DNA of 64,000 nucleotides from Bacteroidales bacterium. GTDB lineage: Bacteria > Bacteroidota > Bacteroidia > Bacteroidales > UBA932. Position 1 is the stretch's first letter. Every line of letters begins with the position of its first letter. The stretch spans positions 13,653-77,652 of the forward strand of contig JAFZQO010000043.1 of NCBI GenBank assembly GCA_017620335.1, in the 5' to 3' direction. The position numbers were made by a program, and so were the translations under genes. Shown here piece by piece: positions 1 through 64,000 of the stretch. A model generated the notes under the pieces. The model was not told the DNA's origin, did not search any database, and saw only the letters and a program-made list of their open reading frames with translations.

Positions 1-1230
1 ATCGTGACCTATGACCCTGAAGCCGAGACCATCACCATCGATGAGACCGGATGGGGCCTCGTGGGCACCATCAACGGCTGGGGCAACACCCCGGATATCA
101 TCCTCAAGGAGGACGGCCTGTTCCTCGTGGCCAAGAATGTCGCCCTGACTGAAAACGACGAGATCAAACTCCGTTACAAGAGCGACTGGGGTGTGAACCG
201 CGGTGGACGTACGGCGGTCGGCCAGGCCGTCAAGGCCGTACAGGACGGACCGAACATCAAGCCCGGCGTGGCCGGTAACTACGATGTGTACTACCGTCCG
301 GACAGCGAGGTCCTCTTCGTCCTCGAGGCCGGTTCCGAACTCACCTACTGGGGCGTCGTCGGTACGATCAACGGCTGGGGAGCACCTGACCGCATCATGT
401 ATCAGGACGAATCCGGCAAGTATTTCTATGATGACCTTGAGATCACCGCAACCGATGAGATCAAGATCCGCCAGAATGAGGATTGGGGCGTAAACCGCGG
501 CGGTACCTTTGCCGCTTTCGGCGAGCCGTTCGCTGTTGAGAACAACGGAGCCAACATCAAGCTCGGACGTGACGCCAAGTTCTCCGTAGTCTACGATCCC
601 GAGGCTGAGACCATCACCCTCAACGGCGACTATACCGGTGAGGCCCCGAGCCTGCCCGAGACGATGTACATCATCGGCGACGGCGTCGGTGGATGGGACT
701 GGGCCGGTGACTACATCGTCGACATGGTCCCCGTCAACGGCAAGCCCGGCCAGTTCTGGGCCATCCGCTACATCGAGGCCGGCAAGGGCTTCAAGTTCTG
801 CGCCGTCAAGGAGTGGAGCGGTGACTTCACCGGACAGGGCGAAGATACCGGCTACACCGTGGACAGCGGCAACTGCTTCGTGGCCGAGAACGGCGTGTAC
901 ATGATCTACGTGGACACCGACAACAAGAAGGTCTGTGTCGAGCCTGCGAAGGTGTTCGGTAAGGGCGATTGCTTCGGTGGATGGGATGCCGACCCCGTGG
1001 CCTTCTCCGTTGAGGAAGGCAAGGTGGTCGGTACCACTACCGGCGAGGGCGAGATCCGCATGTATGTCGACAGCAGCATCGCCACTTCCGACTGGTGGAC
1101 CCGCGAGTTCGTGTTCTTCGACGGCAAGATCGCCTACCGTGGCAACGGTGGTGACCAGGAGCGCGTCAAAGTCGAGGCCGGCAAGAAGGTCATTCTCGAC
1201 TTCAACGCCGGCACCGCCGTCGTCGAGTAA
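1..1230 (+). CDS. SusE/SusF-like outer-membrane starch-binding protein, C-terminal part (5' end lies outside the window)
   Basis: Frame is open from nt 1 to TAA at 1228-1230. The protein is built of repeated ~100-aa modules (TINGWG ... DEIK(L/I)R ... DWGVNRGG, each preceded by a YDPEAETIT linker), like the tandem starch-binding domains of SusE/SusF. It lies directly upstream of SusG/SusA/SusB-like genes. Confidence 0.7.
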   Translation: MVTYDPEAETITIDETGWGLVGTINGWGNTPDIILKEDGLFLVAKNVALTENDEIKLRYKSDWGVNRGGRTAVGQAVKAVQDGPNIKPGVAGNYDVYYRPDSEVLFVLEAGSELTYWGVVGTINGWGAPDRIMYQDESGKYFYDDLEITATDEIKIRQNEDWGVNRGGTFAAFGEPFAVENNGANIKLGRDAKFSVVYDPEAETITLNGDYTGEAPSLPETMYIIGDGVGGWDWAGDYIVDMVPVNGKPGQFWAIRYIEAGKGFKFCAVKEWSGDFTGQGEDTGYTVDSGNCFVAENGVYMIYVDTDNKKVCVEPAKVFGKGDCFGGWDADPVAFSVEEGKVVGTTTGEGEIRMYVDSSIATSDWWTREFVFFDGKIAYRGNGGDQERVKVEAGKKVILDFNAGTAVVE

Positions 1231-1245
1231 TTTGTGATTATCCAA

Positions 1246-1275
1246 GGGAAAGCCGACAAGCGTGCCGGCTTTCCC
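1246..1275 (+). terminator. GC-rich hairpin between SusE/F-like and SusG-like genes (terminator or attenuator)
   Basis: GGGAAAGCCG-N10-CGGCTTTCCC perfect 10-bp stem followed by TTATTTAT. Confidence 0.5.
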
Positions 1276-1294
1276 TTATTTATCCTTATCCTTT

Positions 1295-3526
1295 ATGAAA
1301 AAGTTCAGATATATCCTTCTTGCGGCCCTGATGTGCGCCGCGGTCTCCTGCGACAAGCCGGTCAAGCCCGAAGCGGCGACGCTCACCGTGTCTCCGACCA
1401 CCCTCGAATTCAAGGCCGACGACGCCTCCAACAAACTGGTGCTGGTGACCACGACCGAGTCGTGGACCGCATCGGCATCCGCCAGCTGGATACATCTGGA
1501 CAAGACTTCTGGCAGTTCCAGCGGTTCCGTCACCGTGTCGGTTGAAGCCAACACCGATACGGACGACCGCCGGGGCACCATCTCCTTCAACGGGGCGCAG
1601 AAGGCCGACGTCACGGTGACGCAGGCCGGGTCCGACATCCGGACCCTGGTTGCGCAGCCCGCCGCCTTCGACGGCAACAAGCGCTCGTCGACCACCTACC
1701 AGCTGTTGATCTACTCCTTCGCCGACAGCAACGGCGACGGTGTCGGCGATTTCAAGGGCATCATCTCCAAGCTGGACTACCTGGACGCCATCGGGGCCAC
1801 GGCTCTGTGGCTCTCGCCGGCGCATCCCACTTCGTCCTATCACGCTTATGACGTTGACGATTACTCGACGGTCAACCCCCTGTACGGAACTGAGGCTGAC
1901 TTCAAGGCCCTCGTCGACGCCGCGCACGCCAAGGGCATCAAGATCTACATGGATTATGTCCTGAACCATTCCGGCTCCAACAACGCCTGGTTCAAGGCCG
2001 CCCTGGAGGACCCCGCCAGTCCTTACAGGGACTATTATGTGTTCTCCGACAATCCCGATACTGACGTCCCGGCGGGCAGGATCGACAATTACGGAGGGGC
2101 GAAGAATCCCGGAATGGGCGAATGGCACGCCGTGTCGTACGGAAAAAGCGGCTACAAGGGCCGCCTGCATTTCAAGCTTGACTGGTCCGGGAGCACGAAA
2201 ACCGTCACCGTCTCCAAGTCCGGCGACACCCCGGAGACCTCCAACAAGAACGCTAAGATCTGGCTCTGGATAGGCAGCGTGGGAGCCGTGGGCCTCTACG
2301 AGACGGACAAGGATATCTACGAGATCACGATCGACGTCGATACTGACTGGGGCTTCCTGGTACGTACTTCGGACACCACCTGGGACAACGGTACCAAGTG
2401 GGGAGGGGACGGCAGCGCCATCGCCTTCGGAGAGCCTTACGCCCTGAACAACACGTCTGCTGCGGACATCATATTCGGAGGAAAAACTTCGTACTATTTC
2501 GCCAGCTTCGCCGCGAGCATGCCGGACCTGAATTACGGTAAGTACGACAAGGCTTCGGAGTCGCCTGCCTTCAAGGCCATCGCCGCCACGGCGGACCGCT
2601 GGATCACCGATTTCGGAGTGGACGGATTCCGCCTGGACGCGGTTCTGTGGATATACCAGGCGCAGATAACGCCCAACCAGACTTTCCTGAAGCAATGGTA
2701 TGACCACTGCAACACCACCTTCCATGCAGCGGGGCATACCGACGACATTTTCATGGTCGGAGAGGCCTGGGAGGCCCATTCCACGGAGAAGAATTATTAC
2801 AAGGGCATCAACTCCTGCTTCGAGTTCGAGTACTTCGGCACTCTGACGAGGGCAATCGGAGGCAACGCCTCGAACTATGTGTCCGATGTCAACAAGTACA
2901 TCTCCGAGCATACGGCCATGCGTCCCGACGCCATCACCTCCATCTTCATGACCAACCATGACCAGCCCCGCGCCGCGGAGTCCCTGGGTAAGAACCTCGA
3001 GAAGGAAAAGCAGGCGGCGGCGATGATGCTGACCACCCCGGGCAAACCCTTCATCTACCAGGGCGAGGAGCTGGGATACTATGGTACGAACAGCGGCGGC
3101 GACGAGTACATCCGTACCCCGATGATGTGGGACAAGGCCGGGAAGGACTGCGCGAAGAAGGGCGTTAACAACAAGGTGGACAATGCCATGCTCAAGGCTG
3201 AAATATCCGTGGAGGCCCAGGCGGCCGACAAGGAGTCGCTGCTGTCCGTCTACCGCGATTTCTCGCGCCTGCGCAACACCTATCCCGCCCTCGCGGACGG
3301 CACCATGACGGCGTCCCCGCTGAACAGCGGCTCCGTAGCGTCGTGGTACATGACATCCACTTCCGGGCAGAAGATGCTGGTCATCCACAACTGCGCTTCG
3401 ACGGAGAAGCAGGTCGCAGTGAGCGACGACATCTCCAAGCCCGTGGCGGTCCTCGGAACCATCAAGGCCGACCGCAGCACCCTGATCATGCCCGCCCATT
3501 CCTCGATAGTATTTGACTTGAATTAA
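1295..3526 (+). CDS. SusG-like GH13 alpha-amylase lipoprotein with N-terminal BACON-like domain and a carbohydrate-binding insertion in the catalytic domain
   Basis: ATG at 1295 gives MKKFRYILLAALMCAAVSC (lipobox). A BACON-like segment follows (TLTVSPTTLEF...SWTASASASWIHL...VTVTQAG). GH13 motifs are present (GVGDFKGI, GATALWLSP, YMDYVLNHS, GFRLDAV, MVGEAW, FMTNHDQPR). A ~120-aa insert (HFKLDWSG...GTKWGGDG) sits where SusG carries CBM58. Confidence 0.85.
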   Translation: MKKFRYILLAALMCAAVSCDKPVKPEAATLTVSPTTLEFKADDASNKLVLVTTTESWTASASASWIHLDKTSGSSSGSVTVSVEANTDTDDRRGTISFNGAQKADVTVTQAGSDIRTLVAQPAAFDGNKRSSTTYQLLIYSFADSNGDGVGDFKGIISKLDYLDAIGATALWLSPAHPTSSYHAYDVDDYSTVNPLYGTEADFKALVDAAHAKGIKIYMDYVLNHSGSNNAWFKAALEDPASPYRDYYVFSDNPDTDVPAGRIDNYGGAKNPGMGEWHAVSYGKSGYKGRLHFKLDWSGSTKTVTVSKSGDTPETSNKNAKIWLWIGSVGAVGLYETDKDIYEITIDVDTDWGFLVRTSDTTWDNGTKWGGDGSAIAFGEPYALNNTSAADIIFGGKTSYYFASFAASMPDLNYGKYDKASESPAFKAIAATADRWITDFGVDGFRLDAVLWIYQAQITPNQTFLKQWYDHCNTTFHAAGHTDDIFMVGEAWEAHSTEKNYYKGINSCFEFEYFGTLTRAIGGNASNYVSDVNKYISEHTAMRPDAITSIFMTNHDQPRAAESLGKNLEKEKQAAAMMLTTPGKPFIYQGEELGYYGTNSGGDEYIRTPMMWDKAGKDCAKKGVNNKVDNAMLKAEISVEAQAADKESLLSVYRDFSRLRNTYPALADGTMTASPLNSGSVASWYMTSTSGQKMLVIHNCASTEKQVAVSDDISKPVAVLGTIKADRSTLIMPAHSSIVFDLN

Positions 3527-3529
3527 GCC

Positions 3530-4768
3530 ATGAAGACCAGACTTTTCACGTGGCTGGCGGTTCCGGCCCTGCTCCTCTGCATGTACTCATGCGGAGAGAC
3601 GGTTGAAATAGACCAGGACACGCCTCCCCCGGTCAGCGACAAGACCCCAGGGAAGGATTTCTTCTACAAGGGGACGACGATGAGCTTCGCCTCATTCCTG
3701 CAGGACTTCGGGCTGAAATACCGCGAGAACGGGCAGGTGACGGATCCCTACAAGTCCGTGGCAAACCACGGGGGCAACTGCGTGCGGCTCCAGCTCGACT
3801 GCCTGCCCTTCGACGAATACAAGGGAGTCAAGATCGACTGGCAGGCTACCCGCCGTGTCATCGCCGACGCGAAGAAGGCCAGGGCCCAGGGCCTGCAGAT
3901 CATCCTGACGCTCAAGCCCGACTATGACAAGTTCACGTCCGTCCCGGTGGACCACAACAACGTCCCTCCGACCTGGGCTTCCCTGAACGAAACCCAGCTG
4001 GGAAAGACACTTCACGACTGGGTGTACGGAGAACTGGTCGCACTGGCCAGGGAGGGCGTCTATCCCGCCATCGTGGCGGTCGGGAACGAGGTGAACCTCG
4101 GCTTCCTGAAGAACCGCAACGTGGTGGACAACAGCCGTACGGGGCGTCTGCTCGCGTACGGATTCCAGGCGGTGAGGGATTATGCGGAAGAGTACAACCC
4201 CGCCTGCCTGGCGGCCCTGCACATAGCCGACCCGTCCCGGGCCGAATATGCCGTGGAGGCCATCGAGGCGGCCGGGGGCGGCGACTACGACGTCCTGGCG
4301 CTCTCTTACTACCCCGGCAAGAATATCGGCCATTCCCTTCCCGGGGGAAATTTCAAAACATTCTCGAAGAAGTTCTCCAAGCCCATTATGGTGCTGGAGA
4401 CAGCCCATACCTTCACCACCGGCACGGTCAACGGCAAGTGGATGGGGGACTACTGCGACAATTCGTACAACTATCCCGACTGGGACACGTACAATAACGA
4501 AGTCAACTACACTCCAGCAATGGCCCGCGCATGGCTGCGCGCGCTTGCGCAGGACGTGAAGGACGGCGGCGGCCTGGGCCTCGTCACATGGGGTACCGAG
4601 TCCCTGCCGGACGAGCTTGAGGGTAAGGAGACCGGGCACGGCAGGGGAGTTTACACCTATCCCGCCGACTGGGCATACGGAAGTACCTGGGAGAACAATT
4701 CCTACTGGGATTTCACGAACCAGAACAACCTCCACGAGGGGATAGACTGGATGAAGGACATACAATAA
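3530..4768 (+). CDS. GH53-like (clan GH-A) endo-beta-1,4-galactanase-like lipoprotein
   Basis: Signal peptide/lipobox (LLCMYSCG). GH53-like order of motifs: GTTMSF...GLKYRENG...GGNCVRLQL, AKKARAQGLQIILT, VAVGNEVN (acid/base Glu), PIMVLETAH (nucleophile Glu). Divergent from canonical GH53 (no HYSD motif). Confidence 0.6.
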   Translation: MKTRLFTWLAVPALLLCMYSCGETVEIDQDTPPPVSDKTPGKDFFYKGTTMSFASFLQDFGLKYRENGQVTDPYKSVANHGGNCVRLQLDCLPFDEYKGVKIDWQATRRVIADAKKARAQGLQIILTLKPDYDKFTSVPVDHNNVPPTWASLNETQLGKTLHDWVYGELVALAREGVYPAIVAVGNEVNLGFLKNRNVVDNSRTGRLLAYGFQAVRDYAEEYNPACLAALHIADPSRAEYAVEAIEAAGGGDYDVLALSYYPGKNIGHSLPGGNFKTFSKKFSKPIMVLETAHTFTTGTVNGKWMGDYCDNSYNYPDWDTYNNEVNYTPAMARAWLRALAQDVKDGGGLGLVTWGTESLPDELEGKETGHGRGVYTYPADWAYGSTWENNSYWDFTNQNNLHEGIDWMKDIQ

Positions 4769-4777
4769 AGCTATCGC

Positions 4778-6004
4778 ATGAAACGCATTTTCTGTTTTCT
4801 GTTTTTGGCAGTGCTGGCGCTGGGTTGCGCCAGGAAGCCGGCCCCGGAGCGGGACTGGGCCGATACCGCAGTCGTATATGAACTGAACGTCCGCCAGTTC
4901 ACGCCCGAGGGCACTTTCGCCGCGGCGCAGCGTCAACTGCCGCGGCTCAAGGCGCTGGGCGTGGACGTGATCTGGCTCATGCCGATATATCCCATCGGCG
5001 AGCTGGAGCGCAAGGGGAGCCTCGGCTCCTATTACGCCATCCGCGACTACTGCGACGTCAATCCCGAGTTCGGCACGCTCAACGATTTCTATGTCTTCCT
5101 CGCCGAGGCCCACGACCTGGGCTTCAAGGTCATCCTCGACTGGGTGGCCAACCATACCTCTCCGGACCACCCCTGGGTGACGGAGAAGCCCGCGGAATGG
5201 TACTACCGCGACTCGCTCGGCCATACCATCGTGGAGTATGACTGGACCGACATCGCCAAGCTCAACTACAGCACTCCAGAAGTGGGGGAGGCCATGCGCG
5301 ACTGCATGCGCTTCTGGGTGAAGCGCGGAGTGGACGGCTTCCGCTGCGACGTGGCCTACCAGGTGCCTCAGGAGTTCTGGGAGGCCACCATCCCCGTGCT
5401 GAGGGAGGAGGCCGGCAAGGAGATGTACTTCCTCGCCGAGGGCGAGGAGACATGGCTCCATGACGCCGGATTCGACGCCACGTACGCCTGGAAGCTGCAT
5501 CACCTGCTGAACGACATCGCGCAGGGAGCCGCCGACGGCGACTCGCTGGCGCGCTACATTGCCTGGAACGCGGAGACCTATCCCGCCGACGCCAAGCGCC
5601 TGTCCTTCACCTCCAACCATGACGAGAACTCATGGTCGGGGACCGAGTTCGAGCGCATGGGCGACGCGTGGAAGGCCATGACGGTGCTCTGCTGGACCCT
5701 TCCGGAGTCGCAGCCGCTGATCTATACCGGCCAGGAGATAGGCTGGGACCACCGCTTCGAGTTCTTCGAGAAGGATCCCGTCCCGGCGACGGCCTGGAAG
5801 ACGAATGAATACACTGATTTCTACGAGTACCTTACGGAGTTGAGGCACGGCCATCCGGCGCTCGACCCCGGCAGCTCCTTCAAGCTGCTCAAGGTCTCGC
5901 CGACCTCCGTCTCGTACCTTCGCCAGGCAGGCAGGGACAAAGTTAAGGTGACCGTGGACCTCGCCGAACCTTGGACCTACAGGATTGAAACAAAAAACCG
6001 ATGA
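4778..6004 (+). CDS. GH13 alpha-amylase family lipoprotein (short, ~400 aa type)
   Basis: Lipobox LALGC. GH13 regions: VVYELNVRQFT, LGVDVIWLMPIYP, ILDWVANHTSPDH, GFRCDVAY, FLAEGE, FTSNHDEN. Confidence 0.85.
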   Translation: MKRIFCFLFLAVLALGCARKPAPERDWADTAVVYELNVRQFTPEGTFAAAQRQLPRLKALGVDVIWLMPIYPIGELERKGSLGSYYAIRDYCDVNPEFGTLNDFYVFLAEAHDLGFKVILDWVANHTSPDHPWVTEKPAEWYYRDSLGHTIVEYDWTDIAKLNYSTPEVGEAMRDCMRFWVKRGVDGFRCDVAYQVPQEFWEATIPVLREEAGKEMYFLAEGEETWLHDAGFDATYAWKLHHLLNDIAQGAADGDSLARYIAWNAETYPADAKRLSFTSNHDENSWSGTEFERMGDAWKAMTVLCWTLPESQPLIYTGQEIGWDHRFEFFEKDPVPATAWKTNEYTDFYEYLTELRHGHPALDPGSSFKLLKVSPTSVSYLRQAGRDKVKVTVDLAEPWTYRIETKNR

Positions 6005-6005
6005 T

Positions 6006-7916
6006 ATGAAAAAGATACTCATGACAGCCATCAGCATCCTCGCACTCGCGTCCTGCGGACAGAATACGGAAATTCCGGAAATCGCCGAAGCCACGGCGGA
6101 CCAGGTGACACGCGTGGAGCCCCCGTGCTGGTGGGCGGGGATGAAAACCGAACTCCAGCTGCTCGTCCAGGGCCCTTCGATTTCCGATTATGACGTTCGC
6201 ATCTTCGGCGACGCCGAGGTGACCGGCGTGCACAAGGCGGAGAGCCCTAATTACCTGTTCGTCGACGTCAAGGTCGGCGGTCCCGGCAAATGCTGGATAG
6301 TGTTCGTCAAGGACGGTGAGTACGCGTTCAAGGTCCCGTACGAGATCGCGGAGCGCCGCGAGGGCTCGGCCGCGCGCAAGGGCTTCAGCTCCGCGGACAT
6401 GATCTACCTGATCATGCCCGACCGCTTCGCAAACGGCGACCCTTCCAACGACAATACTCCCGATACGGCCGACAAGGCTGACCGTGAGAAGCTTACGGGC
6501 CGCCACGGAGGCGACATCAAGGGCATCATGGACCATCTCGACTATATCGCCGAACTTGGAGCCACCGCCATCTGGAACACCCCGCTGCTGGAGGACAACG
6601 AGCCGAAGGAGTCCTACCACGGCTATGCCTGCAGCGACTATTACCGCATCGACCCGCGCTTCGGGGACAATGAGATGTACTGCGAGCTCGTGAGGCAGGC
6701 GCATTCCAAGGGCATCAAGATGATCATGGACATCGTGACGAACCATTGCGGCAGCGCGCACTGGTGGATGAAGGACCTGCCTTTCCAGGACTGGGTCCAT
6801 CAGTGGCCGGAATACACGCACTCCAACTGCAACTTCGCGATGCAGAATGACAGCCATTCGTCGAAGATCGACCGGGTGAACATGCAGGAGGGCTGGTTCG
6901 ACACCTCCATGCCTGACATGAACCTCGACAACCCCTACCTGCTGCAGTATTTCAAGCAGTGGGCCGTGTGGTGGATCGAGTACGCCGACCTCGACGGCCT
7001 GCGCGTCGACACCTATCCTTACAACGAGAAGGTGCCGATGTCGCAGTGGTGCGCGGCCGTGCGCAAGGAGTATCCTGACATTAACATCGTGGGCGAGGTG
7101 TGGACCAACAACATCGCCCAGCTGGCCTACTGGCAGGACGGGGCGCTGAACCGCGACGGCTTCAACTCCAACCTCCCCGCCATCATGGATTTCCCCCTGC
7201 ACAGCGCTTTCTGCCAGGGACTCAACACCGATTATGAGAACTGGGACGAGGGCATCACCAAGGTATTCGACGCCATCGCGAACGACGCCTATTACGCCGA
7301 TCCCAAGAACATCCTGGTGTTCTGCTCGAACCACGACACCGACCGCATCGGCGACGTTCTGAGGCGCGATCCGGACCGCATGAAGATGGTCCTGGCGCTG
7401 ACCGCGACGCTGCGCGGCATACCGCAGATCTTCTCCGGCGACGAGCAGATGTTCACCCCGAGCAGCTACGCCCATCATGACGGCGGCCTGCGCGTGGACT
7501 TCCCGGGCGGCTGGAAGGGCGACAGGTTCGACCTGTTCACGTCCGAGGGGCGCGAGGCGTGCGACGTCGATTTCGACGGCTCGCCGCTGCGCGAGGGCGT
7601 GCGCGCCGAAGTCTTCGACTACGCGCGCAAGCTCTTCAACTGGCGCAAGGGCGCCACGGCCGTCCACGACGGCGAGACGCTGCATTTCCTCCGCAGGGAC
7701 AACACCTATTCGTATTTCCGCTACACGGACGACAAGGTGGTGTTCGTGTTCGCCAACAACTGCCCGTTCCACGTGGCGGTTCCCTGGGCCTCATACGCCG
7801 AGTTCACCGAGGGCCGCGGCCTCACCGCCGGTACGGACGTGATCACCGGAGAGAAGGTAGATTTCAGTTCCGAAGTGCTGGTGGGTCCCCGCCAGGTTTT
7901 GATCGTACAATTCTAA
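6006..7916 (+). CDS. SusA-like GH13 neopullulanase/cyclomaltodextrinase lipoprotein
   Basis: ATG at 6006 (MKKILMTAISILALASCG), 1 nt after the upstream stop. N-terminal cyclomaltodextrinase-type domain (EPPCWWAGM), then IYLIMPDRFANGD, GGDIKGI, IMDIVTNHCG, GLRVDTYPY, IVGEVW, FCSNHDTDR. Confidence 0.85.
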   Translation: MKKILMTAISILALASCGQNTEIPEIAEATADQVTRVEPPCWWAGMKTELQLLVQGPSISDYDVRIFGDAEVTGVHKAESPNYLFVDVKVGGPGKCWIVFVKDGEYAFKVPYEIAERREGSAARKGFSSADMIYLIMPDRFANGDPSNDNTPDTADKADREKLTGRHGGDIKGIMDHLDYIAELGATAIWNTPLLEDNEPKESYHGYACSDYYRIDPRFGDNEMYCELVRQAHSKGIKMIMDIVTNHCGSAHWWMKDLPFQDWVHQWPEYTHSNCNFAMQNDSHSSKIDRVNMQEGWFDTSMPDMNLDNPYLLQYFKQWAVWWIEYADLDGLRVDTYPYNEKVPMSQWCAAVRKEYPDINIVGEVWTNNIAQLAYWQDGALNRDGFNSNLPAIMDFPLHSAFCQGLNTDYENWDEGITKVFDAIANDAYYADPKNILVFCSNHDTDRIGDVLRRDPDRMKMVLALTATLRGIPQIFSGDEQMFTPSSYAHHDGGLRVDFPGGWKGDRFDLFTSEGREACDVDFDGSPLREGVRAEVFDYARKLFNWRKGATAVHDGETLHFLRRDNTYSYFRYTDDKVVFVFANNCPFHVAVPWASYAEFTEGRGLTAGTDVITGEKVDFSSEVLVGPRQVLIVQF

Positions 7917-7926
7917 CTGACTCAAT

Positions 7927-10170
7927 ATGAAAAGGTTCATCGTACTAATAACCTTGACCGCCGCGATTCTGGCCGGCTGCACGACTTCGCAGCCGGCACG
8001 GGTCGCGCATACCCCGTCGTCCGACGTCCTCGTATTGCCTTCTCCCGACGAGACGCTTTACGCTAAGGTATATCTGGACCTGGACGGTACTCCCGTCTAT
8101 GAGCTGTTCCATGCGGACACGCCCGTGATGCTGCCCAGCGCCCTCGGCTTCGAGCTGCGCGGCACCGTGAAGTACACGGGCCTCGAGTACAATGGCAGCG
8201 AGGTCCTGAAGCCCGACACCGAGCCTCCGTACATGTTCAACAGCGGCTTCGAGATCGTCAACCATTCCTTCGATACTTTCGACGAGACTTGGGAGCCCGT
8301 CTGGGGCGAGGAGAGGAGCATACGCAACCATTACAACGAGCTGCTGCTCGAACTCCGCCACAAAGACGACGGCAAACTGATGATCATCCGCTTCAGGATG
8401 TTCGACGACGGTCTTGGATTCCGCTATGAATTCCCGTCCGACCAGCCGCTGGTGCATTTCGTCATCAAGGAGGAACTCACTGAGTTCAACTGCGCGCAGG
8501 ACAACCTCACGTGGTGGATTCCGGGCGACTTTGATTCCCAGGAGTACGAGTACGCGACCTCGAAACTCTCCGAGATCCCGTCGATATTCCCGTCGAGGAC
8601 CAATCCCTCCAACTCCAGCACGACGCTGTACAGCACGGGCGGAGTGCAGACCTCGCTGCAGATGAAGACCCCCGAGGGGCTTTACGTCAACATCCACGAG
8701 GCCGCGCTGGTGGACTATCCCTGCATGCATCTGCTGGCCACGGGACATTCGCTGCGCTCGTTCCTGACGCCCGACGCCGAAGGCTGGAAGGGGCGTCTGG
8801 AAACGCCCTGCGTCACTCCCTGGCGCACCATCCAGGTGGCCGAGACGGCAGAGAAGCAGCTCGAGAGCCGCATGATCCTTAACCTGAACGAACCCTGCGC
8901 TCTCGACGACGTCAGCTGGATCCACCCCGTGAAGTACATGGGCGTATGGTGGGAGATGATTGCCGGCGCCGGCAGCTGGGACTATACCCGGGCGGCTTCC
9001 GTCAAGCTTGACAGTTTCGACTACGCCGCCGCGAAGCCCCACGGCCGCCATTCGGCGAACAATGAGAATGTCCGCAAGTACATCGACTTCGCGGCGGCCA
9101 ACGGCTTCGACGCCCTTCTCATCGAGGGCTGGAACATAGGCTGGGAGGAATGGGCCAACTGCAACAAGGACTACGTCTTCGACTTCCTCACGCCCTATCC
9201 GGACTTCGACATCGACGCCCTGAACGCCTATGCGCACTCGAAGGGCATCAAGCTCGTGATGCATCACGAGACCTCGTCCAGCGTGCGCAACTACGAGCGC
9301 CACATGGAGGCGGCGTACAGCCTGATGAACAAGTACGGCTACGATGCCGTGAAGTCAGGCTATGTGGGTGACATCCAGCCGCTTGGCGAACGCCATTACG
9401 GCCAGTGGATGGTCAACCATTATCTCTACGCCGTGACCGAGGCCGCGAAGCACCACATCATGGTCAACGCCCATGAGGCGGTGCGTCCGACCGGCCTCTG
9501 CCGCACCTATCCGAACCTCATCGGCAACGAATCGGCCCGCGGTACGGAGTACCAGGCTTTCGGAGGCACCCAGCCTGAGCACGTGACCATTCTCCCGTTC
9601 ACCCGACTGAACGGAGGCCCGATGGATTTCACTCCGGGCATCTTCGAGCAGAACCTGAAGGAGTGGTGCGGCAATGATTCGCATGTCAATGCGACCATCG
9701 CCAACCAGCTCGGCCTGTATGTGACGATGTATTCGCCGCTGCAGATGGCCGCGGATACGCCCGACCACTATGCTCCCTTCATGGACGCGTTCCAGTTCAT
9801 CAAGGACGTGGCCGTCGACTGGGAGGAGACCAGGTATTTGGCTGCCGAGCCTGGCGACATACTGGTCATCGCGCGCAAGCCCAAGCAGGAGACGCTGAGC
9901 GGCTCCGCCAAGGCTTTCAGCGCAGGCCGCGACACGTGGTTCGTAGGCGGCGTGACGGACGAGGAGGCCCGCGATGCGGACTTCTCCCTCGATTTCCTGA
10001 CCCCGGGCAAGACCTATGAGGCCGTCATCTACGCAGACGCTCCGGACGCCCATTACGCGACAAATCCCCAGGCCTATCAGATTACGCGCCGCAACGTGAC
10101 GTCGGCCGACTCCCTGTCGGTGCACATGGCGCCGGGCGGCGGCTTCGCCGTTTCGCTCAGGGCGCTGTAG
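7927..10170 (+). CDS. SusB-like GH97 alpha-glucosidase lipoprotein
   Basis: 747 aa with lipobox LAGC. Length and motifs are typical of GH97 (GWNIGWEEW, VMHHETS, GVKSGYVGD, NAHEAVRPTG, RTYPNLIGNES, PMDFTPG). Confidence 0.85.
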   Translation: MKRFIVLITLTAAILAGCTTSQPARVAHTPSSDVLVLPSPDETLYAKVYLDLDGTPVYELFHADTPVMLPSALGFELRGTVKYTGLEYNGSEVLKPDTEPPYMFNSGFEIVNHSFDTFDETWEPVWGEERSIRNHYNELLLELRHKDDGKLMIIRFRMFDDGLGFRYEFPSDQPLVHFVIKEELTEFNCAQDNLTWWIPGDFDSQEYEYATSKLSEIPSIFPSRTNPSNSSTTLYSTGGVQTSLQMKTPEGLYVNIHEAALVDYPCMHLLATGHSLRSFLTPDAEGWKGRLETPCVTPWRTIQVAETAEKQLESRMILNLNEPCALDDVSWIHPVKYMGVWWEMIAGAGSWDYTRAASVKLDSFDYAAAKPHGRHSANNENVRKYIDFAAANGFDALLIEGWNIGWEEWANCNKDYVFDFLTPYPDFDIDALNAYAHSKGIKLVMHHETSSSVRNYERHMEAAYSLMNKYGYDAVKSGYVGDIQPLGERHYGQWMVNHYLYAVTEAAKHHIMVNAHEAVRPTGLCRTYPNLIGNESARGTEYQAFGGTQPEHVTILPFTRLNGGPMDFTPGIFEQNLKEWCGNDSHVNATIANQLGLYVTMYSPLQMAADTPDHYAPFMDAFQFIKDVAVDWEETRYLAAEPGDILVIARKPKQETLSGSAKAFSAGRDTWFVGGVTDEEARDADFSLDFLTPGKTYEAVIYADAPDAHYATNPQAYQITRRNVTSADSLSVHMAPGGGFAVSLRAL

Positions 10171-10200
10171 GTTCATTCGCCCCTTCCGGATGGATTAATC

Positions 10201-10233
10201 GGTCCGTCACATTCCCGTGGCGGGCCGTTTTTT
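10201..10233 (+). terminator. Rho-independent terminator of the alpha-glucan operon
   Basis: GGTCCGTCAC/GTGGCGGGCC 10-bp stem (2 G-U pairs), 6-nt loop, then GTTTTTT. It lies 31 nt after the GH97 stop. Confidence 0.7.
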
Positions 10234-10298
10234 GTCACAGCGACGCAAATTGTGCACTAAAATACGCAAATATCCTTCGCGCATTTGATACTAATGGC

Positions 10299-10306
10299 TA
10301 TTTTTG
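10299..10306 (+). promoter_or_regulatory. Bacteroidota-type -7 promoter box (TAnnTTTG)
   Basis: TATTTTTG in an AT-rich spacer, 62 nt upstream of the kinase ATG. Confidence 0.4.
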
Positions 10307-10368
10307 TAATGGCTTAATTCCTTTTGTGCCAGATAATTAAAATTTTTAATAACCAAGACTAAACCACT

Positions 10369-11199
10369 ATGTCTACAATCGGAATTGATATCGGAGGGAC
10401 GAACCTGTGTCTCGGCATTGTCGAGGACGGGCGGATATCGAACTTGTTCTCGACTCCTTCCTTTTCTCCGGAGTCAACCCTGGAGCAGACGCTGGAGCAT
10501 CTCTCGAACCAGATACTTAAGATATTCAATTCAGGCGTCACGAAGATCGGCATAGGCGTCCCCTCCGTCGTGGATGTCAAACGCGGCATCGTGTACGATA
10601 CGCAGAACATTCCCTCGTGGAAGGAAGTCCCCCTGAAAGAGTATCTTGAGGACCGCTTCCACGTGCCCGTGGCGGTCAACAACGACGCCAACTGCTTTGC
10701 GATGGGCGTTTACGGGACCTATCCCGCCGACTCCAAGCCCGAGACCCTCGTGGTCGTCACGCTCGGCACGGGCGTCGGCATGGGCATCGTGAACGAGGGA
10801 AAGCTCTTCTGCGGGACCAACTGCGGGGCGGGCGAGCTCTGCTGCCTGCCGTACAAGGATTCCATCCTGGAGGATTATTGCAGCAAGAAGTATTTCACGG
10901 GGGCCGGATGGGACAGCAGGAAGGCGGCCGAGGCCGCGAAGGCGGGCGACTCCGACGCCCTGCTCCTCTTCGACGAGTTCGGGCGTCATCTAGGCGCTCT
11001 GGTATGCACCGTCATGTACGCCTACGACCCGAGCCACATCGGGCTGGCCGGCGGCATAGCCAACAACTATCCTTTCTTCTGCCAGGCCATGGAGGAGTAC
11101 ATTTGGGCCAATTTCCCCTACCGCAAACCCCTCGAAAACCTCAAGATCGACGTATTCACCGGTGACACCCTTCCCATTCTCGGGGCGTCCCTCATCTAA
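10369..11199 (+). CDS. Divergent ROK/ASKHA-family sugar kinase (glucokinase-like)
   Basis: N-terminal IGIDIGGTN phosphate-1 motif, NDANC, VVTLGTGVGMGIV, GAGEL. Only 276 aa, and the usual ROK ExGH/CxCGxxGC zinc motif is not visible (GELCC instead of GEIGH). Confidence 0.6.
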   Translation: MSTIGIDIGGTNLCLGIVEDGRISNLFSTPSFSPESTLEQTLEHLSNQILKIFNSGVTKIGIGVPSVVDVKRGIVYDTQNIPSWKEVPLKEYLEDRFHVPVAVNNDANCFAMGVYGTYPADSKPETLVVVTLGTGVGMGIVNEGKLFCGTNCGAGELCCLPYKDSILEDYCSKKYFTGAGWDSRKAAEAAKAGDSDALLLFDEFGRHLGALVCTVMYAYDPSHIGLAGGIANNYPFFCQAMEEYIWANFPYRKPLENLKIDVFTGDTLPILGASLI

Positions 11200-11213
11200 T
11201 CATTCCAACCAAT

Positions 11214-12371
11214 ATGAAGAGAATCAGCTTTTTCCTTTTCGGCATCCTCGCATGTGTGTCAGCGTTCGCGCAGGTGGACCAGGGCCGTGACCTGTCCAAG
11301 TATGCCGACGACAAGTTCAGCGAAGACGACAAGTACACGGTGACCGAGCCCTATCAGACCGTGACGGTGGCGCAGCCGAAATCCAAGAAGATCAAGAACG
11401 TCATCTTCATGATCGGTGACGGGATGGGCCTCGAGCAGGTCAGCGTGGCGTGGACGCTCAACGGCGGCCACCTTAATCTCGACAATTTCCCGGTGACGGG
11501 CTTCTCGCGCACCTATTGCGTGGACAAGCTCGTGACGGACTCCTGCGCCGGCGGCACCGCGCTTGCCATCGGAAAGAAGACGCTGTACGGGTACATAGGC
11601 CAGGATGCCGAAGGCAATCCCGGTTTCTCCCTGCTCCATGAAGCGCAGAGGAAGGGGATGAAGACAGGCCTTGCGGTGACCTGCCGCATCAACGACGCTA
11701 CTCCCGCCGATTTCGCGCTTCATTCTCCTGACCGTCATCTGGAGGCTGAGATAGCCGCCCAGTATGTCGACAGCGGGGTGGACTTCATCTCAGGCGGCGG
11801 ACGCCAGTTCTGGGACGAGCGCGAGGACGGCCGCAACCTCATCAACGAGATGAAGGCCAAGGGATATACTTTCGTAGACAACGACGAGGACCTCAGGAAG
11901 GCCACCGGCGAGCGTCTGCTGGGCCTTTACGGCCCGCTGGACCTCGACCCGGTGCTGGACCGCGGCCCCATCCTGGAAGACAGCGCCATGAAGGCCATCG
12001 AGATGCTTGACAACAAGAAAGGATTCTTCCTCATGATCGAGGGTTCTCAGATCGACGACTGGTGCCACCGCCAGAAGGTGGGGTACATGGCCGAGGAATT
12101 CTTCGACTTCGACAAGACCATAGGCAAGGTCCTGGAGTGGGCCGCGAAGGACGGGCACACGCTCGTCATCGTCACCGCCGACCATGCCACCGGAGGCCTC
12201 ACCCTGATCGACGGCAGCCTGGAGGACAGGTCGGTCAGCGTGCATTTCTCGACCAAGGGTCACAACGGCATCATGGTCCCGGTCTTCGCCTACGGCCCCC
12301 ACGCCGATGAGTTCGTGGGAGCCTATGAGAATTCCGAGCTGGCGGAGAAGATCCGCAAGCTGATGAAGTGA
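11214..12371 (+). CDS. Secreted alkaline phosphatase (PhoA family)
   Basis: Signal peptide. Motifs FMIGDGMG, VTDSCAGGTA (nucleophile Ser region), EGSQIDDWCH and VTADHATGG are typical of the alkaline phosphatase family. 14-nt gap from the kinase gene. Confidence 0.8.
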   Translation: MKRISFFLFGILACVSAFAQVDQGRDLSKYADDKFSEDDKYTVTEPYQTVTVAQPKSKKIKNVIFMIGDGMGLEQVSVAWTLNGGHLNLDNFPVTGFSRTYCVDKLVTDSCAGGTALAIGKKTLYGYIGQDAEGNPGFSLLHEAQRKGMKTGLAVTCRINDATPADFALHSPDRHLEAEIAAQYVDSGVDFISGGGRQFWDEREDGRNLINEMKAKGYTFVDNDEDLRKATGERLLGLYGPLDLDPVLDRGPILEDSAMKAIEMLDNKKGFFLMIEGSQIDDWCHRQKVGYMAEEFFDFDKTIGKVLEWAAKDGHTLVIVTADHATGGLTLIDGSLEDRSVSVHFSTKGHNGIMVPVFAYGPHADEFVGAYENSELAEKIRKLMK

Positions 12372-12381
12372 CGCCCGCAGG

Positions 12382-13287
12382 TTAGTCGATATTCTTCTTC
12401 TCGGCGGTCCAGCCTTCGCGCTGGGCTACGCCGCAGGGATCGCCCTGGAACATTTTCGCGGCCTCCTTGTCGCCCTGGAGCTGCCACTGCAGCCAGGCGA
12501 GGGCCACGACGGAGAATTCGCCGCCGTGCAGCTGGGCGTAGGTGCCACCGTGGCCGACAGGATAATTGGCCGCGAAGGCGGGAACCTTGGTGATGCGGGA
12601 GAAGTCGTCCATGCCGTTGCCGTAGGCGATGTCGGTCTCACCTCCGAGGATGTAGATGATGGGGACCTTGATCTCCTGGAGTCTCTCCTTGTCGGGCATG
12701 GGCATTCCGGGGACGGCTCCTGCCGGGTTGGAGAACAGGCCGCTGTTGCAGATCATGAGGGTCTTTAGGCGCGGGTCGGTGGCGTTGTCGAGCGTCTGGA
12801 GGCCGCCGCAGGACATTCCGGCAGCGGCGACTGCGTCGAGGTCAAGTTTCTGATAATAAGGGCTTTCCTTGTCAGCGTTGACTGCGGTGGCCCAGTCGAT
12901 GCTCTCCAGCTGCTGAGCGGAGGTGGACTGTGGACCGTAGTTGCGCTTGCCCTCCTCGGGCATGTAGCCGGTGGCGATGACCATGAATCCGTGCGAGGCG
13001 ATCTCGCTCAGGAAATTGACGTGCTCCCAGGGAGAGTTGGTGCAGGCGCCGTTGCCCCAGACGAGGATGGGGAGGGGATTCTTCTTGCCGAAGGCGCTGA
13101 GGTCCTCGGGGCGGAAGATGGTGTGGGCCTCGAGGCTGGGCTCGGTAACCATGATGGCCTTGTAGGCGCCGGTGCCGCCGTCTTCCACGACCTTCATTTC
13201 ACTATAGGTTTCAGCGACTTTCGCGCCGCCGCACGACTGGAGCAGCGCGACCGCGCCTGCCGCCAGGATCAAAAGAGTCTTTTTCAT
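12382..13287 (-). CDS. Alpha/beta-hydrolase lipoprotein (esterase/lipase-like)
   Basis: Lipobox LLQSCGG. GxSxG nucleophile elbow (GMSCGG). HG-type oxyanion region (ILVWGNGAC). C-terminal His (YPVGHGG). Confidence 0.65.
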   Translation of the reverse strand: MKKTLLILAAGAVALLQSCGGAKVAETYSEMKVVEDGGTGAYKAIMVTEPSLEAHTIFRPEDLSAFGKKNPLPILVWGNGACTNSPWEHVNFLSEIASHGFMVIATGYMPEEGKRNYGPQSTSAQQLESIDWATAVNADKESPYYQKLDLDAVAAAGMSCGGLQTLDNATDPRLKTLMICNSGLFSNPAGAVPGMPMPDKERLQEIKVPIIYILGGETDIAYGNGMDDFSRITKVPAFAANYPVGHGGTYAQLHGGEFSVVALAWLQWQLQGDKEAAKMFQGDPCGVAQREGWTAEKKNID

Positions 13288-13360
13288 ATCTTTCTGTTTT
13301 TGAGGTTATTCTTTCCGTCCCACAAATTTACTCTTTTTCCCAGACCTTTCATAGGAAAAA

Positions 13361-13510
13361 CATCCCTTCTTTTCTTCTCCTTTTCCCCTCTCTGTCTTTT
13401 CCTTCCTCTTCGCTCTCCAGTTACACATCATCGTTCTCCCACCCTTCCTTTTTTCTCGCTCTTTACACTCCTTCACTGCCTTATTTTAATATCCCTCCAT
13501 CCCCGTCTGC
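13361..13510. repeat. Strand-asymmetric low-complexity tract (about 82-92% pyrimidine on + strand, i.e. polypurine on the - strand)
   Basis: Hand count: 5 purines in 13361-13420 and 11 in 13421-13480. On the - strand it is a GA-rich leader upstream of the 12382..13287 gene, with many GGA/AGGA motifs. Confidence 0.8.
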
Positions 13511-13600
13511 AGCCTGGCCGATATGGCCCGTAGATCCGGTTTCGATTCGTTACTGAAGATTTTTCAAAATAAAATGGTCCATGAGTGAATAAAGATCCGG

Positions 13601-13634
13601 AAACAAAAGGGGGCCGCCATCACGGCGGCCCCCC
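13601..13634 (-). terminator. Rho-independent terminator after the SusD-like gene
   Basis: GGGGGCCGCC/GGCGGCCCCC 10-bp GC stem. On the - strand it is followed by TTTTGTTT. It lies 52 nt downstream of the SusD-like stop. Confidence 0.75.
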
Positions 13635-13685
13635 TTCTTAACACAAACCAATTAACTAAATATAATCAACCTTGGAAACAGGTTA

Positions 13686-15476
13686 TTATTCGGCATCCTC
13701 CGCGGTGTTGAGGCCTTCCCAGCCAAGGACATCCTTGAACTTGTTGGAAGCCTTCCTGTCGCGAGGGAACGGGAGGTATTTGTACTTGTCGGAGAAGTCG
13801 TTGAACTTGACCGAGGAGTATTCGGTGTACAGACGGTGCTCGGGCTCGCCCTTGGTGAAGTAAGCGTCGAACACGGTAGGGACCTTCTTGTGGATGCCGC
13901 CGTACTGGGTGTTGTAGAGAGCCTTCATATCCACCTTTCCTGCATTGTCCCAACGGACAAGGTCAGGGAAGCGGCAGCCTTCCCACCACATCTCGTACTG
14001 CTTCTCGTCCATGACATCCTGGAAGGTGAGCTTGGAGCTGATCTTACCGGAGCCGGAACGCTGCTGGACATCATTGAGGGCCTTCAGACCCTTGGCCTCG
14101 TCACTCGAACCGATGCAGGCCTCTGCATAGAGGAGAAGAGCCTCGGCGTAACGGGCTACGTTGAAGTTGGCCTGGTTGGAGGCGCCGCCCATGACTGCGT
14201 TGATGTTGTCGCCGGCATATTCCTTGCCACCGGTGAGAATCCTCGAAGGCTTGGCATAGGACATGCGCTTCCACTCGAAGTAAGGACCGTGGCTGTAGAT
14301 ACCGTCGGTCTTCTCGATACCGCGGGTGGGGTCGGTCTTCCTCTCGGCGAGGGGGGCATCATTCTTGTCGGAGTTCCACTCCATCTCGTAGAGCCACTCG
14401 TCAGCGGTGAGGAAGCAGGCCTTGCGGCGAGGGGAGTCACCGTCATGCTCGAGGAACTTCTGGGCGAAGCCTTCCTGGATAGCACCGCCGTTCCATCCTG
14501 CGCAAGGGGTGCAAGGAGGGATGGAGGCGAGGTGGTCGGTACGCCAGCAGAGAACGTCGGCGACCATCCAGCGGCTGTTGTTGACATTGTCCCAGAAGCT
14601 GAGGTTGGAATCGTAGATGTAGTTGGGCTCGAAGATCTTCTCGACGCTGCCGTCTCCGGGAACGTGGAAGTTTGTCCAGTACTCCTCGGTGGGGACGAGG
14701 GCATACTTGCCGGAGTTGATGAGGTCGCCGAGATACTTGCGGGCGGTAGCAGGGTCGTTGTCGAACATTGCGGCCTTGCCGGCTACGAACTGGGCGAAGC
14801 CCTTGCTCATACGGACGGTGGCGTCCTTGTCGTTCACGCTTTTGCGCTCGGGAAGGAGACCGGAAGAAATGGCCTTCTCGCACTCGGAGACGACCCACTT
14901 GAGGATCTGGGACTGGCTTTCCGCCTGGATAGGGAGCTCATCGGGCTCGAGGAGACGGTCGATGATGGCGGGACGGTTCCAGAGGATGGCCATCATCATA
15001 TGGACGTAGGCGCGCAGGACGCGGGCCTCGGCCACGCACTGCTTGGTGTAGTTGCTTTCCCACTTCGGGGCCTCCTCGTTGCGGTTCTCCGTGCTGAAGT
15101 TGGAAATCACGAGGTTGCAAGCGTAGATACAGGACACATAGCGGTCGTAGCAGGTCTTCAGGATACCGTTCGTCTCGTCATAGCGGAACTCGCAGAAGAT
15201 ACGGAACTCGTCGTGGTCGTCGATGTTGCCGCCGGCGGCGAGGATGTCATCTGAAGAATAGTTGAGGATCATCAGCTCAGGGTTGTTGATACCGTTGGCT
15301 GACGCAACGCTCAGGAAGCTGGAATACATTTTGGCCAAGGCGGCCTCGGCGTCTGCATCGGAAGCGTAGAACTCCAGGGTACTGAGGGTACCCTTCTGGG
15401 GGATCTCAAGCAATTTCTCGCAAGAGACTGCGACAAGGGCGAATCCTAATATAATAGGGAGTATGATCTTTTTCAT
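13686..15476 (-). CDS. SusD/RagB-family nutrient-binding outer-membrane lipoprotein
   Basis: ATG at 15476 gives MKKIILPIILGFALVAVSC. ~596 aa, 15 nt downstream of a SusC-like gene. TPR-like helical N-terminal part, typical SusD length and position. Confidence 0.85.
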   Translation of the reverse strand: MKKIILPIILGFALVAVSCEKLLEIPQKGTLSTLEFYASDADAEAALAKMYSSFLSVASANGINNPELMILNYSSDDILAAGGNIDDHDEFRIFCEFRYDETNGILKTCYDRYVSCIYACNLVISNFSTENRNEEAPKWESNYTKQCVAEARVLRAYVHMMMAILWNRPAIIDRLLEPDELPIQAESQSQILKWVVSECEKAISSGLLPERKSVNDKDATVRMSKGFAQFVAGKAAMFDNDPATARKYLGDLINSGKYALVPTEEYWTNFHVPGDGSVEKIFEPNYIYDSNLSFWDNVNNSRWMVADVLCWRTDHLASIPPCTPCAGWNGGAIQEGFAQKFLEHDGDSPRRKACFLTADEWLYEMEWNSDKNDAPLAERKTDPTRGIEKTDGIYSHGPYFEWKRMSYAKPSRILTGGKEYAGDNINAVMGGASNQANFNVARYAEALLLYAEACIGSSDEAKGLKALNDVQQRSGSGKISSKLTFQDVMDEKQYEMWWEGCRFPDLVRWDNAGKVDMKALYNTQYGGIHKKVPTVFDAYFTKGEPEHRLYTEYSSVKFNDFSDKYKYLPFPRDRKASNKFKDVLGWEGLNTAEDAE

Positions 15477-15491
15477 TGCGCAAATCATTGA

Positions 15492-18400
15492 TTAGAATGT
15501 GACGTTTACACCAAGGAGAACCTTCTGCATGGTAGGATAGGAACCGAAGTCGAGGCCTGCACCGGAGGAGGTGTTCATGGCAGCGGTCTCAGGATCGAGT
15601 CCAGGATACTTGGAGAAGGTGAAGAAGTCGTCGAGCGAAACATAGAAGCGGAGGTTGCTGATGGCAGCCTTCTTCGTGATCTTGGAAGGCAGGGTGTAAC
15701 CGAACTGCATCTGCTTGATACGGAAGTAGTCTCCCTTGAATACGTTGGCGGTGGAGGACCAGAACTTGTACTCACCGACGATCTTTTCGGGGTTAGGATA
15801 CCTTCCGGCCTCATACTCCTGGAGGTAGTACCTGAGGTCATTCTTGAAACCGGTACGGTGGAGGACGGGCATGAGGACATTGCCTGCGACACCTGCGCCG
15901 TAGAGGGCGAAGTCAAAGCCCTTCCAGTCGAGGGTGAAGTTCAGACCGAAAGTGTACTTAGGAGTCGTCGTGCCGAGGAAGGTCATATCACCGGAATTGA
16001 TGTCGCCGTCGCCATTGACATCCTTGAGGATGGCGCTGCCGTCGGAAGCTACGCCTTCGAAGATGTAGCCGTTCATGTACCAGATCGGGTAGCCCACGTC
16101 GAAGACGGTCTCGACCTGATAGTTGGAGGAGCTGGCGTCAGTCCTTCTGGAAGGAGTGGAACCTTCAGCAAGCGAGAGAACCTCGTTGTGCAGGGTGGTG
16201 AAGTTGCCGTTGATGCTGTAGTTGATCTCACCGATGCGGTCCCTCCAGCCAAGCTCGAACTCCCAGCCGCGGTTGAGGACGTCACCACCGTTGGTGGTCA
16301 CGGAGCTGAAACCGAGCTCGGAAGGAATGGAGACGCTGAAGAGGAGGTCCTTGGTCTGCTTGTTATAGTAGTCCGCATCGAAGGTCAGGCGGTTGTTGAA
16401 CAGGCGGGCGTTGACACCGAAGTCGATCTGCTCGGAGGTCTCCCACTTGAGGTTCGGGTTCGGGAGCTTGCTCGGGGCGTAACCGTCGACGGAACCGACC
16501 TGATCCACGTGATACTGGTAGGAACCGGACTTGGATACGGTGGCGGTGTAAGGATAGCCGCTGAGCACGCTGATGTTACCGTTGCGGCCCCAGGAGGCGC
16601 GGAACTTCAGGAAGTTGAAGATGCTGGTGTTGACGTTCTCCTTGAAGAACCTCTCGTTGCTGACGGTCCAGTAGGCGGACACTGAAGGGAAGTAACCCCA
16701 ACGGTTGCTGGCGGGAAGCTTCGAGGAGTCGAATGCGTCGGCACGGAAGTTGGCCTGGATCTGATAGCGATTGTCGTAGTTCCAGATCAGACGGCCGTAG
16801 TAGGCGAGGGATGCGCTCTTGCTGGGGGCGTTGCTCATGGTCTTCGGAGCGTCGTCCAGCAAGTAGGAAATGTACTGGTAGTTCTCCTCATACTTCTGGA
16901 GGATGTCTGCACCGCTGGAGCTTGCGCTCACACCGTCGGAGTTGGTCTCGCGATAGGACATACCGGCCATCACGGTGAAGTTGTTCTTGCCGATGTTGAA
17001 GAGGTAGTTGGCGAAGTTCTCCCACTGATAGTACCAGCCGGTGGAGGCGCTTGCGGAGATGGAGTAGGTCTTCGAGGAACCGCGGTCACCGATCCAGTAA
17101 GGAGTGCTGTAGCTGTGGCTGGTGCTGAAGTTGAGGCGGTAGCCGAGACGGGAAGTGATGGTCAGGCCCTTTAGAGGCATCACGTTGGCAAAGAAGGTTC
17201 CGTTGATGTTGAAACCGCCGTTGCTGCCTTTGGAGGCGTCGCGCTTTGCGAGTGCGCTACCTTCCATATCGGAATACTTGGTATTGGCATACCAGCCGTG
17301 TTCGTCGCGGAACAGGGTGTAGTTGATGTCGGAGGTGCCGTTCTGGAGAGCGTTGTAGACGGTCTTGAAGGAGAGGGACATCTCATCAGGGGTGAGCCAG
17401 TAAACAGGGGTCATCGGGTCCATGACGAGCATCTGCTCGAAGGAGGAACCGTAGCCGCGCTGGGAAACGCTCTGGGTGCTCCACTTCTCGATGGAGTTGT
17501 TGCTTCCGACCTGCAGCCACTTGAAGAGGTTGTAGTCGGCGTTGACCTGGGCGGTGAGACGGTTGTAAACGTCTTTCCTTCCCTTGACGATACCGTCGTC
17601 GTACACGTAATTAAGAGCGGTGAAGAAGTGGCCGTTCTTATTACCGCCGGAGAAGCTGATGCCGTGCTGGTGGCTCCAGGTAGGCTCAGTGTAAGCGGAG
17701 ATCCAGTCGGTGTCGATGACGCCGTTGGGATAATCGGCGTGCTTGTAGTCGAACTGGTCCATCTGGCCTTTCACCCAGTCGGCTCCGTACTCGTAGCCGA
17801 GATATCTGATGAGTTCCTCGCGGTTCATCATAGGACGTCCGCTGAAGCTCTGGAGAGTGGCCTTGCCGTTGTAGGTGACGCTGACCTGGCCGTCCTTACC
17901 GCTCTTGGTGGTCACGAGGACGACACCGTTACCGGCCTGGGCGCCGTAGATGGCGGCGGAGGCGGCATCCTTCAGAACCTCGATGGATTCGATCATCGAA
18001 GGGTCGATGTACTGGATGCTGCTGACCTGCAGACCGTCGACGATGTAGAGAGGGGAGAGGCTACCTCCGTTGGAGGAATAACCGCGGACGCGGATGGTGG
18101 CGCCTTCACCAGGAGCACCGTTCGTGAGAACGTGGACACCGGCGGCCTTGCCCTGGAGGGCGGCGGCGGCATCGACGGTGGAACGGTTCTTCAGGTCTTC
18201 GGAGCGGACAGACGCAACTGCGCCGGAGAGGTCGCTCTTCTTCTGGACACCATAACCGATAACGACGGTCTCATCGAGGAATTCGCTGTCCTCCTCGAGA
18301 GTGAAGTTGATCACCGGACGGCCTGCTACGGCCACGGTCTGCTCGGCATAGCCGATGCAGGACACGGTGATACTGGCTTGCGGGGGAACCATGAGGGAGT

Positions 18401-18590
18401 AGTTTCCGTCAAGGTTCGTTTCTGTTCCAAGGGCGTTGTTTCCAACAACCACTACGGCGGCACCGACGATAGGTTCGCCGTTCTTGTCAACTACTTTACC
18501 GGTCAGGGGCCTGGGCTGGGCGAATGCGGTTACGCCTATGAGCAGGAGTGACGCGATGAAAGCAGCGCTTTTCAGGATCGCTTGTTTCAT
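15492..18590 (-). CDS. SusC/RagA-family TonB-dependent outer-membrane transporter
   Basis: 1032 aa. Signal peptide, carboxypeptidase-regulatory-like N-terminal domain (LTGKVVDKNGEPIVGAAVVV), plug (VVIGYGVQKKSDLSGAV) and a C-terminal beta-barrel ending in NVTF. Confidence 0.9.
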   Translation of the reverse strand: MKQAILKSAAFIASLLLIGVTAFAQPRPLTGKVVDKNGEPIVGAAVVVVGNNALGTETNLDGNYSLMVPPQASITVSCIGYAEQTVAVAGRPVINFTLEEDSEFLDETVVIGYGVQKKSDLSGAVASVRSEDLKNRSTVDAAAALQGKAAGVHVLTNGAPGEGATIRVRGYSSNGGSLSPLYIVDGLQVSSIQYIDPSMIESIEVLKDAASAAIYGAQAGNGVVLVTTKSGKDGQVSVTYNGKATLQSFSGRPMMNREELIRYLGYEYGADWVKGQMDQFDYKHADYPNGVIDTDWISAYTEPTWSHQHGISFSGGNKNGHFFTALNYVYDDGIVKGRKDVYNRLTAQVNADYNLFKWLQVGSNNSIEKWSTQSVSQRGYGSSFEQMLVMDPMTPVYWLTPDEMSLSFKTVYNALQNGTSDINYTLFRDEHGWYANTKYSDMEGSALAKRDASKGSNGGFNINGTFFANVMPLKGLTITSRLGYRLNFSTSHSYSTPYWIGDRGSSKTYSISASASTGWYYQWENFANYLFNIGKNNFTVMAGMSYRETNSDGVSASSSGADILQKYEENYQYISYLLDDAPKTMSNAPSKSASLAYYGRLIWNYDNRYQIQANFRADAFDSSKLPASNRWGYFPSVSAYWTVSNERFFKENVNTSIFNFLKFRASWGRNGNISVLSGYPYTATVSKSGSYQYHVDQVGSVDGYAPSKLPNPNLKWETSEQIDFGVNARLFNNRLTFDADYYNKQTKDLLFSVSIPSELGFSSVTTNGGDVLNRGWEFELGWRDRIGEINYSINGNFTTLHNEVLSLAEGSTPSRRTDASSSNYQVETVFDVGYPIWYMNGYIFEGVASDGSAILKDVNGDGDINSGDMTFLGTTTPKYTFGLNFTLDWKGFDFALYGAGVAGNVLMPVLHRTGFKNDLRYYLQEYEAGRYPNPEKIVGEYKFWSSTANVFKGDYFRIKQMQFGYTLPSKITKKAAISNLRFYVSLDDFFTFSKYPGLDPETAAMNTSSGAGLDFGSYPTMQKVLLGVNVTF

Positions 18591-18621
18591 TTGGTTAAAT
18601 GGATTAAAAGGTTTTATGGCC

Positions 18622-18629
18622 CAAAATTA
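18622..18629 (-). promoter_or_regulatory. -7 promoter box for the SusC-like gene
   Basis: CAAAATTA on + strand equals TAATTTTG (TAnnTTTG) on the - strand, 32 nt upstream of the ATG at 18590. Confidence 0.4.
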
Positions 18630-18751
18630 GCCTCTTAATCCTTAACCGCGTTCCAATTTTCAATCAGATGTTTTAAGATTTAACGAAATGTTCGGGTTTT
18701 TTATCAAAATGGTAATATCGTGGCTGAAATTTAAAAGCGATTGAACGAATT

Positions 18752-19771
18752 TTAAATCGTTTTTAAAAGGATTCTGAAGACTTTCCCCGGGTTTTGGGAC
18801 CATTTTGAAAGATTTTCGCCTGCTCCTGACCAATCTGTGACGCTGGAGACCAAGGTGTCGACGGGGCAGGCGCCGCGCTCCATGTAGCGGATGACGGCAC
18901 GGAAATCGGACGGTTCCGCATTGCGTGAACCCCTGATATCCAGCTCTTTCTGGACGAAGAGGCGGGTCTCGAAGGTGACGTCGGCCTTGGAGTAGCCGAT
19001 GCAGACGACGCGGCCGGTGAAGGCGACGGCGTCGACGGCGAGCCGGTAGGTCGCCGGGCTGCCGACGGCCTCGACGACCACGTCGGGGCCGTCGCCGCCG
19101 GTGACCCGCGCGAGCCGTTCGCGGAAGTCGGGGGCCATTGTGTTGAGACCGTATTTCGCGCCCATCTGTCTTGCTATGTTGAGTTTGCCGTCGTCGATGT
19201 CGGCCGCGATGACCGTGGCGCCGCGCAGGGCCGCGCGCACCACTGCGCCGAGGCCGACCATCCCGCAGCCGATGACCATCACGGTGTCCGTGTCGGTTAC
19301 GGCGCCGCGGGAGACGGCGTGGAATCCCACGCTCATCGGCTCCACGAGGGCCGCCTCACGGGTGCTGAGGCCGCCGGCCGGGATGACTTTCTCCCAGGGG
19401 ACGACCATGAACTCGCGCATGGCGCCGTCCCGCTGGACACCCAGCGTCTGGTTGTTGCGGCAGGCGTTGGGACGGCCGCGACGGCAGGACGGGCAGGTGC
19501 CGCATGCGGTGTAAGGGTTGACGGTAACGGTCATCCCGGGCTTGAGGAAGTCCGGCACGCCTGCTCCGACGGCCTCGACGACCGCGCCGATCTCGTGTCC
19601 CGGGATCACCGGGCTCTTTGCGAGGGCGTTGGCCCCGCGGAAAGTGTTGAGGTCGGATCCACAGAATCCGACATATTCCATGCGGAGCAGGACCTCCCCG
19701 GCTCCGGCTTCCGGCTCGGGGAGGCTGACTACCTCCACCCGGCCGGGTTCTGTTATCTGCAAAGCTTTCAT
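18752..19771 (-). CDS. Zinc-dependent medium-chain alcohol/polyol dehydrogenase
   Basis: Start MKALQITEPGRVEVV at 19771. GFCGSDL, GHEIGAVVE, CGTCPSCRRGRPNAC (structural Zn cysteines), Rossmann motif VIGCGMVGLG. The longer 450-aa ORF is an Arg/Ser-rich extension overlapping the AKR gene. Confidence 0.8.
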   Translation of the reverse strand: MKALQITEPGRVEVVSLPEPEAGAGEVLLRMEYVGFCGSDLNTFRGANALAKSPVIPGHEIGAVVEAVGAGVPDFLKPGMTVTVNPYTACGTCPSCRRGRPNACRNNQTLGVQRDGAMREFMVVPWEKVIPAGGLSTREAALVEPMSVGFHAVSRGAVTDTDTVMVIGCGMVGLGAVVRAALRGATVIAADIDDGKLNIARQMGAKYGLNTMAPDFRERLARVTGGDGPDVVVEAVGSPATYRLAVDAVAFTGRVVCIGYSKADVTFETRLFVQKELDIRGSRNAEPSDFRAVIRYMERGACPVDTLVSSVTDWSGAGENLSKWSQNPGKVFRILLKTI

Positions 19772-19772
19772 T

Positions 19773-20705
19773 CTATGAATTCTTCCACCGGACGCGCAGC
19801 TGGTCGCCGATGATCTCCCTGACCTCGCGGACCAGTTCCTCATCCGGCGGTGTCTGCACGTTCTCAATGTTTTTCCGGACATTCTCCGGATTGGCCGAGC
19901 TGAACAGGGTCGTTGCGATACGCGGGTTGGACACCGCGTACTGTACGGCCAGTTTCTCGATGGGGTAGCCTTTGGCAGCGCAGTGGGCTGCGGCGCGGGC
20001 GCAGGCCTCAACGAGCCTGCGGTCCGCCGGGTGCCACGGCGGCACGCCGCGGCTGGAGAGCAGCCCCATGGACAGTGGCGATGCGTTGATGATGCCGATG
20101 CCACGGCTCTCGAACCAGTCGAAATACTCCGTCAGCAGGTCGTCGTTGAGGCAGTAGTGACAGAAGCAGAGTATGGACTCCACCGTCCCCTCCGGCACAT
20201 GCTCCACTACCCATTGGAGGTTCTCGGGCTGGAGGTCGGTGATGCCCACGTGGCCCACGACGCCCTTCTCCCGCAGCTCAACAAGCGCAGGAAGGGTCTC
20301 GCCGGCCACCTGTCGCAGGTCCGCGAACTCAATGTCGTGGACGTTGATCAGGTCGATGAAATCTATCCCGAGACGGTCCATGCTCTCATAGACGCTTTCC
20401 ACAGCCCTCTTGGCGCTGTAGTCCCAAGTGTTCACCCCATCCTTGCCGTAGCGGCCGACCTTGGTGGAGAGATAGTATTTCTCCCGTGGAATATCACGAA
20501 GGGCCTTGCCTAGCACAGTCTCGGCCTTGTAATGACCGTAGTAGGGCGACACGTCGATGAAGTTGAGCCCGCCGTCCACGGCGGCGTGCACCGCTTCAAT
20601 GGCTTCCGCCTCCTTTATGGCGTGGAACACGCCGCCGAGAGAGGAAGCCCCGAACGAGAGCGCGGACACGCGCATCCCGGTCTTTCCTATTTCCCTGTAC
20701 TCCAT
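19773..20705 (-). CDS. Aldo/keto reductase
   Basis: MEYREIGKTGMRVSALSFGASSLG, FIDVSPYYG, YLSTKVGR, LINVHD: canonical AKR order. 1-nt gap to the downstream ADH. Confidence 0.8.
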   Translation of the reverse strand: MEYREIGKTGMRVSALSFGASSLGGVFHAIKEAEAIEAVHAAVDGGLNFIDVSPYYGHYKAETVLGKALRDIPREKYYLSTKVGRYGKDGVNTWDYSAKRAVESVYESMDRLGIDFIDLINVHDIEFADLRQVAGETLPALVELREKGVVGHVGITDLQPENLQWVVEHVPEGTVESILCFCHYCLNDDLLTEYFDWFESRGIGIINASPLSMGLLSSRGVPPWHPADRRLVEACARAAAHCAAKGYPIEKLAVQYAVSNPRIATTLFSSANPENVRKNIENVQTPPDEELVREVREIIGDQLRVRWKNS

Positions 20706-22412
20706 TTATCTGACTTCGATGACGCTTCCGTGCTCGCGGGCCACGACCTCCTTCCAGAGATCGTTGTATCCGCCATATACGAGCCCCTTGGGCGTGCCGT
20801 CATGGTACTCGGTGTGGCTGAAGGAACCGTCCTCCTCCTGGGCCTTGATGTTGCCGTCGATGAACTTTACGAGGAGGGTCTCCTCGAGCTTCGACCAATC
20901 CGCGAACTGCTTCTGGGCGGTGTCGACGGTGTAGCGCGTCAGGGCCTTGCGCAGCTTGCGAAGCGCGCCTTTCTTAGGCTTGTATGCCTTGAGCAGTTTC
21001 TCGTCGTTCTCCTTCACCTTGCTGAACATCTGCTCGTTCTCGAACCTGTCAGCGGCCTCGCGCACGAACGGGGCCATCCTGTCGTACATCTTGTAGCAGG
21101 CGTTGGCCACGCGGTTGCACATCCAGAAGGTCGAGGTGGGGGAGTAGTGCAGCATGTCGCCGTTGCCGACGCGCAGGCACTCGGGCACGTCCGTGGTATT
21201 GACATATATCGGAGTCAGATAGGAGGTCGCGGCGTCGTCGCAGCCGAACCAAAGCAGGCTGCCGATCTCGTCGGGGAGCCAGCCGCGGGCCTGTCCCACG
21301 AACCAGAATCCGGTCTGCTGGGTGGCGATGGCGCGCTCGTTGACATAGGTCTTGCCGTCCACGGTGAAGTTCATCGGCCTCCAGCGGTAAGGCAGGGCGT
21401 TGCCGCCCGCGCCGATGTCCTGCGTCATGTCCATAGGCGTACCCTCGTAATGGTCGCGCATGACGTCGGCGACGTCCTTGACCGTGATCTTGCGGGAAGG
21501 CTTCACGAAGAGAGGCATCTCGCCCTTGAGGTCGTATCCCATGGCGTAGTCGAGCCAGTCGGAAGCGGGGGCGCTGACTTCATTGCCGTCCGCATCCATG
21601 TAGGTGAAGACTCCGTCGCAGAGGATGTTGAAAGCGCTCCATGCACGGGCGTCGCAGCCGCGCGCGCCGCCGAAATCCAGGGGATTGTAGGCGTCGCGGA
21701 AGCTGAAGCCAGCGTCGTCTCCCTCGTACCAGCCCATTTTGCGGGCGTAGGAGATGACGTCGGGAGAGAAGAGGCAGTTCTCCGGATCATCCTGCGGGAA
21801 AGTCGTGATGCGGGCCTGGTTGGCGTGCGCGCAGATGTACCCGTCGGGTACACGGCGCGCCACCCATACGATGCCTTTCTCCTCTCCCTTGCCAACGAGG
21901 TCCATCACCCAGGCCTCACTGGGATCCGCGATCGAGAAGGTCTCGCCCTCGGAGGGGTAGCCGTACTCGTTGGCGAGGGCCACGATGATGTCGATGGCCT
22001 CGCGGGCGGTGCGGGCGCGCTGCAGCGTGACATAGATGAGCGAGCCGTAGTCCATGATGCCGCCTTCATTGACCTGCTCCTCGCGGCCTCCCCAGGTCGT
22101 CTCGCCGATGATGAGCTGGTGCTCGTTCATGTTGCCGACGGTCTGGAAGGTGTGCGCGACCTGCGCGATGTCGCCGAGGGGCTTGTAGGTGTCCCACTCG
22201 ATGATGTTCAGGCGTGCGCCCGGCTTCCAGTCGGCCGCCTTGTGGAAGTACAGCTCGCCGAAGAGCACGTGCGAATCGGCGGCGTAGGATACCATGCAGG
22301 AGCCGTCGGCGCTGGCGCCGCGGGAAATGATGACGTTGGTGCAGGCGTCCGCCGCACCCTGCGGGACGAGCAGCAGGGCGGCGGCCAGGATGAGGATGTG
22401 GAGTCTTCTCAT
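20706..22412 (-). CDS. Secreted C69-family dipeptidase
   Basis: Signal peptide ends directly at the Ntn nucleophile (ADACTNVII). 568 aa with C69-like motifs throughout. Its stop abuts the AKR start (0-nt gap). Confidence 0.8.
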   Translation of the reverse strand: MRRLHILILAAALLLVPQGAADACTNVIISRGASADGSCMVSYAADSHVLFGELYFHKAADWKPGARLNIIEWDTYKPLGDIAQVAHTFQTVGNMNEHQLIIGETTWGGREEQVNEGGIMDYGSLIYVTLQRARTAREAIDIIVALANEYGYPSEGETFSIADPSEAWVMDLVGKGEEKGIVWVARRVPDGYICAHANQARITTFPQDDPENCLFSPDVISYARKMGWYEGDDAGFSFRDAYNPLDFGGARGCDARAWSAFNILCDGVFTYMDADGNEVSAPASDWLDYAMGYDLKGEMPLFVKPSRKITVKDVADVMRDHYEGTPMDMTQDIGAGGNALPYRWRPMNFTVDGKTYVNERAIATQQTGFWFVGQARGWLPDEIGSLLWFGCDDAATSYLTPIYVNTTDVPECLRVGNGDMLHYSPTSTFWMCNRVANACYKMYDRMAPFVREAADRFENEQMFSKVKENDEKLLKAYKPKKGALRKLRKALTRYTVDTAQKQFADWSKLEETLLVKFIDGNIKAQEEDGSFSHTEYHDGTPKGLVYGGYNDLWKEVVAREHGSVIEVR

Positions 22413-22435
22413 TTTGCAGTTATTTAATTATTGTG

Positions 22436-22443
22436 TATTTTTG
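22436..22443 (+). promoter_or_regulatory. -7 promoter box (TATTTTTG)
   Basis: Matches TAnnTTTG, 43 nt upstream of the ATG at 22487. Confidence 0.4.
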
Positions 22444-22486
22444 TAGTCTGAACCATTGATTACAAATTTAAAAACTTTTTGGCAGT

Positions 22487-22900
22487 ATGCGTCGGATTAT
22501 CCGCTCAATCGTACTTTGCACCGTCCTTTTCGCCGGCTTTTCGCTCAGCCTGGCGGCACAGGAGATGACGGCTGAGGAGAAAAAGGCCGAGAAGGACTTC
22601 CACGATTCCGTCGAGAGGGAAATAGACCGCCTGACCAACCTCCTCAAGCTCGAGGACTGGCAGGTCTTCTACGTCGATTCCATCCTCAACCATGACTACA
22701 AGGCCATGCAGGCGGAGCTGAAGGTCCTCCAGGACCAGAAGGTCTCCAATACCGACATGTACTACGACATCCAGTACAAGTGGCAGGACAAGATCTACGA
22801 GGCCTACGAAAAGCTCTTCGACGAGAGCCAGTGGGCCAAGTACCTCAAGAGCGGAGCCGCCAGGGACAAGAAGGCCCGCGACAAGAAGCGGGCGAAATAA
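22487..22900 (+). CDS. Small secreted helical, Lys-rich protein of unknown function
   Basis: Signal peptide (LSLAAQE). Charged helical body and a KKARDKKRAK tail. No family recognised. Confidence 0.5.
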   Translation: MRRIIRSIVLCTVLFAGFSLSLAAQEMTAEEKKAEKDFHDSVEREIDRLTNLLKLEDWQVFYVDSILNHDYKAMQAELKVLQDQKVSNTDMYYDIQYKWQDKIYEAYEKLFDESQWAKYLKSGAARDKKARDKKRAK

Positions 22901-22924
22901 GATGGTCCAGGTAAATTGAAAGAC

Positions 22925-23959
22925 ATGAGAGAAGAGATTCAGAAAGTCCTTGCAGAGATCACGGATCTCAAGTGCAGGACGCAGAAGGAAGTTGAGGAGG
23001 CCCGCGTGCGCTTCCTCGGAAAGAAGGGAGAGGTGACGAAGCTTTTCGACGAGTTCCGCGCCCTTGACAAGGAGGCCAAGAAGGAGTTCGGCCGTACCCT
23101 CAACGAGCTGAAGAACGCCGCGATGGCCAAGATTGAGGAGTTCAAGGGCTCCGTCGCCGACGAGGGAGCCTCGGAAGGCCCCAAGAATGACCTTACCATG
23201 CCCGGAGACCCGTTCGAGCTCGGTTCGCGCCATCCCGTGTCCATCGTCCGTCAGCAGATCGTGGACATTTTCCGCAAGTTCGGTTACGACGTTGCCGAGG
23301 GTCCCGAGATCGAGGACGACTACCACGTCTTCGAGGCCCTGAACTTCCCGCAGAACCATCCCGCCCGCGACATGCAGGACACTTTCTTCATTTCCGCAGG
23401 CCATCCCAATCCGCTGCTCCTCCGCACCCACACCTCCTCGGTGCAGGTCCGCTCGATGGAGACCATGAAGCTCCCCATCCGCGTCATCTGCCCCGGCCGC
23501 GTCTTCCGCAACGAGGCCATCAGCGCCCGCGCGCACTGCATCTTCCACCAGGTGGAGGGCCTTTACATCGACGAGGGCGTGACCTTCGCCGACCTCAAGC
23601 AGGCGATCCTCCTTTTCGCCCGCGAGATGTTCGGTCCCGAGACCGAGATCCGCATGAGGCCGTCTTACTTCCCCTTCACCGAGCCTTCGGCTGAGGTGGA
23701 CGTCAGCTGCAACATCTGCCACGGCAAGGGCTGCAACATCTGCAAGGGCACCGGCTGGCTGGAGATCCTCGGCTGCGGCATGGTTGACCCCAACGTCCTC
23801 GAGGCCAGCGGCATAGACTCGAAGAAGTACACCGGCTTCGCCTTCGGCATGGGCCTGGAGCGCATCGCCATGCTCAAATGGCGCGTCAACGACCTGCGCC
23901 ACTACTTCGAAAACGACATGCGATTCCTCAAGGAGTTCGACACTGCGGTCGAGGTGTAA
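22925..23959 (+). CDS. pheS: Phenylalanine--tRNA ligase alpha subunit
   Basis: HP(V/L)..., FPQNHPARDMQDTFF, LLRTHTS, GRVFRNE, FHQVEG, FPFTEPSAEVD, GCGMVDP, GFAFGMGLERI: class II motifs 1-3 of PheS. ATG at 22925 is preferred over TTG at 22916. Confidence 0.95.
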   Translation: MREEIQKVLAEITDLKCRTQKEVEEARVRFLGKKGEVTKLFDEFRALDKEAKKEFGRTLNELKNAAMAKIEEFKGSVADEGASEGPKNDLTMPGDPFELGSRHPVSIVRQQIVDIFRKFGYDVAEGPEIEDDYHVFEALNFPQNHPARDMQDTFFISAGHPNPLLLRTHTSSVQVRSMETMKLPIRVICPGRVFRNEAISARAHCIFHQVEGLYIDEGVTFADLKQAILLFAREMFGPETEIRMRPSYFPFTEPSAEVDVSCNICHGKGCNICKGTGWLEILGCGMVDPNVLEASGIDSKKYTGFAFGMGLERIAMLKWRVNDLRHYFENDMRFLKEFDTAVEV

Positions 23960-23972
23960 TTTTTCAAAAAAA

Positions 23973-24004
23973 GTTTGGAGAATACAAAAAACTTCGTACC
24001 TTTG
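23973..24004 (+). promoter_or_regulatory. Bacteroidota sigma-A-type promoter (-33 TTTG / -7 TACCTTTG) for tRNA-Gly
   Basis: TTTG at 23973-23976 and TACCTTTG at 23997-24004 with a 20-nt spacer. The tRNA starts 21 nt after the -7 box. Confidence 0.6.
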
Positions 24005-24024
24005 TCATCCCGAAAGGAACGAAC

Positions 24025-24100
24025 GCGGAAATAGCTCAGTTGGTAGAGCGCAACCTTGCCAAGGTTGAGGTCGCGGGTCCGAGCCCCGTTTTCCGCTCCA
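24025..24100 (+). tRNA. tRNA-Gly (anticodon GCC), CCA encoded
   Basis: Hand-folded cloverleaf: acceptor GCGGAAA/TTTCCGC, D-stem GCTC/GAGC, anticodon stem CAACC/GGTTG with loop TTGCCAA, T-stem GCGGG/CCCGT, discriminator T, then CCA. The T-loop reads TCCGAGC (C at position 55). Confidence 0.9.
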
Positions 24101-24134
24101 AAGAGGCCTTACAGATAGCTGTGAGGCCTTTTTT
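24101..24134 (+). terminator. Rho-independent terminator after tRNA-Gly
   Basis: AAGAGGCCTTACAG-ATAG-CTGTGAGGCCTTTT, a 14-bp stem (2 wobbles) running into a T tract. Confidence 0.75.
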
Positions 24135-24207
24135 AGTGTCCCCAAACAGGCTGCATCCTGCGACGGGGTTTATACCCCTTGTTGTTGGAAATATCTGAAT
24201 AATAGCG

Positions 24208-24215
24208 TATATTTG
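24208..24215 (+). promoter_or_regulatory. -7 promoter box (TATATTTG)
   Basis: Matches TAnnTTTG, 24 nt upstream of the ATG at 24240. Confidence 0.5.
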
Positions 24216-24239
24216 AGCATAACGCTAGTAGTAGTTATT

Positions 24240-27119
24240 ATGAAACGGACCCTTTCCCTCATTGCCTGCCTGTGCCTTGCCGTGCTGCAGGCATGCCATC
24301 CTGAACCTTTCCTATCTGTCAGCCCGTCCAGCCTGTCGTTCACTGAGGCCGGCGGCTCGCAGACCGTCCAGATATCGGCAAACTACGCCTGGACGGCGAG
24401 CGTAAGCAACGGCTTCTCGGTGTCGCCGAGCTCCGGCGAAGGCAACGGCTCGGTGACCGTTACCGCCGCCGCAGCCACTATGTCAGACCCCGTATCCGGC
24501 TCCCTCAGTGTCAAGAGCGAGGGCCTGCTTGAAAGCGTCTCCCTGACCCAGGATGCCAAGTCCACCATTCTTTTGGGCGATGCCATGAAAGTCCCGGCCG
24601 AAGGCGGTCCGTTGGAGATATCGGTCCAGTACAACACCGACTTCACGGTCGAAATCGAATCCTCTGCCCAGTCCTGGATCAAGTTCATCCAGACGAAGGC
24701 ATTGTCGAGCGGCAAGCTGGTGTTCGATATTGCGGTCAATGAAGGCGATGAGCGTAGCGGAAAGGTGACCGTCAAGGATAAAGGCGGCAAGGTTGCTCCC
24801 ATGTCCGTGACCATCATCCAAAAGGATGGAAAGCAACTGGTGATAACGGCCCGCGAGCGGGCGGCCCTGGAAGCTTTTTACAAAGCCAACGACGGAGACC
24901 ACTGGGAGAACAGGGAAAATTGGTGCACCGATGCACCGCTTGGCGATTGGCACGGAGTGACTATGTCGATTGACGGGGCGCATGTCATAAAATTAAAGTT
25001 GTCCGAGGTAGACGGGTATATTCCCAAGGAAATAACCGATCTGACCGAGTTGGAGGAACTGACCGTGATAAACAGGTTTTACCGTGCGGACAAGCCAAGT
25101 CCGATACCGGCAGAAATCGGACAGCTGAGCAAGCTCAAACGCTTTGATTTCCAGTTTTATTCGTTCAGCGGAACTTTGCCTGACGAGCTGTTCGACCTTA
25201 CCGGTCTGGAGTGCCTTAGCATAAAATATGCTGAAGACATGCAGGAGGCCACTATTCCTGCGTCAATCGGCAAATTGGTAAAACTCAATACTTTATGCTT
25301 GGGAAGGATGAACCTGACAGGGGAATTGCCTCCTGAAATCGGCAATCTGACAGGGCTTACGGAGTTGATTCTGTTCGGAAACAATCTGACAGGAGGCATC
25401 CCGGACTCTTTTGGCAGTCTCCTCAACTTGGAGACGGTTGATCTCGACTGTAACCAACTCTCCGGAGAGATACCGCCCTCCTTTTTCAGGGTAAAAAACT
25501 ATTGGAGGCTTTGGCCGAAGATTATCTGGGGCAATAATTTCACCCAGGACAATGTCAGGAACGCCATGATACCGGCACCTGTCAGTCCTCCTGTCAAGAT
25601 GCTTTCAGGGAGGACGCTGAATCTTGAAGAAGAGTTCGCCAAAAACAAGTATACGATTCTTTTCAAAGTCGCCCCTTCCGGCAACGGAGCGGAGATATTG
25701 GAGCAGTTGGCATCCTTGTACAGGGAGAAGAAGGACGAAGGATTGGGGATAATCACATATCTGAATAACAATATATCCAGGGAACCCGAAAAGACAAAGT
25801 ATGATGAGGATTTCAAGCTCGTCCTGGAGGAATGCGGCGCTGAATGGGATTCCTTTATCCGATACGTGTATGATGATTACGATGGCGGGGCGCCGTTCTA
25901 TGCCAACAGGGGTGAGCCGATATATCCTTATGGGAGCGTTGATGAACTCGTTGTCGTAGGTCCTGACGGGACGGTCTGTTACACGACCTTGGTGGACAGC
26001 CAGAGTCAGGATAGGGTGGATCTGCAGAATGCCTTGGGATATATCCGTGGAATATTCAACGCTGCAGAAGAGCCGTATTCGTCTTCAAGCTTTGCAGAAG
26101 ACGGCAAGGTGACCGTGCTACAGAAAGCTTCCGTTGGCCAAGGTATTGATTTTGTCGTTACAGGCGATGCGTTCTCGGACAGGATGATCGCTGACGGAAC
26201 GTTCAGGAAGTCGGCGGAACAGGCTGTCGAGGACTTTTTCTCCGTAGAACCTTATAAGTCGATGCGGAACCGTTTCAACGTCTATCTCGTCAATGCCGTT
26301 TCTACGAATGAAGGCTATTTCCGCGGCAACTCTACGGTTTTCTCCGGATATTTCAGCGGTGCAACCGGCCTTGGCGGCGATATCACGACAGCCCTTAAAT
26401 ATGCATCCAAGGCTGTTGGTGAGTCCCGTATGGATGACGTTGTCGTCCTTGTACTGATGAACACCAGGCGAAGCGGAGGAACGGCATACATGCTGGACGC
26501 TGCAAACCAGAACACTTATGCCGGAGGCGCATCAGTGTCGTTCGTCCCTTATGTTGGTGTCATTGTCCGGGAAAACGGAATGTCGCGAAAGGCGGGAGTA
26601 GTCATTCACGAAGCTGCCGGACATGGCTTCGGAAAACTGGCTGACGAGTATGCGGCCATAGACTATGGAAAAATCAGTGCCGAGAGAATCGCCATCCTCA
26701 AAGAAAAACAGAAGAGTGGTCTCTATATGAATGTCGATACTACGGACGATCCGGAAAAGGTACTGTGGTCCGACTTCATAGGAGATTCCAGATACTCCGA
26801 AGAGAAGATAGGTACCTATGAGGGAGGATTTACATACTATTCCGGAATCTGGAGGCCCACACAGCAGAGTGTGATGAATGCAAATGATATCTATTCCACT
26901 TTCAACGCTCCTTCCCGCGCCCAGATTTACAAACGGATCATGAAGCTCTCCGAGGGACAATCGTGGGAGTTCGATTACGAGACCTTCGTGAAGTGGGACA
27001 AGGCCCATCCCGACAAGAAGGCCGCCAGGCGGAAGAGCATGGTGGAGATTGACCCGGAAGAATCAGTACATACCCTGCCTGTCATGGTCGGAAAGACCTG
27101 GCGTGAGATGATGAGATGA
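24240..27119 (+). CDS. Multidomain surface lipoprotein: 2x BACON-like, leucine-rich repeats, thioredoxin-like-sized linker and a C-terminal M64 (IgA-peptidase)-like metalloprotease domain
   Basis: Lipobox LQAC. BACON-like segments (SPSSLSFTEAGGSQTV...WTASVS...VSLTQ, then a second copy). An LRR cap (ERAALEAFYKANDGDHWENRENWCTDAPLGDWHGV) followed by LxxLxLxxNxLTGxIP repeats. C-terminus VVIHEAAGHGFGKLADEY resembles the M64 HEFGHxxxxLxDEY zinc site but carries one extra residue. Confidence 0.7.
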   Translation: MKRTLSLIACLCLAVLQACHPEPFLSVSPSSLSFTEAGGSQTVQISANYAWTASVSNGFSVSPSSGEGNGSVTVTAAAATMSDPVSGSLSVKSEGLLESVSLTQDAKSTILLGDAMKVPAEGGPLEISVQYNTDFTVEIESSAQSWIKFIQTKALSSGKLVFDIAVNEGDERSGKVTVKDKGGKVAPMSVTIIQKDGKQLVITARERAALEAFYKANDGDHWENRENWCTDAPLGDWHGVTMSIDGAHVIKLKLSEVDGYIPKEITDLTELEELTVINRFYRADKPSPIPAEIGQLSKLKRFDFQFYSFSGTLPDELFDLTGLECLSIKYAEDMQEATIPASIGKLVKLNTLCLGRMNLTGELPPEIGNLTGLTELILFGNNLTGGIPDSFGSLLNLETVDLDCNQLSGEIPPSFFRVKNYWRLWPKIIWGNNFTQDNVRNAMIPAPVSPPVKMLSGRTLNLEEEFAKNKYTILFKVAPSGNGAEILEQLASLYREKKDEGLGIITYLNNNISREPEKTKYDEDFKLVLEECGAEWDSFIRYVYDDYDGGAPFYANRGEPIYPYGSVDELVVVGPDGTVCYTTLVDSQSQDRVDLQNALGYIRGIFNAAEEPYSSSSFAEDGKVTVLQKASVGQGIDFVVTGDAFSDRMIADGTFRKSAEQAVEDFFSVEPYKSMRNRFNVYLVNAVSTNEGYFRGNSTVFSGYFSGATGLGGDITTALKYASKAVGESRMDDVVVLVLMNTRRSGGTAYMLDAANQNTYAGGASVSFVPYVGVIVRENGMSRKAGVVIHEAAGHGFGKLADEYAAIDYGKISAERIAILKEKQKSGLYMNVDTTDDPEKVLWSDFIGDSRYSEEKIGTYEGGFTYYSGIWRPTQQSVMNANDIYSTFNAPSRAQIYKRIMKLSEGQSWEFDYETFVKWDKAHPDKKAARRKSMVEIDPEESVHTLPVMVGKTWREMMR

Positions 27120-27146
27120 TACTTGTTCCTTTTGGATAATCCAATT

Positions 27147-27181
27147 AAAAAAGCCGCCTGCAGTGCTGCAGGCGGCTTTTT
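27147..27181. terminator. Bidirectional Rho-independent terminator
   Basis: AAAAAA-GCCGCCTGCAG-tg-CTGCAGGCGGC-TTTTT, between convergent genes ending at 27119 and 27203. Confidence 0.85.
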
Positions 27182-27202
27182 CCGTTCATGCGTGGTACAT
27201 TT

Positions 27203-27868
27203 TTACATGGTGTAGACGACACCTATGGTAAAGTAGCTGACGTCCACGCCGCCCTCGGGCATGAGCCTGCTGGACTTGGGGTAGTACCTGACGTAAATAC
27301 CGGTGTCATCATAAATGAGGTAGCCCAGGAAGTTGTAGTTGAACTTGTTGAACTGTGCGCCCTTGTCGATGTCCTTGTTCTTCTTGCCGTCGACGAAATA
27401 CTTGTCCTTTACACGGCCGGGGAGGTTGTAGTTGGCCTCCGCACCGCCACCGATCTTGACGCTTCCAGCTGCGATGTTGAGCGTGACGGGAGCGCTGAAG
27501 GTATTGGTCCTGAAACGGCTGAAGCTCTTCTTGGAGCTGTCGATATTCGGGAATTTCTCCTTGAACGGCATGGCCTTGACAATCTTGTTGTCAAGGTAGA
27601 AGGCGTCCTCCTTGGAAGTGAAGTCCACGGTCTTGTAGTCGACGCCGATCTCGATGCCGAAAGCTTCCACCGGGTACACCTTGAGGCTCGCGATGTTGAC
27701 GAAGAATTCGCCGCTGGCGGAAGGGTTGAAATCACTGGTCTTGACGGCGTTGTATCCGAATCCGATGTGCGAGAGTGCCTCAAAGGAGGACACCGCCTGC
27801 GCGGAGGAAAGCGTCTGGGACAGGGGCAGCGCCACGAGGACGCTCAGAATCATTAAAGCTTTCTTCAT
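27203..27868 (-). CDS. Small outer-membrane beta-barrel (OmpW/porin-like) protein
   Basis: ATG at 27868 gives MKKALMILSVLVALPLSQTLSSAQA (signal peptide). Alternating hydrophobic beta-strand pattern over ~220 aa. An aromatic residue (Tyr) sits two positions before the C-terminus (...VVYTM). Confidence 0.6.
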   Translation of the reverse strand: MKKALMILSVLVALPLSQTLSSAQAVSSFEALSHIGFGYNAVKTSDFNPSASGEFFVNIASLKVYPVEAFGIEIGVDYKTVDFTSKEDAFYLDNKIVKAMPFKEKFPNIDSSKKSFSRFRTNTFSAPVTLNIAAGSVKIGGGAEANYNLPGRVKDKYFVDGKKNKDIDKGAQFNKFNYNFLGYLIYDDTGIYVRYYPKSSRLMPEGGVDVSYFTIGVVYTM

Positions 27869-27897
27869 TTGTAACTGCATAAATAGTTTTCCGGGCA

Positions 27898-27905
27898 CAA
27901 AGATA
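27898..27905 (-). promoter_or_regulatory. -7 promoter box for the beta-barrel gene
   Basis: CAAAGATA on + strand equals TATCTTTG on the - strand, 30 nt upstream of the ATG at 27868. Confidence 0.45.
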
Positions 27906-27917
27906 AGCGGAAAACGG

Positions 27918-29015
27918 CTATTTCACAAACACCTCCATCAGGGGACGGTTGTGGATCACCCCCTTGTTGTTGCGGTCCGCGAAGCCGAACTGCGAGTTGT
28001 ACTCCCACATCGAGTAGGGGATGCCGTTCTCGCGGGCGACGTCCACGACGTCCTTGAGCCAAGCGAGGCGGACTTCCTCGCCGCAGTTGACCATGCAGCC
28101 GAACTCGCCAAGGTAGAGGGTGAGGCCCTTCTCCTTCGCGTAGTCGATGGCTTCCTTCCACTGGGCGCGGATCCAATCCTTGTCATAACTGTGGTTGTAC
28201 GGCTCCACGACGGCCTTTTCCTCGTCGTTCAGGGCCTCATACACGGAATCGGGGATCAGCTGTCCCGGATACTGCATGGGACCGTTGAACTTGAGGATCC
28301 TGAGCGGGGTCCACGAAGCCTGGTAGTGCGTGATGAGCAGGGGCTCGTAGAAGTGGAAGGCAAGGATGATGTTCTTGTCTCCCTCCGGAACCTTGATGTT
28401 CTTGACGTGTCCCACCTGGTTCTGCATGTTGGCTCCGAAGACGACCACGCGGTCCTTCTCGGTCTCGCGCACCATCGCCAGGAGGCGGAGCATCAAATCG
28501 GACCACTGTTCGTCGGTCGGAGCGACGGCCTCGTTCAGGAACTCATACGCGACGTCCGTGACGGGATACTCGCAGAGTATGCCCTGGATGTCGCGCCACA
28601 TGTTGACGAGCTTGTCCTGTTCCTCCTCGCTCTTCCATAGCGGGGCGTCGTTGTCCAGGAAGTTGAACGAACGCAGGATATGGAGGTCGAAGATGACCTT
28701 CAGCCCGTGCTCGATGCAGCTCCCGATGGTCTTGTGGATGAGGGCTACGGTGCTCTCGTTCAGGGTCATGTCCCTGTTGAAGAGCTGTGACTCGTCGACC
28801 GGGAGGCGGATGTGGTCGAAACCGTTCGAGACCAGCAGTTCGATGTCCTCGTCGGTGAAGATCTTCTCGCGCTGCTCGCCCATCACCCAGCTCTGGGAGA
28901 GCCAGTTGCCTACGTTCACGCCCTGGTGGAAGTCGAACTTGGTCGCCTTGTTGCCGGCGCATCCGGCGAGCAGGAGTGCCGCGGCGGAAATGATTATGAT
29001 GGAAAGTCTTTTCAT
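27918..29015 (-). CDS. GH5 (cellulase-family) glycoside hydrolase lipoprotein
   Basis: Lipobox LLAGC. GVNVGNWL, GFDHIRLPV, VIFDLH, YEFLNEA (acid/base Glu), AFHFYEP, LYLGEFG (nucleophile Glu), SMWEY: classic GH5 signature order. Confidence 0.85.
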   Translation of the reverse strand: MKRLSIIIISAAALLLAGCAGNKATKFDFHQGVNVGNWLSQSWVMGEQREKIFTDEDIELLVSNGFDHIRLPVDESQLFNRDMTLNESTVALIHKTIGSCIEHGLKVIFDLHILRSFNFLDNDAPLWKSEEEQDKLVNMWRDIQGILCEYPVTDVAYEFLNEAVAPTDEQWSDLMLRLLAMVRETEKDRVVVFGANMQNQVGHVKNIKVPEGDKNIILAFHFYEPLLITHYQASWTPLRILKFNGPMQYPGQLIPDSVYEALNDEEKAVVEPYNHSYDKDWIRAQWKEAIDYAKEKGLTLYLGEFGCMVNCGEEVRLAWLKDVVDVARENGIPYSMWEYNSQFGFADRNNKGVIHNRPLMEVFVK

Positions 29016-29024
29016 GACAATCGT

Positions 29025-30905
29025 CTATTCGTAGCTGAACGCCATGTAGGAATGGGGCTTGATGGTGACGGGGGCCTTCACGGAAGGGGTGCCCATGCGG
29101 GCGAAGAAGGCTCCGAAAGGATTGGCCTGGGCCGCGAACTCGATCACTTCCCCTGTCTTGAGATCGGTGAGCTTCTTCATGCCCTCGCCGCCGACGAGCT
29201 TGATGTCCACGGGCTCGTCGTTGAAGTTCTCGACGATGACGGTCTTGTTGTCATAGAGGAAGATGCTGACCTTGGACGGGCCTTCGATGTACAGGTCGAG
29301 GTCCTTGCTCATGTAGCGGCGCAGCTCGTTCAGCACACCCTCGGGAAGGTCGTAGAGGTTGCCGAAGTCTTCGGGGATGGCGATGACGTAGAGGTTGCCC
29401 TGTGAGTAGAGCGCCCTGTGGAGGAAAGGATAGCCGGAAACGCCACCGGTGAGGGGACGGCCCGCGCTGATGATCTCCCAGCTGTCGTTGGTCAGGTAGT
29501 TGATCTCGGGGATGATGATGTCCTTCTCACTCTTGCCGTAGCGGCCGAAGTCGTTGACGATGGCCTTGTGGAAGTCGGTGCGGAGCTCGCAGATCTCGGC
29601 TACCTTCTCGGGGGCGGCCTCGAGCAAGCCGGTGGTGATGAACACGTCGCCGCCCGCCATGAGCTGCTTCTGCATCTTGGCCACCAGGTCAGGGTCGGTC
29701 GCGGCCTGACGGGTCAGGAGGACCACCTTCCTGCCCTCGGGGAACTTCGAGAGCATGTCCATGGGGAGGCCGATCATTCCGAGGTAGTTCTGCAGGAACT
29801 CCTCGCCGGTGGCATGGAACACCTTGTAGGACTGTATGCCGAGGGGCTCGCCGAGCTTGCCGCAAAGTTCGTCCGCGTCACGCAGGACGACGTCGGCGAT
29901 GCGGGCCATTGTAGTAGGGGTCACCTCCTCCTTGCCCTTCTTGAAGGGGGCGGTCATCTCATCGTAGTTCCAGCTGGTGCCGGTGCCCTGCCAGGGACCG
30001 CGGTACATGGGGTTGAGCCTGACGCCCGTGAGCTGGCTGTAGTCGAACAGCATCACGTCGCGTCCCTTGGCGATGGCGGTGAGGAAGAGCTGCTCGGCGT
30101 AGCGGTCCATGCTCATGGAGATGCCGCCGGAGTCAACCCAGCCGCCTCCGTTGCGTCCTCCGGAGATATTCTCGAAGTAACGCATAATGTTGTAACTCAG
30201 ATAGTTCTGGAGATGCTGCGCACCCGAAGGGTCGCGGGTCTCAGTGCCCGTCCAGACTCCGTCGAAAATCTGGGGACCGAACTCGAGATTGAATCCGAGG
30301 CCCTGGAAATCGTCATACCAGTTGGGGTACTTGATGATGACCTTCACCTTGGGGTTGACGGCCTTGGCGGGACCGACGACGAGGTTGCGGCCGGCTTCAT
30401 TCATGAGCTCGAGTCTGTACTGGGTCCAGCTCTTGTCGCCCTTGGCCTTGATCTCGACATCCTTCTTGCTGCTCGTGAAGAAGAAGTCGTCGAGCAGGAA
30501 CTCGTCGAAATGCCTTGCGGTGTGCTCCGCTATCTTCTTGACCATCGCCCTGTCCTCGGGATCGGAATAGCTGAAGGTCTCGAAGTTGTTGGCCTCGTTG
30601 ATGGTGTAGGTGATGCCGCCGGCGACCTCGATGCCCTGTTTCTCGAAGAATGTCTTCGCCTTCTCGAGCGTGGCGTCGTCGACGATGAGCAGGTCGCGGT
30701 GGGTCTCAAGGTAGATCTTGTCCACGTCGAGCTGGTCGGAAATGGTCTTCCAGGTCGACTCGAGCCATTCGGTGTCCTTCATCTTGTCCACCTCGTATGC
30801 GCGGACATACACCGATACCTTGAAGTTCTTGTGCTTGGCGACGGCCGGGACGGCTAACGTCACGGCAAGCGCCAGCATAATGATTACGCTGTAAAATCTC
30901 TTCAT
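29025..30905 (-). CDS. Secreted 626-aa protein of unknown family (possibly a TIM-barrel glycoside-hydrolase-like fold)
   Basis: Signal peptide (LAVPAVAKH). 9 nt upstream of, and co-oriented with, the GH5 gene. No catalytic motif recognised. A functional guess rests only on context and on alternating beta/alpha character in the N-terminal half. Confidence 0.4.
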   Translation of the reverse strand: MKRFYSVIIMLALAVTLAVPAVAKHKNFKVSVYVRAYEVDKMKDTEWLESTWKTISDQLDVDKIYLETHRDLLIVDDATLEKAKTFFEKQGIEVAGGITYTINEANNFETFSYSDPEDRAMVKKIAEHTARHFDEFLLDDFFFTSSKKDVEIKAKGDKSWTQYRLELMNEAGRNLVVGPAKAVNPKVKVIIKYPNWYDDFQGLGFNLEFGPQIFDGVWTGTETRDPSGAQHLQNYLSYNIMRYFENISGGRNGGGWVDSGGISMSMDRYAEQLFLTAIAKGRDVMLFDYSQLTGVRLNPMYRGPWQGTGTSWNYDEMTAPFKKGKEEVTPTTMARIADVVLRDADELCGKLGEPLGIQSYKVFHATGEEFLQNYLGMIGLPMDMLSKFPEGRKVVLLTRQAATDPDLVAKMQKQLMAGGDVFITTGLLEAAPEKVAEICELRTDFHKAIVNDFGRYGKSEKDIIIPEINYLTNDSWEIISAGRPLTGGVSGYPFLHRALYSQGNLYVIAIPEDFGNLYDLPEGVLNELRRYMSKDLDLYIEGPSKVSIFLYDNKTVIVENFNDEPVDIKLVGGEGMKKLTDLKTGEVIEFAAQANPFGAFFARMGTPSVKAPVTIKPHSYMAFSYE

Positions 30906-30943
30906 TATAGTGGTTATTAGGTGATTGAAAGGTTAAAGCCTGT

Positions 30944-31192
30944 TTACTCGACAATCGGCTTGTCTGGGAGCTCGGTCTTGTCGATCTTCTTCTGCAGGTC
31001 ATCGATGGGCTTGGCCTTGGGGATCGAAGTGGCGACGACGGGCTGGGTATCAGATGCCGTGGCTGACTCCGATTCCGTCAGAGGAGTCGGAGGCGCAGCC
31101 ATCTTGGGGGCCACTGCGGATGCTTCTTCTTCTGCGTTTGCAACGGGCGGTCTGGGAATGATCACGACCTTGGAGGGGTTGTTCTTTTTCAT
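30944..31192 (-). CDS. Small (82 aa) Pro/Ala/Glu-rich, probably disordered protein
   Basis: ATG at 31192 and open to 30944. No signal peptide or TM segment. Low-complexity composition, so coding status is uncertain. Confidence 0.35.
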   Translation of the reverse strand: MKKNNPSKVVIIPRPPVANAEEEASAVAPKMAAPPTPLTESESATASDTQPVVATSIPKAKPIDDLQKKIDKTELPDKPIVE

Positions 31193-31214
31193 GGTTGTTG
31201 AAATTGAAGGATTG

Positions 31215-31886
31215 TTATAATAATCTAAGCTTTCTTACAGGCAGCGGTTTGCAGGCGAGGAACCTGTCGATGCCGTCGATGGCGTCCTGGATATCCGTGA
31301 CGTCCGCGATGATCGACGGATCGGGCTGGTTGGTTATCCAGCTGACCGCATACAGCCCCGCTCCCGTCCTGATGAACTTTGGGATGTCGGCCGTGCCGCC
31401 GGGGGAGAGGGTGGAACGCTCATTGATGAAGGGGTCGAACCGGGTATTGCGGGCCTCCGTCCGCCGGTTATGGTTAGAGGCGATCCATGTACAAGTGTCA
31501 TAGGCGCGGATGATCTGCATCAGGAGTTTGTCGTCGCCTATCATCTGGGGGACGGAGGATGCCTTCAGCAGATCCGAGGCGTTGCTGCTCATCGTGAAAG
31601 GCATATCCGCACGGATCATGCTACTGTGGAAAGTCACCGAATCGGCCGGGCACTTGTCCAGCCTGGTACGGTGTTCGAGCAGATATTCCGCGGACTTGCG
31701 CTCCTGTACAAGATAGTCGTGTATCTGCGTGATGTGTTCGGCGTTGGTGACGAGTTCCGTACGGACCATCTCCAGGGCATAGCGTATGTCCTTGCGGTCC
31801 GCCGCCCTGTCCGCCATGCCGTGGATGAGGAAAGAGATGATCACGGCAAGGAACTTCACCAGACATTTCAGCCCGAACTTGCTCAT
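31215..31886 (-). CDS. N-terminally membrane-anchored protein of unknown family, paralog B
   Basis: ATG at 31886 (MSKFGLKCLVKFLAVIISFLIHG...) overlaps the stop of the upstream paralog in an ATGA. Shares RKSA(E/Q)Y(L/F)L...LDKCP(A/V)DS..FHS...IIRAYD(T/S)C...GLY..(S/R)WI.NQ with 31883..32575. Confidence 0.6.
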   Translation of the reverse strand: MSKFGLKCLVKFLAVIISFLIHGMADRAADRKDIRYALEMVRTELVTNAEHITQIHDYLVQERKSAEYLLEHRTRLDKCPADSVTFHSSMIRADMPFTMSSNASDLLKASSVPQMIGDDKLLMQIIRAYDTCTWIASNHNRRTEARNTRFDPFINERSTLSPGGTADIPKFIRTGAGLYAVSWITNQPDPSIIADVTDIQDAIDGIDRFLACKPLPVRKLRLL

Positions 31887-32575
31887 TTGTTCTTCTTGTT
31901 CTTGTAGTGGCGGACGGGGAGAAGATACTCGTCTATGGCCTTTATGGCTTTCTCGATGTCGTTGACGAACAGTTCCGTATCCGGGGCGACCTGGTTTTTG
32001 ATCCACCTGATGGTATATAGGCCGTAAGAGTTCTTCATGAACTTCTTCATGTCTATGTTCCCCGTGGAAGCGAACTGCAGGACGGTTTTTTCGTTGATCG
32101 TATCGTTGAACTTGTCGTCGCGGTCGCTGATATACTTGTTGTAGAGTGAGACGCTGTACTCACAGCTGTCGTATGCGCGGATAATGTCCATGGACAGCTG
32201 GTTGTTGCCCAGTTTCTGGAAAATCGCGGACATCTTGAGCAGCTCGAGCGCATCGTGGCTGAGGGTAATGGAGGCGTCGGCGAACAACAGGCCGGAGTGA
32301 AAGTAGATGGAGTCGACGGGGCACTTGTCAAGGTTGGCCCTGTTATCAAGGAAATACTGTGCCGATTTGCGTTCATCAACGAGATAATCGGCCATTGTCT
32401 TGATGTCCTCCAGGTTGGCAGCCAACTCGGTCTTGACCAGTTCGAGCGACGACCGGACATCCTCCCGGTCCGCTTTGCGGTCGATCATGCCCTGCCCGAT
32501 GAAAGTGCAGACCATGCCGAGGAAGATGGACCAGAAGCTTATGTTGAAATTCAAGAAAAACTCTTTCGGACTCAT
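31883..32575 (-). CDS. N-terminally membrane-anchored protein of unknown family, paralog A
   Basis: 230 aa with one N-terminal hydrophobic helix (ISFWSIFLGMVCTFIGQG), then a helical domain collinear with paralog B. Hand-sampled GC is ~47-50%, versus ~58% in paralog B. Confidence 0.6.
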   Translation of the reverse strand: MSPKEFFLNFNISFWSIFLGMVCTFIGQGMIDRKADREDVRSSLELVKTELAANLEDIKTMADYLVDERKSAQYFLDNRANLDKCPVDSIYFHSGLLFADASITLSHDALELLKMSAIFQKLGNNQLSMDIIRAYDSCEYSVSLYNKYISDRDDKFNDTINEKTVLQFASTGNIDMKKFMKNSYGLYTIRWIKNQVAPDTELFVNDIEKAIKAIDEYLLPVRHYKNKKNK

Positions 32576-32597
32576 GTGGGGATAGGTTATTGTCCTT

Positions 32598-32605
32598 CAA
32601 AGATA
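32598..32605 (-). promoter_or_regulatory. -7 promoter box for the paralog pair, embedded in an imperfect palindrome
   Basis: CAAAGATA on + strand equals TATCTTTG on the - strand, 23 nt upstream of the ATG at 32575. The palindrome TTCAAAGATAA-CAA-TTATCTTGAA spans 32596-32619. Confidence 0.45.
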
Positions 32606-32640
32606 ACAATTATCTTGAAAAACGGCAATAGCCCTGCGCC

Positions 32641-34023
32641 CTACATCATTTTCTTTATGAGTCCGAAGAGAGAATACGGCATGTACCGGAATTTCAGGTC
32701 TATCCAGGTCGGGGTCTTGACGACCGCCCGCTCGTGCGTAAAGGCCAGGAAGGAGCGTTCGGAGTGGTAGCTGCCCATGCCGGAATTACCCACGCCGCCG
32801 AAGGGGAGATTGGGGTTGGCGATGTGCATGATGGTATCGTTGATGCACGCTCCCCCGGAGCTTGTGCGGGCGATCAGGTCCCATGCAGCCTTGGATTTCC
32901 CGAAGTAATAGAAGGCCAGTGGTTTCTCGCGCGAGGTGACGAAGTCCGCCACTTCGCTGCGTTCGCGGAAGGTCATGACCGGGAATATGGGGCCGAAGAT
33001 CTCCTCCTGCATTACAGGGGAGTCTGGTGAGACGCCGCCGAGCAGGGTCGGTTCGACCCAGCGTGAGGCGGCGTCGAAACGGCCTCCGCAGAGGACACGG
33101 CCGTCATTCAGGTAGGACGTAATCCTTTCGAAAGCCGCGTCCCTTACGATGTGGACGTATTTGTCGGAGTGTTCCGTGCCGTCAGGATAGAGAATATGGA
33201 GCTCTTTCTTGAAAGCTTCGACGAAGGCGTCCTTGATGTCCTCGTGGAGGAAAAGATAGTCCGGGGCAATGCAGGTCTGGCCGCTGTTGAGGCACTTGCC
33301 CCAGGCAATGCGGCGGGCGGCGACGGTCAGGTCGGCGTCCCTGTCCACAATGCACGGACTTTTGCCGCCGAGCTCGAGCACCATCGGAGTGAGGTACGGC
33401 GCCTGGGCCGCCGCCACTTTACGGGCGAGTTCCGGGCTTCCGGTGAAGAATACCAGGTCGAAGCGTGTGGCGAACAGCTTCGCATTGACCTCACGGTTGC
33501 CCTGCACTACGGCGACGTATTCCTCGGGGAAAGTGTCCTCGATGAAATCCCCAAGTACCTTGGAGACGGTCGGGACGTAGGGAGAAGGTTTCAGGATTGC
33601 GGTGCAGCCGGCTGCGACCGCTCCGACGAGAGGGTTCAGCAGCAGCTGCACCGGATAGTTCCATGGTGAGACGATGAGAGAGCAGCCGAGGGGTTCCCGG
33701 ACGATGAAGCCGGATGAGGGGAGACCGGTCAGGGGAGTCGGCCTGCGGCGCCTTCGCGCCCAGCGGTCGACGTGTCTGACCGCATCCGCTATCTCAGCGT
33801 ACACGAGGCCTATTTCCGTCATGTACGCTTCTTCGTAGCACTTGTGCAGGTCCGTCCGGAGGGCGTCGCAAAGGGGCTTCTCCCATTTGCGCAGCCCTTC
33901 CCCGAAGGCCCTGAGCTGTTGCTTACGCCATTTTACGTCGCGGGTTTTCCCGCTCGCGAAGAACTTCCTCTGAGCGGACACCAGCGTTTCTATCCTTTGT
34001 GAAGACGTGTTCGTGAGTGACAT
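32641..34023 (-). CDS. NAD(P)-dependent aldehyde dehydrogenase (ALDH3-like)
   Basis: 460 aa. SPWNYP, KPS, FTGS, ELGGKSP (catalytic Glu), GQTCIAPDY (catalytic Cys), EEIFGP: the complete ALDH motif set. Confidence 0.9.
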   Translation of the reverse strand: MSLTNTSSQRIETLVSAQRKFFASGKTRDVKWRKQQLRAFGEGLRKWEKPLCDALRTDLHKCYEEAYMTEIGLVYAEIADAVRHVDRWARRRRRPTPLTGLPSSGFIVREPLGCSLIVSPWNYPVQLLLNPLVGAVAAGCTAILKPSPYVPTVSKVLGDFIEDTFPEEYVAVVQGNREVNAKLFATRFDLVFFTGSPELARKVAAAQAPYLTPMVLELGGKSPCIVDRDADLTVAARRIAWGKCLNSGQTCIAPDYLFLHEDIKDAFVEAFKKELHILYPDGTEHSDKYVHIVRDAAFERITSYLNDGRVLCGGRFDAASRWVEPTLLGGVSPDSPVMQEEIFGPIFPVMTFRERSEVADFVTSREKPLAFYYFGKSKAAWDLIARTSSGGACINDTIMHIANPNLPFGGVGNSGMGSYHSERSFLAFTHERAVVKTPTWIDLKFRYMPYSLFGLIKKMM

Positions 34024-34828
34024 TTTCCTTTCTTCCTGTAAAATGGTTCATTACTGTATAGAGGCCGCAAACGTCACCGAAAATGAAGTCGAAGAGGCGC
34101 TGTGGGAATATGCCCTGCATCAGGCGGATGAAATGCTCCGAGAACGGTATGCCCTTGTAGGACTTGTTCCGCTCCATCGCATTGACGGCCTTGCGGGCGA
34201 CGACTTCCGGATCTTGGATCTTGAAGAAGGAATGGATGCCGTTGAACATGCCCGTGTTGATGAAGTACGGGGCGACCGTGGTGACATGTACGGGGCTCTT
34301 CTCCCTGCTGAGCTCGATGCGGAGCGACTCGGACCAGCCGATGGAGGCCCATTTCGACGAGGTGTAGAGAGCCATGCGGGGCAGGGCCAGCATGCCAGCC
34401 GAAGAAGTGATATTGCAGATATGGCCGCGGCCGCGGGCCTTCATGCCGCGGATGAATCGAAGCGTGACGAACATGGCGCCTTTCGTGTTGATGTCGATAG
34501 TGCGGATGATATCACGGTCGGTCTGCTCGGCAAAAGTGCGGTTGTTGGTGATGATGCCGGCGTTATTGATCAGGATGTCGATCTCGCCGCAGGCGGCCTT
34601 GGTCGCGGCACAGGCCGCATCTACCGATTCCGGGTCGGAGATGTCGGCCATGAAGCCGCGGACGATTCCTTTACCTGATAATTCTTTGACCGTAGCGGCT
34701 ATGGCCCGCTCGTTGATATCCCAGATTATGACCTGGCGCGCGCCTTTCTCAAGGCATATTCGGGCCATGATCTTTCCTATGCCGGAGCATCCTCCGGTAA
34801 TAAGGACGTTGTTTCCTTTAACTTGCAT
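33923..34828 (-). CDS. Short-chain dehydrogenase/reductase (SDR)
   Basis: ATG at 34828 gives MQVKGNNVLITGGCSGIGK (TGxxxGIG). NNAG, S...YTSSK (YxxxK) are present. The 3' end runs 101 nt into the ALDH gene. Confidence 0.8.
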   Translation of the reverse strand: MQVKGNNVLITGGCSGIGKIMARICLEKGARQVIIWDINERAIAATVKELSGKGIVRGFMADISDPESVDAACAATKAACGEIDILINNAGIITNNRTFAEQTDRDIIRTIDINTKGAMFVTLRFIRGMKARGRGHICNITSSAGMLALPRMALYTSSKWASIGWSESLRIELSREKSPVHVTTVAPYFINTGMFNGIHSFFKIQDPEVVARKAVNAMERNKSYKGIPFSEHFIRLMQGIFPQRLFDFIFGDVCGLYTVMNHFTGRKENVTHEHVFTKDRNAGVRSEEVLRERENPRRKMA

Positions 34829-34851
34829 GACGATAAAAAGATTAACGGGGG

Positions 34852-34859
34852 CAAAGGTA
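34852..34859 (-). promoter_or_regulatory. -7 promoter box for the SDR/ALDH pair
   Basis: CAAAGGTA on + strand equals TACCTTTG on the - strand, 24 nt upstream of the ATG at 34828. Confidence 0.45.
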
Positions 34860-34914
34860 AGCAAACACTCACCCCTTGCCCCCGGATTTCGCCACGCAGG
34901 CGGGGATTACGCCA

Positions 34915-36886
<1,972 letters not shown>

Positions 36887-36936
36887 GATTCACCACTAAC
36901 TCCGCGTAAAGGTAGGAAATTAATCCGACTTTTTCC

Positions 36937-36944
36937 TATATTTG
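36937..36944 (+). promoter_or_regulatory. -7 promoter box (TATATTTG)
   Basis: 19 nt upstream of the ATG at 36964. A near-consensus box for the divergent DUF554 gene (TACCTTTA on the - strand) lies at about 36908-36917. Confidence 0.5.
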
Positions 36945-36963
36945 CCCGACCATTGGATTCGAT

Positions 36964-38097
36964 ATGAAAAGTATTCTGCCTTTAGCCTTTCTTCTGGTTT
37001 CAATAGTGTTCCCGATGTCCGCCCAGGACTTCAAGGATTTCCGCATTCCCGAGCACATCGTCTCGCCCGAAACCGTCGGCGACACGGTGGTCCTGCGCAT
37101 GGCCGGAGAGTATGCCTCCGAGGTGCGCTTGGAGGGCAGCTGGTTCAGCGGAACCGCCCTGATGCAGAAGCATGAGGGCGTATGGGAGCTGAAGCTTCCC
37201 GGCCTGAAGGCGGATTTCTATACCTACCGGTTCATAGTGGACGGGGTGCCTTCCCTCGACCCTTCCAACCCGATGGTCGTCCGGCAGGGGACCAAATACC
37301 TCAGTTCCTTCATAGTCGAGGGTGCTCCCGGCCCGCGCTACTCCACGGCCTCGCGCAGGGGCGAAGTGTCCTTCGTGTGGTACGAGAGCCGTATCCTGGG
37401 CATGGAGCGCCGCATGGCCGTATATACCCCTTACGGTTACGACCGCGACAAGAAGAAGCAGTATCCGGTACTCTATCTTCTGCACGGGGAGGGGGACGAC
37501 GAGGAGGCCTGGCTCGGCATGGGAAGGGTGGCGCAGGTCCTGGACAATCTCATCCAGCAGGGCCGCGCGGTGCCCATGATAGCCGTCATGCCCAACTGCA
37601 ACCCAATGGAGCAGGCCTCGTTCACGCTCGGCCTGCCCGAGTCCCGTACTTCCCGCACCGGATCCTCCTCGGTGTTCATGAGTAGCTTCATCAACGAGAT
37701 CATACCTTACGTCGAGTCGCACTACCGGGCGGTTCCCAAGAAGGCCGCCAGGGCCGCATGCGGCATCGGGACCGGAGGCACGACGGTGATCAACGCCGCG
37801 GTTATGTACCCCACCCTATTCGACTTCGTCCTGCCCCTGAGCTGCGGAGTTGAGGACAACGGACATCTCGTGGATGATTTCCTGAGGGTGAAGAAGGCCG
37901 GGGTGAAACTGTTCTGGACCGGATGCGGCACCATGGACACGGTGGCCTATGGGCCATCCAGGACCCTGCACGACACCCTTTCCTACATACACCTGGACCA
38001 CACGTTCTTCATGATGACCGGGGGCCGCGACTGGACGGTGTGGAGGCATTTCCTCACCAACTTCGCCCCGATGATATTCAAATACTACACGGACTGA
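36964..38097 (+). CDS. Esterase-fold paralog of 34915..36054 lacking catalytic Ser and His (probable pseudo-enzyme/binding protein)
   Basis: Collinear with the other esterase (E-set domain, YPVLYLLHGEGDDE, PMIAVMPN). However GLSMGG is replaced by GIGTGG, and DGGHIW by TGGRDW. Confidence 0.75.
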   Translation: MKSILPLAFLLVSIVFPMSAQDFKDFRIPEHIVSPETVGDTVVLRMAGEYASEVRLEGSWFSGTALMQKHEGVWELKLPGLKADFYTYRFIVDGVPSLDPSNPMVVRQGTKYLSSFIVEGAPGPRYSTASRRGEVSFVWYESRILGMERRMAVYTPYGYDRDKKKQYPVLYLLHGEGDDEEAWLGMGRVAQVLDNLIQQGRAVPMIAVMPNCNPMEQASFTLGLPESRTSRTGSSSVFMSSFINEIIPYVESHYRAVPKKAARAACGIGTGGTTVINAAVMYPTLFDFVLPLSCGVEDNGHLVDDFLRVKKAGVKLFWTGCGTMDTVAYGPSRTLHDTLSYIHLDHTFFMMTGGRDWTVWRHFLTNFAPMIFKYYTD

Positions 38098-38137
38098 AAA
38101 TGAAAGGCCCCGCTGTCACAGCGGGGCCTTTCATTTT
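38097..38137. terminator. Bidirectional Rho-independent terminator
   Basis: AAAATGAAAGGCCCCGCTG-TCA-CAGCGGGGCCTTTCATTTT, a perfect 19-bp stem with A/T runs on both sides, between convergent genes. Confidence 0.9.
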
Positions 38138-38208
38138 CATAAACCAACTTATTAACCAAAACAGTCTTATTAACGATCGACTTAGCAAATTGCAAGACCT
38201 GTGCCAAA

Positions 38209-38613
38209 CTATTGAACCCTTTCAATTTTCAGCTGCTGGATCTTGCATTCCCCCTCCTTTACGCTAACAAAAATGGTGACGTTAAAGGTTTCTCCTCCGG
38301 CATTTAGCGTCCCGAGGGCGTACTTCATGTTCGGGCGCCCCGCTATGTGGCTGATGTCGAAGGACCTGGGGGTATAAGTTTCGAAAAAGGACTTCAGTAT
38401 CTGCTTGGCCTGGCTCTTGCTGGAGTTGCGGAGCGAGGAGATGACGGATATCTCGAGGTTGTCGGCGAACCATGCTGAAAGGTTGTCGGCATTGCCCTGG
38501 GCAAGGTATTTCGAGATGGGTACGAACATGTCGTTGCCGTCCGTCTGGGCCTTGAGGCAGAGGCTCGAAGTGAGGGCCAGTATACAGGCCGCTATTTTGA
38601 GAAATGCTTTCAT
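38209..38613 (-). CDS. DUF4783-family small secreted protein
   Basis: ATG at 38613 (MKAFLKIAACILALTSSLCLKAQ). ...SKSQAKQILKSFFETYTPRSF...YALGTL...NVTIFV...IQQLKIE matches my recollection of DUF4783. That family is commonly divergent from rlmH in Bacteroidota. Confidence 0.65.
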   Translation of the reverse strand: MKAFLKIAACILALTSSLCLKAQTDGNDMFVPISKYLAQGNADNLSAWFADNLEISVISSLRNSSKSQAKQILKSFFETYTPRSFDISHIAGRPNMKYALGTLNAGGETFNVTIFVSVKEGECKIQQLKIERVQ

Positions 38614-38652
38614 GTCAACCGGATTTTCATTGCAAATATTGAGCCACGTTGC

Positions 38653-38660
38653 TATCTTTG
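38653..38660 (+). promoter_or_regulatory. -7 promoter box (TATCTTTG) for rlmH
   Basis: 20 nt upstream of the ATG at 38681. Confidence 0.5.
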
Positions 38661-38680
38661 CATCAGTACTTTTCGAGCTC

Positions 38681-39154
38681 ATGAAGATTACACTCCTAAC
38701 CGTCGGGAAGACCGATGTGAAGTGGGTCAGGGACGGCCTGGAACTGTATGTGTCCAGGCTCGTCCATTACGTTCCGTTCCAGCTCAGGGAGATCCCGGAG
38801 CTGAAGAACGTGTCGGCCCTCGGCCGGGAGCAGGTCAAGGCCAGGGAAGGGGAGCTCGTCCTCAAGGCCCTGAAGCCGTCGGACGAGGTCGTGCTGCTCG
38901 ACGAAGGCGGCAGGGAGTTCCGTTCGCTGGAGTTCGCCTCATGGCTGGAGGAAAGGATATCCAGGGGCTCCAGGGACATCGTCTTCGTGGTTGGAGGAGC
39001 CTACGGATTTTCGCCGGAAGTCTATTCCAGGGCCGATTCGAAGCTGTCCCTCTCTAAGATGACCTTCTCCCACCAGATGGTTAGAACGATTTTTGCAGAG
39101 CAGTTGTACCGCGCGTTCACGATAATGAAGGGTGAGCCATATCATCATGAATAA
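38681..39154 (+). CDS. rlmH: 23S rRNA (pseudouridine1915-N3)-methyltransferase RlmH
   Basis: 157 aa. MKITLLTVGKT...Y..R...EIPE...LDE.G...S.EFA......G..DIVFVVGGAYGFS....RAD.KLSLSKMTFSHQM.R.I..EQLYRA..I..GEPYHH: the full SPOUT RlmH signature. Confidence 0.95.
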   Translation: MKITLLTVGKTDVKWVRDGLELYVSRLVHYVPFQLREIPELKNVSALGREQVKAREGELVLKALKPSDEVVLLDEGGREFRSLEFASWLEERISRGSRDIVFVVGGAYGFSPEVYSRADSKLSLSKMTFSHQMVRTIFAEQLYRAFTIMKGEPYHHE

Positions 39155-42100
39155 AGGGAAGAAATACGGCTGGCGTGACTATCTGTCCTGGGGGCTGCTG
39201 CTCCTCAGCGTTTCCGTGCTGCTCTGGGCCACGGCCTTCGACAGTTCGCCGGGCAATACCGACCAGGCCGCTAAACGCGTGGAGAAGACCGTCGACCGGA
39301 GGATGAACAGGCTTGACAGCTACATCCTGAAGGCCCTGCAGGGAGACTGGACCGAATGGATGGATCTCGACAACCTTCCGTCCGACATGGTGGTCTACCG
39401 GTATGTGGACAATACGCTCCAGTCCTGGGCCCACACTTTCATCGTGCTCAACGACGGGGTCCAGTCGCGCATGCTCTTCCAGCGCCTGACCGACCCGAAT
39501 AACAACCTCACTTCGCCCTTTTCCGACCTGTCCAGCACGACCACGTTCATGAACATCGGTCAGAGCTGGTACCTCGTCAAGATGGTCGCGCTGAACGAGT
39601 GCAAGGTGGTGGGCGGCCTCGAGGTGACCGACGCCATGGACACGCGCGGCGGCAACGGCGTCAATCCCTTGCTGCACCTCGACGACCGCTTCTCCGTCGT
39701 GCCGCTCTCGACCAGCGGCGGCTCCGTGGTGAGCATGGACGGGAGGCCCCTGTTCAAGATACTCCAGGAGACCCTCAAGAGCGCTCCGGCGGCGGACATC
39801 AATCTCGTCTGGCTCGCCCTCCTGATCCTGGTCGCGGCGATGCTCTTCTTCCTTTCCGCGCACCGCACCATGCGCCGCTTCTGGGTGTCGCTGGGTACCA
39901 TCGTGGCGGCCCTGGCCGCCCTCTACCTTTGGGGCAAGGAGGTGCACGGCGGCTCCGACCTGTTCTCGCCCACGCTATATGCCGGCGGCCAGCTGCTCTA
40001 CTCGCTTGGCGCCGTTCTCATCATCAACCTCGCAATACTCTCGCTCACGCTCAGCGTCTATCTGATGCGTTTCGAGCTTTACCGGTTCATCCAGGTCAAG
40101 GTCCGCTCCCGCTTCGTCAGGGCGTTGTTCACCGTGGCCACGCTGCTGGCCATGGCCGCCATCGTACTGTACACTCACAAGGCCTTCAGCAGCATAGTCC
40201 TGAACTCCAACATCAACCTCGAGCTGTACAAGCTCAATGAACTGACGGTGTACAGCGGCGTGGTATATATCTCTTTCCTGACCATTCTGGTCAGCCTTCC
40301 GCTTCTGGCGCAGTTCCTCAGGCCTGCATTCAAGCGGCTGACGGGCAGGCATTTCGACTCCTTCACCGGTATCAACCGCACGCTGGTGGCTATCGCAATA
40401 GGCGTTTATTTTGTGCTGGTGTCCGCGCAGCTGGGATACCGCAAGGAACAAAACCGCATCGAGGTCTGGGCCAACCGCCTGTCGGTGGACAGGGACATCT
40501 CCCTCGAGCTGCAACTCAGGCGGGTCGAGCCGTCGATCGCTGACGACTTTTTCATCTCCTCTCTCTCCGTCCTTCCGAGCACCGCCCCCACGATCCTCAA
40601 CCGCATCGTGGACAGCTACATGTACAGCGTCTCGCAGGACTATGACATCTCGGTGGTGATCATGGAGCCCGACGACCGCGACCCCGCGCTGGTCTCCTAT
40701 TTCAACGAACGCATACGAAACGGTGTCAAGATACACGAGAACTCCCGGTTCTTCTACACGACCACCATCTCCGGTCATCCGCGGTACACGGGTCTGTTCA
40801 CGTATTTCAGCCAGAGGTACGGGGCTTCGTACATGCTGGTGGGGGTGGAGCCCAAGTCCACCCGCGAGTACGGAGGGTATTCCTCTTTGCTAGATATCAC
40901 CGATCCCGGGCGGGTGAACCTGCCCCCGCGCTACTCATATGCCAAGTACAGCAACCGCAACCTGGTGAGCTACAAGGGCAGTTTTGCCTACCCCACGCTC
41001 CTTTCGGACGAGATCCTGCAGAGTTCCGAGTGGGGCGGCTCCAACATGGTGCAGGACGGATACGTGCATTTCGTCACCGACGTCGAGGAGGGCGAGACAG
41101 TCATCATCTCCCGCAAGAAGGAAAGCGTGATGAACTACGCCGTGGCGGTGGTGTCGCTGGCACTGGTGGCGTTCCTGCTCTTTTCGCTGGTGGCCCTGAC
41201 GCGCCGCCGGGAGCGCATCTTCGAGACTTCATATTACAAGAACCGCATCAGCACCGTGCTTATGGTTTCGCTGATCGTCACCCTCATCGCGATGGCCACC
41301 GTCAGCGTGTTCTTCGTGTACGAGCGCAACGACACCAACAAGCAGGAGATGATGTCCGAGAAGATCAACTCCCTGCAGACCATGATGGCGGGAAGCTTCC
41401 GGTACGTCGACGATTTCCGGCAGTTGAATTCGCAGGAGCTCACGGCACTGCTGGAGAACGCGCGCAACATGGCCAAGGCGGACATCACGCTGTATTCCCC
41501 GCAGGGCAAGGCCTTCAAGTCCACGGCCCCGGACGTGTTCGACCGCATGCTGGTGAGCGACCGCATGGACGAGAATGCTTACGAGAACATTGTCTACCGC
41601 AACGCGCGCTATTTTATTAACCGCGAGACGCTGGGCGGGAAGAGGTTCTACTCGCTCTACGCCCCCCTGTTCAACGATAACGGACAGATGGTCGCCATCC
41701 TCTGCTCGCCCTACACCGACGAGAATTACGACTTCGAGATGGAGGCCGTGATGCATCTGGTGACCATCCTCTCGGTGTTCGTGATCCTGCTGCTCCTGGC
41801 CAGGTTCATGGTGTCGACGGTCGTGGACAAGATGCTCGGACCCATCGTGGAGATCGGGCGCAAGATGCACCGCACCAACATCGACAACTTCGAGTACATC
41901 GACTACGACCGCAAGGACGAGATCTCGTCTCTGGTGGATGCGTACAACCTCATGGTGGACGACCTTGCGGAGAGTACCAAGCAGCTGGCGCAGGCGGAGC
42001 GCGACAAGGCGTGGAGCGCCATGGCGCGCCAGGTGGCGCACGAGATCAAGAACCCGCTGACGCCCATGAAACTCCAGCTGCAGAGGCTCATACGCCTGAA

Positions 42101-42704
42101 GCAGAGGGGCGCCGCCGGATGGGAGGACAAGTTCGACGAAGTGGCTAAGGTGGTGCTTGACCATATCGACATCCTGACCGATACGGCCAACGAATTCTCC
42201 ACTTTCGCGAAGCTTTACACCGAGGAACCTTCGCAGATAGACCTCGACGTCCTGCTGCAGGAGGAGATCTCGATGTTCGACAACAGGGACAACATAGAGT
42301 TCACGTATTACGGCATGGAGGGCGCGTCGGTTACGGGCCCGAAGCCCCAGCTCACACGCGTGTTCGTGAACCTCATCACCAACTCCGTCCAGGCCATCGA
42401 CATCCAGCAGCAGGAGGCCATGGACGCCGGCCGGGAGCCGGAGAAGGGCCGCATCAACGTATCCCTGCGCAATTCCGCGCAGGAGGGTTATTACGATATC
42501 GTCTTCGAGGACAATGGCCCGGGAGTGCAGCCTGAGAACCAGCCGAAGCTCTTCACCCCGAACTTCACCACCAAGAGCGCCGGAACGGGCCTCGGCCTCG
42601 CCATCTGCCGCAGCATACTCGAGAAATGCGGCGCGGACATCACCTATTCCAAGTCATTCACCCTGGAGGGCGCCTGCTTCACGATCCGTTATCCCAAGGG
42701 TTAG
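39147..42704 (+). CDS. Large multi-pass membrane sensor histidine kinase (NtrY-like architecture), no receiver domain
   Basis: ATG at 39147 is preferred over GTG at 39132. Several hydrophobic helices lie in the first ~900 aa. A HAMP-like segment is followed by the H-box MARQVAHEIKNPLTPM, N-box FVNLITNSVQA, G1 EDNGPG and G2 TKSAGTGLGLA. Confidence 0.85.
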   Translation: MNKGKKYGWRDYLSWGLLLLSVSVLLWATAFDSSPGNTDQAAKRVEKTVDRRMNRLDSYILKALQGDWTEWMDLDNLPSDMVVYRYVDNTLQSWAHTFIVLNDGVQSRMLFQRLTDPNNNLTSPFSDLSSTTTFMNIGQSWYLVKMVALNECKVVGGLEVTDAMDTRGGNGVNPLLHLDDRFSVVPLSTSGGSVVSMDGRPLFKILQETLKSAPAADINLVWLALLILVAAMLFFLSAHRTMRRFWVSLGTIVAALAALYLWGKEVHGGSDLFSPTLYAGGQLLYSLGAVLIINLAILSLTLSVYLMRFELYRFIQVKVRSRFVRALFTVATLLAMAAIVLYTHKAFSSIVLNSNINLELYKLNELTVYSGVVYISFLTILVSLPLLAQFLRPAFKRLTGRHFDSFTGINRTLVAIAIGVYFVLVSAQLGYRKEQNRIEVWANRLSVDRDISLELQLRRVEPSIADDFFISSLSVLPSTAPTILNRIVDSYMYSVSQDYDISVVIMEPDDRDPALVSYFNERIRNGVKIHENSRFFYTTTISGHPRYTGLFTYFSQRYGASYMLVGVEPKSTREYGGYSSLLDITDPGRVNLPPRYSYAKYSNRNLVSYKGSFAYPTLLSDEILQSSEWGGSNMVQDGYVHFVTDVEEGETVIISRKKESVMNYAVAVVSLALVAFLLFSLVALTRRRERIFETSYYKNRISTVLMVSLIVTLIAMATVSVFFVYERNDTNKQEMMSEKINSLQTMMAGSFRYVDDFRQLNSQELTALLENARNMAKADITLYSPQGKAFKSTAPDVFDRMLVSDRMDENAYENIVYRNARYFINRETLGGKRFYSLYAPLFNDNGQMVAILCSPYTDENYDFEMEAVMHLVTILSVFVILLLLARFMVSTVVDKMLGPIVEIGRKMHRTNIDNFEYIDYDRKDEISSLVDAYNLMVDDLAESTKQLAQAERDKAWSAMARQVAHEIKNPLTPMKLQLQRLIRLKQRGAAGWEDKFDEVAKVVLDHIDILTDTANEFSTFAKLYTEEPSQIDLDVLLQEEISMFDNRDNIEFTYYGMEGASVTGPKPQLTRVFVNLITNSVQAIDIQQQEAMDAGREPEKGRINVSLRNSAQEGYYDIVFEDNGPGVQPENQPKLFTPNFTTKSAGTGLGLAICRSILEKCGADITYSKSFTLEGACFTIRYPKG

Positions 42705-43810
42705 CGGCGGGACTTGACTTCGCAGTCGAGGGCGCCGTCGGCGAAGAGCAGCGAGACGCGGTCGCCGGGGGCGGCGGCAGCAGCGGACTTCAGCACGCGT
42801 CCGCGTGCGTCCGCCGCGAGGACGTATCCGCGCTTCAGGATGGCGCGCGGGTCCGCCGCCTTGATGCGCGCCTCGAGCAGGTCGATGCGCGAGGCAAGGG
42901 CGTTCACCTTGTTGACGAAAGCCAGGCGCAGGCGCGTGCCGAAGGCGCTGATGCGTTCGTCCTCGGCCATGTAGGAGTCGAGGAACAGGTCGGCGAGGGC
43001 GGTGGGGGTTTTGACGTATGAGAATGCCACCATGTCGGCCACGTGGTGGTCCCGGTCGTGGCCGATCGCGGTATAGACCGGGACGGCGCATTGGGCGATG
43101 CGCCAGCAGAGACCGTAGTCATCAAAGCATGCGAGGTCCAGGACCGAGCCGCCTCCGCGTAGGATCAGGACGGCGTCGTAGGCGGTGCCGGAACTCTCTA
43201 TCCGGTCCAGGGCGTCCACTATGGATTCCGGCGCAGTAGGTCCCTGCATCGTCGCCTCGTAGAGGTCGGTGCGGAAGACGAAGCCGTATTCGTTGCCGTG
43301 GAGGTGGCGGCTGAAGTCGCCGTAGCCGGCGGCGTCGCGCGCCGTGACTACGGCCAGCGCGTACGGCAGCGGCGCCGGCGCGAGCGCCTTCTGGCGCTCC
43401 AGCAGGCCTTCGGCCTCCAGGCGCGCTATCGTGCGCCGCTTCTCCAGCTCCTGCTCCCCGAGCGTGAACTGCGGGTCCAGGTCGTCCACGGTGAGGGTCA
43501 GGCCGTACAGCTCGCTGTACGTGACCTGGACCCGCACCAGCACCGACATCCCCGCCTGCAGGGACGAGCCCGTGGCGGCCACGAAGAACTGGTTCAGCTG
43601 GAAATATTTCGACCTCCAGATGACGGCCTTGGCCCGCGCGGCGATGCCGCTCCCGTCGTTCTGCGAGAGGTCGAGATAGCAGTGCCCGTTCGCCTTCACG
43701 CTGACCGAGGCGATCTCCGCACGCACCCAGACCTTCTCCGGGAAGAGGTCCTCGAGACCGAGTTTCAGACGGGATTGGAGGGTGTACAGGTCGATATATT
43801 CCCTTTCCAT
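42701..43810 (-). CDS. xseA: Exodeoxyribonuclease VII large subunit
   Basis: OB-fold N-terminus (VWVRAEI...NGHCYLDL), then the catalytic region (VTARDAAGYGDF, ILRGGGS..DL..FD, PVYTAIGHDRD). ATG at 43810 is preferred because the GTG at 43834 lies inside the predicted -7 box. Confidence 0.85.
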   Translation of the reverse strand: MEREYIDLYTLQSRLKLGLEDLFPEKVWVRAEIASVSVKANGHCYLDLSQNDGSGIAARAKAVIWRSKYFQLNQFFVAATGSSLQAGMSVLVRVQVTYSELYGLTLTVDDLDPQFTLGEQELEKRRTIARLEAEGLLERQKALAPAPLPYALAVVTARDAAGYGDFSRHLHGNEYGFVFRTDLYEATMQGPTAPESIVDALDRIESSGTAYDAVLILRGGGSVLDLACFDDYGLCWRIAQCAVPVYTAIGHDRDHHVADMVAFSYVKTPTALADLFLDSYMAEDERISAFGTRLRLAFVNKVNALASRIDLLEARIKAADPRAILKRGYVLAADARGRVLKSAAAAAPGDRVSLLFADGALDCEVKSRR

Positions 43811-43833
43811 GTCGAATAGGCTTTTATTCCTCA

Positions 43834-43841
43834 CAAAGGTA
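43834..43841 (-). promoter_or_regulatory. -7 promoter box for xseA
   Basis: CAAAGGTA on + strand equals TACCTTTG on the - strand, 24 nt upstream of the ATG at 43810. Confidence 0.5.
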
Positions 43842-43865
43842 GGAAAATAATTGCGGGAAAATTGT

Positions 43866-43873
43866 TATATTTG
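43866..43873 (+). promoter_or_regulatory. -7 promoter box (TATATTTG) for the engB-prs-der string
   Basis: 23 nt upstream of the ATG at 43897. Confidence 0.5.
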
Positions 43874-43896
43874 CACGCGTTTTAAAGAGGACCCCG

Positions 43897-44493
43897 ATGA
43901 AGATCACTGACGCCAGCTTCGCCGGCAGCAGCACAAGGACGACACAGAAACCCAAGCAGAAACTGCCTGAGTTCGCATTTATAGGCCGGTCGAATGTCGG
44001 CAAGTCCTCGCTCATAAACATGCTCACCGGGCGGAAGAAGCTCGCGATGACTTCCGCCACCCCCGGCAAGACAAAGGTCGTCAACCATTTCCTCATCAAC
44101 GGCAGCTGGTACCTCGTGGACCTTCCCGGCTACGGCTACGCCAAGCTCCCGCAGAAGGCCCGCGACGAACTGAAAGCCCTCATCCGCGACTACATCCACA
44201 ATTCGGAGGAACTGGTCATGCTCTTCGTGCTGGTGGACTCCCGCCACGACATAGGCCGCATCGACCTCGATTTCATGGCCGAGCTCGGAGAGAACGGTGT
44301 CCCCTTCGGCATCATCTACACCAAGTGCGACAAGCAGGGCCCCAACGTCCTCACGGCGCAGATCGCCCGGGACGAGGAACTGCTCCTGCAGGACTGGGAG
44401 ACACTTCCGCCCTCCTTCCGCAGCTCGTCGCAGACCGGCATGGGCCGCGAGGAGATACTGGACTACATCGGAAACATTCTAACTACACTATAG
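43897..44493 (+). CDS. engB: Ribosome-biogenesis GTPase YihA/YsxC (EngB)
   Basis: PEFAFIGRSNVGKSSLIN (G1), PGKT (G2), DLPGYG (G3), TKCDK (G4). 198 aa. Confidence 0.9.
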   Translation: MKITDASFAGSSTRTTQKPKQKLPEFAFIGRSNVGKSSLINMLTGRKKLAMTSATPGKTKVVNHFLINGSWYLVDLPGYGYAKLPQKARDELKALIRDYIHNSEELVMLFVLVDSRHDIGRIDLDFMAELGENGVPFGIIYTKCDKQGPNVLTAQIARDEELLLQDWETLPPSFRSSSQTGMGREEILDYIGNILTTL

Positions 44494-44501
44494 CATCAGA
44501 T

Positions 44502-45479
44502 ATGAACAACGTACACAAAATGGAAATCTTTGCCTGCAGGGCCTCCAAGGACTTTGCAGCCAAGGTGATTGACGGATTGAACGCCCTCAAGTCCCCGGAA
44601 GAGCCCGAGTATTACCTGGGAGACCTCGAGGTCACGCCCTTCAGCGACGGCGAGTTCCAGCCGGCGTACATGGAGAGCGTCCGCGGAGCCACCGTATTCC
44701 TCATCCAGTCAACATTTCCACCGGCGGACAACCTGATGGAGCTCCTGCTCTGCATAGACGCCGCCAAGCGTGCTTCGGCCGACAAGGTCATTGCGGTCAT
44801 CCCTTACTTCGGATGGGCCCGCCAGGACCGCAAGGACAGGCCCCGCGTCTCCATCGGCGCCAAGCTGGCCGCCAACCTTCTGCGCGCCGCCGGAGCCGAC
44901 CGCGTGATGACCTGCGACCTGCACGCCGACCAGATCCAGGGCTTCTTCGACTTCCCGGTCGACCACGTCTATGCGAGCAAGGTGTTCATCCCCGCCATCA
45001 AGGCCATGAACATTCCCGACCTCGCCATAGCCGCCCCTGACATGGGAGGCGCCAAGAGGGCGAACGCATACGCCAAGGACCTCCGCTGCCCGGTCATCAT
45101 ATGCCATAAATCCCGCGCCAAGGCCAACGTCGTCGCCAACATCACCGCCATCGGCGAGGTGGAGGGCAAGAACATCATCATCGTGGACGACATGATCGAC
45201 ACGGCCGGCACGCTGACCAAGGCGGCTGACGTCCTGATGGACATGGGCGCCGCCAGCGTGCGCGCATGCGCCACCCACGGCATCCTGTCCGGTCCCGCGT
45301 ATGACCGCATCAACGCCTCGAAGCTCTCCGAGGTGTTCATCACCGACACCATCCCGCTCCCGACCGATCCCGCGATCGACACACGCAAGATCAAGGTGAT
45401 GAGCATGACGGGCACCTTCGCGTCCATCATCAGGAAAGTGTACAATTACGAGCCCATCAGCCCTGAGTTCATCTTCTAG
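44502..45479 (+). CDS. prs: Ribose-phosphate pyrophosphokinase
   Basis: FSDGE, IPYFGWARQDRK, VMTCDLHADQIQGFF, DMGG.KRA, IIVDDMIDTAGT (PRPP loop). The N-terminal extension of ORF 44325.. overlaps engB and is rejected. Confidence 0.92.
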   Translation: MNNVHKMEIFACRASKDFAAKVIDGLNALKSPEEPEYYLGDLEVTPFSDGEFQPAYMESVRGATVFLIQSTFPPADNLMELLLCIDAAKRASADKVIAVIPYFGWARQDRKDRPRVSIGAKLAANLLRAAGADRVMTCDLHADQIQGFFDFPVDHVYASKVFIPAIKAMNIPDLAIAAPDMGGAKRANAYAKDLRCPVIICHKSRAKANVVANITAIGEVEGKNIIIVDDMIDTAGTLTKAADVLMDMGAASVRACATHGILSGPAYDRINASKLSEVFITDTIPLPTDPAIDTRKIKVMSMTGTFASIIRKVYNYEPISPEFIF

Positions 45480-45485
45480 CGTCCC

Positions 45486-45794
45486 ATGAAAGTCTTCCTC
45501 CTGGCATTCGCGGTCATCGCGCTCTGCGTCTTCGGGATGTGCTTCAACATCATATTCCGGAAGGACGGGGAGTTCCCCGAGTACGAGGTCAGCAGGAACA
45601 AGGACATGCGGCGGCTCGGCATCCGCTGCATGCACGAGGAGGAGGAAGCCCTGCACGGCAAGGCCGGGAAGGTCCCGGAGCACTGCAGGGGAGAGGTCAC
45701 CGAGGCCTGCGCCTCGTGCGCCTTTTACTCCGCACATGCCGACAGCGACCCTGCGCCCTCCGGTTGTGATCCCGGGCGCGGCGAAGAATCTTAA
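45486..45794 (+). CDS. Small membrane-anchored Cys-rich protein, unknown function
   Basis: 102 aa. One N-terminal TM helix (VFLLAFAVIALCVFGMCF), then an acidic tail with 5 Cys including CASC. Tightly packed between prs (6-nt gap) and der (12-nt gap). Confidence 0.5.
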   Translation: MKVFLLAFAVIALCVFGMCFNIIFRKDGEFPEYEVSRNKDMRRLGIRCMHEEEEALHGKAGKVPEHCRGEVTEACASCAFYSAHADSDPAPSGCDPGRGEES

Positions 45795-45806
45795 AACCAT
45801 CTAACT

Positions 45807-47117
45807 ATGAGTCTTGTAGCGATAGTAGGAAGACCCAACGTCGGGAAATCCACCCTCTTCAACCGCCTGGTGGGGATGAGGAAGGCCATCGTGGACGACA
45901 CCGCCGGTGTCACCCGCGACAGGCATTACGGAAAGTGCGAATGGTGCGGCTCGGAGTTCTCCGTGGTCGACACCGGAGGCTATACCTCCAACTCCGAGGA
46001 CGTGTTCGAGAAGGCGATACGCCGCCAGGTCGAGATAGCCATAGATGAAGCCGACGCCGTGCTTTTCATGGTGGAGGCCGGCACCGGCATCACCGACTAC
46101 GACGCCGAGATAGCCGACGTGCTCCGCCGTTCGAAGAAGCCCGTCATCCTCTGCGTCAACAAGGTGGATACCGGCGAGAAGATGTACGACGCGTACCAGT
46201 TCTACAGCCTCGGCCTGGGCGAGGTGTGGAGCATCTCGGCGGCCAACGGCTCCGGGACGGGCGACCTGCTCGACGAAGTCGTGCGGGTCCTCCCGAAGGA
46301 GGAGCAGCCCGCCGCCGACCCCTACGAGGGCGTCCCCAGGATAGCCATCGTCGGCAAACCGAATGTCGGAAAGTCCTCGCTCACCAACGCCCTGCTCGGC
46401 GAGGAGCGCAACATAGTCACGCCCGTGGCGGGCACGACCCGCGACTCCATCGAGACGCATTACAACAAGTTCGGCCACGAGTTCATGCTCGTTGACACCG
46501 CCGGAATACGCAAGAAGTCCAAGGTCCATGAGGACCTGGAGTTCTACTCCGTCCTCCGTTCCATGCGCGCCATCGAGAAGGCCGACGTCTGCATCCTGAT
46601 GATCGACGCCACCACCGGCATGGAGGCCCAGGACATGAACATCTTCAACGTCATCCAGAAGAACCGCAAGGGCTGCGTGCTCGTGGTGAACAAGTGGGAC
46701 CTCTTCATCAAGGACCAGAACACCATGCGCGAGTACACCGAGGGCCTGCGCGCCAGGCTGGCACCCTTCGACGACGTGCCCATCGTCTTCACCTCGGTGG
46801 TGAAGATGCAGCGCGTGATGGACGTCCTGGACGCCGCCGCGAGGGTCTCGGAAAACTACAGCAGGAAGATACCCACAGCCCGGCTCAACGAGGTGATGCT
46901 TCCTATCATCGAGGAGACCCCTCCGCCCGCATGGAAGGGCAAGTACATCAAGGTGAAATACATCACCCAGCTGCCTACGAAGTTCCCTGCCTTCGCCTTC
47001 TTCTGCAACCTTCCGCAGTACATAAAGGACCCGTACAGGCGCTTCCTGGAGAATCAGCTGAGGGACAATTTCGACCTGACCGGATGTCCGGTGCAGATAT
47101 ACTGCAGGCAGAAATGA
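45807..47117 (+). CDS. der: Ribosome-biogenesis GTPase Der (EngA), double GTPase domain
   Basis: Two G-domains (GRPNVGKST...DTGG...NKVD and GKPNVGKSS...DTAG...NKWD) plus a KH-like C-terminus. Confidence 0.95.
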
Positions 47118-47128
47118 CAAAACGTTTT

Positions 47129-47156
47129 AAATCGGCGCGTTCAAACGCGCCGATTT
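47129..47156 (+). terminator. Hairpin after der (probable terminator)
   Basis: AAATCGGCGCGT-TCAA-ACGCGCCGATTT, a perfect 12-bp stem. The T-run is only the 3 T's within the stem, so termination efficiency is uncertain. Confidence 0.5.
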
Positions 47157-47170
47157 ACGTAAAAAATAGT

Positions 47171-47178
47171 TACATTTG
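47171..47178 (+). promoter_or_regulatory. -7 promoter box (TACATTTG) immediately upstream of xseB
   Basis: Matches TAnnTTTG and ends 6 nt before the xseB ATG (47185). This implies a leaderless or near-leaderless transcript. Confidence 0.45.
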
Positions 47179-47184
47179 CGTAAT

Positions 47185-47370
47185 ATGGAAGACTTTGACT
47201 ACCAGAAGGCGATAGCCGCCCTCGAGGAGATAGCGGAGAAGGTCGAAGACCCCTCCGCCGGCCTTGAGGACATAGACCGCTATGTGAAACAGTCCGAGGA
47301 GCTCATCTCGAAGTGCCGTGCATACCTGCGCACCGTCCGGGAGAAGGCCGACACCTCGTTTGAAAAGTGA
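47185..47370 (+). CDS. xseB: Exodeoxyribonuclease VII small subunit
   Basis: 61 aa. FDYQKAIAALEEI..K.E......LE......Y.....L...C...L is the helical-hairpin XseB pattern. Confidence 0.8.
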   Translation: MEDFDYQKAIAALEEIAEKVEDPSAGLEDIDRYVKQSEELISKCRAYLRTVREKADTSFEK

Positions 47371-47374
47371 TGCC

Positions 47375-49381
47375 ATGAAGAAACGGATGATCTACGACAC
47401 CGACCCGTACCTGATGCCCTTCAGGACGGCCATCGACGTGCGTCACGCCCGCATCCTGCGGGAGCGTGACGCCATAGCCCGCAGAGGTTCCCTCGCCGCG
47501 GGCGTGAACAACCATCTCTACTACGGTCTCCATCACACCGCAGACGGCGGCTGGGTGTTCCGCGAGTGGGCTCCGAACGCCACCCGCATCCACCTCGTCG
47601 GCGACTTCAACAACTGGCACCGCACGGAAGGCTATGCCCTCAAGCCCATAGGCGGCGGCAACTGGGAGATCGTGCTCCCGAAGATGTTCCTCTCCCACGG
47701 CGACCTCTACAAGCTCTACATAGAGTGGGTCGGCGGCGGCGGGGAGCGCCTGCCCGCCTACGCCACCCGCTGCGTCCAGGACCCTGACACCAAGGCCTTC
47801 TGCGCGCAGGTCTGGGACCCCGCCGAACCCTACGTGTGGAAGCACCGCCGTCCCGGCAAGCGCCCCAACCCCCTCATCTACGAGTGCCACATAGGCATGA
47901 GCGGGGAGAAGGAGGGAGTCTCAACTTTCTCGGAGTTCCGCCGCGACGTCCTTCCCAAGGTCGCGCAGTTGGGCTACAACGTCCTTCAGATCATGGCCCT
48001 GCAGGAGCATCCGTACTATGGCTCGTTCGGCTACCAGGTCTCCAACATTTACGCCCTGAGTTCGCGCTTCGGCACCCCTGAGGAGTTCAAGGCCCTCGTG
48101 GACGAGGCCCACGCCAAGGGCATCGCCGTCGTCATGGACATCGTGCACTCGCACATGGTCAAGAACGAGGCGGAGGGCCTGAGCAACTTCGACGGCCACG
48201 ACACGATCTATTTCTATTCCGGTCCCCAGGGCCACCATCCGGCCTGGGACAGCCGCTGCTACGATTACGGCAAGTCCGAGACCAAGTACTTCCTGCTGTC
48301 CAACTGCAAGTTCTGGATGGAGGAGTACCACCTCGACGGATTCCGCTTCGACGGTGTCACCAGCATGCTTTACTGGGACCACGGCCTGGGCAAGGACTTC
48401 GTCGGATATGACAATTACTTCAACCAGGGCGTGGACGAGAACGCCGTTGCGTACCTCGCGCTGGCCAACATGCTCATCAAGGAGGTCAATCCCAACGCCC
48501 TCACCATTGCCGAGGACGTCAGCGGCATGGCCGGCCTCGCCGCGCCTTTCGCCGCGGGCGGCGTCGGCTTCGACTTCCGCATGGCAATGGGCGTGGCCGA
48601 CCACTGGATCAAGTGGATCAAGGAGAAGAGCGACGAGCAGTGGTCCATGGGCGAGATCTGGTACGAGCTGACCAACAAGCGCGCCGACGAGAAGACCATC
48701 AGCTACGCGGAGTGCCACGACCAGGCGCTCGTGGGTGACAAGACCCTGATATTCAGGCTGATGGACAAGGAGATGTATTTCTCCATGAACATGGAGTCCT
48801 CCAACCCCATAGTCGAGAGGGGAGTGGCCCTGCACAAGATGATACGCCTGCTGACGCTGGCCACGGCCGGCAACGGCTACCTCAACTTCATGGGGAACGA
48901 GTTCGGACATCCCGAGTGGATCGACTTCCCGAGGGAGGGCAACGGCTGGTCCTACCAGCATGCCCGCAGGCAGTGGTCCCTCGCCGAACCGGATTACCTC
49001 AGGTACAAGTACCTGCGCAATTTCGACGGGGCCATGGTGCATCTCGTCCGGAAAAATGCGCTGCTCGCCGCCGCTCCGCGACTGCTCGTCGCGGACGAGG
49101 AGAAGAAAATCTTGATATTCAGCAGAAGAAACAGTATCTTTGCATTCAATTTCAATCCCGTCGCATCTTTTGCCGACTACGGATTCGCGGCACCTGCCGG
49201 AAAATACACGATAACACTGGACACCGACCAAGCGGAGTTCAACGGTTTCGAACGCGTGAAACGCGGGGAAGAGCACTTCACGGTCCACGCGAAATCGCCG
49301 AACGGTCCGCAGAACCTGGAGGATACCCTGTACCTGTATTTGCCGAGCCGGTGCGCTTTGGTTTTGGAACGAGAAGATTGA
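47375..49381 (+). CDS. glgB: 1,4-alpha-glucan branching enzyme (eukaryote-like GH13 subfamily type)
   Basis: ATG at 47375 (MKKRMIYDTDPYL). FREWAPNA, YECHIGMS, GYN.LQIMA..EH.YY.SFGYQV, VMDIVHSH, GFRFDGVTSM, AEDVSGM, AECHDQALVGDK. Confidence 0.9.
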   Translation: MKKRMIYDTDPYLMPFRTAIDVRHARILRERDAIARRGSLAAGVNNHLYYGLHHTADGGWVFREWAPNATRIHLVGDFNNWHRTEGYALKPIGGGNWEIVLPKMFLSHGDLYKLYIEWVGGGGERLPAYATRCVQDPDTKAFCAQVWDPAEPYVWKHRRPGKRPNPLIYECHIGMSGEKEGVSTFSEFRRDVLPKVAQLGYNVLQIMALQEHPYYGSFGYQVSNIYALSSRFGTPEEFKALVDEAHAKGIAVVMDIVHSHMVKNEAEGLSNFDGHDTIYFYSGPQGHHPAWDSRCYDYGKSETKYFLLSNCKFWMEEYHLDGFRFDGVTSMLYWDHGLGKDFVGYDNYFNQGVDENAVAYLALANMLIKEVNPNALTIAEDVSGMAGLAAPFAAGGVGFDFRMAMGVADHWIKWIKEKSDEQWSMGEIWYELTNKRADEKTISYAECHDQALVGDKTLIFRLMDKEMYFSMNMESSNPIVERGVALHKMIRLLTLATAGNGYLNFMGNEFGHPEWIDFPREGNGWSYQHARRQWSLAEPDYLRYKYLRNFDGAMVHLVRKNALLAAAPRLLVADEEKKILIFSRRNSIFAFNFNPVASFADYGFAAPAGKYTITLDTDQAEFNGFERVKRGEEHFTVHAKSPNGPQNLEDTLYLYLPSRCALVLERED

Positions 49382-49414
49382 AACCAGTTATAAAATTAGA
49401 AACATCATATAGTT

Positions 49415-51355
49415 ATGGCTTTTTTGAAGTTCAACAAGTCTGAGTTGGTCAATCTCTCCTACTCGCTCAAGAGGGAGATCATCATCGCCAACAAGACGGG
49501 TGCCTATGTCAACACGTCCATCGTGACCTGCAACACCCGCCGCTACCACGGACTGCTGGCAGTGACCCTGGACCGCTTCGGCGGGGACAAGTTCATGCTG
49601 CTCTCTTCGCTCGACGAAAGCCTCATCGTGAACCGCAAGCAGTTCAACCTCGGCATCCATTGCTACGGTGACATCTACGAGCCGCGCGGCCACAAGTACG
49701 TCGTCGATTTCGAGGCCGATCCCGTCCCGAAGATCACCTACAAGGTCGGCCAGGTCGTGTTCACCAAGAGCATATTGCTCGTCCCGGACACCGACCAGGT
49801 CCTCATCCGCTACGAGCTCGTCAAGGCCCCTTCCAAGGCCGTCCTGCAGCTCAAGCCCTTCCTTGCGTTCCGCAACGTCCACTCGCTCACCAGCCAGAAT
49901 CCCGTCGCCAACATCGGCTTCACCGCCGTTCCCGGAGGAGCCTCGTTCCGGATGTACTCCAACTTCCCGGACCTGTACCTCCAGCTGAACACCAAGTCCG
50001 CCGTGTACAAGCACATGCCTTACTGGTATGAGGGCATCACCTATTCCGACGAGTACCGCCGCGGCTTCGACTGCCGCGAGGACCTGCTTGTCCCCGGCAC
50101 CTTCGAGGTGGACATGAAGGAAGGCGACTCCGTCGTGTTCTCGGCCTCGACGGTCGAGGCCAACCCGGCCTCCATCAAGCGCAAGTTCACCGACCTTCTC
50201 GCCAAGACCCCCGAGGTTTCCAACAGCCGCGAGCAGCTCGTGCGCTGCGCCGACACCCTCATCTGCAACCACAACAACCGCAAGAAAGTCACCGCCGGAT
50301 TCTCCTGGCTGTACACCGGACTGCTCCGCGAGACGCTCATAGCCCTGCCCGGCCTGACTCTGTACGCCACGGGCAACGCTTCCGAGTTCGAGGAGATCCT
50401 TGATAACCTCATCGCCGACGAGCAGGAGCGCCTCTTCCGCCGCACCACGCAGGTCGAGTCCCCGCTCTACATGCCCATCATCCTCCAGGAGTACATCGAC
50501 GACTTCGGCGCCGACCCCGCAAAGGTCTGGAAGAAATACGGTGACACCGTGAAGGGCATCATCGAGAGCTACGCCCCCGGCGAGCGCAAGGAGGTCACCA
50601 TGCAGCCCAACGGCCTGCTTTGGGCCCAGATGGACCGCGTGGCGCTCACCTGGATGAACGCCTACATCCACGGCATCCCGGTCACTGAGCGCGCCGGATA
50701 CCAGGTCGAGACCAACGCCTTCTGGTACAACGCCCTCTGCTTCGCCATCGAGATGGAGACCCGCTTCGGCTCGAAGGACGGCGGATTCGCGGCCCGCTGG
50801 GCTCCCGTCCGCGACCTCGTGAAGCAGAATTTCCTCCCCATGTTCTGGAACGATGCCAAGGGCTGCCTCGCCGACTATGTCGACGGCGCGGGCCAGAACA
50901 TGGACATCCGTCCGAACCAGATCTATGCAATCTGGGTCAAGTATTCCCCTGTAGACGAGGATCTCTTCCCGTCCATCCTCAGGGTCATCGACAATGAACT
51001 GGTGACCTCCCGCGGCATTCGCACCCTTTCTCCCCGCGACCCCAAGTACAAAGGGGTGTACGAGGGTACGCAGATTGAACGCGACCTCGCCTATCACCAG
51101 GGCTGCACCCGTCCGTTCCTTCTCGAGCCCTACTGCGACGTCAGTTTCCGTGTCAAGGGCCAGTCTTTCGTAAAGAAGGCCCAGTGGCTCATCGAGGGCT
51201 TCTACGAGGACCTCTCCAAGCACGGCGTCGGAGCCTTCTCCGAGCTCTATGACGGCGACCCGCCGCACGAGGCCCACGGAACCATCTCCTCGGCGCTCAG
51301 CACCGCGGCTCTCCTGGCAGTGGATTTCATCATCAACAAATACAAGGAGGACTAG
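49415..51355 (+). CDS. Glycogen debranching enzyme-like protein (GDE N-terminal domain + amylo-alpha-1,6-glucosidase (alpha/alpha)6 domain)
   Basis: 646 aa. NTRRYHGLL in the N-domain. C-terminal WMNA..., ...DYVDG...IRPNQI.A..., TSRGIRTLSP.DP.Y.G.Y.G....RD.AYHQG..RPFLL are typical of the archaeal/bacterial GDE_C family. Confidence 0.8.
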   Translation: MAFLKFNKSELVNLSYSLKREIIIANKTGAYVNTSIVTCNTRRYHGLLAVTLDRFGGDKFMLLSSLDESLIVNRKQFNLGIHCYGDIYEPRGHKYVVDFEADPVPKITYKVGQVVFTKSILLVPDTDQVLIRYELVKAPSKAVLQLKPFLAFRNVHSLTSQNPVANIGFTAVPGGASFRMYSNFPDLYLQLNTKSAVYKHMPYWYEGITYSDEYRRGFDCREDLLVPGTFEVDMKEGDSVVFSASTVEANPASIKRKFTDLLAKTPEVSNSREQLVRCADTLICNHNNRKKVTAGFSWLYTGLLRETLIALPGLTLYATGNASEFEEILDNLIADEQERLFRRTTQVESPLYMPIILQEYIDDFGADPAKVWKKYGDTVKGIIESYAPGERKEVTMQPNGLLWAQMDRVALTWMNAYIHGIPVTERAGYQVETNAFWYNALCFAIEMETRFGSKDGGFAARWAPVRDLVKQNFLPMFWNDAKGCLADYVDGAGQNMDIRPNQIYAIWVKYSPVDEDLFPSILRVIDNELVTSRGIRTLSPRDPKYKGVYEGTQIERDLAYHQGCTRPFLLEPYCDVSFRVKGQSFVKKAQWLIEGFYEDLSKHGVGAFSELYDGDPPHEAHGTISSALSTAALLAVDFIINKYKED

Positions 51356-51358
51356 GAT

Positions 51359-52645
51359 ATGAAAGTGCTCATGTTCGGATGGGAGTTTCCTCCCCATATC
51401 GCCGGAGGTCTCGGAACCGCCTGCGAAGGAATAGTCAAGGGACTTGCGTACAACGGGGTCGAAACCCTCTTCGTGATGCCTTCGGCCTCGGGTGACGAGG
51501 ACCAGAGCGCCACCACGATCATCAACGCCAGCGACGTCGCGGTGGACACTGTCAGCTCGACGGTGGACGAGTTCCTCGACAAGGTCAAGTTCATCCATAT
51601 CGACTCCAACCTCGTGCCTTACGTCAATCCCGACGAGTTCGAGACCCTCGTCGAGGAGGAGCGCAGGCGCCAGGTCAAGGATTTCAACGTCCAGTACGGG
51701 ACGAAGTTCAAGTTCTCCGGCAAGTACGGGGCCAACCTCATGGAGGAGGTCGCCCGCTACGCCATGGTCGGAGGCACGATCGCCATGCAGCACAAGGACG
51801 AGTTCGACGTCATCCACGCCCATGACTGGCTTACCTACCTGGCCGGCATCGCCGCCAAGGAGCTCACCGGCAAGCCGCTCGTGGTCCATGTGCACGCCAC
51901 CTCGTACGACCGCGGCGACGAGCAGCACATCGACACCCGCGTGCTCGACATCGAGACCCGCGGCATGCTCGCCGCGGACCGCGTGGTCACCGTCAGCGAC
52001 CTCACCCGCAACATCGTCGTGAACAAATACCACATCGACCCGTCCAAGGTCGTCACCGTCCACAACGCCGTGGACTTCAGCGGCCGCGAGAACCTCCGCG
52101 TGGAGCGCGGGGTCAAGGACAAGGTCGTCACCTTCCTGGGCCGCATCACCTTCCAGAAGGGTCCCGAGTACTTCATCGAGGCCGCGGCAAAGGTCCTCAA
52201 GCGCACCGAGAACGTCCGCTTCGTGATGGCCGGCAGCGGCGACATGATGAACCGCTGCATCCGCCACGTCGCCCGCCTGGGCATCTCGGACCGCTTCCAT
52301 TTCACCGGCTTCCTGCGCGGCGCCGACGTCCAGAAGATGTTTGCCCTTTCGGATGTGTATATCATGCCCTCGGTCTCCGAGCCTTTCGGCATCTCGCCCC
52401 TCGAGGCCATGCGCACCAACGTCCCTTCGATCATCTCCTACCAGTCCGGCGCGGCCGAGATCCTGAAGTACGCTTTCAAGGTGGACTTCTGGGACGTCGA
52501 CCACCTGGCCGATGACATCTACGCCCTCCTCCAGTATCCCGCCCTGTCGCATTTCGCAGCCGTCAACGGGTTCGACGAGGTCAACGCCCTCAAGTGGAAC
52601 GGAGCCACCGCCAAGCTCAAGAAGGTTTACGAATCACTGGTATAA
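51359..52645 (+). CDS. GT4-family glycosyltransferase (glycogen-synthase-like, retaining GT-B)
   Basis: MKVLMFGWEFPPHIAGGLGTA, HAHDWLT, C-terminal GRIT.QKG, PS.SEPFGISPLEAM (E-x7-E region). Confidence 0.8.
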   Translation: MKVLMFGWEFPPHIAGGLGTACEGIVKGLAYNGVETLFVMPSASGDEDQSATTIINASDVAVDTVSSTVDEFLDKVKFIHIDSNLVPYVNPDEFETLVEEERRRQVKDFNVQYGTKFKFSGKYGANLMEEVARYAMVGGTIAMQHKDEFDVIHAHDWLTYLAGIAAKELTGKPLVVHVHATSYDRGDEQHIDTRVLDIETRGMLAADRVVTVSDLTRNIVVNKYHIDPSKVVTVHNAVDFSGRENLRVERGVKDKVVTFLGRITFQKGPEYFIEAAAKVLKRTENVRFVMAGSGDMMNRCIRHVARLGISDRFHFTGFLRGADVQKMFALSDVYIMPSVSEPFGISPLEAMRTNVPSIISYQSGAAEILKYAFKVDFWDVDHLADDIYALLQYPALSHFAAVNGFDEVNALKWNGATAKLKKVYESLV

Positions 52646-52668
52646 GAAACAATCAAAAAATCAACGAT

Positions 52669-53886
52669 ATGAAAAAGAGTATATGTCTGTACTTCCAGGT
52701 ACACCAGCCGACAAGACTCAGATTGTACAGGTTCTTCGATATCGGCAAGGATTCGCATTACTATGACGACTTTGCCAACAGGACCATCCTGAAGAGGATC
52801 GCGCAGAAGTGCTACCTCCCCATGAACGAGCTTCTCCTCGAGGCCATCAAGGAGAGCAAGGGGGCCTTCAAGGTCGCCTTCTCCATCACCGGCTCCGCGC
52901 TCGAGCAGTTCGACCGCTACGCCCCCGAGGTGATCGACAGCTTCCGCCGCCTGGCCGAGACCGGCAGCGTCGAGTTCCTCGGCGAGACCTACTACCACTC
53001 CCTCGCCTCTCTGATCTCCCCCGCGGAGTTCAAGCACCAGGTCGAGAAGCACAAGGCCGCCATCGAGGAGTATTTCGGAGTCACCCCCGTCTCGTTCCGC
53101 AACACCGAGCTTATCTATTCCGACGCCATCGGCGACGCCGTGTATGAGCTTGGCTACAAGACCATGCTGACCGAGGGCGCCCGCCACATTATGGGTTGGA
53201 GAAGTCCGAACTATCTTTATACCAATGATTTCCAGCCCAAGCTGAAGCTCCTTCTCAGGAACTACCAGCTTAGCGACGACATCGCCTTCCGTTTCTCCGA
53301 CAGGGGATGGGCCGACTGGCCGCTGACCACCGAGAAGTTCGTCGAGTGGATGAAGAGCGGGGTGGCCGACGGAGGCGACATCATCAACCTCTTCATGGAC
53401 TACGAGACCTTCGGCGAGCACCAGAACGCCCAGAGCGGCATCTTCGACTTCATGAGGGCACTGCCCAAGGCGGTCTTCGCCGACGGCACCTTCGAGTTCG
53501 TCACCCCTGCCCGCGCCGCCCGCAAGCACAAAGCCATCGACGCCCTTTCCGTACCGGAGGCCATCTCCTGGGCGGACGAGGAGCGCGACGTCACCGCATG
53601 GCTCGGCAATGAGCTCCAGAACGACGCCTTCTCCAAGCTCTACGGCCTGACGGAGAAGCTCTCCATCCTCAACGACCCCGTGCTGTGGTCGGATTTCGGA
53701 CACCTCCAGGAGAGCGACCACCTCTATTACATGTGCACGAAGTTCTTCTCCGACGGAGAGGTGCACAAATACTTCAATCCGTATGACACCCCGTACGAGG
53801 CTTTCATCAACTACATGAACGTCCTCAGCGACTTCATTATCCGTACGGACGAGGCATACGCCCTTAATGTGAGCGAAAATAATTGA
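52669..53886 (+). CDS. GH57-family alpha-glucan hydrolase/amylase
   Basis: ATG at 52669 (MKKSICLYFQVHQPTRLRLYRFFDIG). ...HYYDD.AN..., GSVEFLGETYYHSL, FRNTELIY, MDYETFGEH (catalytic region). Confidence 0.8.
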   Translation: MKKSICLYFQVHQPTRLRLYRFFDIGKDSHYYDDFANRTILKRIAQKCYLPMNELLLEAIKESKGAFKVAFSITGSALEQFDRYAPEVIDSFRRLAETGSVEFLGETYYHSLASLISPAEFKHQVEKHKAAIEEYFGVTPVSFRNTELIYSDAIGDAVYELGYKTMLTEGARHIMGWRSPNYLYTNDFQPKLKLLLRNYQLSDDIAFRFSDRGWADWPLTTEKFVEWMKSGVADGGDIINLFMDYETFGEHQNAQSGIFDFMRALPKAVFADGTFEFVTPARAARKHKAIDALSVPEAISWADEERDVTAWLGNELQNDAFSKLYGLTEKLSILNDPVLWSDFGHLQESDHLYYMCTKFFSDGEVHKYFNPYDTPYEAFINYMNVLSDFIIRTDEAYALNVSENN

Positions 53887-56800
53887 TGAGCAAGGAATTA
53901 CTGAGCCCCGACTACCTTTTTGAAGTCAGCTGGGAAGTCTGCAACAAGGTAGGTGGCATCTATACCGTGATCTCGACCAAGGCGCTGCACCAGAAGGCGC
54001 GGCTGGGGAGGCATCACATCATGATAGGCCCGGACGTGTGGATGCACACCGCCGGCAATCCCGACTTTCTGGAGGACCAGGCTTTGTACCGCAACTGGAA
54101 GGCGAAGGCGGCCTCCGAGGGCATACGCGTCCGCATCGGACGCTGGAACGTCCCCGGCAAGCCCATAGCCATCCTCGTGGACTACAAGCAGTTCCTCACT
54201 GAACAGGACTCCATCCTCGGGGATTACTGGAGACGCTTCGGCGTGGATTCCCTGTCCGGCAACTGGGACTATAAGGAATCCGCACTGTTCGGCTTTGCTT
54301 CCGGACGTGTCATAGAGAGTTTCTACAAGTTCAACCTCTATTCCACCGACAAGGTGGTGGCGCAGTTCCACGAGTGGCAGACAGGAGCGGGCCTGCTTTA
54401 CATCAAGAAAGCAGGCATCCCCGTCGCCACGGTCTTCACCACCCATGCGACGATGATAGGCCGCTGCATCTGCGGCAACAACCTCCCGCTTTACAAGCAT
54501 CTGGAGGAGTATAACGGTGACGAGATGGCCCGGCGTTTCGGCGTCGTGGCGCGTCACTCTCTTGAGAAGATGTCCGCCCGCAACGCCGACGTCTTCACTA
54601 CCGTCAGCGAGATAACCGCGCGCGAGTGCAGGCAGTTCCACGGACGTCCGGTGGACATTGTAACCCCGAACGGTTTCGAGAACAGCTTCACACCCGCCAC
54701 GGATGAGGAGTGGATGGAGAAGCGGGCCGCAGCCCGCGCATGCCTGGCCGGTGTGGCGTCGGCCATGTCAGGCACCGAGGTGCCGGACGACGCCGTGTTC
54801 GTCGGCATAGGAGGGCGCTACGAGTACCGCAACAAGGGCATAGACGTCTTCATCGAGGCGCTGTCCAGGCTGCGCGACGCTGACCTGGGCGGGCGCGAGG
54901 TCCATGCCTTCATCCTGATCCCGAGCGGACACAACGGCCCTGACCGTTCCCTCATGCAGAAGCTTGCTTCGGGCAAGGGCGACTACACCACCCAGGTGTC
55001 GCATGCCCTGATGAATCCCGAGTGGGACACTATCACACGCCGTTTCGACGAGCTGCACCTCAACAATTTCCCCAAGGACAAGGTGAAGGTGTACTTCGTC
55101 CCCTCGTACCTCAACGGCAGCGACGGCATATTCAACATGTCGTACTACGACCTCCTCGCCGGTCTGGACGCCACCATCTTCCCCTCGTACTACGAGCCGT
55201 GGGGATATACCCCGCTTGAGAGCCTCGCTTTCAGGGTGCCCACCCTCACAACCTCGCTCGCCGGATTCGGCAAGTGGGTTCGTGACTATTACGGCAAGGA
55301 GCATCCCGGCATCGCCATCGTCGACAGGGATGACGACAATTACTTCGAGGTGGTCGACGCGGTAGTCGCCCGCATGAAGGAGATCGCCGGCCTCGACGAG
55401 GAAGGGAAGGTCCGTTACAGGGAGTCCGCCAGGGATGTCGCCGACATCGCCCTGTGGGAGAATCAGATCAAATATTATAACGAAGCCTATTCGACTGCGA
55501 TCGAAAAGGTCATAGAGCGGATCGGAGAGTATCCGTCCGTCAAAGAAGAAAAGAAAATGCAGTATCATAACTTCAACATCGACGCCCCGTCTTGGAAGAG
55601 CGTCATGGTAACCAGACACCTGCCGGAGAAGCTCTCCGGACTTGAAAGACTTTGCAAGAACCTGTGGTGGTGCTGGAACGACAGCGCTAAGCTTCTGTTC
55701 AAGACAATAGACTCAGATTTGTGGAGCGCGTCAGGACATAACCCCATGTATATCCTCGACCGGGTGAGTATCAAGCGTTTCAACCAGCTTGCCTCGGATG
55801 AGGCCTTCCTCGCCCAGCTCGACGGGGTCATGGCCGAGTTTGACGCATATATGGCCGCAAAGGAGGAGAGGACCGACCCTTCCGTGGCGTACTTCTGCAT
55901 GGAGTACGGCCTTGACACGTCGCTCAAGATCTATTCCGGAGGCCTCGGCATCCTCGCCGGCGACTATCTGAAAGAGACCAGCGACATGAACGTCAACCTC
56001 GTCGCGGTCGGTTTCCTTTACCGCTACGGATATTTCACCCAGAAGCTCACCGCATACGGCGATCAGGTGGCGGAGTACGAGCCCCAGGACTTCCTGAAGA
56101 TCCCCGCCCAGCCTGTCCTTGACGAGGATGGCAACTGGAAGACCGCTACCATGGCCTTCCCGGGACGCAACGTCGTCGCCCGTATATGGAAGGTGGCCGT
56201 CGGCCGCACCGACCTCTACCTTCTCGACACCGACTGGGAGGCCAACCTTCCCGAGGACCGCTCCATCACCCACCAGCTTTATGGCGGTGACTGGGAGAAC
56301 CGCCTGAAGCAGGAGGTCCTGCTCGGCATCGGCGGTATCCGCGCCCTCCGTGCCCTTGGCATCGACGCCCAGGTGTATCACTGCAACGAAGGTCACGCCG
56401 CTTTCATCGGCGTCGAGCGTTTGCGCGAGTACATCGAGCACGACAACCTCGAGTTCGCTGAGGCGATGGAGGTCGTCCGCGCATCGTCCCTCTTCACGAC
56501 GCATACCCCTGTCCCCGCAGGACACGATGCGTTCGAGGAAGGTCTGATCCGCAAGTACCTCGGCCATTATCCGGCACGCCTGAAGATCGACTGGACCACT
56601 TTCGTCGGCCTGGGCAAGGTCAACGCCACCAACCCCGCCGAGAAGTTCTCCATGAGCGTCCTTGCCGCCAACATCTCGCAGAACGTCAACGGCGTGTCCA
56701 TGCTGCACGGCAAGGTCAGCCAGGACATCTTCGCGCGCATGTATCCTGGTTATCTCCCGGAGGAGCTGCACGTGAGCTATGTCACCAACGGTGTGCATTA

Positions 56801-58121
56801 TCCGACCTGGGCCGCCAGGGAGTGGAAGGAGCTGCACGCCAAGGTATTCGGTCCCGAGTTCAAGACCCATCACTATGACAAGAAGTGCTTCGACGGAGTG
56901 TACGAACTCTCGGACGAGCAGGTCTGGAATGTGCGCAAGAAGCTCAAGGGCAATCTCGTGAACACCATCAAGCGCCGCCTGTCCGACCCGATGCAGACCG
57001 TGCATTATTCTCCCCGTCAGATAGTTACGATCAAGGAGACGCTGCGCGACGACGTGCTGACCATCGGATTCGCCCGCCGTTTCGCGACCTACAAGCGCGC
57101 GACCCTGCTCTTCACCGACCTGAACAGGCTCGACGCCATCGTGAACAATCCCCAGCGTCCGGTGCAGTTCATCTTCGCCGGCAAGGCCCATCCCGCCGAC
57201 AAGGCCGGACAGGACCTGATCAAGCAGATCGTCGAGATCTCCAAGCAGGACCGCTTCATCGGAAAGATCATCTTCGTGCCCGGTTATGACATCACGCTCG
57301 CGAAGCGCATGGTCCAGGGCGTGGACGTGTGGCTCAACAACCCCACCCGTCCCCAGGAGGCTTCCGGCACTTCCGGAGAGAAGGCTTCGATGAACGGCGT
57401 CATGCATTTCTCGGTGCTCGACGGATGGTGGGTCGAGGGTTACAAGGAGGGCGCCGGCTGGGCGCTTCCCCAGGAGCGTACCTATGATGACCAGGGATTC
57501 CAGAACGAGCTCGATTCGGCGACGATCTACAACATCCTCGAGAACGAGATCGTGCCCGCGTACTACGATATAGACAAGCAGACCGGCATGTCCACACGCT
57601 GGATCGGCTTCATAAAGAACACCATCGCGAAGGTGGCGTGCAACTTCACCACGAACCGCATGCTCACCGATTACATGGACCAGTACTATCTGCCTCAGTC
57701 CAAGAGGGCAGAGACGCTCCTTGCCGACGACTACAAGGTCGCGCGCGAGATCGCGGCGTGGAAGAAGCACATCAGCCGCCAGTGGCAGAACCTCGAAGTG
57801 GTATCCGTCACCCAGCCGGAGGCTTCCTATACGCTTTCGGGCAGCTCGCTGATGAACATCGAGGTGGTTCTGAACCTTGGTGACATCCTCCCCGAGGAGA
57901 TAGGCGTGGAGGTGCTCTTCGTGACTTCCGACCGCAAGGGAAGGCTCCACATCCAGGAGAAGTGCGAGTTCTCGCTCGTCGAGTGCAACGACGGCGTGGC
58001 GAAGTTCCAGGCTTCCATCCTTCCCGAGCGTACCGGCATGTACCAGGTGGCGACGCGTATCTATCCGAAGAACGCGCTCCTGCCGCACAGGCAGGACTTC
58101 GCCCTCGTGAGATGGCTGTAG
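53886..58121 (+). CDS. Fusion protein: eukaryote-type (GT3-like) glycogen synthase (aa ~1-555) + alpha-glucan phosphorylase (GT35, aa ~560-1411)
   Basis: One uninterrupted frame. N-terminus [55 protein letters not shown] (GT3 glycogen synthase motifs). After [11 protein letters not shown] come [57 protein letters not shown] (the pyridoxal-Lys region, here written [14 protein letters not shown]) of glucan phosphorylases. The start ATG overlaps the GH57 TGA (TGATG). Confidence 0.8.
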   Translation: [1411 protein letters not shown]

Positions 58122-59113
58122 TAGCTACAGGATTCTTCGACGGTGTCCATCTGGGGCACCGTCTCGTGATCGACACTCTGCTCCGTGCCGCGCATGAGCG
58201 CGGGGAGCAGAGTGTGATCGTCACGTTCTGGCCCCATCCGCGCACGGTGCTTCAGAAGGACGCGCGCGAGCTGCGGCTGCTGAGCTCGCTTCAGGAGAAG
58301 CGGGCGATGCTGTCGGAGCTGGGCGTGGACCGGGTCGAGGTCGTGCCTTTCTCGCGGGAGTTCCGCTCGATGACGGCGGAGCAGTATCTGCGCGACTTCG
58401 TCAAGGGGCGGCTCGGCGGCACGGCCATCGTGCTGGGGTACGACAACCGCATGGGATCGGACGGGCTTCCGCACGACGCCATCGTGCCGCTCGCCCAGTC
58501 CCTCGGTCTTGAGGTCGTTGAATGTGACCCTGTGCTGGGGGAGTATTGCCCTGAAAATTTGTGCCACCCTCGGCAACATAAGAGGGAGGGGCCCATCGAA
58601 GATGGGAGGGGTCCTGCGGAGCAGGACAATTTTCAGGGCAATACTCCCCCGGCACAGGGCCCTGCAATCTCTTCGACGAAGATAAGGGCGGCGCTGGAGA
58701 GGGGGGACGTCGTGGCGGCGGAGGCGATGCTCGGGTACCGGTACGGGCTGCATGGGGTCGTGGTGGCCGGGAACCGGCTGGGCCGGACCCTCGGCTACCC
58801 GACCGCGAACATGCAGCTGTACGAGCCGCTGAAGCTCGTCCCGGGGAACGGAGTGTACCTTGTGGAGGTGGAGACCCTCGGGGGGCATTACTACGGGATG
58901 ACCAATATCGGCGTTCGGCCGACGGTGTCCGGCGCAGGGACGCTAACCATCGAGACGCACATCCTGGATTTCGACGAACTCATCTACGGACTGGACATCC
59001 GCCTGCGCTTCATTGAGAAGATCCGCGATGAGCGGCGTTTCGGGTCGCTTGACGGGCTGAAGGCGCAATTGTCGGCCGACGAGGCGGTTTGCAGGGCCAT
59101 GTTGGCAAAATAA
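58112..59113 (+). CDS. ribF: Bifunctional riboflavin kinase/FMN adenylyltransferase, carrying a 44-codon in-frame insertion
   Basis: ATG at 58112 (MAVVATGFFDGVHLGH), overlapping the upstream stop by 10 nt. ...TFWPHP, ISSTKIR, GNRLGRTLGYPTAN, GVYLV, GMTNIG.RPT, IETHILDF..LYG, F..KIRDERRF.S...L..QL. The extra segment GEYCPEN...TPPAQG precedes ISST. Confidence 0.9.
   Translation: MAVVATGFFDGVHLGHRLVIDTLLRAAHERGEQSVIVTFWPHPRTVLQKDARELRLLSSLQEKRAMLSELGVDRVEVVPFSREFRSMTAEQYLRDFVKGRLGGTAIVLGYDNRMGSDGLPHDAIVPLAQSLGLEVVECDPVLGEYCPENLCHPRQHKREGPIEDGRGPAEQDNFQGNTPPAQGPAISSTKIRAALERGDVVAAEAMLGYRYGLHGVVVAGNRLGRTLGYPTANMQLYEPLKLVPGNGVYLVEVETLGGHYYGMTNIGVRPTVSGAGTLTIETHILDFDELIYGLDIRLRFIEKIRDERRFGSLDGLKAQLSADEAVCRAMLAK
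58528..58659. repeat. 132-nt palindromic, multi-hairpin element (MITE/RPE-like) inside the ribF reading frame
   Basis: Arms 58528-58559 and 58628-58659 are complementary at 31/32 positions. The 68-nt core holds the small hairpins CCCATC-GAA-GATGGG (58592-58606) and GTCCTGC-GGA-GCAGGAC (58611-58627), plus CCCTC...GAGGG. Length is exactly 44 codons. CCCTG occurs at the left end and again directly after the right arm. Confidence 0.85.
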
Positions 59114-59147
59114 GCGTCCTTTCGGAATACTTTTTCAGAATTATTTG

Positions 59148-59155
59148 TATATTTG
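59148..59155 (+). promoter_or_regulatory. -7 promoter box (TATATTTG) for greA
   Basis: Matches TAnnTTTG, 100 nt upstream of the greA ATG. Confidence 0.5.
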
Positions 59156-59170
59156 CATTGTTGACACAGG

Positions 59171-59198
59171 GTTCCGCCTCCAGGCGGGACTCTCTTTT
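59171..59198 (+). terminator. Terminator-like hairpin within the greA leader (possible attenuator/short leader RNA)
   Basis: GTTCCGCC-TCCA-GGCGGGAC 8-bp stem followed by TCTCTTTT. It starts ~10 nt after the predicted TSS. A second hairpin (CGTTCCC-GGAA-GGGACG) follows at 59212-59228. Confidence 0.4.
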
Positions 59199-59255
59199 AG
59201 TTGACTGACCCCGTTCCCGGAAGGGACGATTGATAACAAATATTTAAAGCTGATT

Positions 59256-59726
59256 ATGGCAGACATCCATTACATGACCGCGGACGGACTTGAGAAACTC
59301 AAGAAGGAGCTCGCCGACGCACTGGCGCAGCGCCCGGTCATCTCGGCGGCCATCGCCGAGGCCAGGGAGAAGGGCGACCTCTCCGAGAACGCAGAGTACG
59401 ACGCGGCCCGCGAGGCGCAGGGCCTGCTTGAGGTGAAGATTGCCAACCTCAAGAACCAGGTGGCCAACGCCAAGGTCATCGACGAGTCGCAGATCGGTAC
59501 CGACAAGGTATCCATGATGAACAAGGTGAAGGTCGAGAACATCACCATGAAGCGCGTCATGGAGTTCACCATCGTCGGCGAGACCGAAGCCGATTTCTCG
59601 AAGGGCCGTCTGGCCGTCACTACGCCCATCGCCAAGGCCCTCATCGGTCACACCAAGGGCGAGATCGTGGAGGCCAAGGTCCCTTCAGGCGTACTCAAGT
59701 TCAAGATTCTCGACATCACCCTGTAA
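59256..59726 (+). CDS. greA: Transcription elongation factor GreA
   Basis: 156 aa. YMT..G...L..EL..L....RP.I...I..ARE.GDLSENAEYDAARE.Q (coiled-coil with the acidic tip), followed by the C-terminal FKBP-like domain. Confidence 0.92.
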   Translation: MADIHYMTADGLEKLKKELADALAQRPVISAAIAEAREKGDLSENAEYDAAREAQGLLEVKIANLKNQVANAKVIDESQIGTDKVSMMNKVKVENITMKRVMEFTIVGETEADFSKGRLAVTTPIAKALIGHTKGEIVEAKVPSGVLKFKILDITL

Positions 59727-59732
59727 GAGATT

Positions 59733-60137
59733 ATGGCAACGATTTTCACCCGTATCGCCAACGGCGAGATCCCTTCGTACAAGTGTGCGGAGAGCGAAGA
59801 TTTCTACGCATTCCTCGACATCAGCCCGCTCGCTCCGGGCCACACCCTCGTGATTCCCAAGCACGTGGAGGACGATTACATCTTCCACCTCGATGAGGAG
59901 ACCTACGCCGGCCTGTGGGCCTTCGCGCGCAAGGTCGCGCTGGCAGTCAAGGCCGCCGTGCCCTGCAAGCGCGTCGGAGTGGCCGTGCTGGGCATGGAGG
60001 TCCCGCATACGCACATCCACCTCGTGCCGCTGCAGACCGAGGGCGACCTTGATTTCCGCAAGAAGAAGCCGGTCGTGCCGGAGGATGAGATGAAAAGGAT
60101 AGCCGCATCAATCTTCAGTGAATATGAAAAGCTCTAG
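59733..60137 (+). CDS. HIT-family (histidine triad) nucleotide hydrolase
   Basis: IF.RI..GEIP, PGHTLVIPK, and the triad HTHIHLVP. Confidence 0.88.
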   Translation: MATIFTRIANGEIPSYKCAESEDFYAFLDISPLAPGHTLVIPKHVEDDYIFHLDEETYAGLWAFARKVALAVKAAVPCKRVGVAVLGMEVPHTHIHLVPLQTEGDLDFRKKKPVVPEDEMKRIAASIFSEYEKL

Positions 60138-61224
60138 GATAGCGCTTCTGGGCCTTTGCGCCCTGCTCGCCGCCGCGTGCGGCAAGCCGTCGGCCCGCAT
60201 CGACGGCACCCTGACTGACGCCGGCAACAGGCAGGTCATCGTCAAAATGCTGGACATCAACAATTACAGGGTTCTGGATACGGTCAAGACCGATGCCTCC
60301 GGACGCTATAACTACAAGGTTTCGGTACAGCCGGGACAGCCTGAGTTCGTGTACCTGTTCTACGGCGACACCAAGATCTCGTCCCTCCTGCTGGAGGCCG
60401 GAGACGAGGTGAAGGTCGTGACCGACACGCTCGGCTTCGGCTCAGTGGTGGGTTCCGTCGAGAGCGAGAGGCTCCAGGAGGTGGAGGCGAAATTCGCCGC
60501 CTTCCTCCGCGAGGTGGAGGGTGCGGGGGACAACGCCGCCCTGCGCCGCTCGTACATCCAGTACTACCGCGATGCGGTCAAGTATGTGATGACGAATCCC
60601 TATTCGCTTACCACCGTCCCGGTGCTCTTCCAGAACGTGAACGCCGACCTTCCTGTGTTCAGCCAGGCCACGGACGCCCTCCATTTCAGGAGCGCGCTGG
60701 ATTCGCTGGTGACCGTCTATCCCGACTCAAGATATGTCAAGGCACTGGAGAGGGAGACCGAGCGCCGCGAGAGGCTCTTCAGCCTCAACAACCAGATCAG
60801 CATGGCCACCGAGACCGATTATCCCGACATCAAGTCCAAGGATGTCAACGGTAACGAAGTGTCCCTTCTGGCATTGGATTCCAAGGCCGTCATCCTTTTC
60901 TTCTGGACCGTGACCGACGCCGAGAGCAAGATCCTGAACCAGGAGACCTACAAGCCCATATATGAGGACTATCACGACAAGGGCCTGGAGATCTTCGCCG
61001 TGTCCCTCGACACCGACAAGGCCGCATGGGCCAGCGTCGTGCGCAGCCAGGAGCTGCCTTGGGTCAACGTCAACGACGGCCTGGGCTCCGCCTCGCCGGC
61101 CGTGACACTTTACAACGTCACCGAGCTGCCCAGGGCTTACCTCATCCTCGACGGCAAGATCATCGACCGCAAGGTCGAGGGCGAGAAGGCCCTCCGCCGC
61201 GAACTCGATAAGGTCCTGAAATAA
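60124..61224 (+). CDS. DUF4369 + TlpA/AhpC-like thioredoxin-fold lipoprotein lacking the CXXC motif
   Basis: ATG at 60124 (MKSSRIALLGLCALLAAAC), overlapping the HIT gene end by 14 nt. The thioredoxin-fold region reads FFWTVTDAESK where TlpA-like proteins have FWASWCGPCR. Confidence 0.7.
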   Translation: MKSSRIALLGLCALLAAACGKPSARIDGTLTDAGNRQVIVKMLDINNYRVLDTVKTDASGRYNYKVSVQPGQPEFVYLFYGDTKISSLLLEAGDEVKVVTDTLGFGSVVGSVESERLQEVEAKFAAFLREVEGAGDNAALRRSYIQYYRDAVKYVMTNPYSLTTVPVLFQNVNADLPVFSQATDALHFRSALDSLVTVYPDSRYVKALERETERRERLFSLNNQISMATETDYPDIKSKDVNGNEVSLLALDSKAVILFFWTVTDAESKILNQETYKPIYEDYHDKGLEIFAVSLDTDKAAWASVVRSQELPWVNVNDGLGSASPAVTLYNVTELPRAYLILDGKIIDRKVEGEKALRRELDKVLK

Positions 61225-61280
61225 CCTCGCCCACCCGGGCCCGTCCCTTGTCATTCCGAGCGAAGCGAAGGAATCTTAAC

Positions 61281-61430
61281 GGGAACAGAAACGCCATTTC
61301 TGTTCCCGTTTTGTGTTATTTCGGTCATTTGGGAATGAAAACGCGTTTTTCATTCCCGTTTCACGTTTTTTGGGCTGTTTGGGAATGAAATCGCCATTTT
61401 CATTCCCATTTTGCTTTTTCGGCTGGATGG
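61281..61430 (+). repeat. Three tandem 50-bp units, each a 27-nt hairpin plus T-rich tail
   Basis: Units start at 61281, 61331 and 61381. They read GGGAACAGAAA-cgcca-TTTCTGTTCCC, GGGAATGAAAA-cgcg-TTTTTCATTCCC and GGGAATGAAA-tcgcca-TTTTCATTCCC, each followed by (G/A)TTT(T/C)..TTTT. Unit 1 carries compensatory TG->CA / CA->TG changes that keep the stem. Confidence 0.9.
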
Positions 61431-61433
61431 CTA

Positions 61434-62357
61434 TCAGGTAGTAGGGATAATGCCTGCGAGAATCGCCAGGTCGATCTTGAGCATCCGCGCAATCTGCTTG
61501 CTGCTGGCGTTATACTCATAATGCAATTTCCTGGCGAGTTCTATTTTCGCTTGTGTCGGAAGAATAGATGGTTTTGCTGCGCCATACTGGTCACGGGCTA
61601 TTCCTACCAGGATGGAGTACAGGTCGTCATCGGTGTAATAGAGACTTTCTCCTATTTCTTCTGCGACTGTTTTCATTCCTTCCATGTTCCTGGAGACTAG
61701 CGAGAAATAGTGTTTGGCATTCCTGAAAAGGGCTTCCGCTGATGCGATGTCGCAGAAGGCTTGGGGCGGGATGATGCCGTCAATGAACGGCTTGCCGGCA
61801 AATCCGTCGAGTTTATGTGTGCGGTAATTGTCACGGATGACCGTGCAGGGAATAGTATCCCTGCAATCCCTGAACCTTGCCTTTGCATCGGGATTGAAGA
61901 AACATCTGTTGGCGCCCCAGGGATAGTTGAAGGGGGTGTAATCCATGTTGACAAGGAATCCGTTGCGGTTGTTGTAGGCTATGACATTGCGAAGGTCCTG
62001 CAGGCCTTCGACGGGCCTGAGCTTGCAATCCCATCCGTCAAGGCTCCCGGCACGGTCTTTCGCTTTCAGGTAATTGCCCAGATACTTTTTCAGCATGGCG
62101 AACAGGCGGATGATGTCCCCCTCCGGGCCGGCAAGCGTTATGTGAAGATGATTGCTCATCCATTGGAAAGTCAGGATCCGGATTGAAGGGAAATTGAATG
62201 CGCAAATAGCCAAAAGGGTCATCCCCGCCTGGAAGTCCACGATGTCCGTCATGATTACCGGATGGTTCTCCGGCGTATACAGGTGCCAGCATGGTCCCAG
62301 TTGCCTGAATACAAACTCGCAGCGACTCTCTTCCTGAGCAAATGTCCTTTTCATCAT
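61434..62357 (-). CDS. HUH/Y1 tyrosine transposase homolog (IS200/RAYT-like, COG1943-type) with C-terminal HTH domain
   Basis: ATG at 62357 (MMKRTF...). HUH motif in WMSNHLHITL. A Tyr motif in RNVIAYNNRNGFLV (compare YIHxNPVxAGLV of RAYTs). The C-terminal ...ELARKLHYEYNASSKQIARMLKIDLAIL resembles a DnaA-C-like HTH. Confidence 0.65.
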   Translation of the reverse strand: MMKRTFAQEESRCEFVFRQLGPCWHLYTPENHPVIMTDIVDFQAGMTLLAICAFNFPSIRILTFQWMSNHLHITLAGPEGDIIRLFAMLKKYLGNYLKAKDRAGSLDGWDCKLRPVEGLQDLRNVIAYNNRNGFLVNMDYTPFNYPWGANRCFFNPDAKARFRDCRDTIPCTVIRDNYRTHKLDGFAGKPFIDGIIPPQAFCDIASAEALFRNAKHYFSLVSRNMEGMKTVAEEIGESLYYTDDDLYSILVGIARDQYGAAKPSILPTQAKIELARKLHYEYNASSKQIARMLKIDLAILAGIIPTT

Positions 62358-62486
62358 TCTTTTTTTCGCAAGATGGGAAATCCGTGTATAACGGAAAGAC
62401 AAAAACATATAATTCGGGTGGTTTACAGATGTTTTTATATGATTTCGGATAAATCGATCGGTTATACGCTACTATCTCCGGTTGAC

Positions 62487-62575
62487 GGGAATGAAAATGG
62501 CGGTTTCATTCCCGTTTCACGTTTTTTTGCCCATTTGGGAATGAAAACGCGTTTTTCATTCCCGTTTTGTTTTTG
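62487..62575 (+). repeat. Two further copies of the 50-bp hairpin unit
   Basis: GGGAATGAAA-atggcgg-TTTCATTCCC at 62487-62513. GGGAATGAAAA-cgcg-TTTTTCATTCCC at 62537-62563 is identical to the unit at 61331. Same GTTTCACGTTTTTT tail. Confidence 0.9.
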
Positions 62576-62603
62576 GGACGCAGGATTATAGGGAGGGGGG
62601 AGT

Positions 62604-62611
62604 TATATTTG
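62604..62611 (+). promoter_or_regulatory. -7 promoter box (TATATTTG)
   Basis: 17 nt upstream of the ATG at 62629. Confidence 0.5.
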
Positions 62612-62628
62612 CGGTATTATATGAAATA

Positions 62629-63279
62629 ATGAATATGAAGACTTTGGGAACCATTATTATTGCGGCGGTGGCGGCATGCCTTTCCGCTATGCCGACTTTT
62701 GGGCAGGTCCGCTTGACCGAGGGTGACGGGACGGGCGGCAGGAAGCTTGAGATGAGCATTCCGCTTCCGCCGTCGCGTTTCAGCGGCGCCGTCGAGGCCG
62801 GAGGCAGGATGTTCTTCGGGGAGAAGGCCGGTGAGGTCATTTCCGCGGACGCGGTCATCGGCGTCATGCATTATGAGCATTTATTCTTCGGCATCGGCCT
62901 GGGGTATGACCGCTATTTCATCGTTAACAGCGAGTATGTTCCGGTCGAGCCGCCCGCCAATATCGATTTCTATTTCGGCTGGCCCAGGATACTGAAGGGC
63001 AATGAGTATTCGCTGTTCCTGGACCTGAAGAACTATTGGGGTAGCGGCCGTTTCAAGCCCACCATCGAGGGCCGGGCCGCCGTGTCTTTCGCAGATCCCG
63101 GCCTGGGCGGAAAGATACTTTCTTTCGGAGCCGGATGCCGCTATGACCTGACGCAGAAGACGGGTATAGCGCTCCGCGCCTTCTATGAGTTCAAGAACAG
63201 TTTCCATGGTGATGATTTCTATGACAGTGAGCAGGGGGTCTTCCATTCCGCCGGCCTTCGCCTTTCCTACGAGTTCTGA
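62629..63279 (+). CDS. Small outer-membrane beta-barrel protein
   Basis: Signal peptide (AAVAACLSAMPTFGQ). Alternating beta-strand pattern. C-terminal LRLSYEF (terminal Phe). Confidence 0.6.
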   Translation: MNMKTLGTIIIAAVAACLSAMPTFGQVRLTEGDGTGGRKLEMSIPLPPSRFSGAVEAGGRMFFGEKAGEVISADAVIGVMHYEHLFFGIGLGYDRYFIVNSEYVPVEPPANIDFYFGWPRILKGNEYSLFLDLKNYWGSGRFKPTIEGRAAVSFADPGLGGKILSFGAGCRYDLTQKTGIALRAFYEFKNSFHGDDFYDSEQGVFHSAGLRLSYEF

Positions 63280-63335
63280 CAGGTCCATGGCATAATTTGT
63301 GTTTGTTAATCAGGCCTGACACAAATACTTATATT

Positions 63336-63761
63336 ATGAAAAAGAAAGCATTGTCATTCCTGGCCATATCTGCTTTGGCTGCCATTGTTTGTTCGTGCAC
63401 GGAGAAGTATTATACGCTGGATACGAAGGTGGAGATAGTCAACCATTCTTCCAGTCAGGTGGCCGGGTCACTCAATATGGGGACGAACCCTTTCGAGCTG
63501 GATCCGGGGGAGTCGTTCACCTTGTCTGTCAAGTCCCAGTCTAAGGAGAAGTCTCCGGATGCTTCCTCCGTCTCGGTCATGGGCCCGAGGGAACTTATGG
63601 TGGACGGTAAACGTTATACGCTCAAGCCTAGCGTTAATGCTAAGGATTTCATCGACCTTATCGGCTGGAAGGTAACCACCAAGGCCGAAGGATTCGTTTG
63701 TGAGTTCGAGTTTACGGACGAAAGCTTGGCGCGGATGCTTACTATGGCGGATCCGCTTTGA
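63336..63761 (+). CDS. Small lipoprotein, unknown function
   Basis: ATG at 63336 gives MKKKALSFLAISALAAIVCSC (lipobox). 141 aa. ~50% GC. Confidence 0.55.
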   Translation: MKKKALSFLAISALAAIVCSCTEKYYTLDTKVEIVNHSSSQVAGSLNMGTNPFELDPGESFTLSVKSQSKEKSPDASSVSVMGPRELMVDGKRYTLKPSVNAKDFIDLIGWKVTTKAEGFVCEFEFTDESLARMLTMADPL

Positions 63762-63827
63762 CGGTCTTGACAGATAGGCTTTCCCTTTCTGGCGTAGTTA
63801 TATACATGAGAACCGATAGACTAATTG

Positions 63828-64000
63828 ATGAAATCTTTGAAATCTTATTTAGTGGCTGTGGCCTCAATACTCCTTTTGGCCTGTGCGTGCATGAAGGAAG
63901 AGGGCGGTATAGGGTATCTGGAGTATAAGAATGAAACCGGCATGGCCTGTACTGTCAGGATTTATGGCGGAATCGGCAAGCCCGAACTGTTCAGGCTGGA
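63828..64000 (+). CDS. Lipoprotein, N-terminal part (3' end outside the window)
   Basis: ATG at 63828, open to the window end. MKSLKSYLVAVASILLLACAC (lipobox), then LEYKNETG...TVRIYGG. Not in the ORF track because it is truncated. Confidence 0.45.
   Translation, partial: MKSLKSYLVAVASILLLACACMKEEGGIGYLEYKNETGMACTVRIYGGIGKPELFRL

Follow-up and report, generated by a model that had tools for sequence, protein, structure and literature searches.

A palindrome kept in frame in ribF is probably one copy of an RPE-like repeat family of rumen and gut Bacteroidales

How does a long and nearly perfect palindrome come to lie, without loss of the reading frame, inside an essential gene? The question is raised by the ribF gene of the DNA analysed here, a stretch of 64,000 nt from a Bacteroidales bacterium (hereafter the window). 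A preliminary description, made from the sequence alone, had read this 132-nt palindrome as a mobile element that resembles the Rickettsia palindromic elements (RPE) and persists in frame within a coding sequence, and our analysis supports that reading. We consider it probable that the palindrome belongs to a dispersed, non-coding family of palindromic repeats, RPE-like in its behaviour and of a selfish type, and that this copy has been kept in frame in ribF. The host gene, the element and its two arms are located as follows.

58112..59113, + strand: ribF (bifunctional riboflavin kinase / FMN adenylyltransferase), the element-bearing host; ORF of 333 aa including the insert
58528..58659, + strand (the G-rich, better-folding strand): palindromic element as bounded by its inverted repeat, 132 nt (covariance model, folding)
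58538..58663, + strand: most likely inserted DNA relative to empty ribF alleles, 126 nt, 42 codons, residues G143-P184 (codon and protein alignments)
58528..58559, + strand: left arm of helix P1, whose outer 10 nt (58528-58537, CCCTGTGCTG) overlap the host codons P-V-L
58628..58659, + strand: right arm of helix P1, pairing with the left arm at 31/32 positions

The host ORF matched the Pfam profiles FAD_syn (3e-34) and Flavokinase (1.8e-38), and the FAD_syn match ends at residue 141, at the start of the insert. The latter lies between two RibF stretches that can be aligned to solved structures, in a region that is variable among orthologues in the protein alignment. The site of entry would be a permissive loop that immediately precedes the conserved ISSTKIR motif of RibF. 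As previously described, the palindrome corresponds to 44 codons without a stop in the ribF frame. On each strand, two of its three frames are open.

The length of the arms (32 nt) and their complementarity (97%, the sole mismatch being U-G on the + strand) were confirmed. The 132-mer folds as RNA with -93.5 kcal/mol, against -49.1 +/- 4.2 in shuffles (z -10.6), and as DNA with -54.5 (z -11.4). Hence, the proposed fold of one long stem with three hairpins is far beyond chance (z about -11). The exact 132-nt boundaries were not supported. In empty orthologues the four codons following E-C align with D-P-V-L, and the insert is therefore most likely 58538-58663, with an uncertainty of a few nucleotides. 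From the comparison of the ribF alleles L125, L126 and L119 with empty alleles, we infer that the host codons P-V-L, in the outer 10 nt of the left arm, were apparently rewritten to complement the right end. The pentamer CCCTG, taken earlier for a target-site duplication, is a by-product of a 10-nt palindrome (CAGGGCCCTG, 58655-58664), which yields such a repeat automatically. No direct repeat of this type was present in the other ribF alleles of the codon alignment, and the pairs of filled and empty sites at hand are too divergent to define junctions for a target-site duplication test. We rejected the flanks, or another part of the window, as a source of the arms, since the empty alleles have no arm-like sequence and no second copy of the arm was found in the window within three mismatches (0/100 shuffles had a match). 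Translational bypass between two CCT codons was also set aside: no stop interrupts the frame, and matching codons are missing from other alleles.

The alignment of RibF orthologues revealed a presence/absence polymorphism at the exact insert site. Empty alleles encode 291 aa (L121 and L123, which read E-C-(S/D)-A-V-G|T-I-S-S), the window allele 333 aa, and filled alleles 332-335 aa. Among the filled ribF alleles, the element is read in three different frames and lies in either orientation. With stacked copies RibF reaches 403 aa, and remnants of 5-9 residues are also present. Three different alleles occur on flanks that are 97-100% identical: that of the window, one with another core subtype in reverse (L125), and one with an 18-nt remnant (L119). 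Presence/absence polymorphism at orthologous sites and preservation of the reading frame are thus directly observed, with filled and empty sites being comparable only between fairly divergent genomes. After insertion, copies would also be replaced by other subtypes, stacked, or deleted down to short remnants. A 44-aa segment universal among orthologues, with no other copy of the element anywhere, would have refuted the mobile-element reading; this is not what we found.

We scanned for the pattern of the core and found it at no fewer than 118 loci in at least 85 Bacteroidales assemblies, mostly from rumen, in agreement with the earlier reading of an RPE-like repeat. The lack of variation in the 23 nt used as scan pattern is due to ascertainment. 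Among the matches listed, all were in Bacteroidales, 25 assemblies gave two to four loci each, and none of the 118 loci held a longer, ORF-bearing variant. In the fetched DNA, a profile search (nhmmer) gave 130 matches and the covariance model R1 recovered 108. The window holds one of them, with the eighth best R1 score of the 108 (108.3 bits). No match was obtained by BLAST in phage or plasmid collections, nor by scanning the IMG/VR viral contigs for the pattern. The copies sit in unrelated genes and in intergenic DNA, and we found no conserved genomic context or neighbour gene for them. For 34 of 115 copies, the surrounding ORF extends 300 nt or more to either side. Ten hosts were confirmed with Pfam: YgiQ, DnaX, HI0933-like, RNase R, UvrD, MiaB-like, TldD, PolA, RluA and TilS. 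A peptide search with a concatenate of three translated frames, which is no census (3 matches), added RecR and found TilS again. With the 44-aa insert as query, exhaustive phmmer searching returned only one irrelevant repetitive protein. The family and its distribution are therefore established by these searches. It is apparently a repeat of rumen and gut Bacteroidales, in frame in many housekeeping genes, and apparently undescribed: as anticipated by the preliminary description, no account of it was found in Rfam or in the literature accessible to us. Rfam 15 gave only chance microRNA and lncRNA matches on the region with E up to 10 (the best, mir-326, scored 22.4 bits for a threshold of 66), and at gathering thresholds no match for 15 loci. 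HDV-like, pistol and twister ribozymes did not fit, either by eye or via Rfam.

The part shared by the copies is a core of about 65 nt, whose elements in the window are the following.

58560..58578, + strand: hairpin P2, TGTGCC / loop ACCCTC / GGCA(A)CA (comparative covariation)
58579..58591, + strand: linker TAA + GAGGG, then the first G-tract (AGGGG); GAGGG pairs with the P2 loop CCCTC (58567-58571)
58592..58606, + strand: hairpin P3, CCCATC-GAA-GATGGG, variable in sequence and length across the family
58611..58627, + strand: hairpin P4, GTCCTGC-GGA-GCAGGAC, with a C-GNA-G triloop; the second G-tract GGGAGGGG (58604-58611) precedes it

The core forms a four-way junction made of P2, with its loop paired to GAGGG, and of two G-tracts flanking P3 and P4. 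A long stem closes it; the arms of this stem differ in sequence from copy to copy and yet remain 94% complementary. The closing pair of P2 covaries without exception (T-A 56, C-G 50, non-pairs 0), and so does its optional inner pair (G with C, A with T). The count of three core hairpins given initially was right, but the first hairpin is better drawn as TGTGCC-ACCCTC-GGCA(A)CA, with CCCTC/GAGGG being a pairing of its loop with downstream sequence. A sister subfamily has CCCGT/ACGGG in place of CCCTC/GAGGG, i.e., a double compensatory change. In P3, four of the six pairs show compensatory changes; one of them occurs as AU (51), GU (22) and UA (15), and its G-U is possible solely on the G-rich strand. 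C-GNA-G triloops are strongly enriched in P3 and P4: they were found in 62 of the 101 P4 hairpins and in 90 of the 179 hairpin loops of P3 and P4 together. Overall, 92.2% of the alignment cells were paired, against 62.3% in shuffles and 36-47% when the partners were slid. The covariance analysis gave compensatory changes in 34 of 41 pairs, in an alignment that had been fitted to the model. These results demonstrate the structure and its covariation. The frame that contains the linker TAA is closed in all 107 copies.

The structure favours one strand. Of the 107 copies, 101 fold more stably as the G-rich strand, and the mismatches of the arms are biased in the same sense of strand asymmetry (G.T 63 vs A.C 30, p = 8e-4; G.A 48 vs C.T 6). 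This asymmetry is observed whatever the direction of the host gene, since orientations relative to the host ORF are mixed (14 vs 20). Orientation is not tied to the direction of replication either, as it shows no association with GC skew (49 vs 50). The alternative of an embedded structured RNA acting in the host mRNA is unlikely, because the structure is strand-specific and copies occur in both orientations to host genes. A one-strand fold irrespective of host gene direction points instead to a process of the element itself. This would most likely be copying or recombination via a single-stranded intermediate, which we infer and did not observe.

Core and arms differ markedly in rate. Between orthologous copies, identity is 82.5% in the flanks, 80.7% in the arms and 92.2% in the unascertained part of the core (p = 1e-6). 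The rate of the core is about half that of the coding flanks, and the difference between core and arms is well established. The arms are not hypermutable: orthologous arms diverge at the rate of the flanks, and 94% of their positions are Watson-Crick paired. Paralogues in one genome may have cores that are 100% identical and unrelated arms. The distal arms of same-genome copies are 0.44-0.75 identical, for a background of around 0.55, even when the cores are identical, and only the 6-8 bp or so next to the core are semi-conserved. Such a combination of identical cores and unrelated arms in one genome is not predicted by simple copy-and-paste. The arms would drift at the rate of the flanking DNA and yet stay complementary, probably by hairpin-templated repair. 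In the lineage of the window, such repair would apparently have lengthened the stem by 10 bp, into ribF codons, if this is indeed how it arose; templated repair itself remains an inference.

Some features of a mobile element are missing. We found no transposase, no target-site duplication and no conserved termini at the loci examined, so that mobility is argued only from distribution and polymorphism. That the element is selfish and not useful is likewise inferred. In decaying selfish DNA one would not expect the core to be better preserved than the coding flanks, and a function remains conceivable. The core might be a functional structured nucleic acid, i.e., an RNA or ssDNA motif acting as protein-binding site, recombination substrate or in a ribozyme-like manner, which is selected at each locus and whose spread among genes is secondary. 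The covariation of four helices and of the loop-to-downstream pairing, the selection of the structure on one strand, the enrichment in C-GNA-G triloops, and the identity of the core in either orientation (92% vs 82% in coding flanks) are all in its favour. We nevertheless regard it as unlikely. The copies lack a conserved context and occupy unrelated genes as well as intergenic DNA, in both orientations to transcription, and presence/absence, remnants and stacking at one site look like parasitic turnover. The lack of Rfam matches extends to the known self-cleaving ribozymes, and conversion by active copies could also conserve the core. A bolder idea, possible but not one we would count on, is that the four-way-junction core with its loop-linker pairing is an active single-stranded module under purifying selection, on which some recombinase yet to be identified would act, as on a substrate or with a partner, or which would be catalytic in its own right. 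Such a module would spread, or convert, between copy-specific hairpin arms and serve as a portable recoding inversion cassette in essential genes of rumen Bacteroidales.

The repeat family that we favour also inverts. Seven of the 15 orthologous groups contain both orientations, including those of ribF, uvrD, polA and tilS. The elements of the window and of L120 match at 128 of 136 positions, only after flipping one of them, and L120 and L125 are naturally flipped ribF alleles. Flipping the core only or the whole element results in both cases in a full-length RibF of 333 aa. The orientation flips are thus documented, and the mechanism of inversion is inferred: recombination between the arms would repeatedly invert the element and recode the inserted peptide. 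Such a segment could be a programmed recoding intragenic inverton, in which a site-specific invertase flips the core between the 32-nt arms and provides two isoforms of RibF and of other hosts. Recoding intragenic invertons are documented in Bacteroides, of the same order, as single-locus and presumably invertase-dependent switches that appear as mixtures in clonal cultures (Chanin et al., PMC10028968). Our element shares with them the intragenic inverted repeats, which flank a segment open in frame both ways, so that inversion changes the peptide and keeps the frame. Yet, the invertible unit is here a dispersed repeat whose flips are all between genomes, with none shown within one sample. A collection of ~15 billion proteins does not contain the exact flipped version of the window RibF, and in the cluster of the latter the two remaining members share the orientation of the window. 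The arms differ among copies and suggest no common invertase site. No recombinase gene adjoins ribF among the neighbouring genes inspected, which are a glycogen synthase/phosphorylase fusion gene, greA, and genes for HIT-family and AhpC/TSA-family proteins. Moreover, long perfect inverted repeats also invert without a dedicated enzyme. We therefore think a programmed switch quite improbable. A metagenome scan with the arm of the window matched one contig, a flipped ribF allele ending in a fold-back assembly artefact, and was uninformative on heterogeneity within samples.

That the palindrome is only a lineage-specific loop of RibF, or an assembly artefact, can be practically excluded: the insert does lie in a variable region of RibF and palindromes do cause such artefacts (e.g., the end of contig L129), but this is refuted by the presence of the core at 118 or more other loci, by close relatives with empty sites and by a protein identical to the window RibF (P0001) on seven contigs of public assemblies from several sources, and chance is ruled out by the shuffle tests.

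Among known systems, the closest likeness in behaviour is with RPE, above all RPE-1. These are dispersed palindromic repeats of ~100-150 bp, intergenic as well as intragenic, often in frame in unrelated and intact housekeeping genes, where they are translated into additional peptide; they have no known transposase (Ogata et al. 2000, via PMC10969869 and PMC3733652). Similarly, our element has 132 nt, folds into a stable hairpin, has many dispersed in-frame copies in unrelated intact genes besides intergenic ones, adds peptides that we infer to be translated, and has no known transposase of its own. It differs by its hosts, which are free-living gut and rumen Bacteroidales and not an obligate intracellular alphaproteobacterium, by a conserved part that is an internal four-way-junction core within a copy-specific long stem, by frequent orientation flips at orthologous sites, and by a core slower than the flanking genes. 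Since all matches are in Bacteroidales, we consider that the family works like RPE and do not file it as a member, in the absence of a comparison with RPE sequences.

Intragenic REPs and REPINs, of the GTAG and CGTC superfamilies, are mobilised by RAYT tyrosine transposases (PMC3733652). REPs have 20-40 nt, an unpaired GTAG or CGTC head and a sequence conserved within the genome; those of the CGTC type have stems of 8-9 bp and loops of 4-5 nt (PMC3733652). They resemble our family in being short structured palindromes, sometimes in replication or repair genes (here dnaX, polA, uvrD and recR), with G-T pairs in the stems, dimers that fold into bigger hairpins, and an ssDNA-hairpin mechanism as the leading model of mobility. 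However, only 16 of the 107 P2 stems have GTAGCC as their 5' strand, and there it is paired and not an unpaired head; P4 has stems of 5-7 bp and loops of 3 nt. Neither hairpin fits the definitions, and we rejected membership of the REPs or REPINs.

MITEs (Correia/NEMIS, ERIC, RUP, Nezha and others) are defined by target-site duplications and by terminal inverted repeats that are conserved among copies and also carried by a parent insertion sequence (PMC10969869). They are also small, non-autonomous, dispersed and foldable, and some are in frame and fused to host ORFs. The conserved MITE-type termini that the initial suggestion would imply were not supported: the exact arms of the window element occur nowhere else, and arms are copy-specific with distal parts at background identity. 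By its termini, the element is therefore not a MITE in the strict sense. No duplication was seen and no parent element is known. In attC sites, as in the attP of the CTX phage, structure is conserved over stem sequence, a single strand is functional and the length is ~60-140 nt, which is reminiscent of the present family. Sites of the attC type lie at the boundaries of cassettes, have conserved outer core sites and a variable centre, and depend on an integron integrase. No such feature was found here, and the likeness is only a mechanistic analogy.

The family would be a second large and independent case of palindromic DNA colonising essential coding genes in frame, beyond Rickettsia and in free-living bacteria that are abundant in gut and rumen, and the RPE-like phenomenon would no longer look peculiar to reduced intracellular genomes. 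Its frequent inversion suggests that some intragenic invertons of Bacteroidales may be repeat elements and not dedicated switches. The reversed architecture (conserved core, copy-specific arms), the strand-specific fold and the slow core need an explanation in terms of enzyme and intermediate; how the element moves or flips is inferred here and has not been shown. For MAGs, the family accounts for some of the variation in the length of their housekeeping proteins, and it is a source of broken contigs and fold-back artefacts. It further offers a natural experiment on protein loops tolerating 40-110 extra residues.

Since the element is kept only because the frame is preserved, the insert should be translated as ~42 extra residues, which are probably disordered. 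This is inferred from frame preservation alone. In the AlphaFold2 model of RibF, the check proposed at the outset, the insert has a pLDDT of 25-29 and no secondary structure. The model is weak (mean pLDDT 57, from a shallow alignment of 30 sequences) and supports no more than an unstructured insert. One of the peptides predicted from the insert is GEYCPENLCHPR (translation inferred).

As stated in the preliminary description, the palindromic element in ribF (58528-58659, + strand) has two 32-nt arms (58528-58559 and 58628-58659, helix P1) whose complementarity extends to 31 of 32 positions, with a U-G as the sole mismatch on the + strand, and that enclose 68 nt. The 132-mer was predicted to fold into a single long stem closing three hairpins, P2, P3 and P4 (58560-58578, 58592-58606 and 58611-58627). 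With RNA parameters the fold was far more stable than those of shuffled sequences (-93.5 kcal/mol versus -49.1 +/- 4.2, z -10.6), and it reached -54.5 kcal/mol with DNA parameters (z -11.4). The - strand folded slightly less well (-87.8 and -50.7, respectively). Among inverted repeats of this kind, no other in the window is as long. With up to three mismatches allowed, neither the arm nor its inner 19 nt matched anywhere else in the whole 64 kb, and we saw no arm match in any of 100 shuffles.

Scanning one genome for each species with the core pattern GCCACCCTCGGCNNCRTAAGAGG, we identified at least 118 loci in at least 85 assemblies; among the matches listed, 25 assemblies had two to four loci each. 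The element thus belongs to a dispersed family. Profile and covariance-model searches found one copy only in the window, which is a typical, high-scoring member (108.3 bits, rank 8 of 108). Ascertainment of the family rested on a single exact pattern in genomes that are all MAGs, and the element boundaries are approximate. Among the matches listed, the record titles refer to uncultured Bacteroidales or Bacteroidia (Candidatus Cryptobacteroides and "Rikenellaceae" among them), with two exceptions, one given merely as "bacterium" and one as Firmicutes. The element is otherwise specific to Bacteroidales, and the bin in which it occurs under the title 'Firmicutes bacterium TM09-10' (L098, CAVJMH010000005.1) may be contaminated or wrongly labelled. 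The sources of the matches listed were mostly rumen (cattle, goat, sheep, buffalo, deer, yak), with few from human gut or digesters. We found no family copies in plasmids, phages or IMG/VR, no matching family in Rfam, and no description in the literature of such a family in Bacteroidales, whose phylum is unmentioned in a 2024 review of prokaryotic MITEs. One JGI contig (Ga0310690_10251327, L129 1900-2014) ends inside the ribF element with its right flank copied inverted. The palindrome caused this fold-back artefact of assembly, and the family therefore probably breaks or distorts metagenome assemblies.

The best 120 relatives of RibF all come from uncultured Bacteroidales and are 291-403 aa long. 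Their alleles at the element site were as follows (L, DNA loci; P, proteins).

RibF ORFs and alleles at the element site
58112-59113, + strand: RibF ORF of the window, Pfam FAD_syn and Flavokinase
L121, L123: empty site, 291 aa, ...E-C-(S/D)-A-V-G followed by T-I-S-S-T-K...
L126, L037: filled, core in the window orientation, PENLCHPRQHKR...
L120, L125: filled, core reverse-complemented, ...PPSYVAEGGT...
L127, L003, L047: filled, third frame, ...GPLPLMLPRVAQ...
P0012 (384 aa), P0040 (403 aa): two or three stacked copies
P0010/L119, P0033/L128, P0070: short remnants

This is an insertion polymorphism in which every allele keeps the reading frame, in the protein alignment and in the retrieved DNA. 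The FAD_syn match terminates exactly at the insert start. In an alignment to solved RibF structures, residues 119-183 face just 24 residues of chain 3op1_A, and the alignment picks up again at the ISST motif. The insert had no secondary structure in a weak AlphaFold2 model (pLDDT 25-29, mean of the model 57). The stacked pieces at one site in P0012 and P0040 are two or three element copies or fragments, and P0027 has an additional serine/glutamine-rich tandem peptide repeat at this site. The first 10 nt of ribF are shared with the end of a 1412-aa ORF (53883-58121), a glycogen synthase fused to an alpha-glucan phosphorylase; the order fusion gene, ribF, greA, HIT and AhpC/TSA genes is conserved among relatives.

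Two details of the preliminary description had to be revised. Because the four host codons following E-C are homologous between empty and filled alleles, the codon alignment places the inserted DNA most likely at 58538-58663 (126 nt, 42 codons), rather than the 132 nt proposed. The palindrome CAGGGCCCTG accounts for the CCCTG repeat that had been likened to a target-site duplication, and the other ribF alleles lack this repeat; we did not accept it as such a duplication. The outer 10 bp of the window stem overlap the host codons GAC CCT GTG CTG, which are unlike the homologous codons in all other ribF alleles and complementary to the element right end ACAGGGyCCT, common to the window and L125. 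We infer that the stem may have been lengthened into host codons through templated copying.

Residence in coding DNA was not restricted to ribF. Among the matches listed, 34 of 115 copies were inside ORFs that stay open for 300 nt or more in both directions; seven copies had no open frame through them and were clearly intergenic. Ten hosts were confirmed by Pfam: YgiQ-type radical SAM, DnaX, HI0933-like flavoprotein, RNase R (copy within the RNB domain), UvrD (within UvrD_C), MiaB-like enzyme, TldD, DNA polymerase I, RluA and TilS. Beyond these ten, the element also occurs in RecR (P0121) and, oppositely oriented, in a second TilS protein (P0123). The frame with the TAA or TGA linker was closed in 107 of 107 copies, and each of the other five was open in 43-67% of them, all five being observed in use. 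The mean number of open frames per element was 2.86, versus 1.86 in shuffles. The alleles differ in length and phase yet all preserve the frame, which favours translation of the insert over its removal, an inference made without expression data.

Alignments of 80 copies, and of 108 copies with the covariance model, delimited a conserved core of about 60-75 nt.

Parts of the core, in order
1: hairpin P2, yGT(G/A)GCC, loop ACCCTC, GGC..Cr
2: linker TAA
3: GAGGG
4: G-tract
5: hairpin P3, whose sequence and length vary
6: second G-tract, GGGAGGGG
7: hairpin P4

The inverted arms closing the core (20-50 nt) are copy-specific except for about 6-8 bp adjoining it. In the alignment fitted to the covariance model, 92.2% of the cells of predicted pairs were paired (62.3% when shuffled, 36-47% with partners slid), and 34 of 41 pairs had compensatory changes. 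Independent pairwise alignments of the arms agreed with these counts (2901 of 3073 pairs Watson-Crick). The closing pair of P2 was T-A in 56 copies, C-G in 50 and never unpaired. In a sister subfamily, not selected by the search pattern, the loop is GCCCGT, the linker TGA and the pentamer ACGGG, a double compensatory change that supports predicted base pairs between the P2 loop and the pentamer downstream. These pairs would either form a pseudoknot with the P2 stem or alternate with it; with only 3 nt in the linker, we could not distinguish the two. C-GNA-G triloops, with all four bases at N, made up 90 of the 179 hairpin loops of P3 and P4; d(GCGNAGC) is a classic extraordinarily stable DNA mini-hairpin. 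In eight loci (L004, L017, L018, L026, L049, L064, L070, L076) P3 is enlarged by a branched insert of some 45 nt (core 100-117 nt), which looks like a nested module inside the element. Two hosts, DnaX and a FAD-dependent protein (L005 4561-4861, L014 3002-3265), each hold a sister-subfamily copy in inverted orientation, separated from a standard copy by 30-60 nt.

The fold is strand-specific. Arm mismatches were more often G.T than A.C (63 versus 30, p = 8e-4) and G.A than C.T (48 versus 6), and one P3 pair was G-U in 22 copies. Of 107 copies, 101 (RNA parameters) or 98 (DNA parameters) folded better on the G-rich strand (+ in the window). Copies in long ORFs occur in either orientation relative to the gene (14 versus 20), and therefore host mRNAs cannot be the source of this constraint, which must lie in some process of the element's own. 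Orientation had no link with local GC skew (49 versus 50). The simplest reading is an inferred single-stranded intermediate, DNA or RNA.

Both orientations were found in 7 of 15 orthologous groups (ribF, uvrD, polA, L014/L114, L018/L111, L026/L116, L080/L081), and additionally in TilS. The elements of the window and L120 matched at 128 of 136 positions, with identical cores, only after flipping one, and their ribF flanks were 88-91% identical. The flanks of L125 were 97-100% identical to those of the window, and its core is of another subtype in reverse orientation; divergence reaches about 50 nt into ribF on either side, and this allele looks like a replacement through recombination. L119, of the same background, retains just 18 nt (deletion). 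In pooled orthologous pairs, arms were as divergent as flanks (80.7% and 82.5% identical, p = 0.43), and the core outside the search pattern was 92.2% identical (p = 1.2e-6). Paralogues in the same assembly often had cores 87-100% identical, with arms at background similarity. We read these data as many insertions being old, with cores constrained and partly homogenised within genomes, and arms that may drift yet stay complementary via hairpin-templated repair. This reading leaves unexplained the identical cores between unrelated, perfectly complementary arms.

The element is real and the main interpretation in the preliminary description, an RPE-like palindromic element in a coding region, is right; mobility is inferred, as are translation and the single-stranded intermediate. 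The family behaves most like Rickettsia palindromic elements (RPEs), together with intragenic REPs, which favour replication and repair genes, likewise hosts here. It shares inverted-repeat geometry and recoding outcome with the intragenic invertons of Bacteroides (PMC10028968); an exact flipped RibF was absent from the protein collection searched. The family fails the GTAG/CGTC definitions of REPs and the strict definition of MITEs (no conserved termini, no duplication seen, no known parent element). Its resemblance to attC-type folded single-stranded DNA sites is only an analogy. The kind of element is known; the family, the host clade and the architecture appear new, the latter combining a conserved junction core, copy-specific arms, a strand-specific fold and frequent flips.

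The window has other repeats. A distinct short hairpin family (61280-61410 and 62485-62565), with unit GGGAAyrGAAAyGCswTTTywkTTCCC followed by a T-rich spacer, flanks the ORF 61434..62408(-), with three units on one side and two on the other. A perfect hairpin at 38095-38139 (22-nt arms, 1-nt loop, TGAAAATGAAAGGCCCCGCTGT / ACAGCGGGGCCTTTCATTTTCA) is probably a terminator.
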